Assembly (NCBI GenBank): GCA_036785375.1
Contig: JAWMAR010000113.1
Location: 124,001-188,000 of the forward strand
DNA: 64,000 nucleotides
DNA from: Leucoraja ocellata
Taxonomy: Eukaryota
Reading direction: 5' to 3'
In this document: positions 1-64,000 of the stretch, one piece after another
Layout of the letters: each line of letters starts with the position of its first letter
Position numbering within the stretch: position 1 is the stretch's first letter
Position numbers and translations under genes: made by a program
The notes under the pieces: model-generated
The model's database searches: none
What the model was told of the DNA's origin: nothing
Seen by the model: only the letters and a program-made list of their open reading frames with translations

Positions 1-659
1 TTTTTGGCTTGAAAGGGCCATAATGCCACTTAAAATATGCACTGGATATCGGCCTATTATGTAATTATGAGGTTGCCACCCACCCTTTTATTTTGGCAAG
101 CCAGTTTGCTTATTCGAATGGGCTGCTTATTTTTCTATTTTTCAAACTTGGCAATATAAAGTGTTTTTTTTGTCAAAAACAAAAAGGCAGGGTTCAGACT
201 CCCGATGAATTTTGCACAAAAACCAGAGGTAAAGAGTCTCCCAGCTTTCTCATTCGGGAAAATAGTAACAGGCAAGTTCTGTCTAATGTTAACAGTCAAG
301 GAGCAGAAGTTAAAATATGGTATTCACTCAAATTCATTCACATTCACACGCAGTTAGGTATAATGAAACTGAACAGGCAGAGTAATACCTTACTGGGCAA
401 TGAGGGGAAAGCAGAGAGAGAGAATAATTGGACAGAACTTTCAGGTACATTATCCTGGCACAATAGACCCCGTTTTGCATGATGGAAGGATGTACTTCTG
501 ATTGGAAGTCTGTGACCAGTGGTTTGCTACAGGATCAATATTGAGAATGTTATTGTCATTTTTAATATATATTAATGACTTTGTGACCTATTCCTTTTCT
601 CCAGAGTGTTGTGTGAAGTTCTGGCCATCACAGTAGAGGAAGAAAAAAACGATAAAATG

Positions 660-1098
660 CTACTTCCTGCACCCTTGCAGAACTCATGGACTTCATCAAC
701 TTCACCAACAATTTTCATCCTGCACTCAAATTTACTTGGACCATCTCTGACACCTCCTGCCCCTTTCTTGATCTCACAGTCTCCATCACAGGAAATGGAC
801 TATTGACTGATGCCTATTACAAACCCACTGACTCCCACAACTATCTCGACTGCACTTCTTCCCACCCTGCTTCCTGCAAAGACTCTATCCCCTACTCCCA
901 ATTCCTCGGTCCACGCCGCATCTGCGCCCAAGATGAGGTTATCCATGCTAGAACATCCTAGATGTCCTTATTCTTTAGGGAACAGGGGTTCCCCTCTCCC
1001 ATCATAGATGAGGCCCTCACTCATGTCTCCTCAGAACCCCGCAGTTCCACTCTTGCTCCCCTCCCCCTAGTCGCAACAGAGACAGAATCCCTCTAGTT
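660..1098 (+). mobile_element. Penelope-like element (Neptune-like) RT C-terminal fragment
   Basis: FINFTNNFHPALKFT...PFLDL...YYKPTDSHNYLD.TSSHPASCKDSIPYSQFL..RRIC, with an in-frame stop at 959-961. Confidence 0.85.
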
Positions 1099-1400
1099 CA
1101 GCGGTTGGCAACCTAGTTCTGCCTTGGGGCCAGGACGCATGTCTGTGAGCAGATGGCGGGCCACATCTATCATGTGTACACATGGATCTCGCCCCTTCGA
1201 GGACGTCACCTCGCGCGCTGGCCCGTGGTTACAGGTGCTCACGCACCTACGGACCATTGCCTTGGCTCTGTCCTAAAGGCGGTGGCTCAAATACTCACCC
1301 TCACTCGCCCCGGCCTATTGACAACCGGGATACCGGCAGTGAAGCCCAGATACAGAAGGTGCGCGGCCGTGCCGGCGGCTTTGCGTAGGAAGCGGGACAG
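1099..1400. mobile_element. hAT-like non-autonomous element, one terminus only
   Basis: Begins CAGCGGTTGGCAACCT directly after CTCTAGTT (a Charlie-type target). CpG-rich interior. No matching second terminal inverted repeat (TIR) found. Confidence 0.4.
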
Positions 1401-1479
1401 TCAGAGATGTTCATTTCACTGCACATCTCGTATGTGTATGTGACGAATAAACTTGACTTGACTTGATGATTGCAATGAA

Positions 1480-1810
1480 GAGAATGCAGAGAAGATTGTT
1501 GCCTGGATTGGAGGACTTTAGGTAAGCGGAGAGACTGGATAGGCCAGGCTTGTTGTCCCGAGAGTGAAGGAGGCTACTGGTTGTACTGAGAGAGGTGTAT
1601 ACAATGAAGGGAGTGAGGCATTAAATTGCGAGGTAAGGTTTTTTTACTCAGAGTGTGCGGAACTTACTGCCAGTAGAGATGGTGGAATCGATACAATCAC
1701 TTGAGGCAAGACACAGAAGGTTACAGACCAATTGCAGACACATGGGATTAGCGTTGTCATGGACAAGGACCTGTTTCTGCGCTGTACGTCTCTGTGATAC
1801 TCTGACTCTA
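1480..1810 (+). mobile_element. Degenerate CR1 LINE 3' end
   Basis: Decayed CR1 ORF2 end plus ...cctgtttctgcgctgtac...ctctgactcta tail. Confidence 0.65.
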
Positions 1811-1944
1811 ATTTTTAGATTAAAAAAACATCGTCAAGCAAGTGCATATCTGACCTTTGAAGTGGCCATCACTAATTAAAACTTTGGCAGTAAAGGTAGG
1901 AATTTACACCGTTTCTTTTAGGAAATTACCCAAATTTTCCACCA

Positions 1945-2112
1945 ATCTTTGCACCATCTGCATTTAATGCCATTTGCCATTCTTTAGCCCATTCATGTAG
2001 CTGATGAGGATCATGCAGTAATTCTTGATAATCTTCTCCTCTGTCTGTGAAACCACATATTTTAGAGTCCTCTGCAAACTTAGTAACCATTCCTTGTACG
2101 TTCTCATCCAAA
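1945..2112 (-). mobile_element. CR1 LINE RT fragment
   Basis: DENVQGMVTKFAEDSKI...WAKEWQMALNA, a decayed FADD motif. Confidence 0.75.
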
Positions 2113-2900
2113 TCTATATTACTAAAAGTCTACGGTCGTCATTTTTGGCCACCTCGATCAGAGCCCACGTCTGCCTTCATATACCAGATTATTTTTCCCA
2201 TCGATGAAAAATCAGAGAGAAATTAATGTTTAAAAAAAATTCACCATTATCTCTGCTGCCCCTGCTGGAGGGAGGGGGAGGGACTATAAAACCAGGAGGT
2301 GGTGTGCCTCAATCAGTCTCTGCAAGATGGAGGTCACTCCACTCTGAATGACACTGAATAAATGTCTACACAACTGTGAGTACCCTTAATGTGGTTTGAA
2401 AATGAAAATTTGGTTAGTTTGAAGTAAAAAAGCACTGCCTGCAAATGGTTGTTTGGGGGGTTTGGATTGAAGTAAAAAGGCACTCTCTCTCTCTCTCCCC
2501 TCCTCTCTCTCTCCCTATCCCTCTCTCTTTCTATCTCTCCCCCCCCCCCCTGTCTCTCTCCATTTCTCTCTCTCCTTTTCTCTCTCTCCCCTCCTCTCTC
2601 TCCCCACCTCTCACCCCATACCCCCCTCTCCTCTTTCCCCCCCCTCTCCTCTCCCCCCTCCTCTCTCTTCCCCCCCCTCCTCTCTCCTCTCCCCCCCTCT
2701 CTCCTGCCCCCCTCTCCCCCCTTCTCTCCCCCCTCTCCCCTCCCCCCCTCTCCCCTCCCCCCCTCTCCCCTCCCCCCCCCTCTCCACCCCCCTCCCCTCT
2801 CCTCTCCTCTCCCCCCTCCTCCTCTCCCCCCTCCTCCTCTCCCCCTCCTCCTCTCCCCCCCTCCTCCCTCTCCCCCCCTCCCCCCCCACCTCCTCCTCTC
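2113..2900 (+). mobile_element. Possible non-autonomous Helitron-like insertion ending in a polypyrimidine tract
   Basis: Starts A|TCTATATTACTAAAA where the CR1 fragment breaks off. No 3' hairpin or CTAG terminus identified. Confidence 0.35.
2483..2900. repeat. About 420-bp C/T low-complexity tract
   Basis: Almost purely CT, CCT and CCCCT units. Source of the spurious Pro-rich and Gly/Arg/Glu-rich ORFs. Confidence 0.95.
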
Positions 2901-3327
2901 TGTAGCACGCAACTGATAATGAGTCTCCAACAACCCATTCTGCTTCCTACCAGACATACAGATTGCGACACATACAGATATATTCAATCTGTAGTCTTGG
3001 TTTTCTATACAATTTGATGACTTATCTCCAGGAGCAGATGGAAACGCAACTGTATTTCTTGGATCCCTGGAGCCAGCAGGGCATTTTGAGATGGGAAGAG
3101 GTGCGTAGATCTGATACATAGGAACTAGGGTCTTTACATGTTAGCTGATATCTAATGCTAGAAACAAATATTAGCTTTGTGCCCCTTGGTATAGCTCGTC
3201 ATCTCCTCTTGACCCACAAGCAGTGCTATGAAGGCACCTTTTCTACCAATCTTGGGACTTACTTAGTGGCATGAGAAAACTAACTGCTTGAGGTTAAAGC
3301 AGAAGATTAATTAATTATACTGATGAT

Positions 3328-3862
3328 AGAGACAAAATGCTGGAGTAACTCAGCGGGTCAGGCAGCATCTCTGGAGAAAAGGAATAGGTGACATTTTGGG
3401 TCAAGACCCTTCTTCTGACCCTTCTTCGTCAGAAGTTGGGTCGCGATCCGAAACATCACCTATTCAATAGATATTAGACAATAGACAATAGGTGCAGGAG
3501 TAGGCCATTCGGCCCTTCGAGCCAGCACCGCCATTCATTGTGATCATGGCTGATCATCCACATTCAGTACCCCTTCTCACCATATCCTCTGACCCGGCTA
3601 TCTTTAAGAGCTTTATTTAACTCTCTCTTGAAAGCATCAGGAGAATTGGCCTCCACTGCCTTCTGAGGCAGAGAATCCCACAGATTCACAACTCTCTGGG
3701 TGAAAAAGTTTTTCCTCATCTCTGTTCTAAATTGTCAACCCCTGATTCTTATTCTTACCCCAATTCCTTTTCTCCAGAGATGTTGCCTGACCCGCTGAGT
3801 TACTCCAGCATTTTAGGTCCATCTTCAGTGTTAACCAGCATTTGCAGTTTCCATCCTACACA
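3328..3862. mobile_element. Fold-back Penelope 3' repeat interrupted by a minus-strand CR1 3' end (about 3470-3735)
   Basis: gacaaaatgctggagtaactcagcgggtcaggcagcatctctggag...; the inverse arm resumes at about 3763. The CR1 has an (ATAGACA)n tail. Confidence 0.75.
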
Positions 3863-3877
3863 TCCTATTAATGATAC

Positions 3878-4077
3878 NNNNNNNNNNNNNNNNNNNNNNN
3901 NNNNNNNNNNNNNNNNNNNNNNNNNNNNNNNNNNNNNNNNNNNNNNNNNNNNNNNNNNNNNNNNNNNNNNNNNNNNNNNNNNNNNNNNNNNNNNNNNNNN
4001 NNNNNNNNNNNNNNNNNNNNNNNNNNNNNNNNNNNNNNNNNNNNNNNNNNNNNNNNNNNNNNNNNNNNNNNNNNNNN
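3878..4077. other. Assembly gap (200 N)
   Basis: Run of N. Confidence 1.
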
Positions 4078-5199
4078 TTTTATGACAAAAACAGGGATGT
4101 TTGCTACTGCAGACATTCCACACGAGAGCCGTCACCATGATCTCACATGCTGGAACAGCACCAGCTCCCCTTAGCTACAGTAACGACGCCATCTGGCGTC
4201 TTTATAGAAGCAGTGAGGAAAATCCTAAGTGAAGGATTCAGCCTTCAGCGAAAAAAATTTCCAACTTTTTTTTTTTTTTCTACTCTCTGCCTTTTTAATG
4301 GACTTATAAATAAATCCAATAGGTTGATATGAGTGGCGTTTTTTTCTGGTGGGTTTATCACGTGCCATCTTAACTTTATGGAAGAAAGGCACAACTTGCT
4401 GGAGTAACTCAGCGGGTCATGCAACACCCCTGGAGATCGTGGATGGGTGATGTTTCGGGTCGGGACCCTTCGTCAGACTGCTTTTAACATTATGGAATGC
4501 TAGATGCCACACACAAGTGATGGTCACCATGAAATCCAACCATCCACTGTATTTTTTTATTAAATGTTTCAAATTGATTTATCTATTCCCAATAAAAAAA
4601 AATCTGAATCCACACTGACGGGATTTATAAGCCATAAAATTGAGGATTTATTCGTATGATATTCTGCTGCACATTCTTGACTATGTGCCACAACCCATGA
4701 ACAAATATGGCTGCCAATGCACAAGTCAAGATGATGTACGCTATGCTTCGAATAAATTAAATGCCAAGTTTGGATGCAGGCGCCTTTATGGAAATTTTAT
4801 TTTCTGCACTTTAGTTTTATGTTTCTGAATGCTTCAGGACTGATTTAAGGAGTCACTAGGGATGAGCACTCAATCTGAAGGTAGATGTAATCCAATCCCA
4901 CACTATTCTCTTTGAATTATTTAATGAAAATCCATGCCTGTCTGCTCTGACAACATTCCAGTCCGAACTACTTTTAAATACCGAATAAAGTTATGTGCCT
5001 GCCCACAGATTGTGTGTGTGCCACCTATCACTCTGTCCATTTCACCACAATATGTGTACACAAATATCGTCGTAGCTCAAGTCACAGCACTATTTGATAC
5101 AAAAAGGTTTTCACCATTACTTTGTTTTTTCCCCCCTCTCTCTCTAACTTTGGAATCTACCACAATATTTTATGCCATCATCTAATGTTTGATGTAGAA

Positions 5200-5400
5200 A
5201 TAAATAATTGTAGATGCTGGTTAATACACAATAGTGCACAAAATGCTACAATGTCTCAGGAGAGCATGGGTAGATGACGTTTGGGGTCGAGACCCTTCTT
5301 CAGAATGGCCTCACGAAGGGTCTTGACCCGAAAGGTCACCTCTCCATGTTCTCCAGAGATGCAGCCTGACCTGCTGAGTTACTCCAACACTTTGTGTCTC
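5200..5400. mobile_element. Fold-back Penelope 3' repeat
   Basis: Inverted arms around gacccttcttcag / gaagggtcttgacccgaaa. Confidence 0.7.
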
Positions 5401-5774
5401 GAATGTTTGATGTTAGTTTTGAGTCAATGGATTTCTTGACATCTGATGGCTTTCTTGCTGGTTTGCTTTCAGTTCGCTGAAGTTACCACTAGTTTGGCAA
5501 TTACAGCATTTAATTCTATGATAAATAAGTGATGTATGTTCATTAATTTTTTTCACCACTTGTTCTCAAGTAAGACTATGATGTCTAGTCTTGTGTAGTG
5601 ATATGTACAGATATGGTTGATTAGGCCAATCTGGGATCTAAAGTTCCTTTCCATACAGATAACAGAGGTGCAGGGATGCTGTGGCATTAGTGGTTCTTGA
5701 TTTTTGAGATTCTCTCTTTGTTTCCTCCATTCTAGCTTCCTCGTTTGAGCAAGCTCAGCTTTTTAACATCAGAG

Positions 5775-6125
5775 TTTATGGGGAGAAGGCGGGAGAATGG
5801 TATTAATAGACAATAGACATTAGACAATAGGTGCAGGAGTAGGCCATTTGGCCCTTCGAGCCATCACCGCCATTTAATGTTATCATGGCCGATCATCCCC
5901 AATCAGTACCCCATTCCTGCCTTCTCCCCATATCCCCTGACTCCGCTATTTTTAAGAGCCCGATCTAGCTCTCTCTTGAAAGCATCCAGAGAACCTGCCT
6001 CCACCGCCCTCTGAGGCAGAGAATTCCACAGACAGTGTTGAGAGGGAAAAATAGATCAGCCATGACTGAATGGCGGAGCACACTCGATGGGATGAATGGC
6101 CTAATTCTGTCCTTATGTCTTACGG
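5775..6125. mobile_element. CR1 3' end (+) with nested CR1 3' end (-, about 5806-6030)
   Basis: Typical CR1 3' UTR gatcagccatga...gaatggcgg...gaatggcct in both orientations. Confidence 0.75.
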
Positions 6126-6139
6126 AACACAAACAGGAC

Positions 6140-6680
6140 GATCCAATCCTTGTTGTTCGAAGTGGTGTGTGTTACTGGTGAAACTCTTCAAGGATGCTCG
6201 AAGTGACTCTTCAAACTGTTTTTCTGCCCAGCATATGATCAGTTGTCCTCCGTCAGCTCTCTGCTAAGTGGCTCCTATGGCATCCTGACAGCAGTCTTCT
6301 GACATGTCCTGCCCGCCCGATCTGTGTTTCTTTCAGCAACGTGGAGATGCAGGGGAGTGTTGTCTGGGACACAATCTGTGTGTCTGGAATCTTGTCTTGC
6401 CACTTGAAGTGAAGCATTCTGCGTAGACAGGTCATATGGAAGTAGTTAAGCTGTCTGCAGTGTCTGCTGTACACTATCCATGTCTCAGGCATAGAGTAAT
6501 GTGACTCTGACAACAGCACGATACACCTTCAAGCTGGTCTCTAGGCTGATTCCTCCTCATCCCCTGAACTTTGTTTTCAAAACCAGAACTGACGTTTCTA
6601 CCCTGTTGTTGTCTTCGTCATCGATGTTGACTGATCTTGAGAGAGTTTTGCCGACGGACGTGAACTTGTCCACTACTGAA
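6140..6680 (-). mobile_element. RTE-clade (BovB-like) LINE RT C-terminal fragment
   Basis: ETWIVYSRHCRQLNYFHMTCLRRMLHFKWQDKIPDTQI...AGHVRRL, typical of the RTE-BovB ORF end. Confidence 0.75.
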
Positions 6681-6839
6681 AGCCTCGGACATGGATGTTT
6701 TGGGAAGGAAACTGCAGATGCCGGTTTAAACCAAAGACAGACACAAAAATCTGGAGCAACTCAGCGAGACAGAGAGCGTCTCTGGAGAGAAGGAATGGGT
6801 GACGTTTCGGGTCAGAAGGGTCTGAAGAAGGGTCTCGGG

Positions 6840-8530
6840 CACCATCACAGAATATGGAACAGTATAACACAGGAACGGGCCCTTCGGTCCACAATGTTTG
6901 TGCCGAACATGATGCCAAGTTAAACTGATCCATATCCCTCCATTCCCTGCACTTCCATATGCCTATCTATAAGCCTCTTAAATGCCACAATTGTCTCCTC
7001 CACCACTCCTGGCGATGGGTTCCTGGTCTCCATTGCCCTGTGTAAAAAACTTGCTCTGCACATCTCTATTATATTTTCCTCCTCTCACCTTATAGTGCCC
7101 TCTAGTGGCCATTTGCACCATGCGAATAAAGGTTCTGACTGTCTACCATATCTATGCCTTTCATAATTTTACATCCTTCTATCAAGTCTCCCTTCATATG
7201 TATGCCTTTCATAATATTATATTGTTCTATCAAGTCTCCCTTCAATCTCTGACATTCTAGTGAAAACAATTCAACTCTATCCTGAATCGATGTCTATCTG
7301 TGTCTGAAGAAGGTTCTTGACCCGAAACGTCGCCCATTCCTTCTCTCCAGAGATGCTGCCTCACCCGCAGAGTTACTCCACCATTTGTGTCTACCTTCAG
7401 CTTTATCCTGTGGAATTCTATAGTCTGTGGAATTCTCTGCCTCAGAGGGCGGTGGAGGCAAGTTCTTTGGATGCTTTCAAGAGAGAGTTAGATAGGGCTC
7501 TTAAAAATAGCGGAGTCAGGGGATATGGGGAGAAGGCAGGAACGGGGTACTGATTGGGGATGATCAGCCATGATCACATTGAATGGCGGTGCTGACTCGA
7601 AGGGCCAAATGGACTACTCCTGCACCTATTGTCTATTATCTATGATCTATTATTATCTATCCAATCTCTCCCTGTGGATAAAACCCTCCAATCTAAGTAG
7701 CATCCTGGAAAATCACCTCTGCACCCTCTCCAAAGCCTCCACATATTTCTTGTAATGGGACCAGAACTGCACGCAATATTCCAAAATGCTATAGAGCTGG
7801 GTCAGGACTTCCTGACATATTCAATGCAATGAAGGCAAGCAAACCATATGCCTCCTTACCACATAATCTACTTCTGCTGCCACCTATGAACTCCAAGATC
7901 CCTCTGCACATCAATGCTGTTTAAGGGTCTTGCCATTAACAATATACTCTTCCCTTGCAAAGGTTTACCCTCCCCATCAGTTTTGTATGTTAGTTTGATC
8001 CCTATTGAAGCTGAGCCTATCGCCATTTGCATCTGTTCATTGAGGTACAAGTACTATGAAACTCTTGCTTGCATCAACATCACATGCATGTAGATTCAAT
8101 CAACACACATAAACATCAATTGTATATAAATTGCACATAAGTAAAATATTGTCCCTCAGGTTCATATTAAATCTTTACCCTCTCACCTTAAACCTATGCT
8201 CTCGTGTTCTTGAATCCCCTACTCGGGTTAAAAGACTCTGCACATTTAGCCGGTATATTCCTTTCATGATCTTAAATCCTCTGTGCATTTACCCGATCTA
8301 TACCTCTATATGCCTCATCCTCCTGCTCTCCAAAGAATATTGTCCTAGCCTGCCCAACCTCTCTTTATAGCCCATGCACCCGAGTTATGGCAACGCCCAT
8401 ATAAATCATCTCTGTACCCACCTTCCAGCTTAATATCTTTCTAATAGCAAGGTGCCCAAAACTGAACACAATACTCCAAATGAGGCCTCACAATGTCTCG
8501 TACAACTGTAACATAACCTCCCAACCTCTG
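6840..8530 (-). mobile_element. Old CR1 LINE fragments with nested Penelope (about 7300-7400) and CR1 3' end (+, about 7420-7640)
   Basis: Minus-strand CR1 ORF2 remnants. The insert encodes SLWNSLPQRAVEASSLDAFKRELD...GYGEKAGTGY. Confidence 0.7.
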
Positions 8531-8727
8531 TGTGATGGCTAAAGTAATGGATGGCGAAAGGTTTCCAACGAATTCTTAGTCACCAATGGTACAGAACAAA
8601 ACTGTTGTGCTTGCCCCCACATATTCATTATAAATTAAATTCTCATTACAATGAAGTATATTCCAGTCAAGCAGTGGAGTGGTAACCTGAAATATAAGGT
8701 AGATTTAACAAATGTCATTATGAAACG

Positions 8728-9036
8728 TCGGCACGGTGGTGCAGCGGTAGAGTTGCTGCCTTACAGCACTTTCAGCGCCAGAGACGCGGGTTCAATCCCG
8801 ACTACCGGTGCTGTCTGTACGTTCTCCCTGTGACCACGTGGGTTTTCTCCGAGATCTTCGGTTTCCTCCCACACTCCAAAGACGTACCAGTTAGTAGTCG
8901 AACTGACGGTATAAATGTAAATTGGCGCTAGTGTGTGTAGGATCATATTAATGTGCGGGGATCGCCGGTCGGTACGGACTTGGTGGGCCGAGTGGCCTGA
9001 TTCTGTGCTGTTTCTATCTCTAAACTAAAACGAAAC
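8728..9036 (+). mobile_element. tRNA-derived V-SINE (HE1-like)
   Basis: A box tggtgcagcgg, B box ggttcaatccc, V-domain core (gttctccctgtgaccacgtgggttttctcc), CR1-like tail with (CTAAA)n. Confidence 0.9.
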
Positions 9037-9702
9037 AAAGTCATAAAATATAAAATGGTCATGCTTAACATTTGACTGCTGGCCATATCTATTGTTTTTA
9101 TGTTGCAAACTGAGATGTTCATACTTGCTCCTCTAGCCTGCTCTAAGCTTCCTGTGTCTCATTGCAAACCAACTGAGCAATCAAAATATAATGTCAATAA
9201 CAATAGCACTTCATTTTTCTCCCGTTCTCTCCTCTTGGTTGGACATTTTATTGTATCCAGCCTCATCTAAAACTCAAGGCCAAGAGAATAGGGGCAGGCA
9301 TGCAAACCCCCTGCAGAACAATCCTGGAGTGTCTGAGGCCAATGCTACATCTCTTCAACAGCCTAATTTGTGTTCTTGTTGGCAGCTCATTATGTTGTTA
9401 AACTTTCTGCACAGTCTACACAAAGTGGCTACTCTTGGCTATAAATGGAACGTTCTCATGGGATTTCTCTTGCAGGGAGATATGGTAATGTAGTGGTTAT
9501 GTCACTGAACTGACGATCAACAGACAGAAATTCAAATGCCACCACAGTAGCTGAAGAATTTTACTTCAGTTTATTAGAAAAATCGAGCCATAGAGCTATA
9601 CAACATGGAACAGACACTTTGGCCCAATCCATCCATGCTAAGAATTAATAGATCAAGTGGGTTCTTGTTAATAACCCATCTAGCATGCTTACCCAGACTA
9701 TT

Positions 9703-10008
9703 CGGTTTCGTTTTTCTTAGTTTGGAGATACAGCATGGAAACAGGCCCTTCAGCCCACCAAATCCACGTTGACCACCAATCACCCATTGACATTAGTTCC
9801 ATGCTATCCCACTTTCACATCCACTCCCGATACACTAGGGACAATCTAGAGAGGCCAATTATTCTACAAACCTGCATGCATTTGGGTTGTGGGAGGAAAC
9901 TGGAGCACCTGCAGGAAACCCACGAGGTCTCAGGGAGAACGTGCAAACTCTGCACAGACAGCACCCAAGGTGAGGATCGGAACAAGCCTGCCACTCCGGT
10001 GCTGTAAG
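9703..10008 (-). mobile_element. V-SINE (HE1-like)
   Basis: Reverse-complement V-domain and tail. Confidence 0.8.
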
Positions 10009-11014
10009 GTTATATGAGGTTGTATGTGAAGTTGTATTGGGACCACAAGAGTGGAGAAACAAAGAAGGCAAAAGTTTAGGATATTGCCAGTTACTAAAAC
10101 CAGCTGTCAAATGACCGCCAGATCTTAGTGGGTTACACACAAATCTTTGTGATCTGTCCCTTCCAAATGCCTAATATGCATTTGGGTATTTAATAGTAAG
10201 TAATTGACCAAAGTTTTATGTTTCACTTTTTGCCACAAGCACAAATATAGTTGAATATTCATAATGCAAAATCTATTAAGATGAAAAACACTATCGACAC
10301 TTGCATGAGAGATTGAGGCTATTTAGAATGCATGAGCACAATATCCAGTGTGTGTAACCATGTAAACTAAGGCAAATACTGGGCCAGATGTGAACAACCT
10401 CTCAGTTTGGCTGTGGGACACTGCAAATGCAACACATAAAACAGCTGGGATCCAGGGGTGGAGCTGGTTTAATGTAATCCATGTGGTAGGACCCTGCCTG
10501 CTTATTTAGGTGTACTTTAAAGAACTCAGCATTCCTTAAAAGCAAAGACCTCTCCCATGACCTAATCACCAGCACCAAAACAATGTTAACCTATTATTCC
10601 GAACTCAAGCATCACCTGTCCATGTTCTCCAGAGATATTGCCTGAAAGTGCTGAGTGACTCCAATACTTTGTGTCTATTTATTTGTAAACCAGCATCTGC
10701 AGTTCCTTGTTTCTATATTCATCTCACTGCCCATTATGATTTGTTACTAGTTGTTAGAGTTGCCTCTATAACAGTTCCCACTATACTGTCGACATAAAAT
10801 TATTTTTTCTGAATGAATGAGGCTGACACTATAACACGATTTTAAAGAAAGTGGACAGGTACATGGATAGGTAAGGTTTAGAGGGATTTGGGCCATATGT
10901 CAGCATCTGATACTGTCATAGATGGGGCATTTTGGTCGGTGTGGACAAGTTTGACCGAAGAGCCTGTTTCCTTGCTGTATATCTCTGTAACTTCATTCAG
11001 AACTGACTTAAGGA

Positions 11015-11250
11015 ATCAGTCTGATGAAGGGTCTCGACCAAAAACGTCACCTTTTCCTTTCCTCCAGAGGTGCTGCCTGACCCGCTGAGTTACTCCAGCA
11101 TTTTGTGTCTATCTTCGTTATGAACCAGCATCTGCAGTTCCTTCTTACACTTTCACCGTCTGAAGAAGGGTTTCGGTCCGAAACGTTGCTTATTTCCTTT
11201 GCTCCATAGATGCTGCCACACCCGCTGAGTTTCTCCAGCACTTTTGTCTA
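11015..11250 (+). mobile_element. Two tandem Penelope 3' repeats with hammerhead-like cores
   Basis: ctgatgaagggtctcgaccaaaaacgtc at 11021 and ctgaagaagggtttcggtccgaaacgtt at 11160. Confidence 0.75.
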
Positions 11251-11710
11251 CATAGAAACATAGAAAATAGGTGCAGGCGTAGGCCATTTGGCCCTTCGAG
11301 CCTGCATCGCCATTCAATATGACCATGGCTGATCATCCAACTCAGTATCCTGTACCTGCCTTCTCTCCATACCCCCTGATCCCTTTAGTCACAAGGGCCA
11401 CATCTAACTCCCTCGTAAATATAGCCAATGAACTGGCCTCAACTACCTTCTGTGGCAGAGAATTCCAGTGATTCACCAGTCTCTGTGTGAAAAATGTTTT
11501 TCCCATCTCAGTCCTAAACGATTTTCCCTTTATCCTTAAACTGTGATCCCTTGTTCTGGACTTCCCCAACATCGGGAACAATCTTCCTGCATCTAGCCTG
11601 TCCAACCCCTTAAGAATTTTGTAAGTTTCTATAAGATCCCCCCTCAATCTTCTAAATTCTAGCGCGTACAAGCCGAGTCTATCCAGTCTTTCTTCATATG
11701 AAAGTCCTGA
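11251..11710 (-). mobile_element. CR1 LINE 3' end, young subfamily
   Basis: GLSYEERLDRLGLY.LEFRRLRGDLIETYKIL...GYGEKAGTGY plus (TTTCTATG)n tail. Confidence 0.93.
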
Positions 11711-12174
11711 AAAAATCAGTCGCTTGAAGCAGTTAGAGACTCTAAACAGCATTCTTCTCCCACTACTCTATTGAAAAATATATCCCATTCCCAGCATCAC
11801 TCGCCTTATATAATGTAACATGGATTTGGGAAATGTTCCTTCTTCAGAGGAATGAAGAGAACAAAGATTCTGATGTTATATTACCCGTTCAGACTCTCTG
11901 TGTTGGAGGTCAGCACTGTGGTAAAGCTGTAAGTTATCTGGCACTGCCTGTTGGGTGTGCTGTAACACAACTGTAGCTACTTCACCCAGCAGAACTCCAT
12001 CGTGGATTTTTTTTAATCCATTATTCAAAAGGAAACACATTTTAAAGATCACGTCCTGCAAAAACAAAGATCATTCCCATTTAGTTAGTGATCACCTATT
12101 AACATTCATGATTACCTCTGATTTCATCAGGTATCATGCAGCAGTTTCCCAATGGAAAATAAAATATATTTAGA

Positions 12175-12380
12175 CGCAAGGAACTAAACAGCTGGTTTAC
12201 AAAGGAAGACACAAAGTGCCGGAGCAACTCAGCGGGTCAGGCAGCATCTCTGGAGAACATGGGTGGGTGACCTTTCGGGTCGAGTCTGTAGAAGGGTCCC
12301 GACCCGAAACATCACCTATTCATTTTCTCACGAGATGCAGCCTGACCCGCTGAGTTACTCCAGCACATTGTGCCCTTTGT
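12175..12380. mobile_element. Fold-back Penelope 3' repeat
   Basis: Inverted arms meeting at tttcgggtcgagtctgtagaagggtcccgacccgaaac. Confidence 0.75.
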
Positions 12381-13047
12381 AAAAATATATTTATCATTCT
12401 ATACAGGCCCCATATCAAGTATTTTTTTTGTGTTTATTACCGGGGGTGAGAAGCATGGAATGGCTCTGTGCAGAAATCCACCATGCCATAATGCAGATAC
12501 AGTTCTATAATTTTTAAAATGCACTTCCCAAATTATTCCATTTAAGCCAATAATTCTCTGACAATACCTGGAGTCACATTGAAATTATAACATGGAAATG
12601 GGTCGTTCAGCTCAACCTGTCCATGTTGGCATTTATCTTCCATGTATTTAACAGTACAGAAAACAATATTCTGACCAATATAGACTTAACTTTCCCATCC
12701 CTCAACTGCATATTCTTAAATGGAAATACTGCCCATGTTTTAATCATGATACATTTTGCAGCTCGTATATTCTTATATTCATATATTCTTGCATATATAC
12801 AGAAGTTCATCTCTAATTTTTGATCAAACCAAGGACCCATACCCATCCTCCTCCACTACTGGTGAAAATAGTTTAAATCTTTTATGTCTTTGTCCTGATT
12901 GCTTCAGCTGCTTTCTTACCAGTCCGCCCAAGTGGCCCAGACCAGCTTCCTTGCACCTCCGACCCCCATGTTCTGAACACTGAGAAAAGTACACAAAGTG
13001 CTGGAGTAAATCAGCGGGTCAGGCAGCAACTCCGGAGAACATGGATA

Positions 13048-13353
13048 AGTTCATCAGTTTATCAACTTAGTTTATTGTCACGTGTACCGAGGTACAGTGA
13101 AAAGCTTTTGTTGCGCGCTAACCAGCCAGCGGAAAGACAATACATGATTACAATCAAGCCATTTACAGTGTTTGATACATGAGAAGGGAATAACGTTTAG
13201 TGCAAGATAAAGCCAGCAAAGTCCGATCAAGGATAGTCCGAGGGTCACTAAAGAGGTAGATAGTAGTTCAGCGCTACTCTCTGGTTGTGGTGGGATGATT
13301 CAGTGACCTGATAACAGGTGGAAAGAAACTGTGCCTGAATTTGGTGGTGTGCG
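13048..13353 (-). mobile_element. Rex1/Babar-like LINE 3' end inserted in the Penelope repeat
   Basis: Minus strand TTKFRHSFFPPVIR followed by a 3' UTR ending gtgacaataaa. Confidence 0.7.
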
Positions 13354-13431
13354 TGACGTTTCGGTTTGGGACCCTTCTTCACACCGATTGTGGGGGGGGG
13401 TGGGTGGGGGGAGGGGGGGGGAGGGTGGAGG

Positions 13432-14631
13432 CAGGGCCGGATTTAGATGAAGAGAGGCCCTAAGATATTTCACTTGTAAGGCCCCCCACGACTAGAGGAC
13501 CATGACGACCCTACAGTGACAGTGTGACACTTTTAGATCCTACTGTATGTTGTCATTAAACAGTTGGTTTTAAAATACATATTGGATTCACCGCAGAGCG
13601 GGCGATGCTTTACCTGGATCGCCGTTTGAAGCTCTGGAGTGTTTGGCCTGCTGCTTCAACATCATGGAGCTGTGGTTTGCAGAGGTCCCAGCCTCGGGCC
13701 GCGCTGATTTTAATATCACGGAGCCCTGGGAACCCTTTGCTGAGGGCCGACAGCGTGAATCTCCACCCAGCTCGGCCTGTGGACTTCGGGAGCCGTGGTC
13801 TATGGTAGGAAGTGGCCGATTCGGAAGTCCAAGCCGCTGAGAATGTTCTCCCGTTCCGACGTCGGATGGTGACCCCCAAATTTCATTGTACCAATGGCCA
13901 TGAGGGAGGGTCCAAGAGGAGGGGTTCCGTTGGAGACGGGAAAAAGGATCATCAATGGGGGCAAGGACTCCTTCCCATAGAAGAACGGTGTGACGCAGAG
14001 GCGACAGAAGAAGAACTCCAAATCGCGGCGGGCGCGGAACTCATTGAGGTGGGGATGGAGGGTGACAAAGGTGAGACCTCTGCTGAGGACAGACCGTTTG
14101 GATCAGAGAGGGGGAGGTCTGGGGGGATGGTGAACACATGGCAGGGGTGGGGGTTGGGGCCGGAGGAAGGCAGGTGAGTGGACTGAGGCCGAGGCGATGT
14201 CTGGTGGGGGGGTGGTGGGTGGTCAGTAGGTAGGGTGGTATGAGGACTGTAGCGTTGGTGTGGAAGAGCTGGGGTCACATGGTTTGAGGGGAATGGGGAA
14301 GACCCAGTGGAGCAGCCACTGAGATTACCAGGGTTGGGGGACTAGCACTAGGACCCAGCGCAGTCAAACCCGGGGGAGTGGGAGTCTGCAGAGTGTAAAT
14401 TTCAGGCCCGGTGCTGTGTCCAGGCTGCAGGTAAGGCGACGGCTGCGGACTGCTGGAGGGCGGTGGAGTGGCCAGGTTCAGCGGGTGAAGAGTAGGAGGT
14501 CCCAGTGGGCGGATGGTCGGTGGGGCGGCGAGGTCTCGACGGGTCCGGTGAGGCAGCGAGGTGAGTAGGCCCCCCCAGATCTCGAGGCACTAAGCTTAAG
14601 CTTGTGTAGCTTATACGTAAATCCGGCCCTG
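13432..14631. mobile_element. Non-autonomous hAT-like DNA transposon, 1200 bp
   Basis: 14-bp perfect TIR CAGGGCCGGATTTA...TAAATCCGGCCCTG with 8-bp TSD GGTGGAGG (13424-13431, 14632-14639). Confidence 0.9.
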
Positions 14632-15438
14632 GGTGGAGGGGTGGGGGGGAAGGTAGATGAGATGAGAGGCAGGACAAAGCATGGCATGTAAATTGTGAAC
14701 ACAAGCAAGAGGGGATTTGCTGTGCAGGTGGTTGGACAAAGGCCAGAGATGCAAGAAGGTGTGAGACAAAACGATTGAAGAGTTGCAAATTATGAAGCCG
14801 GAGGAAGGAATGTAGGTGTGGGGGTGAGGGGTGGCAGGGAGAAATAGGTGTGAATCTAGGTAGGGCGCAGGGGAAGGGCAGAAAGAAAGGGTCAGTGTGG
14901 AGGAGAAAGGGGAGGGGGAGGGGAGCGTTATTTGAGGTAACCCAAAATTCGAGAATTCAATGTTCATACCATTGGGTTGTAAGCTACACAGACGGAATAT
15001 GAGGTGTTGTTCCTCCAGCCATTGGAAATGGTCTCTTTCAATCTGCCCTGCCTCTTCCCTTCATGACTTTCCACAAAGTGTAATCCATGCAAAGGCAAGT
15101 GCAACATCATGCATTAAAAAGACTGAGATTGGTGGGTTGTTATTACTTAAGGACAAATCTGGAGGAAGTATTAGATGGGAAACTATACTGCAATTCAGAC
15201 ATATCCGAGGACATTGCGGGAAACTAGAGAGGAAATTACAGGAGGCCTGGTTGAAATTTACGAGTCATCCTTAAATATAGGAAAGGTGCCGGAAGACTGG
15301 TGGGCGGCAAATGTTGTGCCTCAGGGACTGCAGGGACAATGTTGGGAACTATAGGCCGGTGAGCTTAACATCTGTAGCTGGAAAGTTACTAGAGAATATT
15401 CTGGGGGATAGAAGATAGCTTCTCCGAAAGGTTAGATT

Positions 15439-16148
15439 ATCATTATCATTACCATCCTTTTATTGTCATCATGCAAAGCAACAATTGTACAGTGCAAAAT
15501 GAGAAGACGTTCCCCAGGGAATACCGGAGCATCGCACATAAAAACTTAAACATTTCACGCATAAATAAAAACAATCCAGTTCCTGATAAAAAAACAGTAC
15601 GAATAGTTTAAAAAAGTGCAGGTAAAAAAAGCAACATTAAAATAAAGTAAAAAATTAAAATAAACAGTCATAAAATGTCCAGGGCAGCTGATTTAAGTGG
15701 CCTGAGCCAGTGCCAGAGTTATTACTCAGTGCCAGTTATTAAATTGTTAGTGCAAAAGCAGCAGAATCGGGTGGAGTGGCTGTTTAGCAGCCTCACAGCC
15801 TGTGGAAGGAAACTGTTTAGCAGTCTGGTTGTCCGGGCTTTGATGCTGCGGTATCTCTTGCCTGATGGCAGGAGATCCAGATGTGTGTGGAGGGGGTGCA
15901 GTCTATCCTTTGCTATGCTCAGTGCTCTTTTCAGGCAGCGGCTCTGGAACAGTTCTTGTACCGAGGGTAGGGAGACGCCAATGATCCTCTCTGCTCCCCT
16001 CGCTACCCTCTGCAGAGACTTCGTGTCTGAGCAGTTACAGTTGGAGTACCACGTGTTCATGCAGTACGTGAGTACAGACTCCACCGTGCCCCTGTAAAAA
16101 GTCCTGAGGTTGTTGGTGGGGAGTGAGGCCTGTTTGAGTTTCCTCAGG
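15439..16148 (-). mobile_element. Rex1/Babar-like LINE, 5'-truncated
   Basis: FYRGTVESVLTYCMNTWY...LLPSGKRYRSIKARTTRLLNSFLPQAVRLLN, (TGATAA)n tail, flanked by TAGATT repeats (15433-15438, 16149-16154). Confidence 0.9.
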
Positions 16149-16924
16149 TAGATTGCGTGGGATCCAAGGAGAGATAGCTGAATGGATAGCAAATTGGTTC
16201 TATGGAAGGAAACAGAGGGTGATGGTGAAAGGTTGCTTCTCGAACTGGAGGCCTGTGACTAGTGGTGTGCCTCAGGGTTCTGTGCTGGACCCATTACTGT
16301 TTGTCATCTACATCAATGATTTGGATGAGAATATACAGCGCAAGATTAGCAAGTTTGCTGATGATACAAAAGTTAGTGGTTTTGCAGACAGTGAAGATGG
16401 TTGTGAATGATTGCAACAGGATCTGGATCGATTGGCCAGGTGGGCGGAGGAATGGTTAATGGAATTTAAGTCAAGTCAAGAGAGTTTATTGTTAATACAG
16501 AGAAGTGTGAGGTGGTGCATCTTGCAACGTCGACAAGGGCAGGACCTACACAGTAAAAGGTAGGCTTCTAGGTGGTGTTGTAGAGCAGAGGGATCTAGGA
16601 GTACAGGTGCATTGTTCCTTGTAGGTCGAGTCGCAGGTTGATAAGGTGGTCAAAGAGGCTTTTGGCACTTTGACCTTCATCAGTTAGAGTATTGAGTATA
16701 GAAGTTGGGAGGTCATGTTGCAGTTGTATAAGACGTTGGTGAGACCGCATTTAAAATATTGTATACAGTTTTGGGCACCATGTTATGGTAAATATATTGT
16801 CAAGTTTTAAAGGGTTCAGAAAAGATTTACGAGGAAGTTGCCAGGACTAGAGGGTGTGAGCTTTAGGGAGTGGTTGAGTAGGCTGGGTCTCTATACCATG
16901 GAGCACAGGAGGATGAGGGGTGAT

Positions 16925-17608
16925 GCAGGTGCAGCAGGCAGTAAAGAAAGCGAATGGTATGTTGGCTTTCATAGCAAGAGGATTTGAGTATAGGAGCAGG
17001 GAGGTTCTACTGCAGTTGTACAGGGTCTTGGTGAGACCACACCTGGAGTATTGCGTGCAGTTTTGGTCTCCAAATCTGAGGAAGGACATTATTGCCATAG
17101 AGGGAGTGCAGAGAAGGTTCACCAGACTGATTCCTGGGATGTCAGGACTGTCTTATGAAGAAAGACTGGATAGACTTGGTTTATACTCTCTAGAATTTAG
17201 GAGATTGAGAAGGGATCTTATAGAAACTTACAAAATTCTTAAGGGGTTGGACAGGCTAGATGCAGGAAGATTGTTCCCGATGTTGGGGAAGTCCAGGACA
17301 AGGGGTCACAGCTTAAGGATAAGTGGGAAATCCTTTAAAACCGAGATGAGGAGAACTTTTTTCACACAGAGAGTGGTGAATCTCTGGAACTCTCTGCCAC
17401 AGAGGGTAGTTGAGGCCAGTTCATTGGCTATATTTAAGAGGGAGTTAGATGTGGCCCTTGTGGCCAAGGGGATCAGAGGGTATGGAGAGAAGGCAGGTAC
17501 GGGATACTGAGTTGGATGATCAGCCATGATCATATTAAATGGCGGTGCAGGCTCGAAGGGCCGAATGGCCTACTCCTGCACCTAATTTCTATGTTTCTAT
17601 GTTTCTAT
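16925..17608 (+). mobile_element. Young CR1 LINE, 5'-truncated, intact frame
   Basis: About 195-aa uninterrupted ORF2 C-terminus, (TTTCTATG)3 tail, GTGAT repeated at both junctions. Confidence 0.95.
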
Positions 17609-18189
17609 GTGATCTTATAGAAGTGTACAAAATCATAAGACTAAATTGGGTAGATGCCCAGAGTAGGGGAATCGAGGACCAGAGGACATAGGTTCAAAGT
17701 GAGGGGGAAAAGATTTAATAGGAATCCGAGGGGTCACTTTTTCTCACAAAGGGTGGTGGGTGTTTGGAACAAGCTGCCAGAGGAGAGAGTTGAGGCTGGG
17801 ACTATCCCATCATTTAAGAAAGTGTTAGACAGGTACATGGATAGGACAGGGTTGGAGGGATATGGACCAAGCACAGGCAAGTGGGACTAGAGTAGCTGGG
17901 ACATTGTTGGCCGGTGTGGGCAAGTTGGGCCACAGGGCCTGTTTCCAAACTGTATCACTCTATGACTCTAATTCAGCCATGCTCCAATTGAATGGTGAAT
18001 GAAATTCAATAGGCTTACTCATATTCCTTCAAGAGTATTAATTAAATCAATAGAGAATCCAAACAATGTTAAAAATGCTAGCCTTCTCCTCACCCTGCTC
18101 CTAAATGTAGGTGTGCAATGAACAACAATGTGTGCAATGTGCAATTTCAATCAACCGCCTCTTGCCTCTTAACTGCCTCGACTCGCTGG

Positions 18190-18420
18190 AAAGGTGTAGA
18201 AAAGATATACGAGGATGTTGCCAGAACTTGAGGGCCTGAGCTACAGGGAAAGGATGGGCGGTGATCTTATAGAGGTGTATAAGTTCATGAGGGGAATAGA
18301 TAGGGTGAATGCACACAGTCTTTTACCCAGATTAGGGAAGTCAAGAACCGGAGGACATAGGTTTAAGTTGAGTGTAGAAAGATTTAATGGGAACCTGTTG
18401 GGCAACTTTGTGTATTGGGA
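18190..18420 (+). mobile_element. CR1 fragment
   Basis: MLPELEGLSYRER..GDLIEVYKFMRGIDRV. Confidence 0.8.
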
Positions 18421-18875
18421 CTAGTATATTATTCTAAATTCCAAAGGATCTAAGTCAACATTGAACAATCTTTCCTTAGAAGCATACAGCCATTTCAAGT
18501 ATTTGTCTGATATACCAAATCTCAATTGTCTCAAATTCATCAACTTCTTTCCTTAAACAAAGCAATCAATATTGTCCACAGTACTTGAGAGTTGTCGCAT
18601 AGTAACTCCTTAGTTTTGTAATCAATCGCAATAAATGATAACATTCTGTAGGCTTTCCTAATGACCCACTCTTCCTGCTTATACGCCTTTTGTTAATCAT
18701 GTCTTTGCCCAGCTTTTCAGAAATGAAGCAAGGAAATACTTCTACAGATAAAGTATGGAAGAAATATGGAAGCTTTTATCCACAAAAAGCAATTAAGATT
18801 TACACATTCCTCTACATTCATACAACTCTCCTATTCTCTTCACTCAGTTGATATTATGGTCTTTCAGTTGCTTTA

Positions 18876-19170
18876 GGGCGGTCACGGTGGCGCAGCGGTA
18901 GAGTTGCTGCCTTACAGCGAATGCAGCGCAGGAGACCCGGGTTCGATTCTGACTACGGGTGCTGTCTGTACGGAGTTCGTACATTCTCCCCGTGACCTGC
19001 GTGGGTTTTCTCCAAGATCTTCGGTTTCCTCCCACACTCCAAAGACGTACCGGTTTGTAGGTTAGATCGCTCGGTAAATGTAAAAATTGTCCCCAGTGTG
19101 TGTAGGTTAGTGTTGATTCATGATAGTGGGCCGAAGGGCCTGTTTCACGCTGTATCTCTAAACTAAAACA
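18876..19170 (+). mobile_element. V-SINE (HE1-like), full length
   Basis: gggcggtcacggtggcgcagcgg head, B box ggttcgattct, V-domain, tail gggccgaagggcctgtttc...ctctaaactaaa. Confidence 0.92.
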
Positions 19171-19449
19171 TTTCAGAATGCAACAAAACTCATAAATTGA
19201 CAGTCTATAGAAGGGGGAATACCTACTTAACGAAGTATTTGCTAAGATCTTTAGTCACACAGAGGCAAAAAATATCCGTTATGTTTCCTGTGTTTGAAGT
19301 TAACACAGGAGAACATTTGGTAAATAGAAACTTTTTTTAACATCTTAAAAGAATCCTTATATCGGTTGAATGACCTAGTACAAAATCTAAATAATCTATT
19401 CACCTATTACTGGTCATGCCTTGTCCTGCCCCTCTTCTCTTCAAACCTT

Positions 19450-19975
19450 CATAGAAACATAGAAAATAGGTGCAGGAGTAGGCCATTTGGCCCTTCGAGC
19501 CTGCACCGCCGTTGAATATGATCATGGCTGATCATCCAACTCAGTATCCTTTAGCCACTAGGGCCACATCTAACTCCCTCCTAAATATAGCCAATGAACT
19601 GGCCTCAACTACCTTCTGTGGCAGAGAATTCCAGAGATTCAACCCGCCATCCCCTGCAATCAGTCTGAAGAAGGGTTCCACCCCAAAACATCGCCTATCC
19701 ATGTTCTCCAGGGTTGTTTAGGAAGGAACAGCAGATGCTGGTTTACACCAAAGATAAACACAAAATACTGTTGTACTCAGCAGGACAGGCAGCATCTATG
19801 GAGAGAAGGAATGGCTGATGTTTCAGGTCTGAAGTAGGGTCTCGACCCGAAACATCACCCATTCCTACTCTTCAGAGGTGCTCTGAGTTACCTCTGAGTT
19901 ACTCCAGTCTTTTGTGTCTTTCTCCAGAGATGCTGCCTGACGCGCTGAGTTACTCTAGCATTTTGCGTCTTTCTA
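19450..19975. mobile_element. CR1 3' end (-) plus nested and fold-back Penelope 3' repeats
   Basis: catagaaacatagaaa tail at 19450, hammerhead-like cores at 19665 and 19829. Confidence 0.7.
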
Positions 19976-20091
19976 AATAGTTTTACCGTATTTTCCCCCT
20001 AATTTTCCATATATTTTTGACCAAATGTAGGGGTAAAACGAGGAGATTTTTTTTTTTCATTCAGTGTTGAATTTTTAGAACACAAAACATA

Positions 20092-20287
20092 GAAAAGTGT
20101 AATTACACAAAAATGCTGGAGAAACTCAGCGGGTGCAGCAGCATCTATGGAGCGAAGGAAATAGGCAACGTTTCGGCCCGAAACGTTGCCTATTTCCTAC
20201 GCTCCATAGATGCTGCTGCACCCGCTGAGTTTCTCCAGCATTTTTGTGTAACTACACTTTTCCAGCATCTGCAGTTCCTTCTTAAAC
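20092..20287. mobile_element. Near-perfect palindromic Penelope-derived element
   Basis: About 85-bp inverted arms centred on tttcggcccgaaa (20171-20183). Confidence 0.85.
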
Positions 20288-21174
20288 TCTTAGAAAATAG
20301 TGCAGGAACAGGCCCTTCCATCCACATTATCAGCGCCAAACATGATACCAAAAAAAAACTAATCACCTCTGCCTGCACGTGATCTATATCCCTCCATTCC
20401 CTGCATAACCATGTGCCTATCTAACAGCCTCTTAAACGCCACTTTCATATCTGCCTATGTTTTTGATTTCTCCTCCCTAAAGGTTTGTTGAGGTGTAGCC
20501 ATTGAGTTCATTCAAAGTAGAGATCAACAAAGTATTGAATGTTAAAGAAATTAATGGATAAGTGAAAGAGGCAGGGGAATGGTGTGACGGGAGAAATTCG
20601 GCCATGAATAGCAGAGAATGACTTCCTCCTATTTCTATTTTACGTGTTCATATGTAAACATATCTCAATAACTCATAGAAGGTATAAATTCTATTGGTGT
20701 GGTCAGAGTCATGGCCTTTAGTCAGACAACCATTCTCTCTTTGTGAACCAAAACATTCACATTTTCTAAAGGAATTAACTGCGTCCTGGGGGAGTTTATA
20801 AGAGGAAGATTCCTATCAACTTTACTCAAGTGACCATGGTTCATGTTTGAGGCTTGATGGATGTTGTCAAAAGCTATCAGACTAGAGGAAGAAGACAAAT
20901 CAAATTTTATTTGCTTAGCATTCTGGCTAACGTTAGATATTTCCTTCCTTATGCCGGGATGTCAAAGGCAATTATACATAGTACATCAAAAGTGTTTCAG
21001 GTGAGATCAAGTCGCATAGCGTGGACAAAGGGTCAACCTTAGTATTTTTTTTGGACCATAACAAAGAAGTATGAACGTCTAACTGCATTACAAGATATTC
21101 CATGCATTAGAAATACACTTGAATGTTTATGAGGGATGAGAAAAAGTTCCATACATCGGCAAATCTTTCTTTTT

Positions 21175-21481
21175 TTAGTTTTAGCTTTAAACATACAGCG
21201 TGGAAACAGGCCCTTCGGCCCACCAAGTCCGCACTGACCAGCGATCCCCGCATATTAACACTTCCTTAAACACACTAGAGATAATTTGACATTGCTACCA
21301 AGCCAAATAGCCTACAAACCCGTACATCTTTGTGTGGGAGGAAACCGAAGATCTTGGAGAAAACCCACGCAGGTCACGGGGAGAATGTACAAACTCCATA
21401 CAGATCAGCACCCATAGTCAGGATCGAACCCGGGTCTCTGGTGCTGTAAGGCACTAGCTCTACTGCAATGCCACCATGCCG
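21175..21481 (-). mobile_element. V-SINE (HE1-like)
   Basis: Reverse-complement head, B box, V-domain and tail. Confidence 0.9.
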
Positions 21482-22388
21482 TCTTACTGTTTTAACTAGC
21501 TGAAACATCAGGGCCATTTGTTGAGCAACTTGATGTTCCAAAATATTGCCGGAACACACATGATTTCATTCCTTTCTATGTTACCATATCCTTTGGCTGA
21601 CTTCCCTCACAGAATTGAAGTATTTCACTGCATCCATTTTCAATCTGGGAGAGAAAGGGTTAATTGTACTTAAAAACTTTTGTTTTGGTAGTTTACGACA
21701 ACTTTTTCAAGAGCAAGAACGATAAGTCAAGGGTGAAAGTCTCATGCACAATTTGTAAACAATATGTTGCCACACGCAGTTAAGCTATTTAATTGTTGCA
21801 GAAGTGTGCTGGCATTATATAATTTAACGATATGTTAGTGATGTTCAGAAGTTTGATTAAGATATTGTCTTTTTTTTTTCCTAAAGATTGAGTTTTAGTT
21901 GAGAAAAAGACTTGACAATTTCCTTAAGCCCAGAAAGGGTTTGGATTCTCAGGACCTTTGTACCACTTTAACAGCAGGAATGAGATGTATACGTCAAACA
22001 ATCTACAGCTGCACTATCCATGACTATATATATACATCCATTGGACAATAGACGGAAAGGTGCAGCCATATTTAACATAGCAGACTAATGTAAAGGCATC
22101 AAAGTAGAGTTACGTACCAACTTAAAAAGTAACATAAACATTAGGCGTGTACAAAATGGGATCATAAATGGAGTGAAAAAAATGTTAAACAAGATACAAA
22201 ATAATGAACCTAGATGAATGCAAAAAAAAAGCAGAGATCTGGAAAATCAAAATCAAATTTTAAATGTATGTTAACCAAAGCATACGGTAGCCTAGAATAT
22301 AATCAAATAACATGTATTAAGGCAATATCATGAGGATCAGGTTGCTCAACAAATAGCCCTGATAGTTCAACTGATTAAAACAGTAAGA
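21482..22388. repeat. Pair of degenerate inverted repeats of about 70 bp, possible old TIR element
   Basis: 21482-21550 tcttactgttttaactagctgaaacatcagggccatttgttgagcaacttgat versus the reverse complement of 22321-22388. Confidence 0.65.
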
Positions 22389-22494
22389 TAGAAATGTATG
22401 GGCCAGTCTAGATTGCAGAGAAGGTGGAGAAGGGCAATGGGTGAAATAAAGGGAATTTCACTGATAGATTGATGTCGTGTAACCGTTAAGGACA

Positions 22495-23000
22495 GCGTAG
22501 GTTCACGAGATTGATCCCTGGGATGGTGGGACTGTCATATGAGGAAAGATTGAAAAGACTAGGCTTGTATTCACTGGAGTTTAGAGGGATGAGGGGGATC
22601 TTATAGAAACATATCAAATTATAAAAGGACTGGACAAGCTAGATGCAGGAAAAATGTTCCCAATGTTGGGCAAGTCCAGAACCAGGGGCCACAGTCTTAG
22701 AATAAAGGGGAGGCCATTTAAGACTGAGGTGAGAAAAAACGTTTTCACCCAGAGAGTTGTGAATTTATGGAATTCCCTGCCACAGAGGGCAGTGGAGGCC
22801 AAGTCACTGGATGTATTTAAGAGAGGGTTAGATAGAGCTCTAGGGGCTAGTGGAGTCAAGGGATATGGGGAGAAGGCAGGCACGGGTTATTGATAGGGGA
22901 CGATCAGCCATGATCACAATGAATGATGGTGCTGGCTCGAAGGGCCAAATGGCCTCCTCCTGCACCTATTTTCCATGTTTTTATGTTTCTATGTTTCTAT
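22495..23000 (+). mobile_element. CR1 LINE 3' end
   Basis: ORF2 end ...GVKGYGEKAGTGY and (TTTCTATG)n tail. Confidence 0.92.
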
Positions 23001-24519
23001 CCTTAGCTGCACCACATTGCCCGGTGGATATGTACTCATAGATACCGCAGCTGTAAGTTACGGGGAGAAGGCAGGAGAATGAGGTTGAGAGGGAAAAATA
23101 GATCAGCCAAGATCGAATGGCAGAGCTGACTTGATGGGCTGAATGGCCTAACTCTACTCCTCTGTCTTATGGTCTTATGGAATAGCATTATTGAATATAA
23201 TGGGGAAAGTATATGGTGGAGGTAACAGCAAGGCATTCGAATTGGACTGACGATTAAACAGAAAAGGCTGGAAAAGCTCTGCGTGTCGGGCAGCATCTGT
23301 GGAAAGAGAAACAGTTAACATTTGAGTCCTAGACCCTTCATCAGAACTGACAAAGAGAGAAAACGGGCACGTCTAGATTGCAGAGAAGGTGGCGAAGGGC
23401 AATGGATAGTGAAAGGGGATTTCACTGAGAGATTGATATCATGTAACCATTAACCAGCAGTTAAACTCCTTTGACTATGTAACTTGTTTCTTTTTTAACG
23501 TTGAATGTAGGAATCCAGTGGATGTCAATACTTTTGGTAAGGGTTGCGAAAACAAAGTATTGGTAGCACAATTGGGACTGGTTTAATGATGAATAATTTC
23601 AGAAGCTAAGAGAAATATCACAATATTCTTTAAACACAAAATCTACCATTTAATGATGGAAGAAGATGAAGAAAAGCAATAAGGAAAGTATAGATAGATT
23701 AGTAGATTGAGGAGAATTGTAAAAAATTAGATTAAATGTGTTTATTTTCCTAGGAGATAGTTGAATAAAGCATTTCTCTTTTTGAAGCAGAGGTCATAAA
23801 TGTTTTCAGAAGTGACTCAAAACTGATTTTTTTTCTTATGGTCCACCCGCCAGCTCTTTCCCTGCAGATTCTTCCATAAGAGTGTTGTGACCTATAGTAT
23901 CCAATCTATAAACTGACATATCATTAAACCCATTTCCCACAACTTCCTCCTGTTACAAGTAGCCCAGAAAGCAGCCCTTACCTTTCTCATATTGCATCAT
24001 TCAATAGTACTCTATGAAGAACTATTCCTATGATAAAATCACCACTAAAATGCTACATGTTGCAGTTCAACAGGCTATGACCTCTATAAGACTAGATGGT
24101 CACATATTGAGAGAGAATGAGATACTGCTTTCAGCAAAACCATGATGTTATGCAGGCCTCCTGTATATTATTTCTTCCTGTGGTTTCCAGATACTATAAC
24201 TTGTACTCCAGTCAAGATTTTCCAGTACTTAATTAAAAACACAGTAATACCATTCTAAGAATAGCAACTACTTAGACTGAATTTAAGCTATAATTCTGCA
24301 CCAGTTTCATGATAAGAACCATTTATCACTGCTGTGGTAAATTGCTATGTATTAGTAATTTAGGAGTCTACATACACATTTGGCAGACACTTCAATATGA
24401 ACTGTAACATGAATTTATCTGAGATATTAAAAAAAAACATTGTGGCATTGGAGTGTTTTTTTTTTCAATTCACCGTCAGGATGTCAGGAAGGCTGGTGTT
24501 CCATGTCCACACAAATTTT

Positions 24520-25340
24520 TCTGAGATTGTGATTGAGTATTTTGAAGAAGTAACCAAAAAGGTTGATGAGGGCAAGCCATAGATGTTGTCTATATGGACT
24601 TCAGCAAAACAGTCTTACCTTCCACTACCTGCAACCTCCGGCAACCACCTGCAACCTCCAGCAACCACCTTCAACTAACATCGCAACCGGCTTCGACTAA
24701 AAAATTACCTATTTTTAAAACGGCAACCTATTTTTAGTCGCGGCCGGTTTTGAATTGTTTGAAATAATCGCCAGAACATAGAAGAAGCGGAAACCACTTT
24801 CGACCATTAGGGCGACTGACAAAAACCTCCGGGAACCGCACGGAAACCTTGGGAGGGCCGCAAAGTCTTCAGAGGTTTCTGTTCAGGTTTCCTAAGTGGG
24901 ACGGGGGCATTAGACCATATGGGATCCATGGAGAGCTAGTTGAATGAATGGAAAATTGGTTTCATGGAAGGAAGCAGAGGGTGATGATGGATGGTAGACA
25001 AAAGTGCTGGAGAAACTCAGAGGGTGCAGCAGCATCTATGGAGCATGGATGGTGATGATGGATGGTGTTTTTTTTGAATGAAGGCCTGTAAATAGTGGTG
25101 TGCCTCAGGGATCGATGCTGGGACCATTACTGTTTGTATTTTATATCAATGATTCGTGTGAGAATGTAGAAGGCATGATTAGTAAGTTTGCAGATGACAC
25201 TAAAGTGGGTGGTATCGTAGATAACAAAGATGGTTATCAAAAATTACAGTAGGATTTTGATCAGTTGTCCATGTGTGCTGAGGAATGGTTAGTGGAGTTT
25301 ATAATACAGTTATTGTAAATGGGAGGAGTTGCATTTTGGG
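24520..25340 (+). mobile_element. CR1 RT fragment interrupted by a MITE and a short Penelope piece
   Basis: IEYFEEVTKKVDEG..VDVVYMDFSK; SGVPQGSMLGPLLF...SKFADDTKV. Confidence 0.8.
24612..24909. mobile_element. PIF/Harbinger-like MITE, left end deleted
   Basis: Same family as 56692-56917. Ends taagtgggacgggggca|TTA. Confidence 0.7.
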
Positions 25341-25714
25341 GTCTAGCTGAAATATTTTTATGAATCTGACGATAATTTGGTACATACTTTGTCGTACCGT
25401 TCAAGATCACAGAAGTATTTTAATATAAATTTAAAATACATATGCAGAAGTCTGAAATGAAAACAAAAAGTCCTGGATACACACATAGAAGACGCATTGT
25501 AAACCATATCACAATGGCACAATTTAATAGATTCAGTGGGTTGTCTTAATGGATGCAGTAGGTTATTTGTAAATGGTAACTCTATCTTTAGTGAATAAAA
25601 TATTCAAGATCAGGAAGAGAAAGTAACAGACTTTAATTGAGAAAGTTGACAGGAGCTTCTTCAGACATGAAAGAAAATGCAGAATAATTGCATATGAAGA
25701 AACTTTAACAGATG

Positions 25715-26030
25715 TATGGTGTGGAGGTGTCCTTAAAGCCCCACGCTGCCCTCACGACCTTTTACAGGGGTGCCATTGAGAGCATTCTTTAACCTTCTGC
25801 ACCGTTTAAAATACCTCAAAGCTTTTGCTACATTTTGGCATACTGTGAATATTTTAAAATTTTAAATAATGTATGTCTATTGTCTATTTTTATTGGTATG
25901 TTGTCTGTCTGTGTTTTTAATATTACTTGCACATTTGGAGTATGGGGAAACGTAATTTCGATCCTATGTGTAACTACTGTTGCATAATTGAATTGACAAT
26001 AAAGTTACTTTGAACTTTGAACTTTGAACT
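25715..26030 (+). mobile_element. Rex1/Babar-like LINE remnant
   Basis: FYRGAIESIL-coding piece, then a 3' UTR gacaataaa plus (TTTGAAC)3 tail. Confidence 0.55.
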
Positions 26031-26032
26031 AA

Positions 26033-26528
26033 AGGGTTTGTCCCACTTGCATGCGATTGCATGCGTTTGACACGACCAAACAGAAGCGGAGTTCACGCGA
26101 AGTTTGCGCTAAGTACGCGCTAAGTTCACGCGTGACGTAATTTGCACCATACTTACCAATCACCTGGGCAGGAGGCGGTCCGACTGAATTTGGGCGTTGC
26201 ACGGCGTCGGCCGGTGACGTCATCGCGCAACGCCATGCCGGGCGGCGACGTAATTGCGCAATGCCACTCGCTAGGCGTACGCCATCAAGACGCTGCATAC
26301 GCCATTAAGACGCTGCGTATGACCGCAATGCGCCTGCGTGCCGACAGGCCGTTGGTGCGCAAAGATTTCGGACACTGTTAGATTTTTGGAGCCCCGCGCG
26401 ATCTCAGGACCAGCCCCGCACAACTCCGCGCCTCTACGTGGGACCGGCCCCACGCAGCCATACGGTGCCCGTACGCCTCAAGCGACCACGTTTGGTCGCA
26501 CCAAACGCATGCAAGTTGGACAGGCCCT
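26033..26528. mobile_element. PIF/Harbinger-like MITE, CpG-rich
   Basis: TIR agggtttgtcccacttgcatgcg...cgcatgcaagttggacaggccct, flanks TAA/TCA. Confidence 0.8.
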
Positions 26529-27141
26529 TCAGTACTTGCTCGTGATGGTCTCCAGAATGATTATAGATCAATGTATTGTGACAACATTGCACTCATTATT
26601 TTCTGATGAAAAGCCCATTCAAAAACTGAAAGTTGAGGATGAAGGAAATGTGAAATATATAGATCCATACCTAAGGTGACAGGGTCAACTTCTGAATAAG
26701 GGCCTTGACCCGAAACGTCACCCATTCCTTCTCTTCAGATATGCTGCGCTGCCTGTCCCGCTGAGTTACTCTAGCTTTTTGTGTCTTTCTTCAGAGGTTG
26801 AATATTTGAATCAGTCTGGACATGTGAACTGAAAGGAGATCCTCTGCCATTCTACCTCTACACAAACCAAGCCTTTCGCCCTGCATGTACTCATCCCGCA
26901 GTCAGTCATGACTACCAAGAAAGGCAGGAGTAGCAGCAATATCACTGGGCAATTTCCTCTCAAAGTCACACATGGTCTTTGTTAAGAAATAGTTAATTCA
27001 TCCTTACCATCACCGAACCAAATTCCAAGAATTCACTTCATCCTACTAATACCACTGTGGGTGCAACTTCATTTTCCAAATTGTTGTGGTTAAAGAGATC
27101 AGCCCAACAGTTTATCTTCAAGTTGACTTGAAGATGGGCAA

Positions 27142-27617
27142 TTAGAAACATAGAAAATAGGTGCAGGAGTAGGCCTTCCGACCCTTCGAGCCAGCACCGC
27201 CATTCAATGTGATCATTGCTGATCATCCAAAATCAGTACCCCGTTCCTGTTTTCTCCCCATATCCCTTGATTCCGTTAGGGCCAAGAGCTATATCTAACT
27301 CTCTCTTGAAAGCACCCAGCGAATTGGCCTCTACTGCCTTCTGTGGCAGAGAATTCCGCAAATTCACAATGCACTGGGTGAAAATGTTTTTCCTCATCTC
27401 AGTCTTAAATGGCCTACCCTTATCCTTAAACTGTGACCCTTGGTTCTGAACTCCCCTGACATAAGGAACATTTTTCCTGCATCTAGCCAGCCCAATCTCA
27501 TAAGAATTTTATATGTTTCTTTAAGATAGCCTCTCATCCTTCTAAACTCCAGTGAATATAAGCCCAGTCAATCCATTCTTTAATCAGATGTCAGTCCCGC
27601 CATCCTGGGAATTAATG
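27142..27617 (-). mobile_element. CR1 LINE 3' end
   Basis: tagaaacatagaaa tail and ORF2 end on the minus strand. Confidence 0.9.
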
Positions 27618-27769
27618 TTGGTCTTTCCAACAAATCACATGTAAGAGAATTAAATCAAAAATCCTTCTCTTGGCTCGGCACTGACCATCTCCTACTACTT
27701 TGTTGCAGATTGTTGCAGACCTAATATCATGAGGAAAATTATTAGAAAATCAGTAAGGAAATTCAACGT

Positions 27770-28925
27770 GCATCATCAACTCTCACCAATTTCTACAGAT
27801 GCACTACACAAAGCATCCTGTACCGATGCATCACAACTTAGATTGGCAAATGGCCTGCCCAAGACTGTTTATTGGTGGCTCAATGAATAAAAACACATTC
27901 ATGGTAAAGTCCAACTTTATTTCATTGAGTACACTAGAGCATTTCAACAGCCAGTTGCTGCTTGCGTCTCGCTTACCAACTGGCCCCGAGCGAGAGAGAA
28001 AGTCTTTGTGTGAGTACCGTAATACTCTGTAAAAGGTGGCATGCATATTTGTGTGGTGAAGATTATAAATGGCATGAATTAATAAGGGTTAATAAGGGTT
28101 AATCTACATCCTTCCTCTTAAAGAAGTAAAGCATATATGGTGGTTAGTGGAGTAAATATGAAACACTAGTATAGGTGCGGCATTTATTATTTTACTGCAT
28201 ATGAGAGCACATAAACTAGACAGGTCATGCACAGTTCAGGTATAGCCAGTAAATTTTCCAATTAGCGGGTTTGGCTTGCAGACACGACCTGCGTGTGTAC
28301 GATAATAACCTCCAGCAGACACCTCATCCTTTGTTGGGGAAGCAAGTCCCATATCGGGGGAACGCGGCGGAGAAGACACCGGTGGAGATTGGGGAACCGG
28401 GGAAGGCAGGGATGGCGCTGGCACCGGCAGAGGAATCGCTGGAGCGTGAGGAAAGACCGGCACGCTGGTCCGGGTAGGGACGTGGACGTGCTGGTTCATT
28501 AACTGGAAGGAGGTGTTGGCAGATTCGCCGATTAATGCCATTGTCCCTACTGACCAAGTACGAGCGCGGTTCCGCAGTGGACCCCAGAATGACTCCGAGG
28601 CGGTCGGAACCAGCGGAGTGACCACAAGCGGACGACCTGTCCCTTGTTGAGTTCAGTTCGCAGTCTCCTTTAATGAGGGTTAATCTACAAAGACCACAAG
28701 AAATGACAGTTGTGGACGCAGCACAGCCCAGTCCATCATGCAGACCAACCTCTGCCCCATTGACTCCATCTACACACTTCACACTGCTTTCGGGAAAGCA
28801 GCCAACATGATCAAGAACCATTCACGTCCTTGTTATCTCTTCTCTGCCGTGGGGCACAAGATATGAAGGCTGGGAAACACATACCCACAGATTCAAGAAC
28901 ATCTTCTTCCCCACTATCCCCATAT
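27770..28925 (+). mobile_element. Rex1/Babar-like LINE fragment, host of the Gypsy insertion
   Basis: Decayed Rex1-type ORF end on both sides of the AAGAC duplication. Confidence 0.6.
27866..28689 (-). mobile_element. Internally deleted Gypsy LTR retrotransposon
   Basis: 5-bp TSD AAGAC (27861-27865, 28690-28694). TG...CA 3' LTR at 28108-27866 preceded by polypurine tract AAGAGGAAGGA. Pol tail LNKGQVVRL..EPRSYLV..NGINRRICQHLL..RTHAGRVCKP. Confidence 0.85.
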
Positions 28926-29663
28926 GTCTCTAATCTACCAATCTACCTCGTTGGAGCCCCTCAACTTTTTGTTATCAGCACCTTCGTGGTAGCTCCGACA
29001 CTACGTTCTGTAGGCAGACACAAAGTGCTGGAGTAACTCAGCGGGTCCGGCAGCATCTCTGGAGAAAAGGAATAGGTGATGTTTCAGGTCATGACCCTTC
29101 AGGCCCGACCTGAAATGTCACCTTTTCCTTTTCTCCAGAGATGCTGAATTACTCCGGCTTTTTGCGTCTATCTTCGGTGTAACCCAGCAACCGCAGTTCC
29201 TTCCTACACATATGTATTTGAATGTTGTGCTCATCAAATGCCTAACTCCATTGAATTAAAATACACCCTCATTCATAATCTCCACACTTAATAGCATTCT
29301 GTCACTCAATCTATTTGTTACAGGAAAGGAAGGCTGGGGTTTGGCCTCAACAAACTGCGCAGCTGACAGATGCGGAGAGGAAATCCATGGAGATAAATGG
29401 CCCCTTCTGCTTCCCCAATAATTGGAGAAACTGCATCTGAGGATGCACAGATGTCTAATGACAACATTAAAATTATCTTTATAACTCATTTATTTCATCA
29501 ATGAGTATGCTGATCGGCTGGATTGTTACATTAGATTGAATTTTTCCTGTCTATTCTGTCTCCCAAGATTTTAGTCTGCTGAGCAGTTTTATGTGGACAT
29601 AACTGATATTGATTCCTGAGAAGAACTCTTTCCTATTTAAGAGCTTACTGTTTTAGAATGTAG

Positions 29664-30630
29664 TGGGCCTGTCCCACTTAGGCGACTTTTTAGGCGAGTG
29701 CTGGAGTCTGCGCTCGCCACACGATCGCCACACGTTTGCTGGTGGTCTCCGGTGATTCTCCTTCATGGTCGCAAGGAGTTCCCGCATTCTGGGAATTCGT
29801 CGCGGCCTCAGTATAGTCGCCGTAAATTTTTCAACCATGGAGAAAATCGATAATCCTGTAGTCATAAGTGCAGTTGTAGTGGGGTCGCCATGTAGTTAAA
29901 GGTAGTCGAGGGAGTCGTAGGTAGTTTTAGTTAATCGCCTTTGCTGGCTGGTCATTTTCATTGGCTCATTGCGGGAAAAAAAACGTAAGCACGAGTTTTC
30001 AGAACCAAGGATAACCGACCGGTAATGTTAAATGTCCGCCGAACTTCACAGCCGTGTATCTCTGGCTTCTTAAAAGTTGTTTCTGCTACTTCTGCTCACT
30101 CCCTTCTCCCCTCCTCCCTTAAAGGACTTACCGTACACTGTGCTAGCCGTCTTAATTACAGCGCCAACCTCCCTGTTCATTGCGGTGTGTGCCTGTATCA
30201 CCTTGGCTTTGCACCGTGTGAATTTCAGGCAGCGCTCCTCCCGCTNNNNNNNNNNNNNNNNNNNNNNNNNNNNNNNNNNNNNNNNNNNNNNNNNNNNNNN
30301 NNNNNNNNNNNNNNNNNNNNNNNNNNNNNNNNNNNNNNNNNNNNNNNNNNNNNNNNNNNNNNNNNNNNNNNNNNNNNNNNNNNNNNNNNNNNNNNNNNNN
30401 NNNNNNNNNNNNNNNNNNNNNNNNNNNNNNNNNNNNNNNNNNNNNNNNNNNNNNNNNNNNNNNNNNNNNNNNNNNNNNNNNNNNNNNNNNNNNNNNNNNN
30501 NNNNNNNNNNNNNNNNNNNNNNNNNNNNNNNNNNNNNNNNNNNNNNNNNNNNNCGCCGTTCCAGTTCCCGGTTTTTCAGGCGACTGCCGGCAACTTGACA
30601 GTTGCCGGCAGTCTGCTGAAACATCGCCTT
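29664..30630. mobile_element. PIF/Harbinger-like non-autonomous element spanning an assembly gap
   Basis: Starts tgggcctgtcccacttaggcga. The right end stops at ...aaacatcgcct with the terminal part missing. Confidence 0.6.
30246..30553. other. Assembly gap (308 N)
   Basis: Run of N. Confidence 1.
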
Positions 30631-30684
30631 AGACTCATGTAATGTGTTGGCTGTTGAGTTTTCAAGTTATCCTTCACTAGGATG

Positions 30685-30945
30685 GCCCGGTGGTGTAGGC
30701 CGTACAGCGCTAGAGACCTGGGTTCGATCCTGATTATGGGTGCCTGTCTGTGCAGAGTTTGTACGTTCTCCCTGTGAGATCTTCAGTTTCCCTCGACATC
30801 CCACAGACATGCAAGTTTGTAGGTTAATTGGCTTGGTATAAACTGTAAATTGTCCCTAGTCTGTGTAGGATAGTGTTAGTGTGCGGGGATCGGTGCAGAC
30901 TGGGTGGGCCCGCGCTGTTTCTCTAAATTAAACTAAACGAAAATA
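30685..30945 (+). mobile_element. V-SINE (HE1-like)
   Basis: B box ggttcgatcct, V-domain, tail. Confidence 0.85.
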
Positions 30946-31129
30946 AATTAGAAACAGAATTGAGAACAACCTGAAGCCAGTAACTCCTGCTGCTGGGGAG
31001 AAGGGAATAACAATGTCCACCACCATTGCTGAACCCCAAGGGCTATCCCTGAGAAGAATGCTAGCCATGTGCTGACAGACGTGTAAAATATACTTCCTAC
31101 AGTAACAAAGACAACAGAAGAGCTGAACT

Positions 31130-31850
31130 CAAAAGATAGACACAAAATGCTGGAGTAACTCAGTGGGTCCGGCAGCATCTCTGGGGGGAAAAATAATATT
31201 GGACGATTTGGGTCGGAACCCTTCTTCAGACTGAAAGTAGAGGTGGGGGCTATGGAGGGGGGGGGGGGGGGGTGTGGGGGGAGGTTAGCGGGGGGGGGGC
31301 AGGAAATAAACTGTAGGTGATGAAAGGCCAGAACAAATCTGGGCCTACAACATTTGACCTCAGGAAAGGTGGATCCCATAATGGCCCATTGTTGGCTGAG
31401 GAAGCTGTGCTAACGAGAGGGATACCAAGGGGAGAACAGTGGAACTGGTTGGATGACTAGGGTGAGGGGGGAGAGGGGGAATGCAGGAGTTTCTTGAAAT
31501 TAGAGAAATCAGAATTCATGCCACTGGATTATAAACTGCCCAAGCGAAATATGAGGTGCTGGTCCTCCAATTTGCGTGTGGCCTCACTCTGACATTGGAG
31601 GAGGCCCAGGATGGAAGGTTCAGTATGGGAATGGGAAGGGCAGTTAAAATGTTTTGGCAACCAGGAGTTTGCGTAGGCCAAGGCAGACTGAGCGTACATT
31701 TTCAGCGAAATAATCGCCAAGTCTATGCTTGAGCCCACACCGAGAATATCGGATACAGTGGATGGCGTTGGGGGAGGTGCAAGTAAATTTTATCCTCATC
31801 TGAAAGGACTGTCGGGGTCCCTGGATGAAGTCGAGGGAGGTCAGGGTCCC
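31130..31850 (-). mobile_element. Penelope-like element 3' end (GIY-YIG C-terminus, 3' UTR, hammerhead repeat)
   Basis: HFNCPSHSHTEPSILGLLQCQSEATRKLEDQHLIFRLGSL, 3' repeat at 31135-31235. Confidence 0.85.
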
Positions 31851-32124
31851 TGGATAATAACGGAGTCGTTATTACAGGGAACTACAAGGTGACTGCATGG
31901 AGGTCCTTCACAGAGCTATCAGCACAGTTATGTGCCAGAAATGTCTGGGCTTTAGATAGGATGGCATTACAAGTTTATTATTATCATGTGTACCGAGATA
32001 CAGTAAAACAAGCTTTGTTTTGTTTGTTATCCAGGCAAAACATATCATACATGAGTACAAAAAAAAACAAACACAAGTGGAACGAAAAGAGAAAGGAAAC
32101 AAAATACTGAAAGTAGTCAAAAGG

Positions 32125-32595
32125 GTAGGGGGTAACTGCAGATGCTCAGAGTACCTCTGCGGGACAGGCAGCATCTCTGGAGAGAAGGAATGGGTGATGT
32201 TTCAGGTCGAGAACCTTCTTCAGATTGGGGTCAGCGGAGCTGGAATCTAGAGATATGGAAGGGTAAGGTATGAAAAAGACAGATCAAAGCAAATGATGCT
32301 AATGAAATGTAGAATGGTTCATTGTTAGCTGAGGGGAAGGTGACAAGGAGGCATACAATCAGTAAAATTAATCAGAATTCAATTCAATTCAATTTTAATA
32401 TCATTGCACAGATACAAGTATGGGTACAACGAAATGCAGTTTAGCGTCAGTCCGTAGTAATAGTGCAATATAGAAATATTGCATAGAATATAGAAATATA
32501 GAAAGGACAGTGAAACAAGTCATAGAACTAGGGTTGGGGAGATGGAGAGGGAAAGCAAGGGTTACTTGAAGTTGGAGAAATCAGCATTCATATCA
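32125..32595 (-). mobile_element. Penelope-like 3' UTR with a short nested LINE tail
   Basis: Homologous to 57240-57670 and 14640-15018. Confidence 0.65.
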
Positions 32596-33134
32596 CTCCT
32601 ATACATTGCTGTTAGCACTACCATACATTTTCCCATTATAATTGATATTTTCCTATTATAATTCCAAAAGACATAGGAGCAGAGTTAGGCCATTTGGCCC
32701 ATCGAGTCTGCTCTGCCGTCTGATTATGGTTGATCTATTCTTCCCGTTGAATCCCATTCTCCTGCCTTCTACCCGTAACCTACACCTGCTATATCTATGA
32801 GTATGAGACCAGGCAACAAGTGGTTCTTGTGCTGTATCCATTAACATACGTTTTAATAGATTTTCCATATTTAGTCTTTTCTTAAACTTTTATGCAGCTT
32901 GATTATTTTCTATCGTGATCAACATTTTTTTCAGTCCATTTATGATCCTATTCTGTTCATGTTCCTTTCCACGTTGGTCACACTACATTGTAGCCTTTAC
33001 ATTGGTCTGCTAGCTCAAACCTGGCTGCACCTCTCTGTCCAATGGATAGATATTGTCATAGATAGTGCAGCTGTAGATTGTTTGACTTGTACACCTCTAC
33101 ACAGACCTCCGATGGTCCATAAAGTTCATTAAGT

Positions 33135-33900
33135 CATAGAATATGCAACCAGGCCATTTTAGCCCACCACATAGCTGCTGATCAGTAGGTTTCCATCCAT
33201 ATTAATCCCATCTCTAGACCTTTGCCGTTAGTGTTTACGTGATTCAAATGCTAGATACTTCTTAAATACTGTTAGCAACCCTGCCCCTAACACTCTCCCA
33301 GGCAGTGTATTCCAACCACTCACCTTTCTCTGGGTGAAAAAAATACCCGCAGATCCCCTCGATATCTATTACCCTAAATCTGCGTCCATGTGTTTTATCC
33401 ACCACTAATATGGGGGCTAGGCTCGTGCAGTCGACCATACTTATACTACTCGTAATTTTCTACACCTCAATTTTGTCCCTTCTTATCCTCCTCTGCTCCA
33501 AGGAAACATAGAAAATAGGTGCAGGAGTAGGCCATTCAGCCATTCGGCCCTTCGAGCCTGCACCGCCATTCAATATGATCATGGCTGATCATCCAACTCA
33601 GTATCCTGTACCTGCCTTCTCTCCATACCCCCTGATCCCTTTAGCCACAAGGGCCACATCTAACTCCCTCTTAAATATAGCCAATGAACTGGCCTCAACT
33701 ACCTTCTGTGGCAGAGAATTCCAGAGATTCACCACTCTCTGTGTGAAAAATGTTTTTTCTCATCTCAGTCCTAAAAGATTTCCCCTTATCCTTAAACTGT
33801 GACCTCTTGTTCTGGAAACAGACACAGACTCTCCATTACCTCCTAGTAACTGAAACACTCCATGCCAGATGACATCCTAATGAAACTCCACTGGACCCTT
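33135..33900 (-). mobile_element. Old CR1 with a nested young CR1 3' end (33504-33815)
   Basis: CR1 3' UTR and ORF2 end on the minus strand. Confidence 0.8.
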
Positions 33901-34237
33901 TCCAGGAAAAATGTTTACACTAGCAAAATAACAAAAGGAGGTGTTTCTTTGTGAGGCTATTGAACAAACTTGGATTATTTTCTCTGGAGAATCAGAGGCT
34001 GGGGAGATAACTGATAGAAGTGTTTACAATTGTAAGAGGCATAGATAGGTAGACAATCAGAAGCTTTATCCCTGAGTGGAAATGTCAAAGAGTAGAGGGT
34101 ATAGCTGTAAGGTGAGATGGGCAAAAGTTTAAAGGTGATATGGATGGCAAGTTTTTTTACACAGAGAGTGGTGGATGCCTAGAACGTGCTGCCAGGAGTG
34201 GTGGTGGATAGATGTGATAGTGGCATTGAAGCAGCTT

Positions 34238-34378
34238 CTTCTTCTTCTTGAGTATGGCGTGCACCGCCTAAAGTTGTAGGACAACTTGTTCTATTTGATC
34301 TTATTTGATTGTGCACGCCAGGTTGATTGCATTAGTCGAAACAGGGCGGACCATGTGAAGGTTGCAATCTTCCACCCC
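34238..34378 (-). mobile_element. Short ribozyme-headed non-autonomous retroposon with (GAA)n tail
   Basis: 13-bp TSD ATTGAAGCAGCTT at 34225-34237 and 34379-34391, (CTT)n on the + strand, inserted into a CR1 3' region. Confidence 0.85.
34325..34378 (-). ncRNA. HDV/CPEB3-like self-cleaving ribozyme with minimal P4, second copy
   Basis: Reverse complement reads GGGGUGG-AA-GAUUGCA-ACC-UUCACAU-GGU-CCGCCCU-GU-UUCGA-CUAA-UGCAAUC, with P1, P2 and P3 fully paired. Confidence 0.85.
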
Positions 34379-34551
34379 ATTGAAGCAGCTTTTGAATAGA
34401 TACACTGGATATGCAGGGAATGGAGAACTGTAAGCACAAAATGCTGGAGTAACTCAGCGGGACAGGCAGCATCTCTGGAGAGAAGGTGTGGATGACGTTT
34501 CGGGTCGAGACCCTTCTTCAGACCACATGCAGGCGAAGGAGATTAGTTGTT

Positions 34552-34734
34552 CAAGAAGGAACTGCAGATGCTGGAAGATCGAAGGTACACAAAATTGCTG
34601 GAGAAACTCAGCGGGTGCAGCAGCATCTATGGAGCGAAGGAAATAGGCGACGTTTCGGGCCGAAACGTCGCCTATTTCCTTCGCTCCATAGATGCTGCTG
34701 CACCCGCTGAGTTTCTCCAGCAATTTTGTATACC
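34552..34734. mobile_element. Palindromic Penelope-derived element with 17-bp TSD
   Basis: Inverted arms 34584-34734 centred on tttcgggccgaaa. GAAGGAGATTAGTTGTT duplicated at 34535-34551 and 34735-34751. Confidence 0.88.
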
Positions 34735-35399
34735 GAAGGAGATTAGTTGTTTGGCAGAGATATTGTGGGCTGTAGGGCCTGTTCTTGTGATGTACTGTTC
34801 ATGTTCCATGTTCCATGTTTTATCAAATGTGCAGTTTTCATCTGGAAGTAGATATAATCATCCCTTTCAAATGAGAATTGGATAAATTCAACAAAGGTTT
34901 ACAGTAGTGTCGACAAAAATCACAGCAGTGGGATTAATAAACGTATTTCAAAGAAGCAAAATGGATTGTGGGCTAAAATTATGTTTTTAAGGGCATGCCC
35001 AAAATATTTTAAATATATTATATATATATTTGATGGGAATTTTCTTCCTATTTTGGAAAAAGTATTGGAAGATCAAGTTTTGGAAGGATGCACTATAAAA
35101 AGGATAACTAATTAATTTCCAATATCAAACTACAAAACCCATTACATTAGATGCTTCCTCACCTGCTGAGTTTCTCCAGCATTTTTGTCTACCTTCGATT
35201 TTTCCAGCATCTGCAGTTATCTCTGAAACATTTTATATTTAGGGCAGTTTCTTTTCCAATTATATTTTTTTCTTCAGCACAGAAACATTACATAAACGAT
35301 TGTTACTATAAATACAATTACTTGGGATATAATTTTAAATGAAAACCAGGCTAAACCTCATCTTTAATGATGAACTGGGGCAAAATGTCCCATGTAACT

Positions 35400-36800
35400 C
35401 GTGACTCAGTATGTACCCACTGAGTCAGCACGTGGTGGATTGGAGTATCAACATAACGACTTTTGAACACAATTCGCGAGAAAGTGCTACTTTTTTTTTG
35501 TTGCAAATGCCGTCTTTCAGATGGGAGCCACAGAGGCCTTGAATGCTGTCTTCCTTGTAAACTATTTTTATTTGTAAACCATTCCGTGGAGCCACTTTGA
35601 AGATTAGGTGGATTACGTTTATCAAATGTTAGTGAGATCATTGATCGAATGAATGTGTGCTGAAGATAACAAGACTCGACGGATTTCGTGGAAATCACCA
35701 TTAAAGTCAAAACACACCTCGTCGTCATCTGACGAGCTGGCGGTTGCTATAACAGCAGGAAGCAAACCCACTTGGCAAGTTAGCCTTGTTTGGCGATGCT
35801 TTTCTTTTCTAATATAACATTATCCCTCCTACTCCCGACGTTGTCCAATGAAGAGAAACCAACGAGCAAAGCGAAGTTGTGGACCTGATGTAAAAGGCGA
35901 GGCTCTGATAGCGCAGGGATAGATTGCTCAAGAGCCTGATCTCATATAGTTGATTGGGGGGGAATCGTAGTCAGTTTCCACTGGGATATAAACACTCGCC
36001 TGAAATTGACACGCTTCCATCAGCCGCGGATCTAACGAGCTCAGCCTGCGCGCTTTCGTGGTTCGTGGCGTGGGATATATACATGTATATGTGTAACAAA
36101 ATACTCAAAAGAGATACAGTAAGTACAGGTTATTGTATGTAGGTAATAATTTACAAGTCTTGTTCTTGGACTGCGCGATGGAGATTCGGGGGTTAAGCGA
36201 CCTTTGTTAAGGGATAGACATAAAAATACTGGAGTAAGTAACCCAGCGGGTCAGGGAGGCAGCATCTTTGATCTCTGTGTGTGTGTGTGGATTGTCTCGG
36301 ATTTGAGCGGAATTGTTTGCCTTTCACCTACCGGTTGCTGTTCGCCATTTCAGTATCCAGATCTGAGAACAAACTCGCTATCTTGGAGATGGGGGAGGGG
36401 GGGGGGTGGTTTTTGGTAGTGAATGATTAAATGATAACACAGGCAAAGGGGGAGGGGAGGGGGGCTTCTGTAAAAGGTGAAGGCGCTTCTGTAAAAACTG
36501 CCGGCAGGAACAAGATGAAAGCAACGGCGGCAGTCTGCACAACAAGACTGGCTCCACGGACGCTTGAAGCAGCGTGGGTGGTTTTTTCCCCCCATCAGCG
36601 ATGAGATAGAAGTCGCTGTGGTTTCAATGCTCATTTTGCACGCAGCCAAAGTGGTTTTTCAGAATGCATCGATGTAAAAAAAATGCAAACTCTCAAAGAC
36701 TAATTTCTTTCCGGACTGCACCCACGACCTTATCTCTTTTGAGTCCGCCTTGCAAGATTGTGTTAACAGTGCCCTCCATTGTGAACCCAGCAAAGTTGCA
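35400..36800 (+). promoter_or_regulatory. ETS2: CpG-enriched candidate ETS2 promoter and first exon
   Basis: Largely non-repetitive CpG-rich region about 6-7 kb upstream of the first coding exon. CCAAT 35845-35849, ATTGG 35953-35957, TATAAA 35987-35992, GTAAGT donor at 36119. Confidence 0.55.
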
Positions 36801-37439
36801 ATTGGGTTAATTTGGATGAAGTAACTGTGTATACTTTCTTGTAGTGTATATATGGATCATTATATTTTACATGGATCTGGTGACAATATACGTACACGTT
36901 TTCTTTAATGCTATTTACAGCTTCATAGAAAATCCTAGCAAATCGTTTGGGGGGTAGATGTTACCTATCAGGACTAAGTTAATAACACAATACATTTATT
37001 TCACGTTTGCACTTTTTTTTGAAGACATCAATAAACGGGGGGTAGTGAGCATACTCTGCTATTCTATCAGATCATGGCGGATCTGAATGTTGGTCTCAAC
37101 GCGATTTTTTTGCCCACTCGCAGGTATTTTCAGTTTTTTTTTTAATTTCTGTGCCAATCTAAACATTGCATCCATAGCTCGCTGGAGCAGAGATTTCTAA
37201 AGATTGACAACCTTCGGAGGAAATTTTTCCTCAAATGGCTGATCCATTCTCCTGAGATTATTCCTACTAGTTTGAGATCACAGAATCATGACATCCAATA
37301 CTTCAGGCTTCTTCCAACATGTTTTGATAAGATCACCTTTCTTTAACACAACATTTAACAGTAGAAGACCATCTAGGCAGGCACACAGTGTACTTTCTTT
37401 ACCATTTTATCTACTTGTATGTCAATTGCAGATATGTGT

Positions 37440-38160
37440 GTGTGAGAAAACATTATTGTCCAGAACATGCCTTTCAGCCCACAAACTCTGTACCAAACAT
37501 GTCAATTTAGTCTCTGCCCATTTTTTTGCCCACTTACAATTCTCTGTGTATCCATTTGCCCATCTATAAAGTCTCTTAAATGTCACCATCTTATCTGCTT
37601 CCACCACTACCTCTAACACGGCATTTCATGCATCCACCATTGTATGTGTATGGGGGATGGAAAAACCTTGTTCAGAATCTCTCCTTTAACAATTTCCCTT
37701 TCTGACCTTAAAGCTGCACTCTGGTTTTTAACATTTCCATCCTGGGGAAAAGGTCCTGACTATTTACCATATCAATGTATCTCATAATTTTATATACTTT
37801 GATCAGGTCTCCCCTTAACCTCTGAAGCTCCAGAGAAAGTAATCGAGTTTGTCCAACCTGTCCTTGTAACTAATATGTTCTGATCCAGGCAATGTTTAGA
37901 TAAACCTCTTTGACACCCTCTTCAACACCTCCACATCCTTCCTGTAATGGGTTCACCAGTAATACACACCAAACTCCAAATACAGCCTAACCAAAGCTTT
38001 TATAATGCTGCAACATGACTTTTATACTGAATGGCTCGACTGATGAAGGCAAGCATACCGATACATCTTTGTTGCCATTTTACTTGTGTGGCCTCTATGA
38101 GCGTGGACTCCAAGATCCATCCCTCTGTATATCAATGTTGTGAAGGGTCTTGCATTATCT
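37440..38160 (-). mobile_element. Old CR1 LINE 3' portion
   Basis: Decayed ORF2 end (VVEADKMVTFKRL). Confidence 0.75.
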
Positions 38161-38439
38161 TAGTTCCAGAGGTCATAGACCTAATTTATTCAATCTTTCT
38201 TTGTCAAATATTCCCTTCATTTTATGGGTCTATCCAGTGAAACTCTCCTGTACCATTCCCAAGGCAAGTGTGTCCTTCCTTAACAGTGTAGTACAGTTAG
38301 GCTAATGTCCAAAATGAGAAGCCTGTTTTAATTATTTAAATATCGCCTGATAATATATGGGTGAGGCAAGTAAAATATGCATTAGTCATGTTAACTTATG
38401 CGAGCCAAGGTTGCATTTTGAAGCAAAAGAGGATTTTGA

Positions 38440-38830
38440 TTTCTAAAGCACATTCCAAGGCTTTAACATCATCGGATGCTTTCATGGCTTTGAAGTCCGG
38501 TCGCTGTAGGAATAGAAGAAAGGTGGCAGCCAGTTTGCACACAGCAAGGTTCCCCAGACTGTCATGAGATTACTTGGCAGGCTTGTTTCACCAGTCTTGT
38601 TTAATGTTGGCCAGGGCTTAAAAAGGCAAACTACCCTGCTCTCTTTCAAAATGGGCATGCATCTCTTGCAGTCATCTGAACTATTATCAGTTTAACATCC
38701 CGGATGAAAGACGGCATCTCCTGATAGTGTGGCACTCATCCAACACTGAAATAATAGTGTGGATTGTGTGTTTGGCTCCAGTGCAATTTTGAAATTATAA
38801 CATTTTGAATAAGTGGGAGATTGCTATCAT
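38440..38830 (-). mobile_element. Ancient DeuSINE (SacSINE1/AmnSINE1-like Deu domain)
   Basis: ggcagccagtttgcacacagcaag...ttggccagg...ccctgctct...tcagtttaacatc...gaaagacggcatctcc.gatagtgtggcactc matches the Deu-domain consensus as I recall it. Confidence 0.7.
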
Positions 38831-39074
38831 TCTGTTGAGACGGGCAGAGTGGTGCAGTGCTGTTGTTGCTTTCCCTGATTTATTTCCAGATCAAGCAGGC
38901 CTTTGAATCAGATACTTCAATTTATTTAAACCTGTTTATTTCCAAATTAAGTTTTGCCCATGGGGTATTTCTGAACCAAAAAATGATGACTGGTTAATGG
39001 AATTTGAGAGAGAAGCTAGCTGTTATTACTTTATTATCACATACGTCAGGGTGCTATCAAATTCCTCGTTTGCA

Positions 39075-39362
39075 AGGGCGGTACAGTGGCGCAGCGATAG
39101 AATTGCAGCCTCGCAGCACCAGAGACCCAGGTACAATCCTGACTATGGGTGCTGTTAATACATTCTCCCCGTGACTGCGTGGGTTTTGTCCGGGTGCTCC
39201 GTTTCCTCCCACACTCCAAAGACGAACAGATTTGTAGGTTAATTGGCTTTGGTAAAATTATAAATGGTCCCTAGTGTGTGTAGGGTAATGCTAATGTACC
39301 AGCTGGTCAGCACGGACTCGGTGGGCCGAAGAGCCTGTTTCCGAGGTGCGCCTCAAGTCTAA
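39075..39362 (+). mobile_element. V-SINE (HE1-like)
   Basis: Head gggcggtacagtggcgcagcg, V-domain, tail. Confidence 0.88.
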
Positions 39363-39519
39363 AGAAGCTAATGATAGATACAATAATAAATATGAATACC
39401 AAATAACAGAATGATGTAATGATTACAATTCTTTTAATTAAATAAAAAAAAAAAAAAAACTTAACTGGAAGAAACAAATGAGCAACAGTAGAGTATGTGG
39501 CAGGAACCTCACATGAAGG

Positions 39520-40200
39520 TGGAGTGAAAAAGGTGGTTCAGGTGTTTGGATATCTGGGCTTTCAAACTCCGAGGAGCTCCCAGAAGGTGGAAGAGAGACA
39601 GTGATCAGGAGGCATTCTTGGTGATACATTCAGCCTTCCTGGTGCAATGCACCATGAAGATGGACTGGATGGAAGTGGTGAGCCTATTATGGACTGGGCT
39701 GTGTTCACCACTCTGTGCAGATGCAGAGCAGTTGCCATACCAGGCTGAGATGCCTTCTGGCAGAATACTTTCTGAAGTTCAAGGGAGTCTTTGTGGACAT
39801 TCCAAATCTTCTTGGACACCTAACAGAGTAGACACTGTTGATCATTGCATCAGTGTGAAGGGACCAGTTTTGGAGCTCTTGACCAGCAGCTCCAGTGATG
39901 GTGACAGTAGTGCCGTGCTGCTCCACCTCCCGCTTCCTTGGGTCACCAAGCATTCTTTTTTGGGGGGGGGGGGTTCCTTGATGATATTAAGGGTTAGATT
40001 GTTGTTCTAACACCATGACTCAAAGTTCCCAATCTCCTTCCTGTACTACTTCTCATACCTGGTGTTGACCCTGCCAACAACAGTGGTATCTTTGGTGAAT
40101 TTGGAGATGGAGTTGGCACTATATTTGGCAAGAGTCATGTGTGTATAGGAGGTAGAGCAGGGGACTGAGCACACAACCCTGACCCAGCACCAGTGCCGAG
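39520..40200 (-). mobile_element. Rex1/Babar-like LINE RT fragment
   Basis: ISKFTKDTTVVGR, LRRFGMSTKT..NF remnants, LHRVVNTAQSIIG. Confidence 0.7.
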
Positions 40201-40229
40201 GGTCTATCTGGACATAGCATTCATATGTT

Positions 40230-40548
40230 GTCCAGAACAAGGGGTCACAGTTTAAGGATAAGGGGAAATCTTTTAGGACCGAGATGAGAAAAACATTTTT
40301 CACACAGAGAGTGGTGAATCTGTGGAATTCTCTGCCACAGAAGGTAGTTGAGGCCAGTTCATTGGCTATATTTAAGAGGGAGTTAGATATGGCCCTTGTG
40401 GCTAAAGGAATCAGAGGGTATGGAGAGAAGGCTGAGTATGGAGGTACAGGATACTGAGTTGGATGATCAGCCATGATCATATTGAATGGCGGTGCAGGCT
40501 CGAAGGGCCGTATGGCCTATTCCTGCACCTATTTTCTATGTTTCTATG
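40230..40548 (+). mobile_element. CR1 LINE 3' end
   Basis: Young-subfamily sequence with (TTTCTATG)n tail. Confidence 0.92.
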
Positions 40549-41194
40549 TCTTGCAACATAGGAAAATATGGTACTAAATATGTCCTCCAGCATCTCCGAT
40601 AGACTACCCAGGAACAACTAATCTCATTTAATTGTGTTTTGAAGGTTTATTTCGCCTCTTAAGATTTTCAGATAAAGTCTTCAAAGGAGACGGAGGTGTG
40701 GAGTCTGTTAAAGAGTAATCTAAAATATGCCTGACTCTAGTATGGTCTGATAGATTAAACATTAATCAGGGTAATATTGTGATGGAGGTTACCTTGACCA
40801 GCTGTCTGAGTGTGGGTGTATTTAATCTCACTGTAAATGAACATGATTGTTTGACAAATAGTGAATGAACCATACAAATCTAAACAGTCATATGATTAAT
40901 CTAACTGATACATTCACCCTTGGCAATGTGTACAAAACAGAACAATAAGCTGATTAATATTGTCTGAGACCAGCATGGCTGGAGAGATAATAGAAATATA
41001 GAAAATCGGTGCAGGAGTAGGCCATTCGGCCCTTCGAGCCTGCACCGCCATTCAATATGATTATGGCTGATCATAGATCATAGTCTTGTACATTTGCTGG
41101 AAAAATTATGGGATGCATCCCTACAATTTTATATTTATATTTCAAAGTATTAATATGTATATATATATTTACGTGACCTAGTTTCTTTCAATTT

Positions 41195-41503
41195 AGGCTT
41201 AGTTTGTAGGTGCAGTGTGGGAACAGGCCCTTCGGCCCAACATGTCCGCACTGCCAGTGACCACCCTGGACACTAGTGCTAATTTACACACTAGGGACAA
41301 TTTACAATCTTTACCGAAGCCAATTAACCTCCAAACCTATACGTCTTTGGAGTGTGGGTGGAAACTAGAGCACCTGGGGAAAACCCACGCAGTCACAGAG
41401 GAGAAGGTACAAATTCCATACAGTCGGCACTGGTATTCCGGCTCAAACCCAGATCTCTTGCACTGTAAGGCAGCAACTCTACCGCAGCACCATCAAGCCG
41501 CCC
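41195..41503 (-). mobile_element. V-SINE (HE1-like)
   Basis: Reverse-complement V-domain and tail. Confidence 0.82.
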
Positions 41504-41717
41504 CTACTTGTAAATAAGGAGTTGAAACGTATGCAATCTACATTCCCTTCTGAAAAATGTACATTCTCACATGAGAGACAAGTTCGCATTTCAAAAACCT
41601 TGTATACATTTCCACCCACACAAAACAGAAAATAATCAGTAAAATCTTTCCCATGTAAGTGGCTCGAGCTAATCTCTCTTTTCGTCTCTGCGCTTTATAC
41701 CTGTTGCTCATATCTGC

Positions 41718-42023
41718 TTAGTTTAGAGGTACAGCATGTAAACAGTCCCATCAGCCCACCAAATTTGTGCCAGTTCACCTGTTAACACACTAGTTCTGTT
41801 ATCATCAATTCCCTACACACTAGGGGCAATTTACAGAGGCCAGTTAATCTGCAAACCTGCACTTCCTTGGGATGTGGGAGGGAACCGGAGCACCTGGTGG
41901 AAAACCCATGGAGTCACAGGGAGAACATGCAAACTCTGCACAGACAGCACTGGAGGTCAGATTCTAACCTGGGTCTCTGTGGCTGTGAGGCAGCACTCCA
42001 CCAGCTGCGGCACTGAGCTGCCC
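41718..42023 (-). mobile_element. V-SINE (HE1-like)
   Basis: Reverse-complement V-domain and tail. Confidence 0.82.
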
Positions 42024-42880
42024 AGAATCCATTTATAGTTATTTTACCAGAGTAAGCATGTATTCACAAGGGGATGGGATAAATTTAAAAGGAAGGCATT
42101 TGATAATTATGGAGAAAAAGCAGGGAAGTAGAGCCTATCTGGAAGGTCCTTTCTAACAGAAACGTACAGACACACTCCAAAGTTAATTGGTTTGGTATCA
42201 ATGTTAAATTGTCCCTAGTGTGTGTAGGATAGTGATAATGTACGGGGATCGCTGTTCAGTGCGGACTCGGTGGGCCTGTTTCCATGCTGTATCTCTAAAC
42301 TGAAAAGGTATATTCATGGTGTCTTTTTAAATTAAAAAAAAAAAAAAAAATCTTATCGAGATAATTTGTGTTTTGATGTTTGGACAGAACAGCCTCACCT
42401 TGTGTGCGTTCTAGCCTGCAGCAGTTATTCAAGCTATGGTTTCAGACCAACATGCATGTGCAAATCTGTGAGCTGTGTCTGACTCACGCCTACCTTGTAC
42501 ATTCATCAGGTGTAAATGGAATAGAATGTTATGTTGTCTGGTAATGTTAGTACTTGTCAAGTTCAATAGCAAACCAAAAACAACTCACCTGACACATTTG
42601 ATTATGATGAAATGTTGACTTTGGCTATCGTGAAAGCAGTCATTCAACAAAAGTGCTTTGTGTTAAGTAAGTTTTACTAAATTCAACCAGACTTTACATT
42701 ATCTAAACTTAAATAGACATTCCAATCTAGGCGGTCAGGAAACGGGACTCGATTGGCAAAAGTGCTTTACGTTTAAGTAACTTTCATTTTAACTTGCTAA
42801 CAAAAATGCAGCTTGTTCCCAGAAAAGGGAATGTTTGTGCCATTTTAATTCGGTTTACTTTTTTGCCTCCACAGATCAAG

Positions 42881-42943
42881 ATGTGTGATTTCTTGAGGGA
42901 TCAGGAAGCCCCTGTCGTTTTGGAATCACGAGGCATGCTTAAG
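42881..42943 (+). CDS. ETS2: ETS2 coding exon 1 (MCDFLRDQEAPVVLESRGMLK)
   Basis: Polypyrimidine tract plus CAG acceptor ending 42874, ATG at 42881, AAG|GTAAAG donor (phase 0). Resembles the human ETS2 N-terminus MNDF...VAPV...RGTLK. Confidence 0.85.
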
Positions 42944-43694
42944 GTAAAGTTTAACATAGCGAGACAAACGACTATTGCAACATACTTAAATAATGTAAGA
43001 GCATGTAAGCCTTTCAAGCCTTGGAGAATGTGTTACAGCGTGCATAGGCTTTTTATTTCAGCCAAGTGTGTGGAGATTTAAAACTAATTCTGTTGTCAGA
43101 AGGAACGTCTGGAGCCCAAATTTCTGTCAAAAATGGCGTAAAGTTCGGTGTCTGTTTACAAATTTGATTCGTACAGGTGTCGGGGGTTATGGGGAGCAGG
43201 CAGGAGAATGGGGTTAGGAGGGAGAGATAGATCAACCATGATTAAATAGTGGAATAGACTTGATGGGCCGAATGGCCTAATTCTGCTCTCATCACTTATG
43301 ACCTGTTAATTATTATCATTCATTCACTTCTTAAAATCCTAATTGCTGTTCCTTGAATTAATCGAGGAGTTTGCATAGGAGATTTTTATGGTGCTGATAA
43401 GTTTCGAAGAAAAGTTTTACTGTTGACGTGTGCAATAGACATTATCTACAAAGCAAGTAGGTTGTTTGGCTTTGGTCTTGGTGGAACATTCTATCACCAT
43501 GGATTAAGGCTATAACAACAGTATTCTAGTTCGGTATGATACAGGTGCTGGACAATTCCTTTAAAATTTAATTGAAGATATATTTTCTAATCTTCCTCCA
43601 AAGATGTCTGATTAAACAATGACAAAGGATGCAAGCCATTCCTTATGAATGAGCATTTTTCTCTTATTCTAGATTAATGTTTCTTTGAAATTAA

Positions 43695-43902
43695 GGACAC
43701 AAAGTGTTGGAGTAAGTCAGCAGGTCGGGCAGCATTCCTGGCGGTGACATTTCAGATTGAGACCCTTTTTCATACCGTAGAAGGGTCCTAACCCAAAACG
43801 TCACCTATTCATGTACGCGGGGATGCTGCCTGACCTGGTGACTTACTCCAGCACTTTGTGTCCTTTTTTTGTAAGCCAGCATCTCCAGTTTCTTGTTTCT
43901 GC
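43695..43902. mobile_element. Fold-back Penelope 3' repeat
   Basis: ggacacaaagtgttggagtaagtcagcaggtc...gacctggtgacttactccagcactttgtgtcc inverted arms. Confidence 0.75.
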
Positions 43903-45689
43903 TTATTAATATTTCTTTAGGCAGGTTCTTGTTAAAACAGGATGATTTGACAACTTTTTAGTTATTCATCCAAAACCTTTAATTGCCTAGCAGTTTGCTG
44001 AACTACCCAAATTAAATCATGCGAACGCATTGTGTAAGTTGGAATGTAAAGTATTAGTGTGAGCATGTTCCACCCTTTAGTTCTATGTCATAGTTCTATG
44101 TCCATAGAACAATGCTCAAAAGGTGGCCTCTTATCCCAGGGTGCCTTTGCCACCCCTTTTGACCCATCCCTTATTACATTTTCCAAATCTGTTTAGTTTA
44201 CTTTATCGTCAAGGTACAATGAAAAGATTTTGCATGTTAACCAGTCAGTGGAGAGACTATACATGATTACAATCAAGCCACCCACACTGTACAGATACAT
44301 GATAAAGAAAATTACGTTTGATGCAAGATAAAGTCCGATTAAAGATAGTCCAATAGTTACACGTAGTATATGGTTAACTTCCTTCTAAAGTCATAACTGA
44401 ATCCACTTGGGTAGACACAAAATGCTGGAGTAACTCAGCGGATGAGGCGGATTAGATTCTTGATTAGCTTGGGAGATATGGGGAGAAGGCAGGAGAATGG
44501 AGTTAGGAGGGAGAGATAGATCTGCAATTATTGAATAGCGGAGCAGACTAGATGGGCCAAATGGTCTAATTCTGATCCCATCACATGAGCTTTCACCGAC
44601 TTTTCACTTTGTACATTTAAAATCATTTCAATTTCTTCCATGCAGTGTTCACTATTTTGTAGTCTGGAAATAAATGCAAAAGATACTTTAATCAGAAACA
44701 AACCGTATAAAGCATACATCAGTTATATCAGTAGACTACTGGATGAGTAATTCTACAAATGTTTAACTCGTACCATGCTTGGCTTTCCAGTTTACACAAT
44801 GTGTGGGTGTGTTTTCATTGTATAGTCTGATTAATTTGTAGGTAATTCAAGTTTCTAGATAATCGCTTGGGGGTGGGGAGAAAAACTCCATCCAGTTTAA
44901 CAATGCAGTGTTCATGACTCTGGAATGGTTTACATGTTTTATTACAGTTTAATCTTGATCAACATTTTTTTTTTTTTGTTTAATTTAATTCCACAACTTC
45001 TGCGTCACATCAGATTCATTGCTGTCAAGGATCTAGGCTCAAATCCAGCCAACAAGATCTTGACCAGAGAATACAACCAATTGGTGTGAAATGAGTTGTC
45101 AAAATTCTGCAATGAATCAGCCAGTGTGTGTGTGTGTGTGTGTGTAAATAAAATTGATATTGCTGTAGAAAGGAACTGCAGATGCTGATTTATATTGAAG
45201 ATAGACACAAAGTGCTGGAGTAACTTGGCAGGCCCAGCATCTCTGTAGTAAAAGCTTGGGTGCCGTTTCAGATTGTGATCCTTCAGTCTGAAGAAGAGTC
45301 CCAACCTGAAACGTAATCCATTTTTTCTCTCCTGACCCGCTGAGTTTTAATATAGATATTCTGTTAGTATGTGGCGAAGCATGTAGCACTACAATTTTGC
45401 TTTTCAGTCCATATTTGCCAGCTGACTTCAAGTGTTTCCAGAATTTCCTGTTTTTAATTTCAGAATTCTGGCATCAGTAATTAACTTTTTGTTAACACAC
45501 CAAATATTCACACATCAATACACTCATTGTCCCTCGCTTGCAGAATTTTTAATGTCAACATTGGTACTAGTTTGGAATGATGTTAATTTTGAATCTCTTC
45601 TAGTAGCAAGTGGCAATGGCAAATAATTGTTTGTAAATTAAATGTAATATAGTTGCAAGTTCTTAAGAACATTTGATTTCCTTTTTCAG

Positions 45690-45810
45690 CGCCAATCAGC
45701 ATTTGACATGCATGAGGCATATGATACTGGACTTGACAGATTCCTGTCACATTTGGATGAAGAGCAGAGTGTGCAAGAGGTTCCAACAGGCATGTCCGCA
45801 CTATTAAATG
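45690..45810 (+). CDS. ETS2: ETS2 coding exon 2 (RQSAFDMHEAYDTGLDRFLSHLDEEQSVQEVPTGMSALLN)
   Basis: tttttcag acceptor, G|GTAAAG donor (phase 1). Matches human RQPAFD...EEQTLQEVPTG. Confidence 0.92.
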
Positions 45811-46169
45811 GTAAAGTACTTCAATAGCTGGAAAATATTCATCTTTAACTGTTATCTCAGTATAATGGCACATGTAATGCTGCAAGAGGATCTTGGCTTT
45901 GGGGGGGGGGGGGGTTGTCCACAGAGAACAAAGAGGGACCATTGGGGACTAAATGGAACACTTTGTAACTTTCGGCGCACTATATGTGGCGACTCTTTGC
46001 ATACATGGTGTATGTAAAACAAAGAATCTCGCTGTGACATGTCACATGTGAAAATAAAGTATCGTTCATCTTCTTTCAATTTTGGTCGCCTTGTTGAAGG
46101 TATTGGTGCAGGGTTTGGTTGATGAACATATCGCCAGGGCTGGCATTTATAAATGCAAATCTCTGTAAA

Positions 46170-46415
46170 GGGCACAATGCTGGAGTAACTCAGCGTGTCA
46201 GGCAGTACCACTGGGGTACATGGATAGGTGAAGTTTTGGGTCGAGACCCTTCTTGAAGGATCGTTGCCCAAAACGTCTCCAGTCTGAAGAAGGATCCCAG
46301 CCCAAAATGTCAATTAACCATGTTCCCCTGAACCAAGCTGCCTGACCTGCCAAGTTTCTCCAGCATTTGTGTCCTCTTGTGCCAATCAACATCTGCAATT
46401 CCTTGTTTCCACACT
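46170..46415. mobile_element. Fold-back Penelope 3' repeat
   Basis: Inverted arms with decayed hammerhead cores (ctgaagaagg at 46284). Confidence 0.7.
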
Positions 46416-46624
46416 TCTCTTGTCTGTATTTCAATTCTAATTTTCTGCCAGTTCAGGAGTTGGAGGTGTTGTATTTGACCGCAATACTCGATTCTTTAGT
46501 GGGGTGGGGGTGGGAGATGATTTGCTCATTCTAAACCTCTGGATGTTACTGAAGGTTCGGTTTGAGCAGAGTTGAATGTCCACATGGGTCAGCTGGTTTT
46601 CTTTTTGGCAATCTCATCTTCAAC

Positions 46625-46850
46625 CCGGTACGATGGTGCAGTGTCGGAGACCCGGGTTCGATCCCGACCACGGGTGCTGTCTGTACGGAGTTTGCACGTT
46701 CTCCCCGTGTGCTGCGTAGATTTTCTCCGAAATCTTTGGTTTCATCCCACGCTCCAAAGACATACAGGATTTGTAGGTTAATTGGCTTGGTAAATGTAAA
46801 ATTTGGCCCTAGTGTGAGTACATTAGTGTTAATGTGGGGGGATCGCTGAT
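46625..46850 (+). mobile_element. V-SINE, partial
   Basis: B box ggttcgatccc and V-domain. Confidence 0.85.
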
Positions 46851-47454
46851 CGCTGGATCGCTGGATTTCCCTTTTTTCAGAAATGATCTGATCGCTAAAT
46901 GCAATCGCTTTCAAAATTAAACTTTCATTTCCCCTAAGGCTCAATGCTGTGGTTATATTTGCATGGAATTACCAGATTCAGCATTGTGCAGTCCATTTTT
47001 GTTCCAGGAAGGAAAAGTAGAACTCAGTCGGCTGGAATCTGAAAAGAAACAGAAATGTTGGAAGAACTCGACTAGTCAGTTAGCATCTGTGGGGGAAAAA
47101 GAAACCAGTCTGTGATTTGGGTCAACGTGGTTCTGGGGCAATAAATTAATGATATTTCAGTGCCAGTTCTGAGGAAGGGTCACTACCAAAAAATAATGAC
47201 TGGTTTCTCTTTCCAAAGATGTTGCTTGACTGTCTGAGTTCTTCTAGCATTCATCGTTCTAGTTTTTATTGTATCATTGTCCCCTCACTGTTCGCCATTA
47301 TAACATATTGCAATGACAGTAACCCAGCTTGCTGTGAAATTCTAAGGTCCCATTTTGACATTGAACTTCTTTCTCATTATGTTTGTGAGAACTCTACTCC
47401 ACTCCAATCCAATATTTTCATCAATCAACTATGATACCAAGCCAAGTATCTGTC

Positions 47455-47655
47455 TCCAGTATCCAAGGGCACTATTCAGAAGAAGAATTAAGGATAATTA
47501 TCCCTGGTGTCCTGCTCTTGTTTTGTTGCCAAACCAGTATTTGGAAAAGCTTGTTGTGTTCAAGGGGGCTACATTACAACAGTGACTCCATTGGCTTGAA
47601 AGGGCTTTGAGATATTCTGAAAGGCATTTGGAAATGTCTATATTAATCATGCGCT
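47455..47655 (+). mobile_element. Ancient DeuSINE fragment
   Basis: ggcactattcagaagaaga...ttatccctggtgtcctg...ctacattacaacagtgact..cattggct.gaaagggctttgaga matches the Deu domain and tail. Confidence 0.65.
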
Positions 47656-47997
47656 TTCTATAAATAATTGCTAATCTCTTTGTAACCTGTGTCACTTTTG
47701 ATGAAGTAACTATTTTAATAAATTTGTATGCAATGGTTGGAACTCCAGCCACTTTAAATGTTTATCTTAAAAAATGACTTCATGTAGTTCTTGAGTCAGA
47801 TTGATGGATTCAGAATATCAACAAAAGTAAACATTGTAATTTAACGCTTGACTCGTGGATTGTCATTTTCATTTGTCAAAAAGGGAGAAAGATTAAAATA
47901 TATAACACGTTTATATTTCCTCTTTCGAGGGAATTTTTTTTTTCGTGGTGAAAATATTATTCCTCGCAGCTTATTTTTGTTGTCTCACTCACTGTAG

Positions 47998-48117
47998 ATG
48001 TTGGAGCCAATGAAGTACCGCTCCTTACGCCAGTCAGCAAGGCTGTTATGAGCCAGGCACTCAAGGAGAGCTTCAGTGGTTTTGTCAAGGAGAGGCGACG
48101 TCTTGGTATCCCAAAAG
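47998..48117 (+). CDS. ETS2: ETS2 coding exon 3 (DVGANEVPLLTPVSKAVMSQALKESFSGFVKERRRLGIPK), ERK site and start of PNT domain
   Basis: tgtag acceptor, G|GTAACC donor, 120 nt. PLLTP MAPK phosphoacceptor motif of ETS1/ETS2. Confidence 0.96.
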
Positions 48118-48206
48118 GTAACCAGTTTTACAGTAGTCACTGTGTTTAATAAAATGAGAATAAAAGGATGTGCCTTTAGAATGGAGTAGTGGAAGAATTT
48201 CTTTAC

Positions 48207-48530
48207 AAGTTACAGGATCAGAATGAGGCCATTTGGCCCATCCGGTCTTCTCTGTCATTCAATCATGGCTGATCTATCATTCCCTCTCAGCCCCATTCTC
48301 TTGTCCTCTCCCCATAACCCATGATACCCGTTCTAAGTATGAATCTATCTGCACCTTATTGAATTCCACAGATTCACCACACTGACTAAAGAAATTCCTC
48401 CTCATCTCCTTTCTAAAGGTACGTCCTTTTATTCTGAGGCTATGTCGTCTGGTCCTAGACTCTCCCACTAGTGGAAATATCCTCTCTACATCCACTATAT
48501 CCAGGACTTTCACTATTTTGTAAGTTTCTA
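48207..48530 (-). mobile_element. CR1 LINE 3' end
   Basis: LDIVDVERIFPLVGESRTRRHSLRIKGR. Confidence 0.85.
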
Positions 48531-48932
48531 TGACCTATTTTCGTGCCATGTCGTTATAAGACTAAGTTATGACTCGGATAATTTGACGCAATTCCTACCA
48601 CTCGCAGGCAGGCTGAGCAGAAGGAGGAAGCTAAATTCATAATAGGAAACAGTTTTCAAGATGAAGATGCAATTTCCTTTAGGAAAGTGGAAGGACACAT
48701 TGAGTACCCTCTCTGAACCGTTGCTAAGTGACGCTTTCTGAGAAACATGTAGTTATGAATGGTGAATACAATCGGAGGGGAACTCTTTTCTTTGACCACA
48801 CGTCTGAATGAATCACCAGCTTCAATTGAATGAAGCTGACTTAACATTTTATTTCTCTTTAACTCCCCTCCCCCTCCCTATTTTTGGAAACCGCAATGTT
48901 AATTCCCTTTTTAAACTACCTGGGTAGCGCAA

Positions 48933-49245
48933 GGGCAGCACGATGGCGCAGCGGTAGAGTTGCTGCCTTACAGCGCTTGCACAGCCGAAGACCCAGGTTC
49001 GATCCCGACTACGGTTGCTGTCTGTACGAAGTTTGTACGTTCTCCTCATGACCACGTGGGTTTTTTCACAGAGATCCTCGGTTTTCCTCCCACACTCCAA
49101 AGACGTACAGGTTTTGGATTAATTGGCTTGATATAAGTAAAAAATTGTCTCCAGTGTGTGTAGGATGGTGTTTGTGTGGAGGGATCACTGGTCGGTGTGG
49201 ACTCGGTGGGCATGTTTCCACGCTGCATCTCGAAACTAAACTAAA
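48933..49245 (+). mobile_element. V-SINE (HE1-like), full length
   Basis: A and B boxes, V-domain, (CTAAA)n tail. Confidence 0.92.
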
Positions 49246-49427
49246 GATTAGCGCAAAGAATAAATGTCTTAATCCATTCGCTACCCATGTAGGAAAAACC
49301 TGGACCTGGTCTTAAATTGAACCAAAGAATTCTGTCTTTGAGAAACTGAACAAATGATTAGTCTATCTTGAGAAGGAGATTTTAGTTGAAGCTTTGCAGT
49401 AACTCTACATTTGTCATTTGTTTCCAG

Positions 49428-49628
49428 ACCCTCACACTTGGACTGAACAGCATGTTAATCAATGGTTACACTGGGCCGTGAATGAATTCAGTCTGCAAAA
49501 TGTCAACTTCCAAAAATTCTACATGATGGGTCAAGTTCTTTGTGATCTTGGGAAAGAATGTTTCCTGGAGCTGGCACCTGACTTCATTGGAGACATCCTC
49601 TGGGAACACTTGGATCAACTAATGAAAG
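49428..49628 (+). CDS. ETS2: ETS2 coding exon 4, PNT/SAM domain
   Basis: [23 protein letters not shown]...[22 protein letters not shown]. ttccag acceptor, G|GTACAG donor, 201 nt. Confidence 0.97.
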
Positions 49629-49904
49629 GTACAGTGGTGTCCTGAAATAGTTCCTGGAAGAAAAAAAATGAAGCATGAGATTCAAAATACACAGCGCTTC
49701 TTAATTCAGGAGAAACCATTGTGTATTATTTTAAAATGTTTACTTATGGATGTAATGAAGGACATGTTGGCCGGTGTGGGCAAGTTGTTCCAAAGGGCCT
49801 GTTTCCACACTGTATCATGTCAGGACTCTTAATTTAAAAAAAAGTATCCATAAAATCCAATCTTTGCCCTTGCCCTTCTCTCCAGCATAATAATCCCCTG
49901 TTAT

Positions 49905-50355
49905 TATAGTCCTGCAGCATGGAAACTAGTCCTTTGGCCCAACTCATCCATATAACCATATAACAATTACAGCACGGAAACAGGCCATCTCGGCCCTACA
50001 AGTCCATGCCGAACAAATTTTTTTCCCCTTAGTCCCACCTGCCTGCACTCGTACCATAACCCTCCATTCCCTTCTCATCCATATGCCTATCCAATTTATT
50101 TTTAAATGATACCAATGAACCTGCCTCCACCACTTCCACTGGGAGCTCATTCCACACCACCACCACTCTCTGCGTAAAGAAGTTCCCCCTCATATTACCC
50201 CTAAAATCCACGCCAACCAAGTTGACCCATCTAAGCCAGTCCCATTTACCCTTGTTTTGCCTACATCCCGCTGAACCATTCATATCCATCCATGTACCTG
50301 TCCAAATGTTTTCCAATGTTGTAATTATACCTGCCTCAATTGCATCCTCTAGCAG
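49905..50355 (-). mobile_element. Nested CR1 3' ends
   Basis: RGNFFTQRVVVVWNELPVEVVEAG insert (about 49945-50205) within an older CR1 tail. Confidence 0.8.
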
Positions 50356-50390
50356 CTACATTTGTTGTTCACAAATACTTTGTCTCGATT

Positions 50391-50687
50391 GGGGTAGCGC
50401 GGTGGTAGAGTTGCTGTCTTTGCAGCGCCAGAGACCCGGGTTCAATCCCGACTACAGGTGCTGTCTGTACGGAGTTTGTACGTTCCCTCGATGACCGCGT
50501 GGGTTTTCTCCGGGTGCTCCAGGTTTCTCCCACATTCAAAAGACCTTTGTAGGTTAATAGGCTCCTGTAAAATTATCCCTGGTGTGTGTAGGATGCTGCT
50601 AGTGTACGGGGTGATTGCTGGCCGGCACGAACTCAGTGGGCCAAAGGGCCCGTTTCTGTATTGTATCTCAAGTCTAAAAGTCTAAAG
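50391..50687 (+). mobile_element. V-SINE (HE1-like)
   Basis: B box ggttcaatccc, V-domain, tail. Confidence 0.9.
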
Positions 50688-51296
50688 CTTTTATGTGAAT
50701 CCTGACCATAGATGTGACCATTCAATAACAAACCGCATCATCCTGCCCTTGTCAAGAATGCACAAATGTGCTCCAGCAGTGACATGCACCAGGGAACCCT
50801 GCCATGTCTATATTACTTGGAACCCAGAGGCCAGGTCCATTCCATCTACCTCACCTTGGTAGAGGAGCAAACACCAGTGATCAAAGCTTAGATCTTCCAG
50901 AGTCTTATAACTCAGTTACTCACTGGATAAGCCACTTTGTAAGTCAGCTTTAAGTCCAAGTCATCCATTAAAGCTCGTTCTGTTTGTTATAAAGGTTTGT
51001 ACAATCATATCCCCAATTCAGTTTGGCATCTACCAGATGTAAACTCTCTCACTTGTTCGCTAAAGTTGAAGTGTTCACCTTAACTCACAATGTTATGGTG
51101 GCACTGGAGCATGGAGACTCTTTGTAAGGCCCCAGAGGGGAATCCACTATCATCAAATATAATCTCCCTACTTTTCAAAATCTCTCTTCCACTTGTTGAT
51201 CCAGCACAACTCCATTATACTTGAGTTTGGCTTGATTGTATTCATGCATAGTATTATTTGATTTGATGGGATAGCATGCAAAACAAAGCTTTTTTT

Positions 51297-51582
51297 CAAG
51301 ATGCAGTGTGGAAATAGGCCCTCGGGACAACCGAGTGTGTGTCAACCAGCGATCCCTGCACACTAACACTATCCTACACACACTAGGGACAATTTACAAT
51401 TTTACCAAGCCAATTGATCCTACAAACCTGTGCGTCTTTGGAGTGTGGGAGGAAACTGGGGCTCCCAGAGAAAACCCACGCAGTTCACAGGGGGAACGTA
51501 CAAAATCCGTACAGACCACACCTGTAGTCGGGATTGAACCTAGGTCTCTGGCAGTAAATCTACTGCTACACCACCGTGCCGT
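51297..51582 (-). mobile_element. V-SINE (HE1-like)
   Basis: Reverse-complement V-domain. Confidence 0.85.
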
Positions 51583-52473
51583 CACTGTACCTTGATACGC
51601 GTGACATTAATAAACGTAAAGCTGAGCATCCTCTTTCACTAAGTGGCCTTGCTTTTTGTTTTACAACCTAGCCAGTGATACAGATCAAGTAAGGAATGAG
51701 ATTGCAGAAATTCATTTTGACGCAGGCCCTCACACTCTAAGCTATACTTGAAGATGCCAGAGGACTAATTCACTTCAACACGTTTGATCGGAAAAATGAT
51801 TTGGTGAATGGGATTTGACTTGAATCCCTTTGGACTGTCCAAGCTGTTAACTGCAGATTAGCACTACAAGAGCCATTTTACATATGGGTATTGAAACAAA
51901 GTGCAGGGGCGCCCTCAAGCTTTCAATTGTTTTTTTAAATGATAAAACCCAGCTGCACACGTACTACATCTCATTTTGAAGCATTTGTTTCTGTCAGTCA
52001 GTTTGTTTTCACTTTTAGTTGGTATCTTTGATTTCACATCACAGAACACTGAAAGGCTGAGGCGGAGACCAGACTCTTGAATGCTTTTGTGGCTTGTCTG
52101 ATTCTTATCACTTTGTTTGTGATTCAGTTACTGCAATAAAGATCTTTCAAACCTTTTGGTTTCTACATGCGAAAAGTCTGCAGGTTTGCAAAATTGGTTT
52201 CAGATTCAGATTCAATTTTAATTGTCATTGTCAGTGTACAGTACAGAGACAACAAAATGGTTTCTGGCATGCACTGAGTTCTGGATCTCGTATAGCCTGT
52301 CAAAATGACCGAGGCAAGTCCTTATGATCCAACTTACTGGGGAGACACCCGAGATTCCAGTCAACCCTTGAGTGATCTCTCTGAAGTATTCTATTTCAAT
52401 TTTTGTGATGTAAAAAAAAAAAAAAAAAAAAAAGAATTGCCACGTTTATTAATTTATTTATTTTTTGTTCTAG

Positions 52474-52560
52474 GTTCCCAGGAATCATCTCAGCTGAACT
52501 ATCCAGGGAACTCTGCTCTTATCAGTGGAAGCTCAAACTGGGTGGATAATAATTCATTTG
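52474..52560 (+). CDS. ETS2: ETS2 coding exon 5 (GSQESSQLNYPGNSALISGSSNWVDNNSF)
   Basis: T-rich tract plus TAG acceptor, G|GTATGT donor, 87 nt, phase 1-1. Aligns to human ENQEK...ENSHLTSVPHWINSNTL. Confidence 0.88.
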
Positions 52561-52649
52561 GTATGTCCTTGCCAATTCCATTGAGTGGTACATTTTGACA
52601 ATTACTTTTGTAGTCCAAGTGAACTGATTCCTTGTAATAAGATGAAAAT

Positions 52650-52703
52650 GGGGTAGAAGATTGCAACCTTCACGTGGTCCGCCCTGTTTCAACGAATGCA
52701 ATC
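52650..52703 (+). ncRNA. HDV/CPEB3-like self-cleaving ribozyme with minimal P4
   Basis: P1 GGGGUAG/CCGCCCU (G1-U wobble, one A-C mismatch), P2 GAUUGCA/UGCAAUC, P3 ACC/GGU, L3 UUCACGU, J1/4 GU, J4/2 CGAA. Confidence 0.85.
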
Positions 52704-52753
52704 AAATAAGATCAAATAGAACAAGTTGATCTACAACTTTAGGCTTGCGCAAG
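52650..52753 (+). mobile_element. Short ribozyme-headed retroposon, internally deleted copy, in an ETS2 intron
   Basis: Homologous to 34238-34378. TSD AAGATGAAAAT (52639-52649) / AAGATGAAAGT (52754-52764). Confidence 0.8.
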
Positions 52754-53509
52754 AAGATGAAAGTGGCTGTTTTTGTGATGCTTTGATCTCTGGCCACCAA
52801 GACACTCCATCTATTTTTTTTTTTAGAGCGGAAGGAAAGACCTTTTTGTATATTGCTGCCATGCAGGGTTATTAATGCTGATAATCACTAGTTATTTGTG
52901 TGGTGTAATAGAACTGTGGTCAGAAGTTTGCCACATGCTTCCCAAAACTATTTTATATGAATAGATTAGATTTCTTGTTTATGTCTGCCCAGAAAAATAG
53001 TCACAGGATGAATGCTGATTTTAACCGACTTTCCTGATTTTTGATCTAAAGTGGTTTCCTTGACCCCAAATAAACGTTTCCTTCTCTGAATCAATATAAA
53101 TTGACCTCTTAAAAACATTATGCAAGCCACTTTTCATATTACAGCTTATGGGAAAACTGTGTGTTTATTTTTCTGGCTTGGTGTTTGCAAGTGTAAGCAG
53201 GAGGTCAAAGCAAAATAGTTGATCCAAGTTTCCAAGCTGTGGTCAGTTTTGTCAGCTCAATTGATGTGTAGTGGGTTGGAGAGAGAATGAACCTGGGGGA
53301 GTATATATATATATATTGGAGCAACTCGAGCTGCCACATAGGAACCAAGTGGTGGCAGCCAACATAATACATTAAAAATAACTCCAGGTAATATTAGAAG
53401 TAACTGCTGATGTATTTTGAAGTCAGTTGGGTTTTTGTTGGCTGCATCCCAGTCAAAGAAAACAGTTTGTATATCATTCCTGACGATCTTTTCCTTCAAA
53501 TATTTTTAG

Positions 53510-53719
53510 AATTCAACTCGAGTCAACCTCCGTGTGGGAGTCATGTCTCTGACTTTACTGGAAGTTTCCTCTCTGAGTTGTGTCAGATTTCGTCAGATTT
53601 GAATAACCAGGATTTTCTTGGCTTGAACCGCGACCTCTCGATCCTTGAGATGGGTTATTATTCCATGCAGCAAAAGCAAATGAGCGGCAGCAATCTGCAC
53701 GTGGCTGCAACTGGCACTG
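53510..53719 (+). CDS. ETS2: ETS2 coding exon 6, transactivation region
   Basis: tttttag acceptor, G|GTGAGT donor, 210 nt open frame EFNSSQPPCG...SGSNLHVAATGT, similar to human ..QAPYG..PGSNLNLLTNNS. Confidence 0.85.
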
Positions 53720-54791
53720 GTGAGTATGTGCGGAGGTAGCTAAACGATGAGATGAAAAGTAAAATGGCCGACCCTGTGGTAGCAAGGAGCTGGAGGGGGT
53801 GAACTATTGGTGGTGATGAAATTTAGGTTACTGGTATAGTCACTGCCTTCAAGGCCCGAGTAAAATATTTTATGCATTAGAACAAAGTGGCAGAAAGAAG
53901 GAATTTGAATAAGATACTGAAATCATTTTTATTTATTTATTAATATTTTTATTAGGAGCAATGTACAATAATATAAAATATGAATAGCATATTACATTTC
54001 CTGTACAACTTATTTTTAATTTAATAATAAGAAAATGGTAATAAAAGCAAGAAACAGAAAGAGAATATTATATAAAGTAGTGACATTGTTAGATACTGAA
54101 ATTATGACTGTTTTTTTACATTGATGGGAGAAAGTAAAAAATGGGGTACATAGTTACAAAAAAGGATTTAAATCTGAAGTGATTAGGGATATCTTTCGGA
54201 AAGAGTCAAGAGTATTTAATTGTCACACCGACTACAGAACAATTAAATTCTTACCTGCTGCAGGATATTGGGCTTGTAAATGTATGTGAATAATAATTTG
54301 ATAACCCGAATACTGGCGCAAAAAATACAAGCCAAAATCCTTATACTAAAGACTGCCCATAGTTCATAGGTGAGATTAGTGTTGTGTTGAAGACCCTGAG
54401 GGTGGTGAATCTCTAACTCCTGTCCCAACTTTGTGGAGGTTTGATCACTAAGTAATTAAAGATGGGATGAGTTTTTTTTTCTTTGGAAAGAATGGGGAAT
54501 TGAGGGCTAAGTGGGACAGATGAGTTGAGGGCTGAGGTAGATTGGGAGGTGGGGGTGGATGATGCTGCTTTCATAAGTCGTGAGTAGAATTAGGCCATTC
54601 GGCCCATCAAGTCTACACTGCCATTTAATCATGGCTGATCTATCTTTCCCTCATAATCCCATTCTCCTGCCTTCTCCCCATAACCTCTGACATGGTATTA
54701 ATCAAGAATCTATATATCTCTGCCTTAAACACTGACTTTAAGTATGATCATGTACATTCAGTATGATACTAAATGGAACTTTTTTTTTCAG

Positions 54792-55052
54792 TTGAGACCA
54801 TAAACCAAGGTTCTCTTGAAAGTATGGACAGCTTCGATGGTGCGGACCCCCTGTTGAAATCTTGGAACAGTCAGTCGTCTTTATGCGATGTGCAGCGTGT
54901 TCCTTCTCAAGACAGTTTTGAAGATGATTGCGCCCATTCCTTGTGTCCAAGCAAACCCAATATCTCGTTCAAAGATTACATCGAAGAGAGGAAAGACCCA
55001 TTGGAACAAGGAAAACCTGTCATCCCTGCTGCCGTGCTTGCTGGATTCACAG
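54792..55052 (+). CDS. ETS2: ETS2 coding exon 7, Ser-rich and autoinhibitory region
   Basis: LLKSWNSQSSLCDVQRVPSQDSFEDDC...SFKDYIEERKDPLEQGKPVIPAAVLAGFT. The GKPVIPAAVLAGFT ending is ETS2-type (ETS1 has DKPVIPAAALAGYT). Canonical splice sites. Confidence 0.97.
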
Positions 55053-55719
55053 GTAACAGACCCTTCGGTCATAGAACAGTAAAGCACAAGAAAGAGGTCC
55101 CATGGCCTACAATGTCCATGATGCCAATTTCAACTATTCTCCTCTGCGCACTCGTGATCCATATCTCTCCAATTCCCTGCGTATCCACATGGTTATCTAA
55201 AAGTCCCTAAAATGCCATTATGCTATCGATGCCCACTGCTCTGTGTCCCAAAAAAACCTGCCTCGCTCATCTCCTTCACACTTAGTTATTCTCATCGTAA
55301 AAGCTATGCCCACTAGTCTTTGATAATTGGAGTTATGGGATGAATGCAGGAGAATGGGGTTGGGAGGAAAAGATAAATCGGCCATGATTGAATGGTAGTT
55401 TAGAATTGATGGGCCGAATGGCCTAATTTTCTCCCAGAACTTGTAATTCCATTATTGGGGGGGGGGGGGGGGGTTCTGATCCTTATTTGCTTTGGTTGTT
55501 CTAAACCAATAAAGGAGGCATTGCTTTAAAGTTGGACAATTGCTATTCTGCCAGAAACTGTCAAATTTGAAAGAAAACAAACATTGTCTGATTTTGAAGA
55601 AGATTTCTATCTTCTAGGATGGAGGAGTTAAATGTCCTCCATTTGTAGATCTACAATCTCTTTCATTCCGTAATCAGCCATTTTGCTTCTCGTATACACT
55701 GGTCAGCTATGACAAGCTA

Positions 55720-56033
55720 GTGTTTAGTATGGAGGTGCAGCATGGAGTCTGGTCCTTCGGCCCACAGAATCCCTGCTGACCATCAATCACCAACTCGCAT
55801 TACTATGTTATCCCGCTTCCTCATCCACTCCCTATCCACTCCCTATACACGAGGGGCAATTTAGAGGCCAATTGACCTACAAACTCGCACATCATTGGGA
55901 TGTGGGAGGAAACCCACATGGTCACAAGGGAGAAGGTGCAAACTCCACACAGACAGCACCCGAGGTCGGGATCGAACCTGTGTCTCTGACGCTGCGAGGC
56001 AGCCACGCTACTAGCTGCACCACTGTGCCGCCC
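55720..56033 (-). mobile_element. V-SINE (HE1-like)
   Basis: Reverse-complement head (gcaccactgtgccgccc), B box gggatcgaacc. Confidence 0.88.
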
Positions 56034-56226
56034 TGTGTAATTGTACCTTTGCAAGCTGTTCCTCCTCATTCTAGGAGATGGGGAAACTGCTTATTTCTTC
56101 TTGCATACTCCTGTTTTGTTTTACGCCATAATGAAAATTGATTGCCTTTTGCCAGAGAAAGTTGCTAGAATCCAGATCCGTGGTATTGAAAATATAACTT
56201 TCATCTTCTTTAATTTATTTGTACAG

Positions 56227-56345
56227 GAAGCGGACCCATTCAACTTTGGCAGTTCCTCTTGGAATTACTGACTGATAAATCCTGCCAGACATTTATCAGC
56301 TGGACGGGGGATGGTTGGGAGTTTAAACTTACCGACCCAGATGAA
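56227..56345 (+). CDS. ETS2: ETS2 coding exon 8, N-terminal half of ETS domain
   Basis: [43 protein letters not shown] acceptor, GAA|GTAAGG donor. Confidence 0.98.
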
Positions 56346-56691
56346 GTAAGGCTCTTCGTGTTGTCAGATTATTTGCGTGTGAAAAATGTGGTGTGGGCAG
56401 TCACACAAGAAACATAACAGAACAAGATAAATGCAATGCACTTGGCTGATTCTGAAGGCTACACTCTGAGAAGACAAAAGTCTGAAAATCTCCAAGTCCG
56501 ACACTAATTAGTTTCTTCAGTTTTCAGATTTTTGGCATGGACCAACAAAAGTGAACTAAAAATGACTCTTTGCATTAACCAAGTTTAGATATGATATTAC
56601 CAAATTAAACACTTGGGATTTTTTTTTTTTAAAGTGGATACATGTGGAAGTGTAAAATATGGAATTTTTTGGAGGTGTCTTTTGAATATAA

Positions 56692-56917
56692 TGCCCCTGT
56701 CCCACTTGGGAAACCTGAACGGAAACCTCTGGAGACTTTGCGTCCCACCCAAGGTTTCTGTGCAGTTCCCGGAGGTTTTTGTCAGTCTCCCTACCTGCTT
56801 CCACTACCTGCAACCTCTGGCAACCACCTGCAACCTCCGGGAACCGCACGGAAACCTTGGGTGGGGCGCAAAGTCTCCAGAGGTTTCCGTTCAGGTTTCC
56901 TAAGTGGGACAGGGGTA
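56692..56917. mobile_element. PIF/Harbinger-like MITE, 226 bp, in the last ETS2 intron
   Basis: TIRs of about 85 bp (tgcccctgtcccactt...aagtgggacaggggta) with TAA TSD (56689-56691, 56918-56920). Confidence 0.9.
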
Positions 56918-57239
56918 TAAGGCATCAAATGCTTTCTGCATAAGGAGGACATATTGGCATCTTGTTTTTATTCTTCTTCAAATCTGTTTTCTCTCAAACT
57001 CCACTGGCAACATAACAAAAAGGATGCTGCCTGACCCATTGAGTTACTCCAGCATGTTGTGTCTATCTAACTAAAGAGAGGTTCTGTTCACTGGCTAGTA
57101 TTCACATTGTCCTTGCTTCAAGAGATGACACTTTTCTTCTTGTATCATGTGATGCCTGGTGCCAACATGACCTTGAAGATTAGAGCAGAGTTAAGGTGCT
57201 CCAGAAAAACAAATAGCCAGGACAAGGCTTTACTCGTTG

Positions 57240-58000
57240 AAGATAGGTACAAAATGCAGGAGTAACTCAGCGGGACTTACATATTCACATATTCTGTTGT
57301 GCTGCAGCAAGTAAGAATTTCATTGTCCCATCCAGGACATATGACAATGAAACACTCTCGACTTGGCTTGGCATTTCAGGTTGAGACCCTTCCTCAGACT
57401 GGGAGTCGGGGAAGAGGGAAACTAGAGATATAGAAGGGCACAAAGAACATGTAAGGTGTGAAAAGGATAGATCAAAGCAAACTATTATCAATGTACCAGG
57501 TTCATTCTTGGATGAGGGAAAGATGACAAGGAGACATGCAAACAGTAAAATGAATCGGAAGGACAGTGAAACTAGTATGGGGACTAGGGTCGAGGGAGGG
57601 CATAGGGAGAGAGGGAAAGCAAAGGTTACTTGAAGTTGGAGAAATCAATATTCATACCACTGGGTTAAAGCCTAGTAAACAAAAATTGAACTGCTCACTC
57701 AGTGTGTACAATGGATTTTAGGAGGTGATGCAAAAAGATCATGAGAGGTGGGAGAGATCGAGAAACTAATTATAGTTGCAGTGGACAGCCAACTCTTCTC
57801 CCAGCTAACTGCGGTCTATGCTACATTTTCCTTGATTTTAATTCCCTTTGTCCTATTTTCACACCTTACACTTGCTTATCTATGTATCTCCCTCTCCCCC
57901 GACATCAGTCTGAAAAGGGGTCTCGACCCGAAACGTCGCCTATTCCTTCTCTCCAGAGATGCTGCCTGTTACTCCAGCATTTTGTGTCCATCTTTGCTTC
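57240..58000. mobile_element. Two Penelope 3' UTR copies in opposite orientations (57240-57670 -, 57770-58000 +)
   Basis: Same 3' repeat family. Hammerhead-like core at 57910. Confidence 0.7.
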
Positions 58001-58111
58001 ACACCTTTGTTTTGTTGGCCATTGTTTATTTTGGTCCCACGGGGATCAGTTATTTCCTGCCATTGTAGTACGAAACCCTAAAGCTTTTTCATTTCTTTTC
58101 CGCAAACACAG

Positions 58112-58327
58112 GTAGCTCGTCGGTGGGGCAAGCGGAAGAACAAGCCCAAAATGAACTATGAAAAGTTGAGCCGGGGGCTGCGTTATTACTATGACAAAAA
58201 CATCATCCACAAGACGTCGGGCAAGAGATATGTCTACCGCTTCGTCTGTGACCTCCACAACCTTCTGGGATACACGGCAGAGGATCTTCATGCAATACTT
58301 GGAGTGCAACCAGACACTGAGGATTGA
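58112..58327 (+). CDS. ETS2: ETS2 coding exon 9, C-terminal half of ETS domain and stop
   Basis: [48 protein letters not shown]...[16 protein letters not shown]. The C-terminus matches ETS2 ([13 protein letters not shown]) rather than ETS1. Confidence 0.98.
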
Positions 58328-60090
58328 TGCGTTTACTGTCGCTGCGTGGTTACAACTGCTAGCGGTGTGAATGTTACTGGTGTGCGGTCAACCCTCTGAG
58401 CTGGTCTGGTGCAGTGGGGACACAGTGGTTACACAATGTGGAACGTTGCCACAGAGGCACCTTGCTTTTCCAAAGATACAACTGGTGACAAAACCTTTTT
58501 CCCCTGTGCTCTTACCTTTTGTAGAGTTGTGCAGTATTAACCAGTTATATCATCAGTTTAGCTTAGCAATGTGGTCATTTTTTAAAATATCCTTCTGATC
58601 TGAGAATTGCCAAATTGTAAAACGAGCTTTTAATTGAAAGAGCTCAACTTAAAAGCCATCTAGCAACAACTTGTTTAACATGGCGTGGGTAAGTTTGTTA
58701 TTATAGTTTCAGACCAAAGACGTTGCCATAGTGGGAGGCTTTTATTTGCATGCACAGCACACTCTGAGGAGCACAATCCTGCCCTTCTGTGATATCTTGT
58801 CACCTGTGGCCAACTAATAATTCTGCACATGATACTGATCAGATTCCTATGTCAAAAATTAACTTGATATAGATACGAGTGGCTAGATTTACATTTTGTG
58901 TCCGCAAAAATGTAGGGGGGTTTGCAGACGACAACGAATTCTCATTTGTGTTTATTACTTTGCTAAATCAAACAACTGCTCAAGGTCAACTTCTGCTAAA
59001 CAAAATGTGGCAGTATTAAACTGTGGCCTAGCAACTATCAGTAAATATTTTAACAACATTTTACATGAGATCGCCCGTGTTTTTTCGTTATTTGTAGTAA
59101 TGGTCACTGCTTGTAAATCCCAAAATGTTTCCATCTTTTTTTTAATTCCACCTATTGCTCCAAATGGTGGTGTTCCTCCAACATGTCCACTTTACCAGGT
59201 ATGTGAAAGGTATCATTTTAAAAATCAAAGTGTAAATATTGCAACACAACCGTACAAGTCTCTGGCAGCTGCTTCCTATCACAGGTCTTTGCTGCCAAGG
59301 TTGGGTCATTGTGAAAGTCAACAAATGCATACTTTTCAGAACGCAATAAGGAGACGACAGCCTCTTCATTGTGGCATTCAGCGGAAGTATGTTGTCAGAG
59401 ACGCTTTTTTAAATTTTTCTTGAGTTTCTGTAAATATTTCATAACTATGGCTTAATAGTAGGGATGCAACACAAATATTTTTGATACCTCTCCGCACTTT
59501 CAATGTAGTAGCTACCCATTGATTCCGTGGTTATTCAATGGAAAAATTAAATAAAACTTGTGCATGACTGGGTCATGGATTGCAAGCTGGTTCCAGGAGA
59601 TAGATGCTCATTTAATGGAACCGATCTTTAATTATCAAATTGATTAAAATGAATGTAAAAGTTTTTTTTTTCTTTAGATGTTATCCCCTGTAATACCTCA
59701 AACCTGTTTTCAGAAAGAGCCTCAATGCAGACTTTAAATAGTCCAACCTGAACGTACCAGTTAGCTACTGAAATGCTTTCATTCTAGACCCAAACTTTCT
59801 GCATGCTAGCTCACTTTAGGACAGGATAGAAGGGGACTAATTTTTACACATAAATTATAACCCACCTCTGGGCTGATGTTGCAGCTGGTTATCTGCACTG
59901 AATCTTAAAATTGTTTTAAATTGAATGAGTGAAGAAAGTCTTTTGATACCATAAGGTTTTCTGAATGCAAAACAATGTATAGTTTTTTTTTGTATAGTGA
60001 TGAGAATTTGAACATTAAATATCAATTGTTTGTATAAATGGTTGTGGTTTTGATATATTTTTGAAATAAATCCATTTCCTGAAATAACTA
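58328..60090 (+). other. ETS2: Probable ETS2 3' UTR with polyadenylation signals
   Basis: Repeat-free AT-rich stretch after the stop codon. AATAAA at 59550-59555 and 60065-60070, the latter followed by a T-rich tract. The exact end is not determinable. Confidence 0.65.
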
Positions 60091-60494
60091 TTGTACTTTT
60101 TTTTAAATTGCAAACTGCGAGAATTAAACATGACTCAAATCTTTATAATGTAGACTATAATCAAAAGCATTTGTAACCAAAGGTCAGGGCCTGATGGAAA
60201 ATAAACTAGCCTTAGATGATATTTCCACAGACAACATGGTTTGTCATTGCATTATTATTTGCTTTATATTCTCATAAGCAAAGTGCATGGGCAGATCATC
60301 TTGTGTTTTAATAAAAAAGAGGTTGTACAGGCAAGGGTTGCTCAGGGATTGGTGATTTGAATGACGTGTACAAGTTCCTGAGTCCTTTTAACATGGTGGA
60401 ATTGGAGCAGGCATTCTCTCTTGCTCTGTGGTTCCAGGTTATAGATTATCTTTTTAATATAAATCTTGAACTACCTCTATTTCTCTCTGTGTGG

Positions 60495-60765
60495 CAAGCA
60501 ACTGCAGATGATGGTTTAAATCGAAGATAGACACAAAATGCTAGAGTAACTCAGCGGGCCAGGCAGCATCTCTGGAGAGAAGGAACGGGTGACGTTTTGG
60601 GTTGAGACCCTTCGTCAGACTGATGAAGTTCTCTCCTACTTTCAGTCCTGACTTGCAATGTTGCCCATCTTTTTTTTTCTCCAGAGATGATGTCTGACCC
60701 GTTGAGTCACTCCAGCACTTTGTGTCTATCTTCGATGTAAACTAGCATCTGTAGTTTTTCTGCAC
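60495..60765. mobile_element. Fold-back Penelope 3' repeat
   Basis: aactgcagatg...gacacaaaatgctagagtaactcagcggg and the inverse arm. Confidence 0.75.
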
Positions 60766-61024
60766 ATGTTGATCGAACTGCCTTCTTTTCCACAGATGAC
60801 ATTAAGTTTCCCGAGTGTCAGTGTTGCAATGCCTTGGGGACGTTTGGAAGATCTTCTAGGTCAGACTTTCACTGAGAATATCCTGCCAAAAATACAAATG
60901 CATCCAATGCACTTAAATGGGCATACTGTATTTTTATCAATTGATCATAAAAATGTGATGACATTTATATAATGCCTTAATTGTAGTACCATGTGTCTGA
61001 ATCTTTAATTCTTGATTCCTTGAG

Positions 61025-61840
61025 GACTTTCATATGAAGAAAGACTGGATATGACTCGGCTTGTACTCGCTAGAATTTAGAAGATTGAGGGGGGATCTTA
61101 TAGAAAGTTACAAATTTCTTAAGGGATTGGACAGGCTAGATGCAGGAAGATTGTTCCCGATGTTGGGGAAGTCCAGAACAAGGGGTCACAGTTTAAGGAT
61201 AAAGGGGAAATCCTTTAGGACTGAGATGAGAAAAACATATTTCACACAGAGTGGTGAATTTCTGGAACTCTCTGCCACAGAAGGTATTTGAGGCCAGTTC
61301 ATTTGCTATATTTAAGAGGGAGTTAGATGTGGCCCTTGTGGCTAAAGGGAGGGGGGTATGGAGAGAAGACGGGTGCAGGATACTGAGTTGGATGATCAGC
61401 CATGATCATATTGAATGGCGGTGCAGGCTCGAAGGGCCGAGTGGCCTACTCCTGCACCTATTTTCTATGTTAATAGAGTCATTATAGGCAATCGTGAGAG
61501 GAATAGATCGGGGAGATGCACAAAGTCTCTTGCCCAGAGGATATGAATCGAGGATTGGAGGACATAGGTTAAAGGTAAAGGGAAAGATTTAATAAGAATC
61601 TGAGTGATAACTTTATCACACAAATGGTGGTGGGGGCATGGAACAAGCTGCCAGAGGAGGTAGTTGAGCAAGGGACTATCCCACTATTTAAGAAACAGAC
61701 AGGTACACGGATAGAACAGATTTGGTGGGATATGGGCCAAACGCGGGCAGGTGGAACTAGTGCAACCGGGCATACGTGTATTGGCTGGTGTGGGCAAGTC
61801 GGGCCGAAGGGCCTGTTTCCACATTGTAACACTCTGACTA
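61025..61840 (+). mobile_element. Two adjacent CR1 3' ends of different subfamilies
   Basis: YSLEFRRLRGDLIESYK... with tttctatg tail at about 61470, then AWNKLPEEVVE... with gggccgaagggcctgtttcc tail. Confidence 0.88.
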
Positions 61841-61969
61841 ATAAATGGTAAAAGGCCTTGTTAATAATAATGATATTGAATGATTTTACAATATCGACGA
61901 TTTAGGTCAAGAGAAGAGGCTGGGCAAGGGTGGAGCAAAGCGACATTGTAAAGTTCTTTGTGACCACAG

Positions 61970-62240
61970 AGGTGACACAGCGGCAAATCGGTACAATTCC
62001 TGCCTTCCAGCTCCAGAGACCCGGGTTTGATCCTGGGTGCTGTCTGTGCGGAGCTTGCATGTTCTACCTGTGACCACGTGTGTTTGCTCCGGTTTCTTCC
62101 CACATTCGAAGCGTGCAAGCTTGTAGGTTCATTGGCTTCTGCAAATTTTGCCTAGTGTGCCGGATAGAACGTGTAGCGTGATCATTGATCGACGTAGGCC
62201 GAACGGCCTGTTTCCACACTGTATCTCTAACCTAAACTAA
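61970..62240 (+). mobile_element. V-SINE (HE1-like), diverged
   Basis: B box ggtttgatcct, V-domain, tail. Confidence 0.8.
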
Positions 62241-63252
62241 TATGTTGGATACTTACCAAAAATGGTAATTTCCTGACACTTGCAAGATATGAATGTTATC
62301 AGCCTAAGCACCTGGTACAAATGGTTACAAATGCTCAGCCTTTTAAATCAACATTTGGTATTCACGTTTACTTGCAGCTTTATTTGAAATTTCAGAATTA
62401 AATTTGTATTTCCAGCAATATTAGCACAGCCTTTAGATTATTATTCAAAAGCAGAAATTGAATTTTGAGATAAAGACACAAGGTGCTGGAGTTACACAGC
62501 GGGTCAGGCAGAATACCCGGAGAACATGGATAGGTGATGTATCGGATCGGGCCCCTTCTTCAGACTGATTATTGTTGGGGGTTGGGGGGGGACTGGTTGA
62601 ATCATGTTCATAAGTTAAGGGAGCAAAATTATGCCGTTTGGTGCATCAAGTCTACTCTGCCATTCAATCATGGCTGATCTTTCTCTTTCAACCCCATTCT
62701 TCTGCCTTCTCCCCATACCCCCTGACGCCCATACCAATCAATTCACTGATAGTTTTCTAGTATTGCCCACTTAAAAAGTCCTGTTCCTCTGAGTCCTAAG
62801 ATTTCCAATTGTTCATATCATCCTGAGGCAGGCCCGTTATTTATCCTGGGAACTGGCCACTGAAACTTCAGCAGGTAACAATGTGCATGGTTTGCAACTC
62901 AATTCATTACCATGGGGATTTTATGGCGGTGTGGAAGAACAGGTCCAGCAGGTAAGATATTTTCACAGGCTATTGTTCACTGATTCTCAACACCCCATGA
63001 TGAGACACCATTACTTCCTGGCGGGAACATACAGTCCTTACAGCACTGCTGCACCCACCCAAACCATGTCCGATTGCGTAACATAAAGCAATTATGCCAG
63101 TGCCAAAAGACATCTTGTCCAATATCGTGTGTGGGAAGGACCTGCAGATGCTGCTTTACACTGAAGATGGACACAAAATGCTGCAGTAACACGGCGCGAC
63201 TGGCAGCATCTCTGGATAGAAGGAATGGGTGATGTTTTGAGTCGAGACCCTT

Positions 63253-63797
63253 CTTGGTCTCCAAATCTGAGGAAGGACATTATTGCCATAGAGGGAGTGC
63301 AGAGACGGTTCACCAGACTGATTCCTGGGATGTCAGGACTGTCTTATGAAGAAAGACTGGATAGACTTGGTTTATACTCTCTAGAATTTAGAAGATTGAG
63401 AGGGGATCTTATAGAAACTTACAAAATTCTTAAGGGGTTGGACAGGCTAGATGCAAGAAGATTGTTCCCGATGTTAGGGAAGTCCAGGACAAGGGGTCAC
63501 AGCTTAAGGATAAGGGGGAAATCCTTTAAAACCGAGATGAGAAGAACTTTTTTCACACAGAGAGTGGTGAATCTCTGGAACTCTCTGCCACAGAGGGTAG
63601 TTGAGGCCAGTTCATTGGCTATATTTAAGAGGGAGTTAGATGTGGCCCTTGTGGCTAAGGGGATCAGGGGGTATGGAGAGAAGGCAGGTACGGGATACTG
63701 AGTTGGATGATCAGCCATGATCATATTGAATGGCGGTGCAGGCTCGAAGGGCCGAATGGCCTACTCCTGCACCTAATTTCTATGTTTCTATGTTTCT
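63253..63797 (+). mobile_element. Young CR1 3' end nested in a Penelope repeat (63130-63840)
   Basis: Nearly identical to about 17062-17608, intact frame, (TTTCTATG)n tail. Confidence 0.95.
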
Positions 63798-63865
63798 TCT
63801 CACCGTCTGAAATACTCCAGCATTTTGTGTCTATCTTCTATTATCCAATATCATCTCAAGTCTTA

Positions 63866-64000
63866 AGGGCCTGCCCCACTTAGCGATTTTTTTGGCGACT
63901 GCCGACATCATTGACTGGCGTATCAGGTCACCGAAACGTTTGCGGCGTGATGAGGCGTGATACGGTGGTGACGCTGCGTGATGACGTATTGAAGTGCGGT
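63866..64000. mobile_element. Start of a PIF/Harbinger-like element running off the window
   Basis: TTA|agggcctgccccacttagcgattttttt, same TIR type as 26033 and 29664. Confidence 0.65.

Follow-up and report, generated by a model that had tools for sequence, protein, structure and literature searches.

What kind of element is a 141-nt repeat that begins with a predicted ribozyme and ends in a short AAG tail, and what machinery copies it? The locus lies on the minus strand at positions 34238-34378 of the window (the whole 64-kb stretch of DNA analyzed here), with nt 1 at position 34378. We propose, with a probability of about 0.8, that it is a bipartite derivative of a Vingi-like LINE, whose RNA is likely released at its 5' end when a predicted minimal ribozyme cleaves itself, and is then likely copied by the LINE protein.

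The element, its insertion site and a second copy

The first-pass annotation described a minus-strand element of 141 nt with a ribozyme head, a stem, a hairpin and a tail, and each of these features was found where it had been placed. Genomic matches to the element are 95-100% identical in all 40 cases scored. The outer stem pairs nt 59-68 (5' arm, 34311-34320) with nt 115-124 (3' arm, 34255-34264) and the inner hairpin spans nt 92-108 (34271-34287); both are recovered by ViennaRNA. The tail consists of four AAG units (34238-34249). The global fold energy is ordinary, with a z-score of -1.55 and 15 of 200 shuffled sequences folding equally well, since ViennaRNA cannot form the pseudoknot. A search for a tRNA in the element found none, Rfam likewise gave no 5S- or 7SL-derived head, and no Pol III A or B box is visible by a simple consensus, as had been reported.

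Comparison of the flanks shows a perfect target site duplication (TSD) of 13 bp, the upstream copy on the element strand being at 34379-34391 and the downstream copy at 34225-34237. The length announced earlier therefore stands. Since a G also follows the downstream copy, G1 may be included in the duplication (14 bp), and the coincidence of its edge with the cleavage site is uncertain by one base. When the flanks are searched separately, the host site is seen to be a degenerate 3' fragment of an abundant LINE, which we take to be CR1-like, on the plus strand at 34064-34425 and split by the element. An uninterrupted homologue of this fragment lies at 7104-6938 of the window, and the flanks of the element are collinear with it.

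Local search of the window reveals a single further copy, internally deleted, on the plus strand at 52650-52753. Its 11-bp TSD (52639-52649 and 52754-52764, from flank comparison) has one mismatch, ending in AAT upstream and AGT downstream. The predicted core residues G25 and C44 are kept and P1 contains one mismatch. The copy stands in sense orientation between exons of what is presumably an ETS-family gene, as assigned from motifs at 49439, 56244 and 58151; it is a possible case of a predicted intronic ribozyme resembling that of CPEB3.

The deletion that removes the 5' arm of the outer stem sits between short direct repeats, and the 3' arm is also missing from this second copy. In a targeted search, 29 further loci were found, most of them without the 5' arm and many with TSD-like repeats when inspected by eye. 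None of 90 unselected copies has the deletion, which is therefore rare. That the outer stem is a requirement for the element is doubtful.

A dispersed family built from the two ends of a LINE

A 21-nt pattern from the 3' part of the element occurs 4,048 times without mismatch in the 3.44-Gb genome (control 0), and a 17-nt pattern from its middle 11,133 times (control 2), the latter being present in 51 of 88 sampled short elements. Assuming that the two anchors decay independently, we estimate the family at ~19,000 copies. Matches to the middle pattern are also clustered at G000:C1:19261629-19431440, with a spacing of ~2 kb and in two opposite orientations, which suggests a copy carried inside a tandem array.

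Individual copies were sampled as the first 90 of the 100 matches listed for the 21-nt pattern, a selection on the 3' end that favors younger copies. In this sample, 76 copies start at nt 1-4, 12 are 5'-truncated or rearranged, and two are 3' ends of LINEs. The 5' ends are thus uniform at G1 and not heterogeneous, and the family is not merely the 3' end of a longer LINE. Nine loci that duplicate a neighbor's flanks were dropped; among the 81 left, 68 are full length, starting at nt 1-4.

TSDs of 8-15 bp (mode 11-12) flank 54 of the 68 full-length copies, against 0 of 340 mismatched control pairs, and in 52 of these 54 the duplication ends at most one base from G1. Tails hold two to eight AAG units per copy. 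The expected combination of GAA tails with TSDs of 10-15 bp is borne out by these figures; the proposed AAG...AAT target motif is not, as AAG starts 5 and AAT ends 3 of the 54 TSDs. The first base of the TSD is A in 40 of 54 cases, consistent with priming at the AAG tail. Directly before G1, T is found in 36 of 68 copies against a background of 29% (p 3e-5), possibly reflecting the endonuclease target or a preference during second-strand synthesis. In the sampled copies (L061-L250), T is also enriched at -13/-14 and A at -11. Twelve copies carry extra bases between TSD and G1. No excess of G is seen among them, hence no sign of a copied cap, and this is mild evidence against capped templates.

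We sought the partner LINE with a degenerate pattern derived from a Vingi-type reverse transcriptase (RT) motif. It occurs at 334 places in the genome (control 0), distributed over six or more families, and GAA tails are seen in several of these. In one of these, family A, 18 of 30 loci end in the last 41-47 nt of the element, at 88-98% identity. One locus, L129, additionally carries a separate short copy. Two near-full-length members, L151 and L152, share this 3' end and begin with nt 1-77 of the element at 87-88% identity; both are bounded by short direct repeats that resemble TSDs by eye. A search for long elements sharing both ends, as the first-pass annotation advised, is thus answered by these two loci.

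As judged from the LINE alignments, the element is an internal deletion product: it comprises the first 77 nt of the LINE (34302-34378), a junction of ~17 nt and the last ~45 nt of the LINE (nt ~95-141, 34238-34284). The inner hairpin spans the deletion junction. The 5' arm of the outer stem has a less complementary version in the LINE 5' UTR, while the 3' arm and the AAG tail belong to the 3'-derived portion, so that both arms are already present in the LINE, ~3 kb apart. The initial description of a SIDE-like, tRNA-less, ribozyme-headed retroposon agrees with this bipartite make-up, the uniform 5' ends, the TSDs and the missing tRNA. The idea that the ribozyme is a new SINE head has to be abandoned, since the head is the 5' end of the partner LINE itself.

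Just past the ribozyme, nt ~59-69 of L151 and L152 contain at least eight bases complementary to the LINE's own 3' terminus; such end-to-end pairing might favor internal deletion or full-length copying. Another family-A LINE, at L153:2493-2706, begins with ~215 nt that run in the opposite orientation to its body, an arrangement that resembles twin priming.

The partner LINE is degenerate and ~3 kb long; L151 and L152 each hold a broken single frame encoding an endonuclease, an RT and a Cys/His-rich C-terminus. In Pfam the N-terminal endonuclease match is weak (E 0.002, below cut-off), and RT matches are obtained as well. Frames are broken in all family-A LINE copies inspected, and no currently active partner was found among them. 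We label the partner Vingi-like on its architecture and the RT motif. Vingi elements are described as single-ORF and free of RNase H, unlike Ingi (PMC13708176). Pfam shows no RNase H match in the C-terminal half of sister family B or C, and the broken C-terminus of family A was read for RNase H by eye. Of the clades named earlier, RTE or Vingi/Ingi, the Vingi side is thus the one retained; an RTE partner was dropped once a Vingi-like family was found to share both ends.

The short elements themselves keep a record of this descent. Eight sampled copies form an older subfamily that retains the LINE states at positions 32, 45, 61 and 98 together, the linkage holding in 8, 8 and 7 of the 8 copies (p 4e-5 to 2e-8). 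In the main subfamily the U5-A32 pair has become U5.G32, the N position of J4/2 is altered and A61 in the outer stem is replaced by G. These fixed changes keep the ribozyme pairing and improve the outer stem.

A predicted ribozyme and its counterparts in sister LINEs

We wrote an HDV descriptor from general HDV rules. Its parse of the 54-nt head (nt 1-54, 34325-34378) predicts P1 at 34372-34378/34343-34349 (7/7 pairs, including G1.U), P2 at 34363-34369/34325-34331 (7/7), P3 at 34360-34362/34350-34352 (3/3), L3 with sequence UUCACAU at 34353-34359, a 7-nt linker at 34336-34342 where P4 would stand, and J4/2 as CUAA. The second pseudoknot would be C22-G37, the +1 base is a purine, and C44, the predicted catalytic cytosine (34335), lies within J4/2 and is retained according to both the parse and the comparison of copies. 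The head thus fits a predicted HDV double pseudoknot lacking a real P4. Alternatively, the linker in place of P4 could take up G37 and C44 in a 2-bp UUCG hairpin, in competition with the active fold.

Searching both strands of the 64-kb window, the descriptor matches only the two copies, and it has no match in 172,840 background bases. This strict version misses decayed LINE heads such as those of L151 and L152. A relaxed version gives three background starts in the same 172,840 bases, one of which is a second real head, in L266. Rfam has no match at gathering level in the whole window, and at E 10 around the element it returns two unrelated weak matches and none to the head. For L063, a copy in which G25 is present, the sole Rfam match is HDV-F-prausnitzii, weak and in register (14.4 bits, E 2.5).

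Across the family, G25 is kept in 53 of 64 sampled copies and C44 in 63 of 67, and fold and core are fully intact in 16 of 68. The copy at 34238-34378 has A at position 25 (34354). The attribution of this change to CpG decay fits its frequency: 11 of 64 copies carry G25A, and two further guanines in CpG context are altered at comparable rates (16 of 67 and 9 of 65). The same change abolished visible cleavage of a C. briggsae HDV ribozyme (PMC13635239), in keeping with the suspected impairment. By this analogy the copy is likely impaired, decayed and not a source of new copies.

Sister LINE families offer a comparison that the close copies cannot. The 5' ends of these families were located by search with the family-A endonuclease, and families B, C, D, F and G were found to show the same fold topology at their first shared base, with differing sequences. 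The heads of A, B, C, D, F and G all keep P1, P2, P3, P1.1, the L3 G and the J4/2 C, while the identities of pairs in P1, P2 and P3 are swapped between families, and P1.1 is C-G in five and U-A in family G. The P4 region is 20-46 nt long in the other heads as against 7 nt in family A, the shortest of the six. The first base is A in families B and F, and fold mismatches occur in the copies chosen to represent C and G. Family E also has the fold, the first copy examined lacking P1. In a further sister family (L254-L256), no fold parse was obtained in three copies, which are apparently 5'-truncated. The compensatory change across six LINE heads is our strongest evidence, drawn from sequence comparison, that the fold is probably under selection; it supports the fold rather than cleavage by the form without P4.

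Two loci, L281 and L297, hold a bipartite derivative of family E in which the 5' ~225 nt are fused to the final ~70 nt; family A is thus not alone in producing internal deletions. Family F (ribozyme-headed and Vingi-related; L266, L267) seems to recur on small contigs such as C2238, C2518 and C2566, sometimes as inverted pairs; we would guess that further endonuclease matches on small contigs belong to it.

Some of these heads resemble a known ribozyme. Compared with Rfam RF00622, the model of the mammalian CPEB3 ribozyme, for which the cut-off is 35 bits, heads of family D reach 56.6-64.2 bits and those of family E up to 50.2. The loci above the cut-off, at 50.1-64.2 bits, are L263:484-557, L264, L271, L273, L277 and L285 for family D and L284 and L299 for family E; 2 of 14 sources passed in a first set and 6 of 7 in a second, the latter having been picked by a pattern from family D/E heads. 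This pattern has 36 genomic matches. Among 30 loci examined, 19 run on into the LINE body for the whole remainder of the locus; the others match the first 70-430 nt of the LINE. The alignments to RF00622 contain long runs of identity through P2, P3, L3 and J4/2. The likeness exceeds what the fold demands, since sister Vingi-like heads vary freely in P2 and P3, and this favors common descent of the D/E heads and the CPEB3 ribozyme. On the other side, the stretch is short, and convergence on a favorable core is possible. The CPEB3 ribozyme and the family-A head have in common L3, a second pseudoknot with a single C-G plus U-U, and G1.U, whereas the family-A head lacks P4 and, including the copy at 34238-34378 and L063, has no RF00622 match. 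According to PMC8233481, the CPEB3 ribozyme is single-copy, intronic and reported only from mammals.

Proposed mechanism and comparison with known systems

In the mechanism that we propose, a copy would be transcribed from upstream, either by host read-through or from a promoter possibly located within the head. The 54-nt pseudoknot would then cleave 5' of G1, yielding a unit-length RNA free of upstream host sequence. The Vingi endonuclease/RT would recognize the 3' end that the element shares with the LINE, nick the target and prime on the AAG tail. On such a short RNA, reverse transcription would mostly reach G1, so that new copies would mostly contain the whole ribozyme, and the short element may thereby have out-replicated its parent LINE.

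A precise 5' end could likewise be given by an internal promoter (PMC3383444). The head might mainly be a Pol II promoter starting at G1, with the family-A fold a relic or weakly active. In the trypanosome elements L1Tc and NARTc the first 77 nt act as promoter and ribozyme (same source), and the 5' part shared here is likewise 77 nt; the family-A linker, the shortest of the six, and the lack of any Rfam match above noise also speak for this reading. Against this, family A keeps all helices and core residues, the changes between the LINE and the main subfamily left the structure intact, and untemplated G is not in excess at the junctions. P4-less HDV-like ribozymes are known, theta ribozymes being reported to cleave in vitro (10.1101/2023.06.13.544163), and the promoter and ribozyme roles are compatible with each other. 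We consider it unlikely that the promoter accounts for the head in place of self-cleavage.

The partner might also come from a clade other than Vingi, such as Ingi proper or a relative, the element being otherwise as described. Pfam, PDB and Atlas searches of the partner gave generic RT labels with no clade name. Yet a length of ~3 kb and a single ORF with an APE-type endonuclease followed by an RT match the description of Vingi in PMC13708176; the missing RNase H match in the C-terminal halves of sisters B and C and the retrieval of these loci with a Vingi-type RT motif point the same way, leaving another clade very improbable. Even less credence is due to a coincidental fold in an ordinary Pol III SINE or in a piece of some longer LINE. 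The small size, the high copy number and the modest z-score would suit such an element, whereas the absence of a tRNA and of A and B boxes, a head that is the LINE's own 5' terminus, unit-length copies with their own TSDs, and a descriptor with no background match do not. We thus retain the bipartite Vingi-like derivative with a predicted self-cleaving head.

A broader picture may be drawn, for which we see the odds as even: HDV-like ribozymes would stand at the 5' ends of LINEs throughout the Vingi clade, an active P4-less form of 54 nt would have seeded the ~19,000 mini-elements, some of them intronic, and the CPEB3 ribozyme would be the domesticated 5' end of a Vingi element or mini-element in a CPEB3 intron. 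A fossil Vingi, X12_LINE, is found in the human genome (PMC5753468), which places the clade in the ancestry of mammals. The sister heads provide outgroups whose lack is noted in studies of the CPEB3 ribozyme (PMC8233481), and the origin of this ribozyme becomes testable. In the literature covered, with most subscription papers, Repbase and patents outside the search, we found no report of a Vingi ribozyme, of the 34238-34378 family or of a transposon origin of the CPEB3 ribozyme.

The family is notable for its scale, its minimal fold, its Vingi clade and the CPEB3 lead. It brings a natural and very small eukaryotic HDV-like fold, as predicted here, and extends predicted 5' ribozymes to Vingi, a clade absent from lists of such ribozymes in the literature covered. 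Gene-insertion tools now being developed from Vingi keep its 5' UTR (PMC13708176). Bipartite derivatives of RTE and Vingi LINEs are themselves known: RTESINE, Bov-A and derivatives of Vingi-1_EE, like the element studied here, contain only 5' and 3' parts of a LINE and no small-RNA head (PMC5786205). That study gives no reason why these clades yield bipartite elements. A candidate answer to why only some LINE clades spawn elements of this kind is that their 5' end carries its own processing signal.

Trypanosomes and flies provide earlier examples of a ribozyme combined with a LINE tail; the present one is a mass-amplified vertebrate family. The closest parallel is NARTc and its partner L1Tc in Trypanosoma cruzi (Pr77, L1TcRz; Ingi clade). 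According to PMC3383444, the short element shares its first 77 nt and its 3' end with the LINE, and the HDV-like ribozyme cleaves just before +1, as the head here is predicted to do 5' of G1. NARTc is 263 nt long and ends in poly(A), whereas the element studied here has 141 nt, an AAG tail and a head lacking P4 whose ribozyme is predicted, in a vertebrate host, with a Vingi-type partner and ~19,000 copies. R2 SIDEs of Drosophila are likewise internal deletion products, in which a 5' ribozyme adjoins the parent LINE's 3' end; they are rare and confined to rDNA (PMC3414825), while the family described here is dispersed and abundant, with TSDs of 8-15 bp at varied targets. As for the fold itself, the minimal drz-Mtgn and theta HDV-like ribozymes also replace P4 by a short loop; they come from metagenomes and phages (10.1101/2023.06.13.544163), whereas here the predicted fold heads a eukaryotic retroposon.
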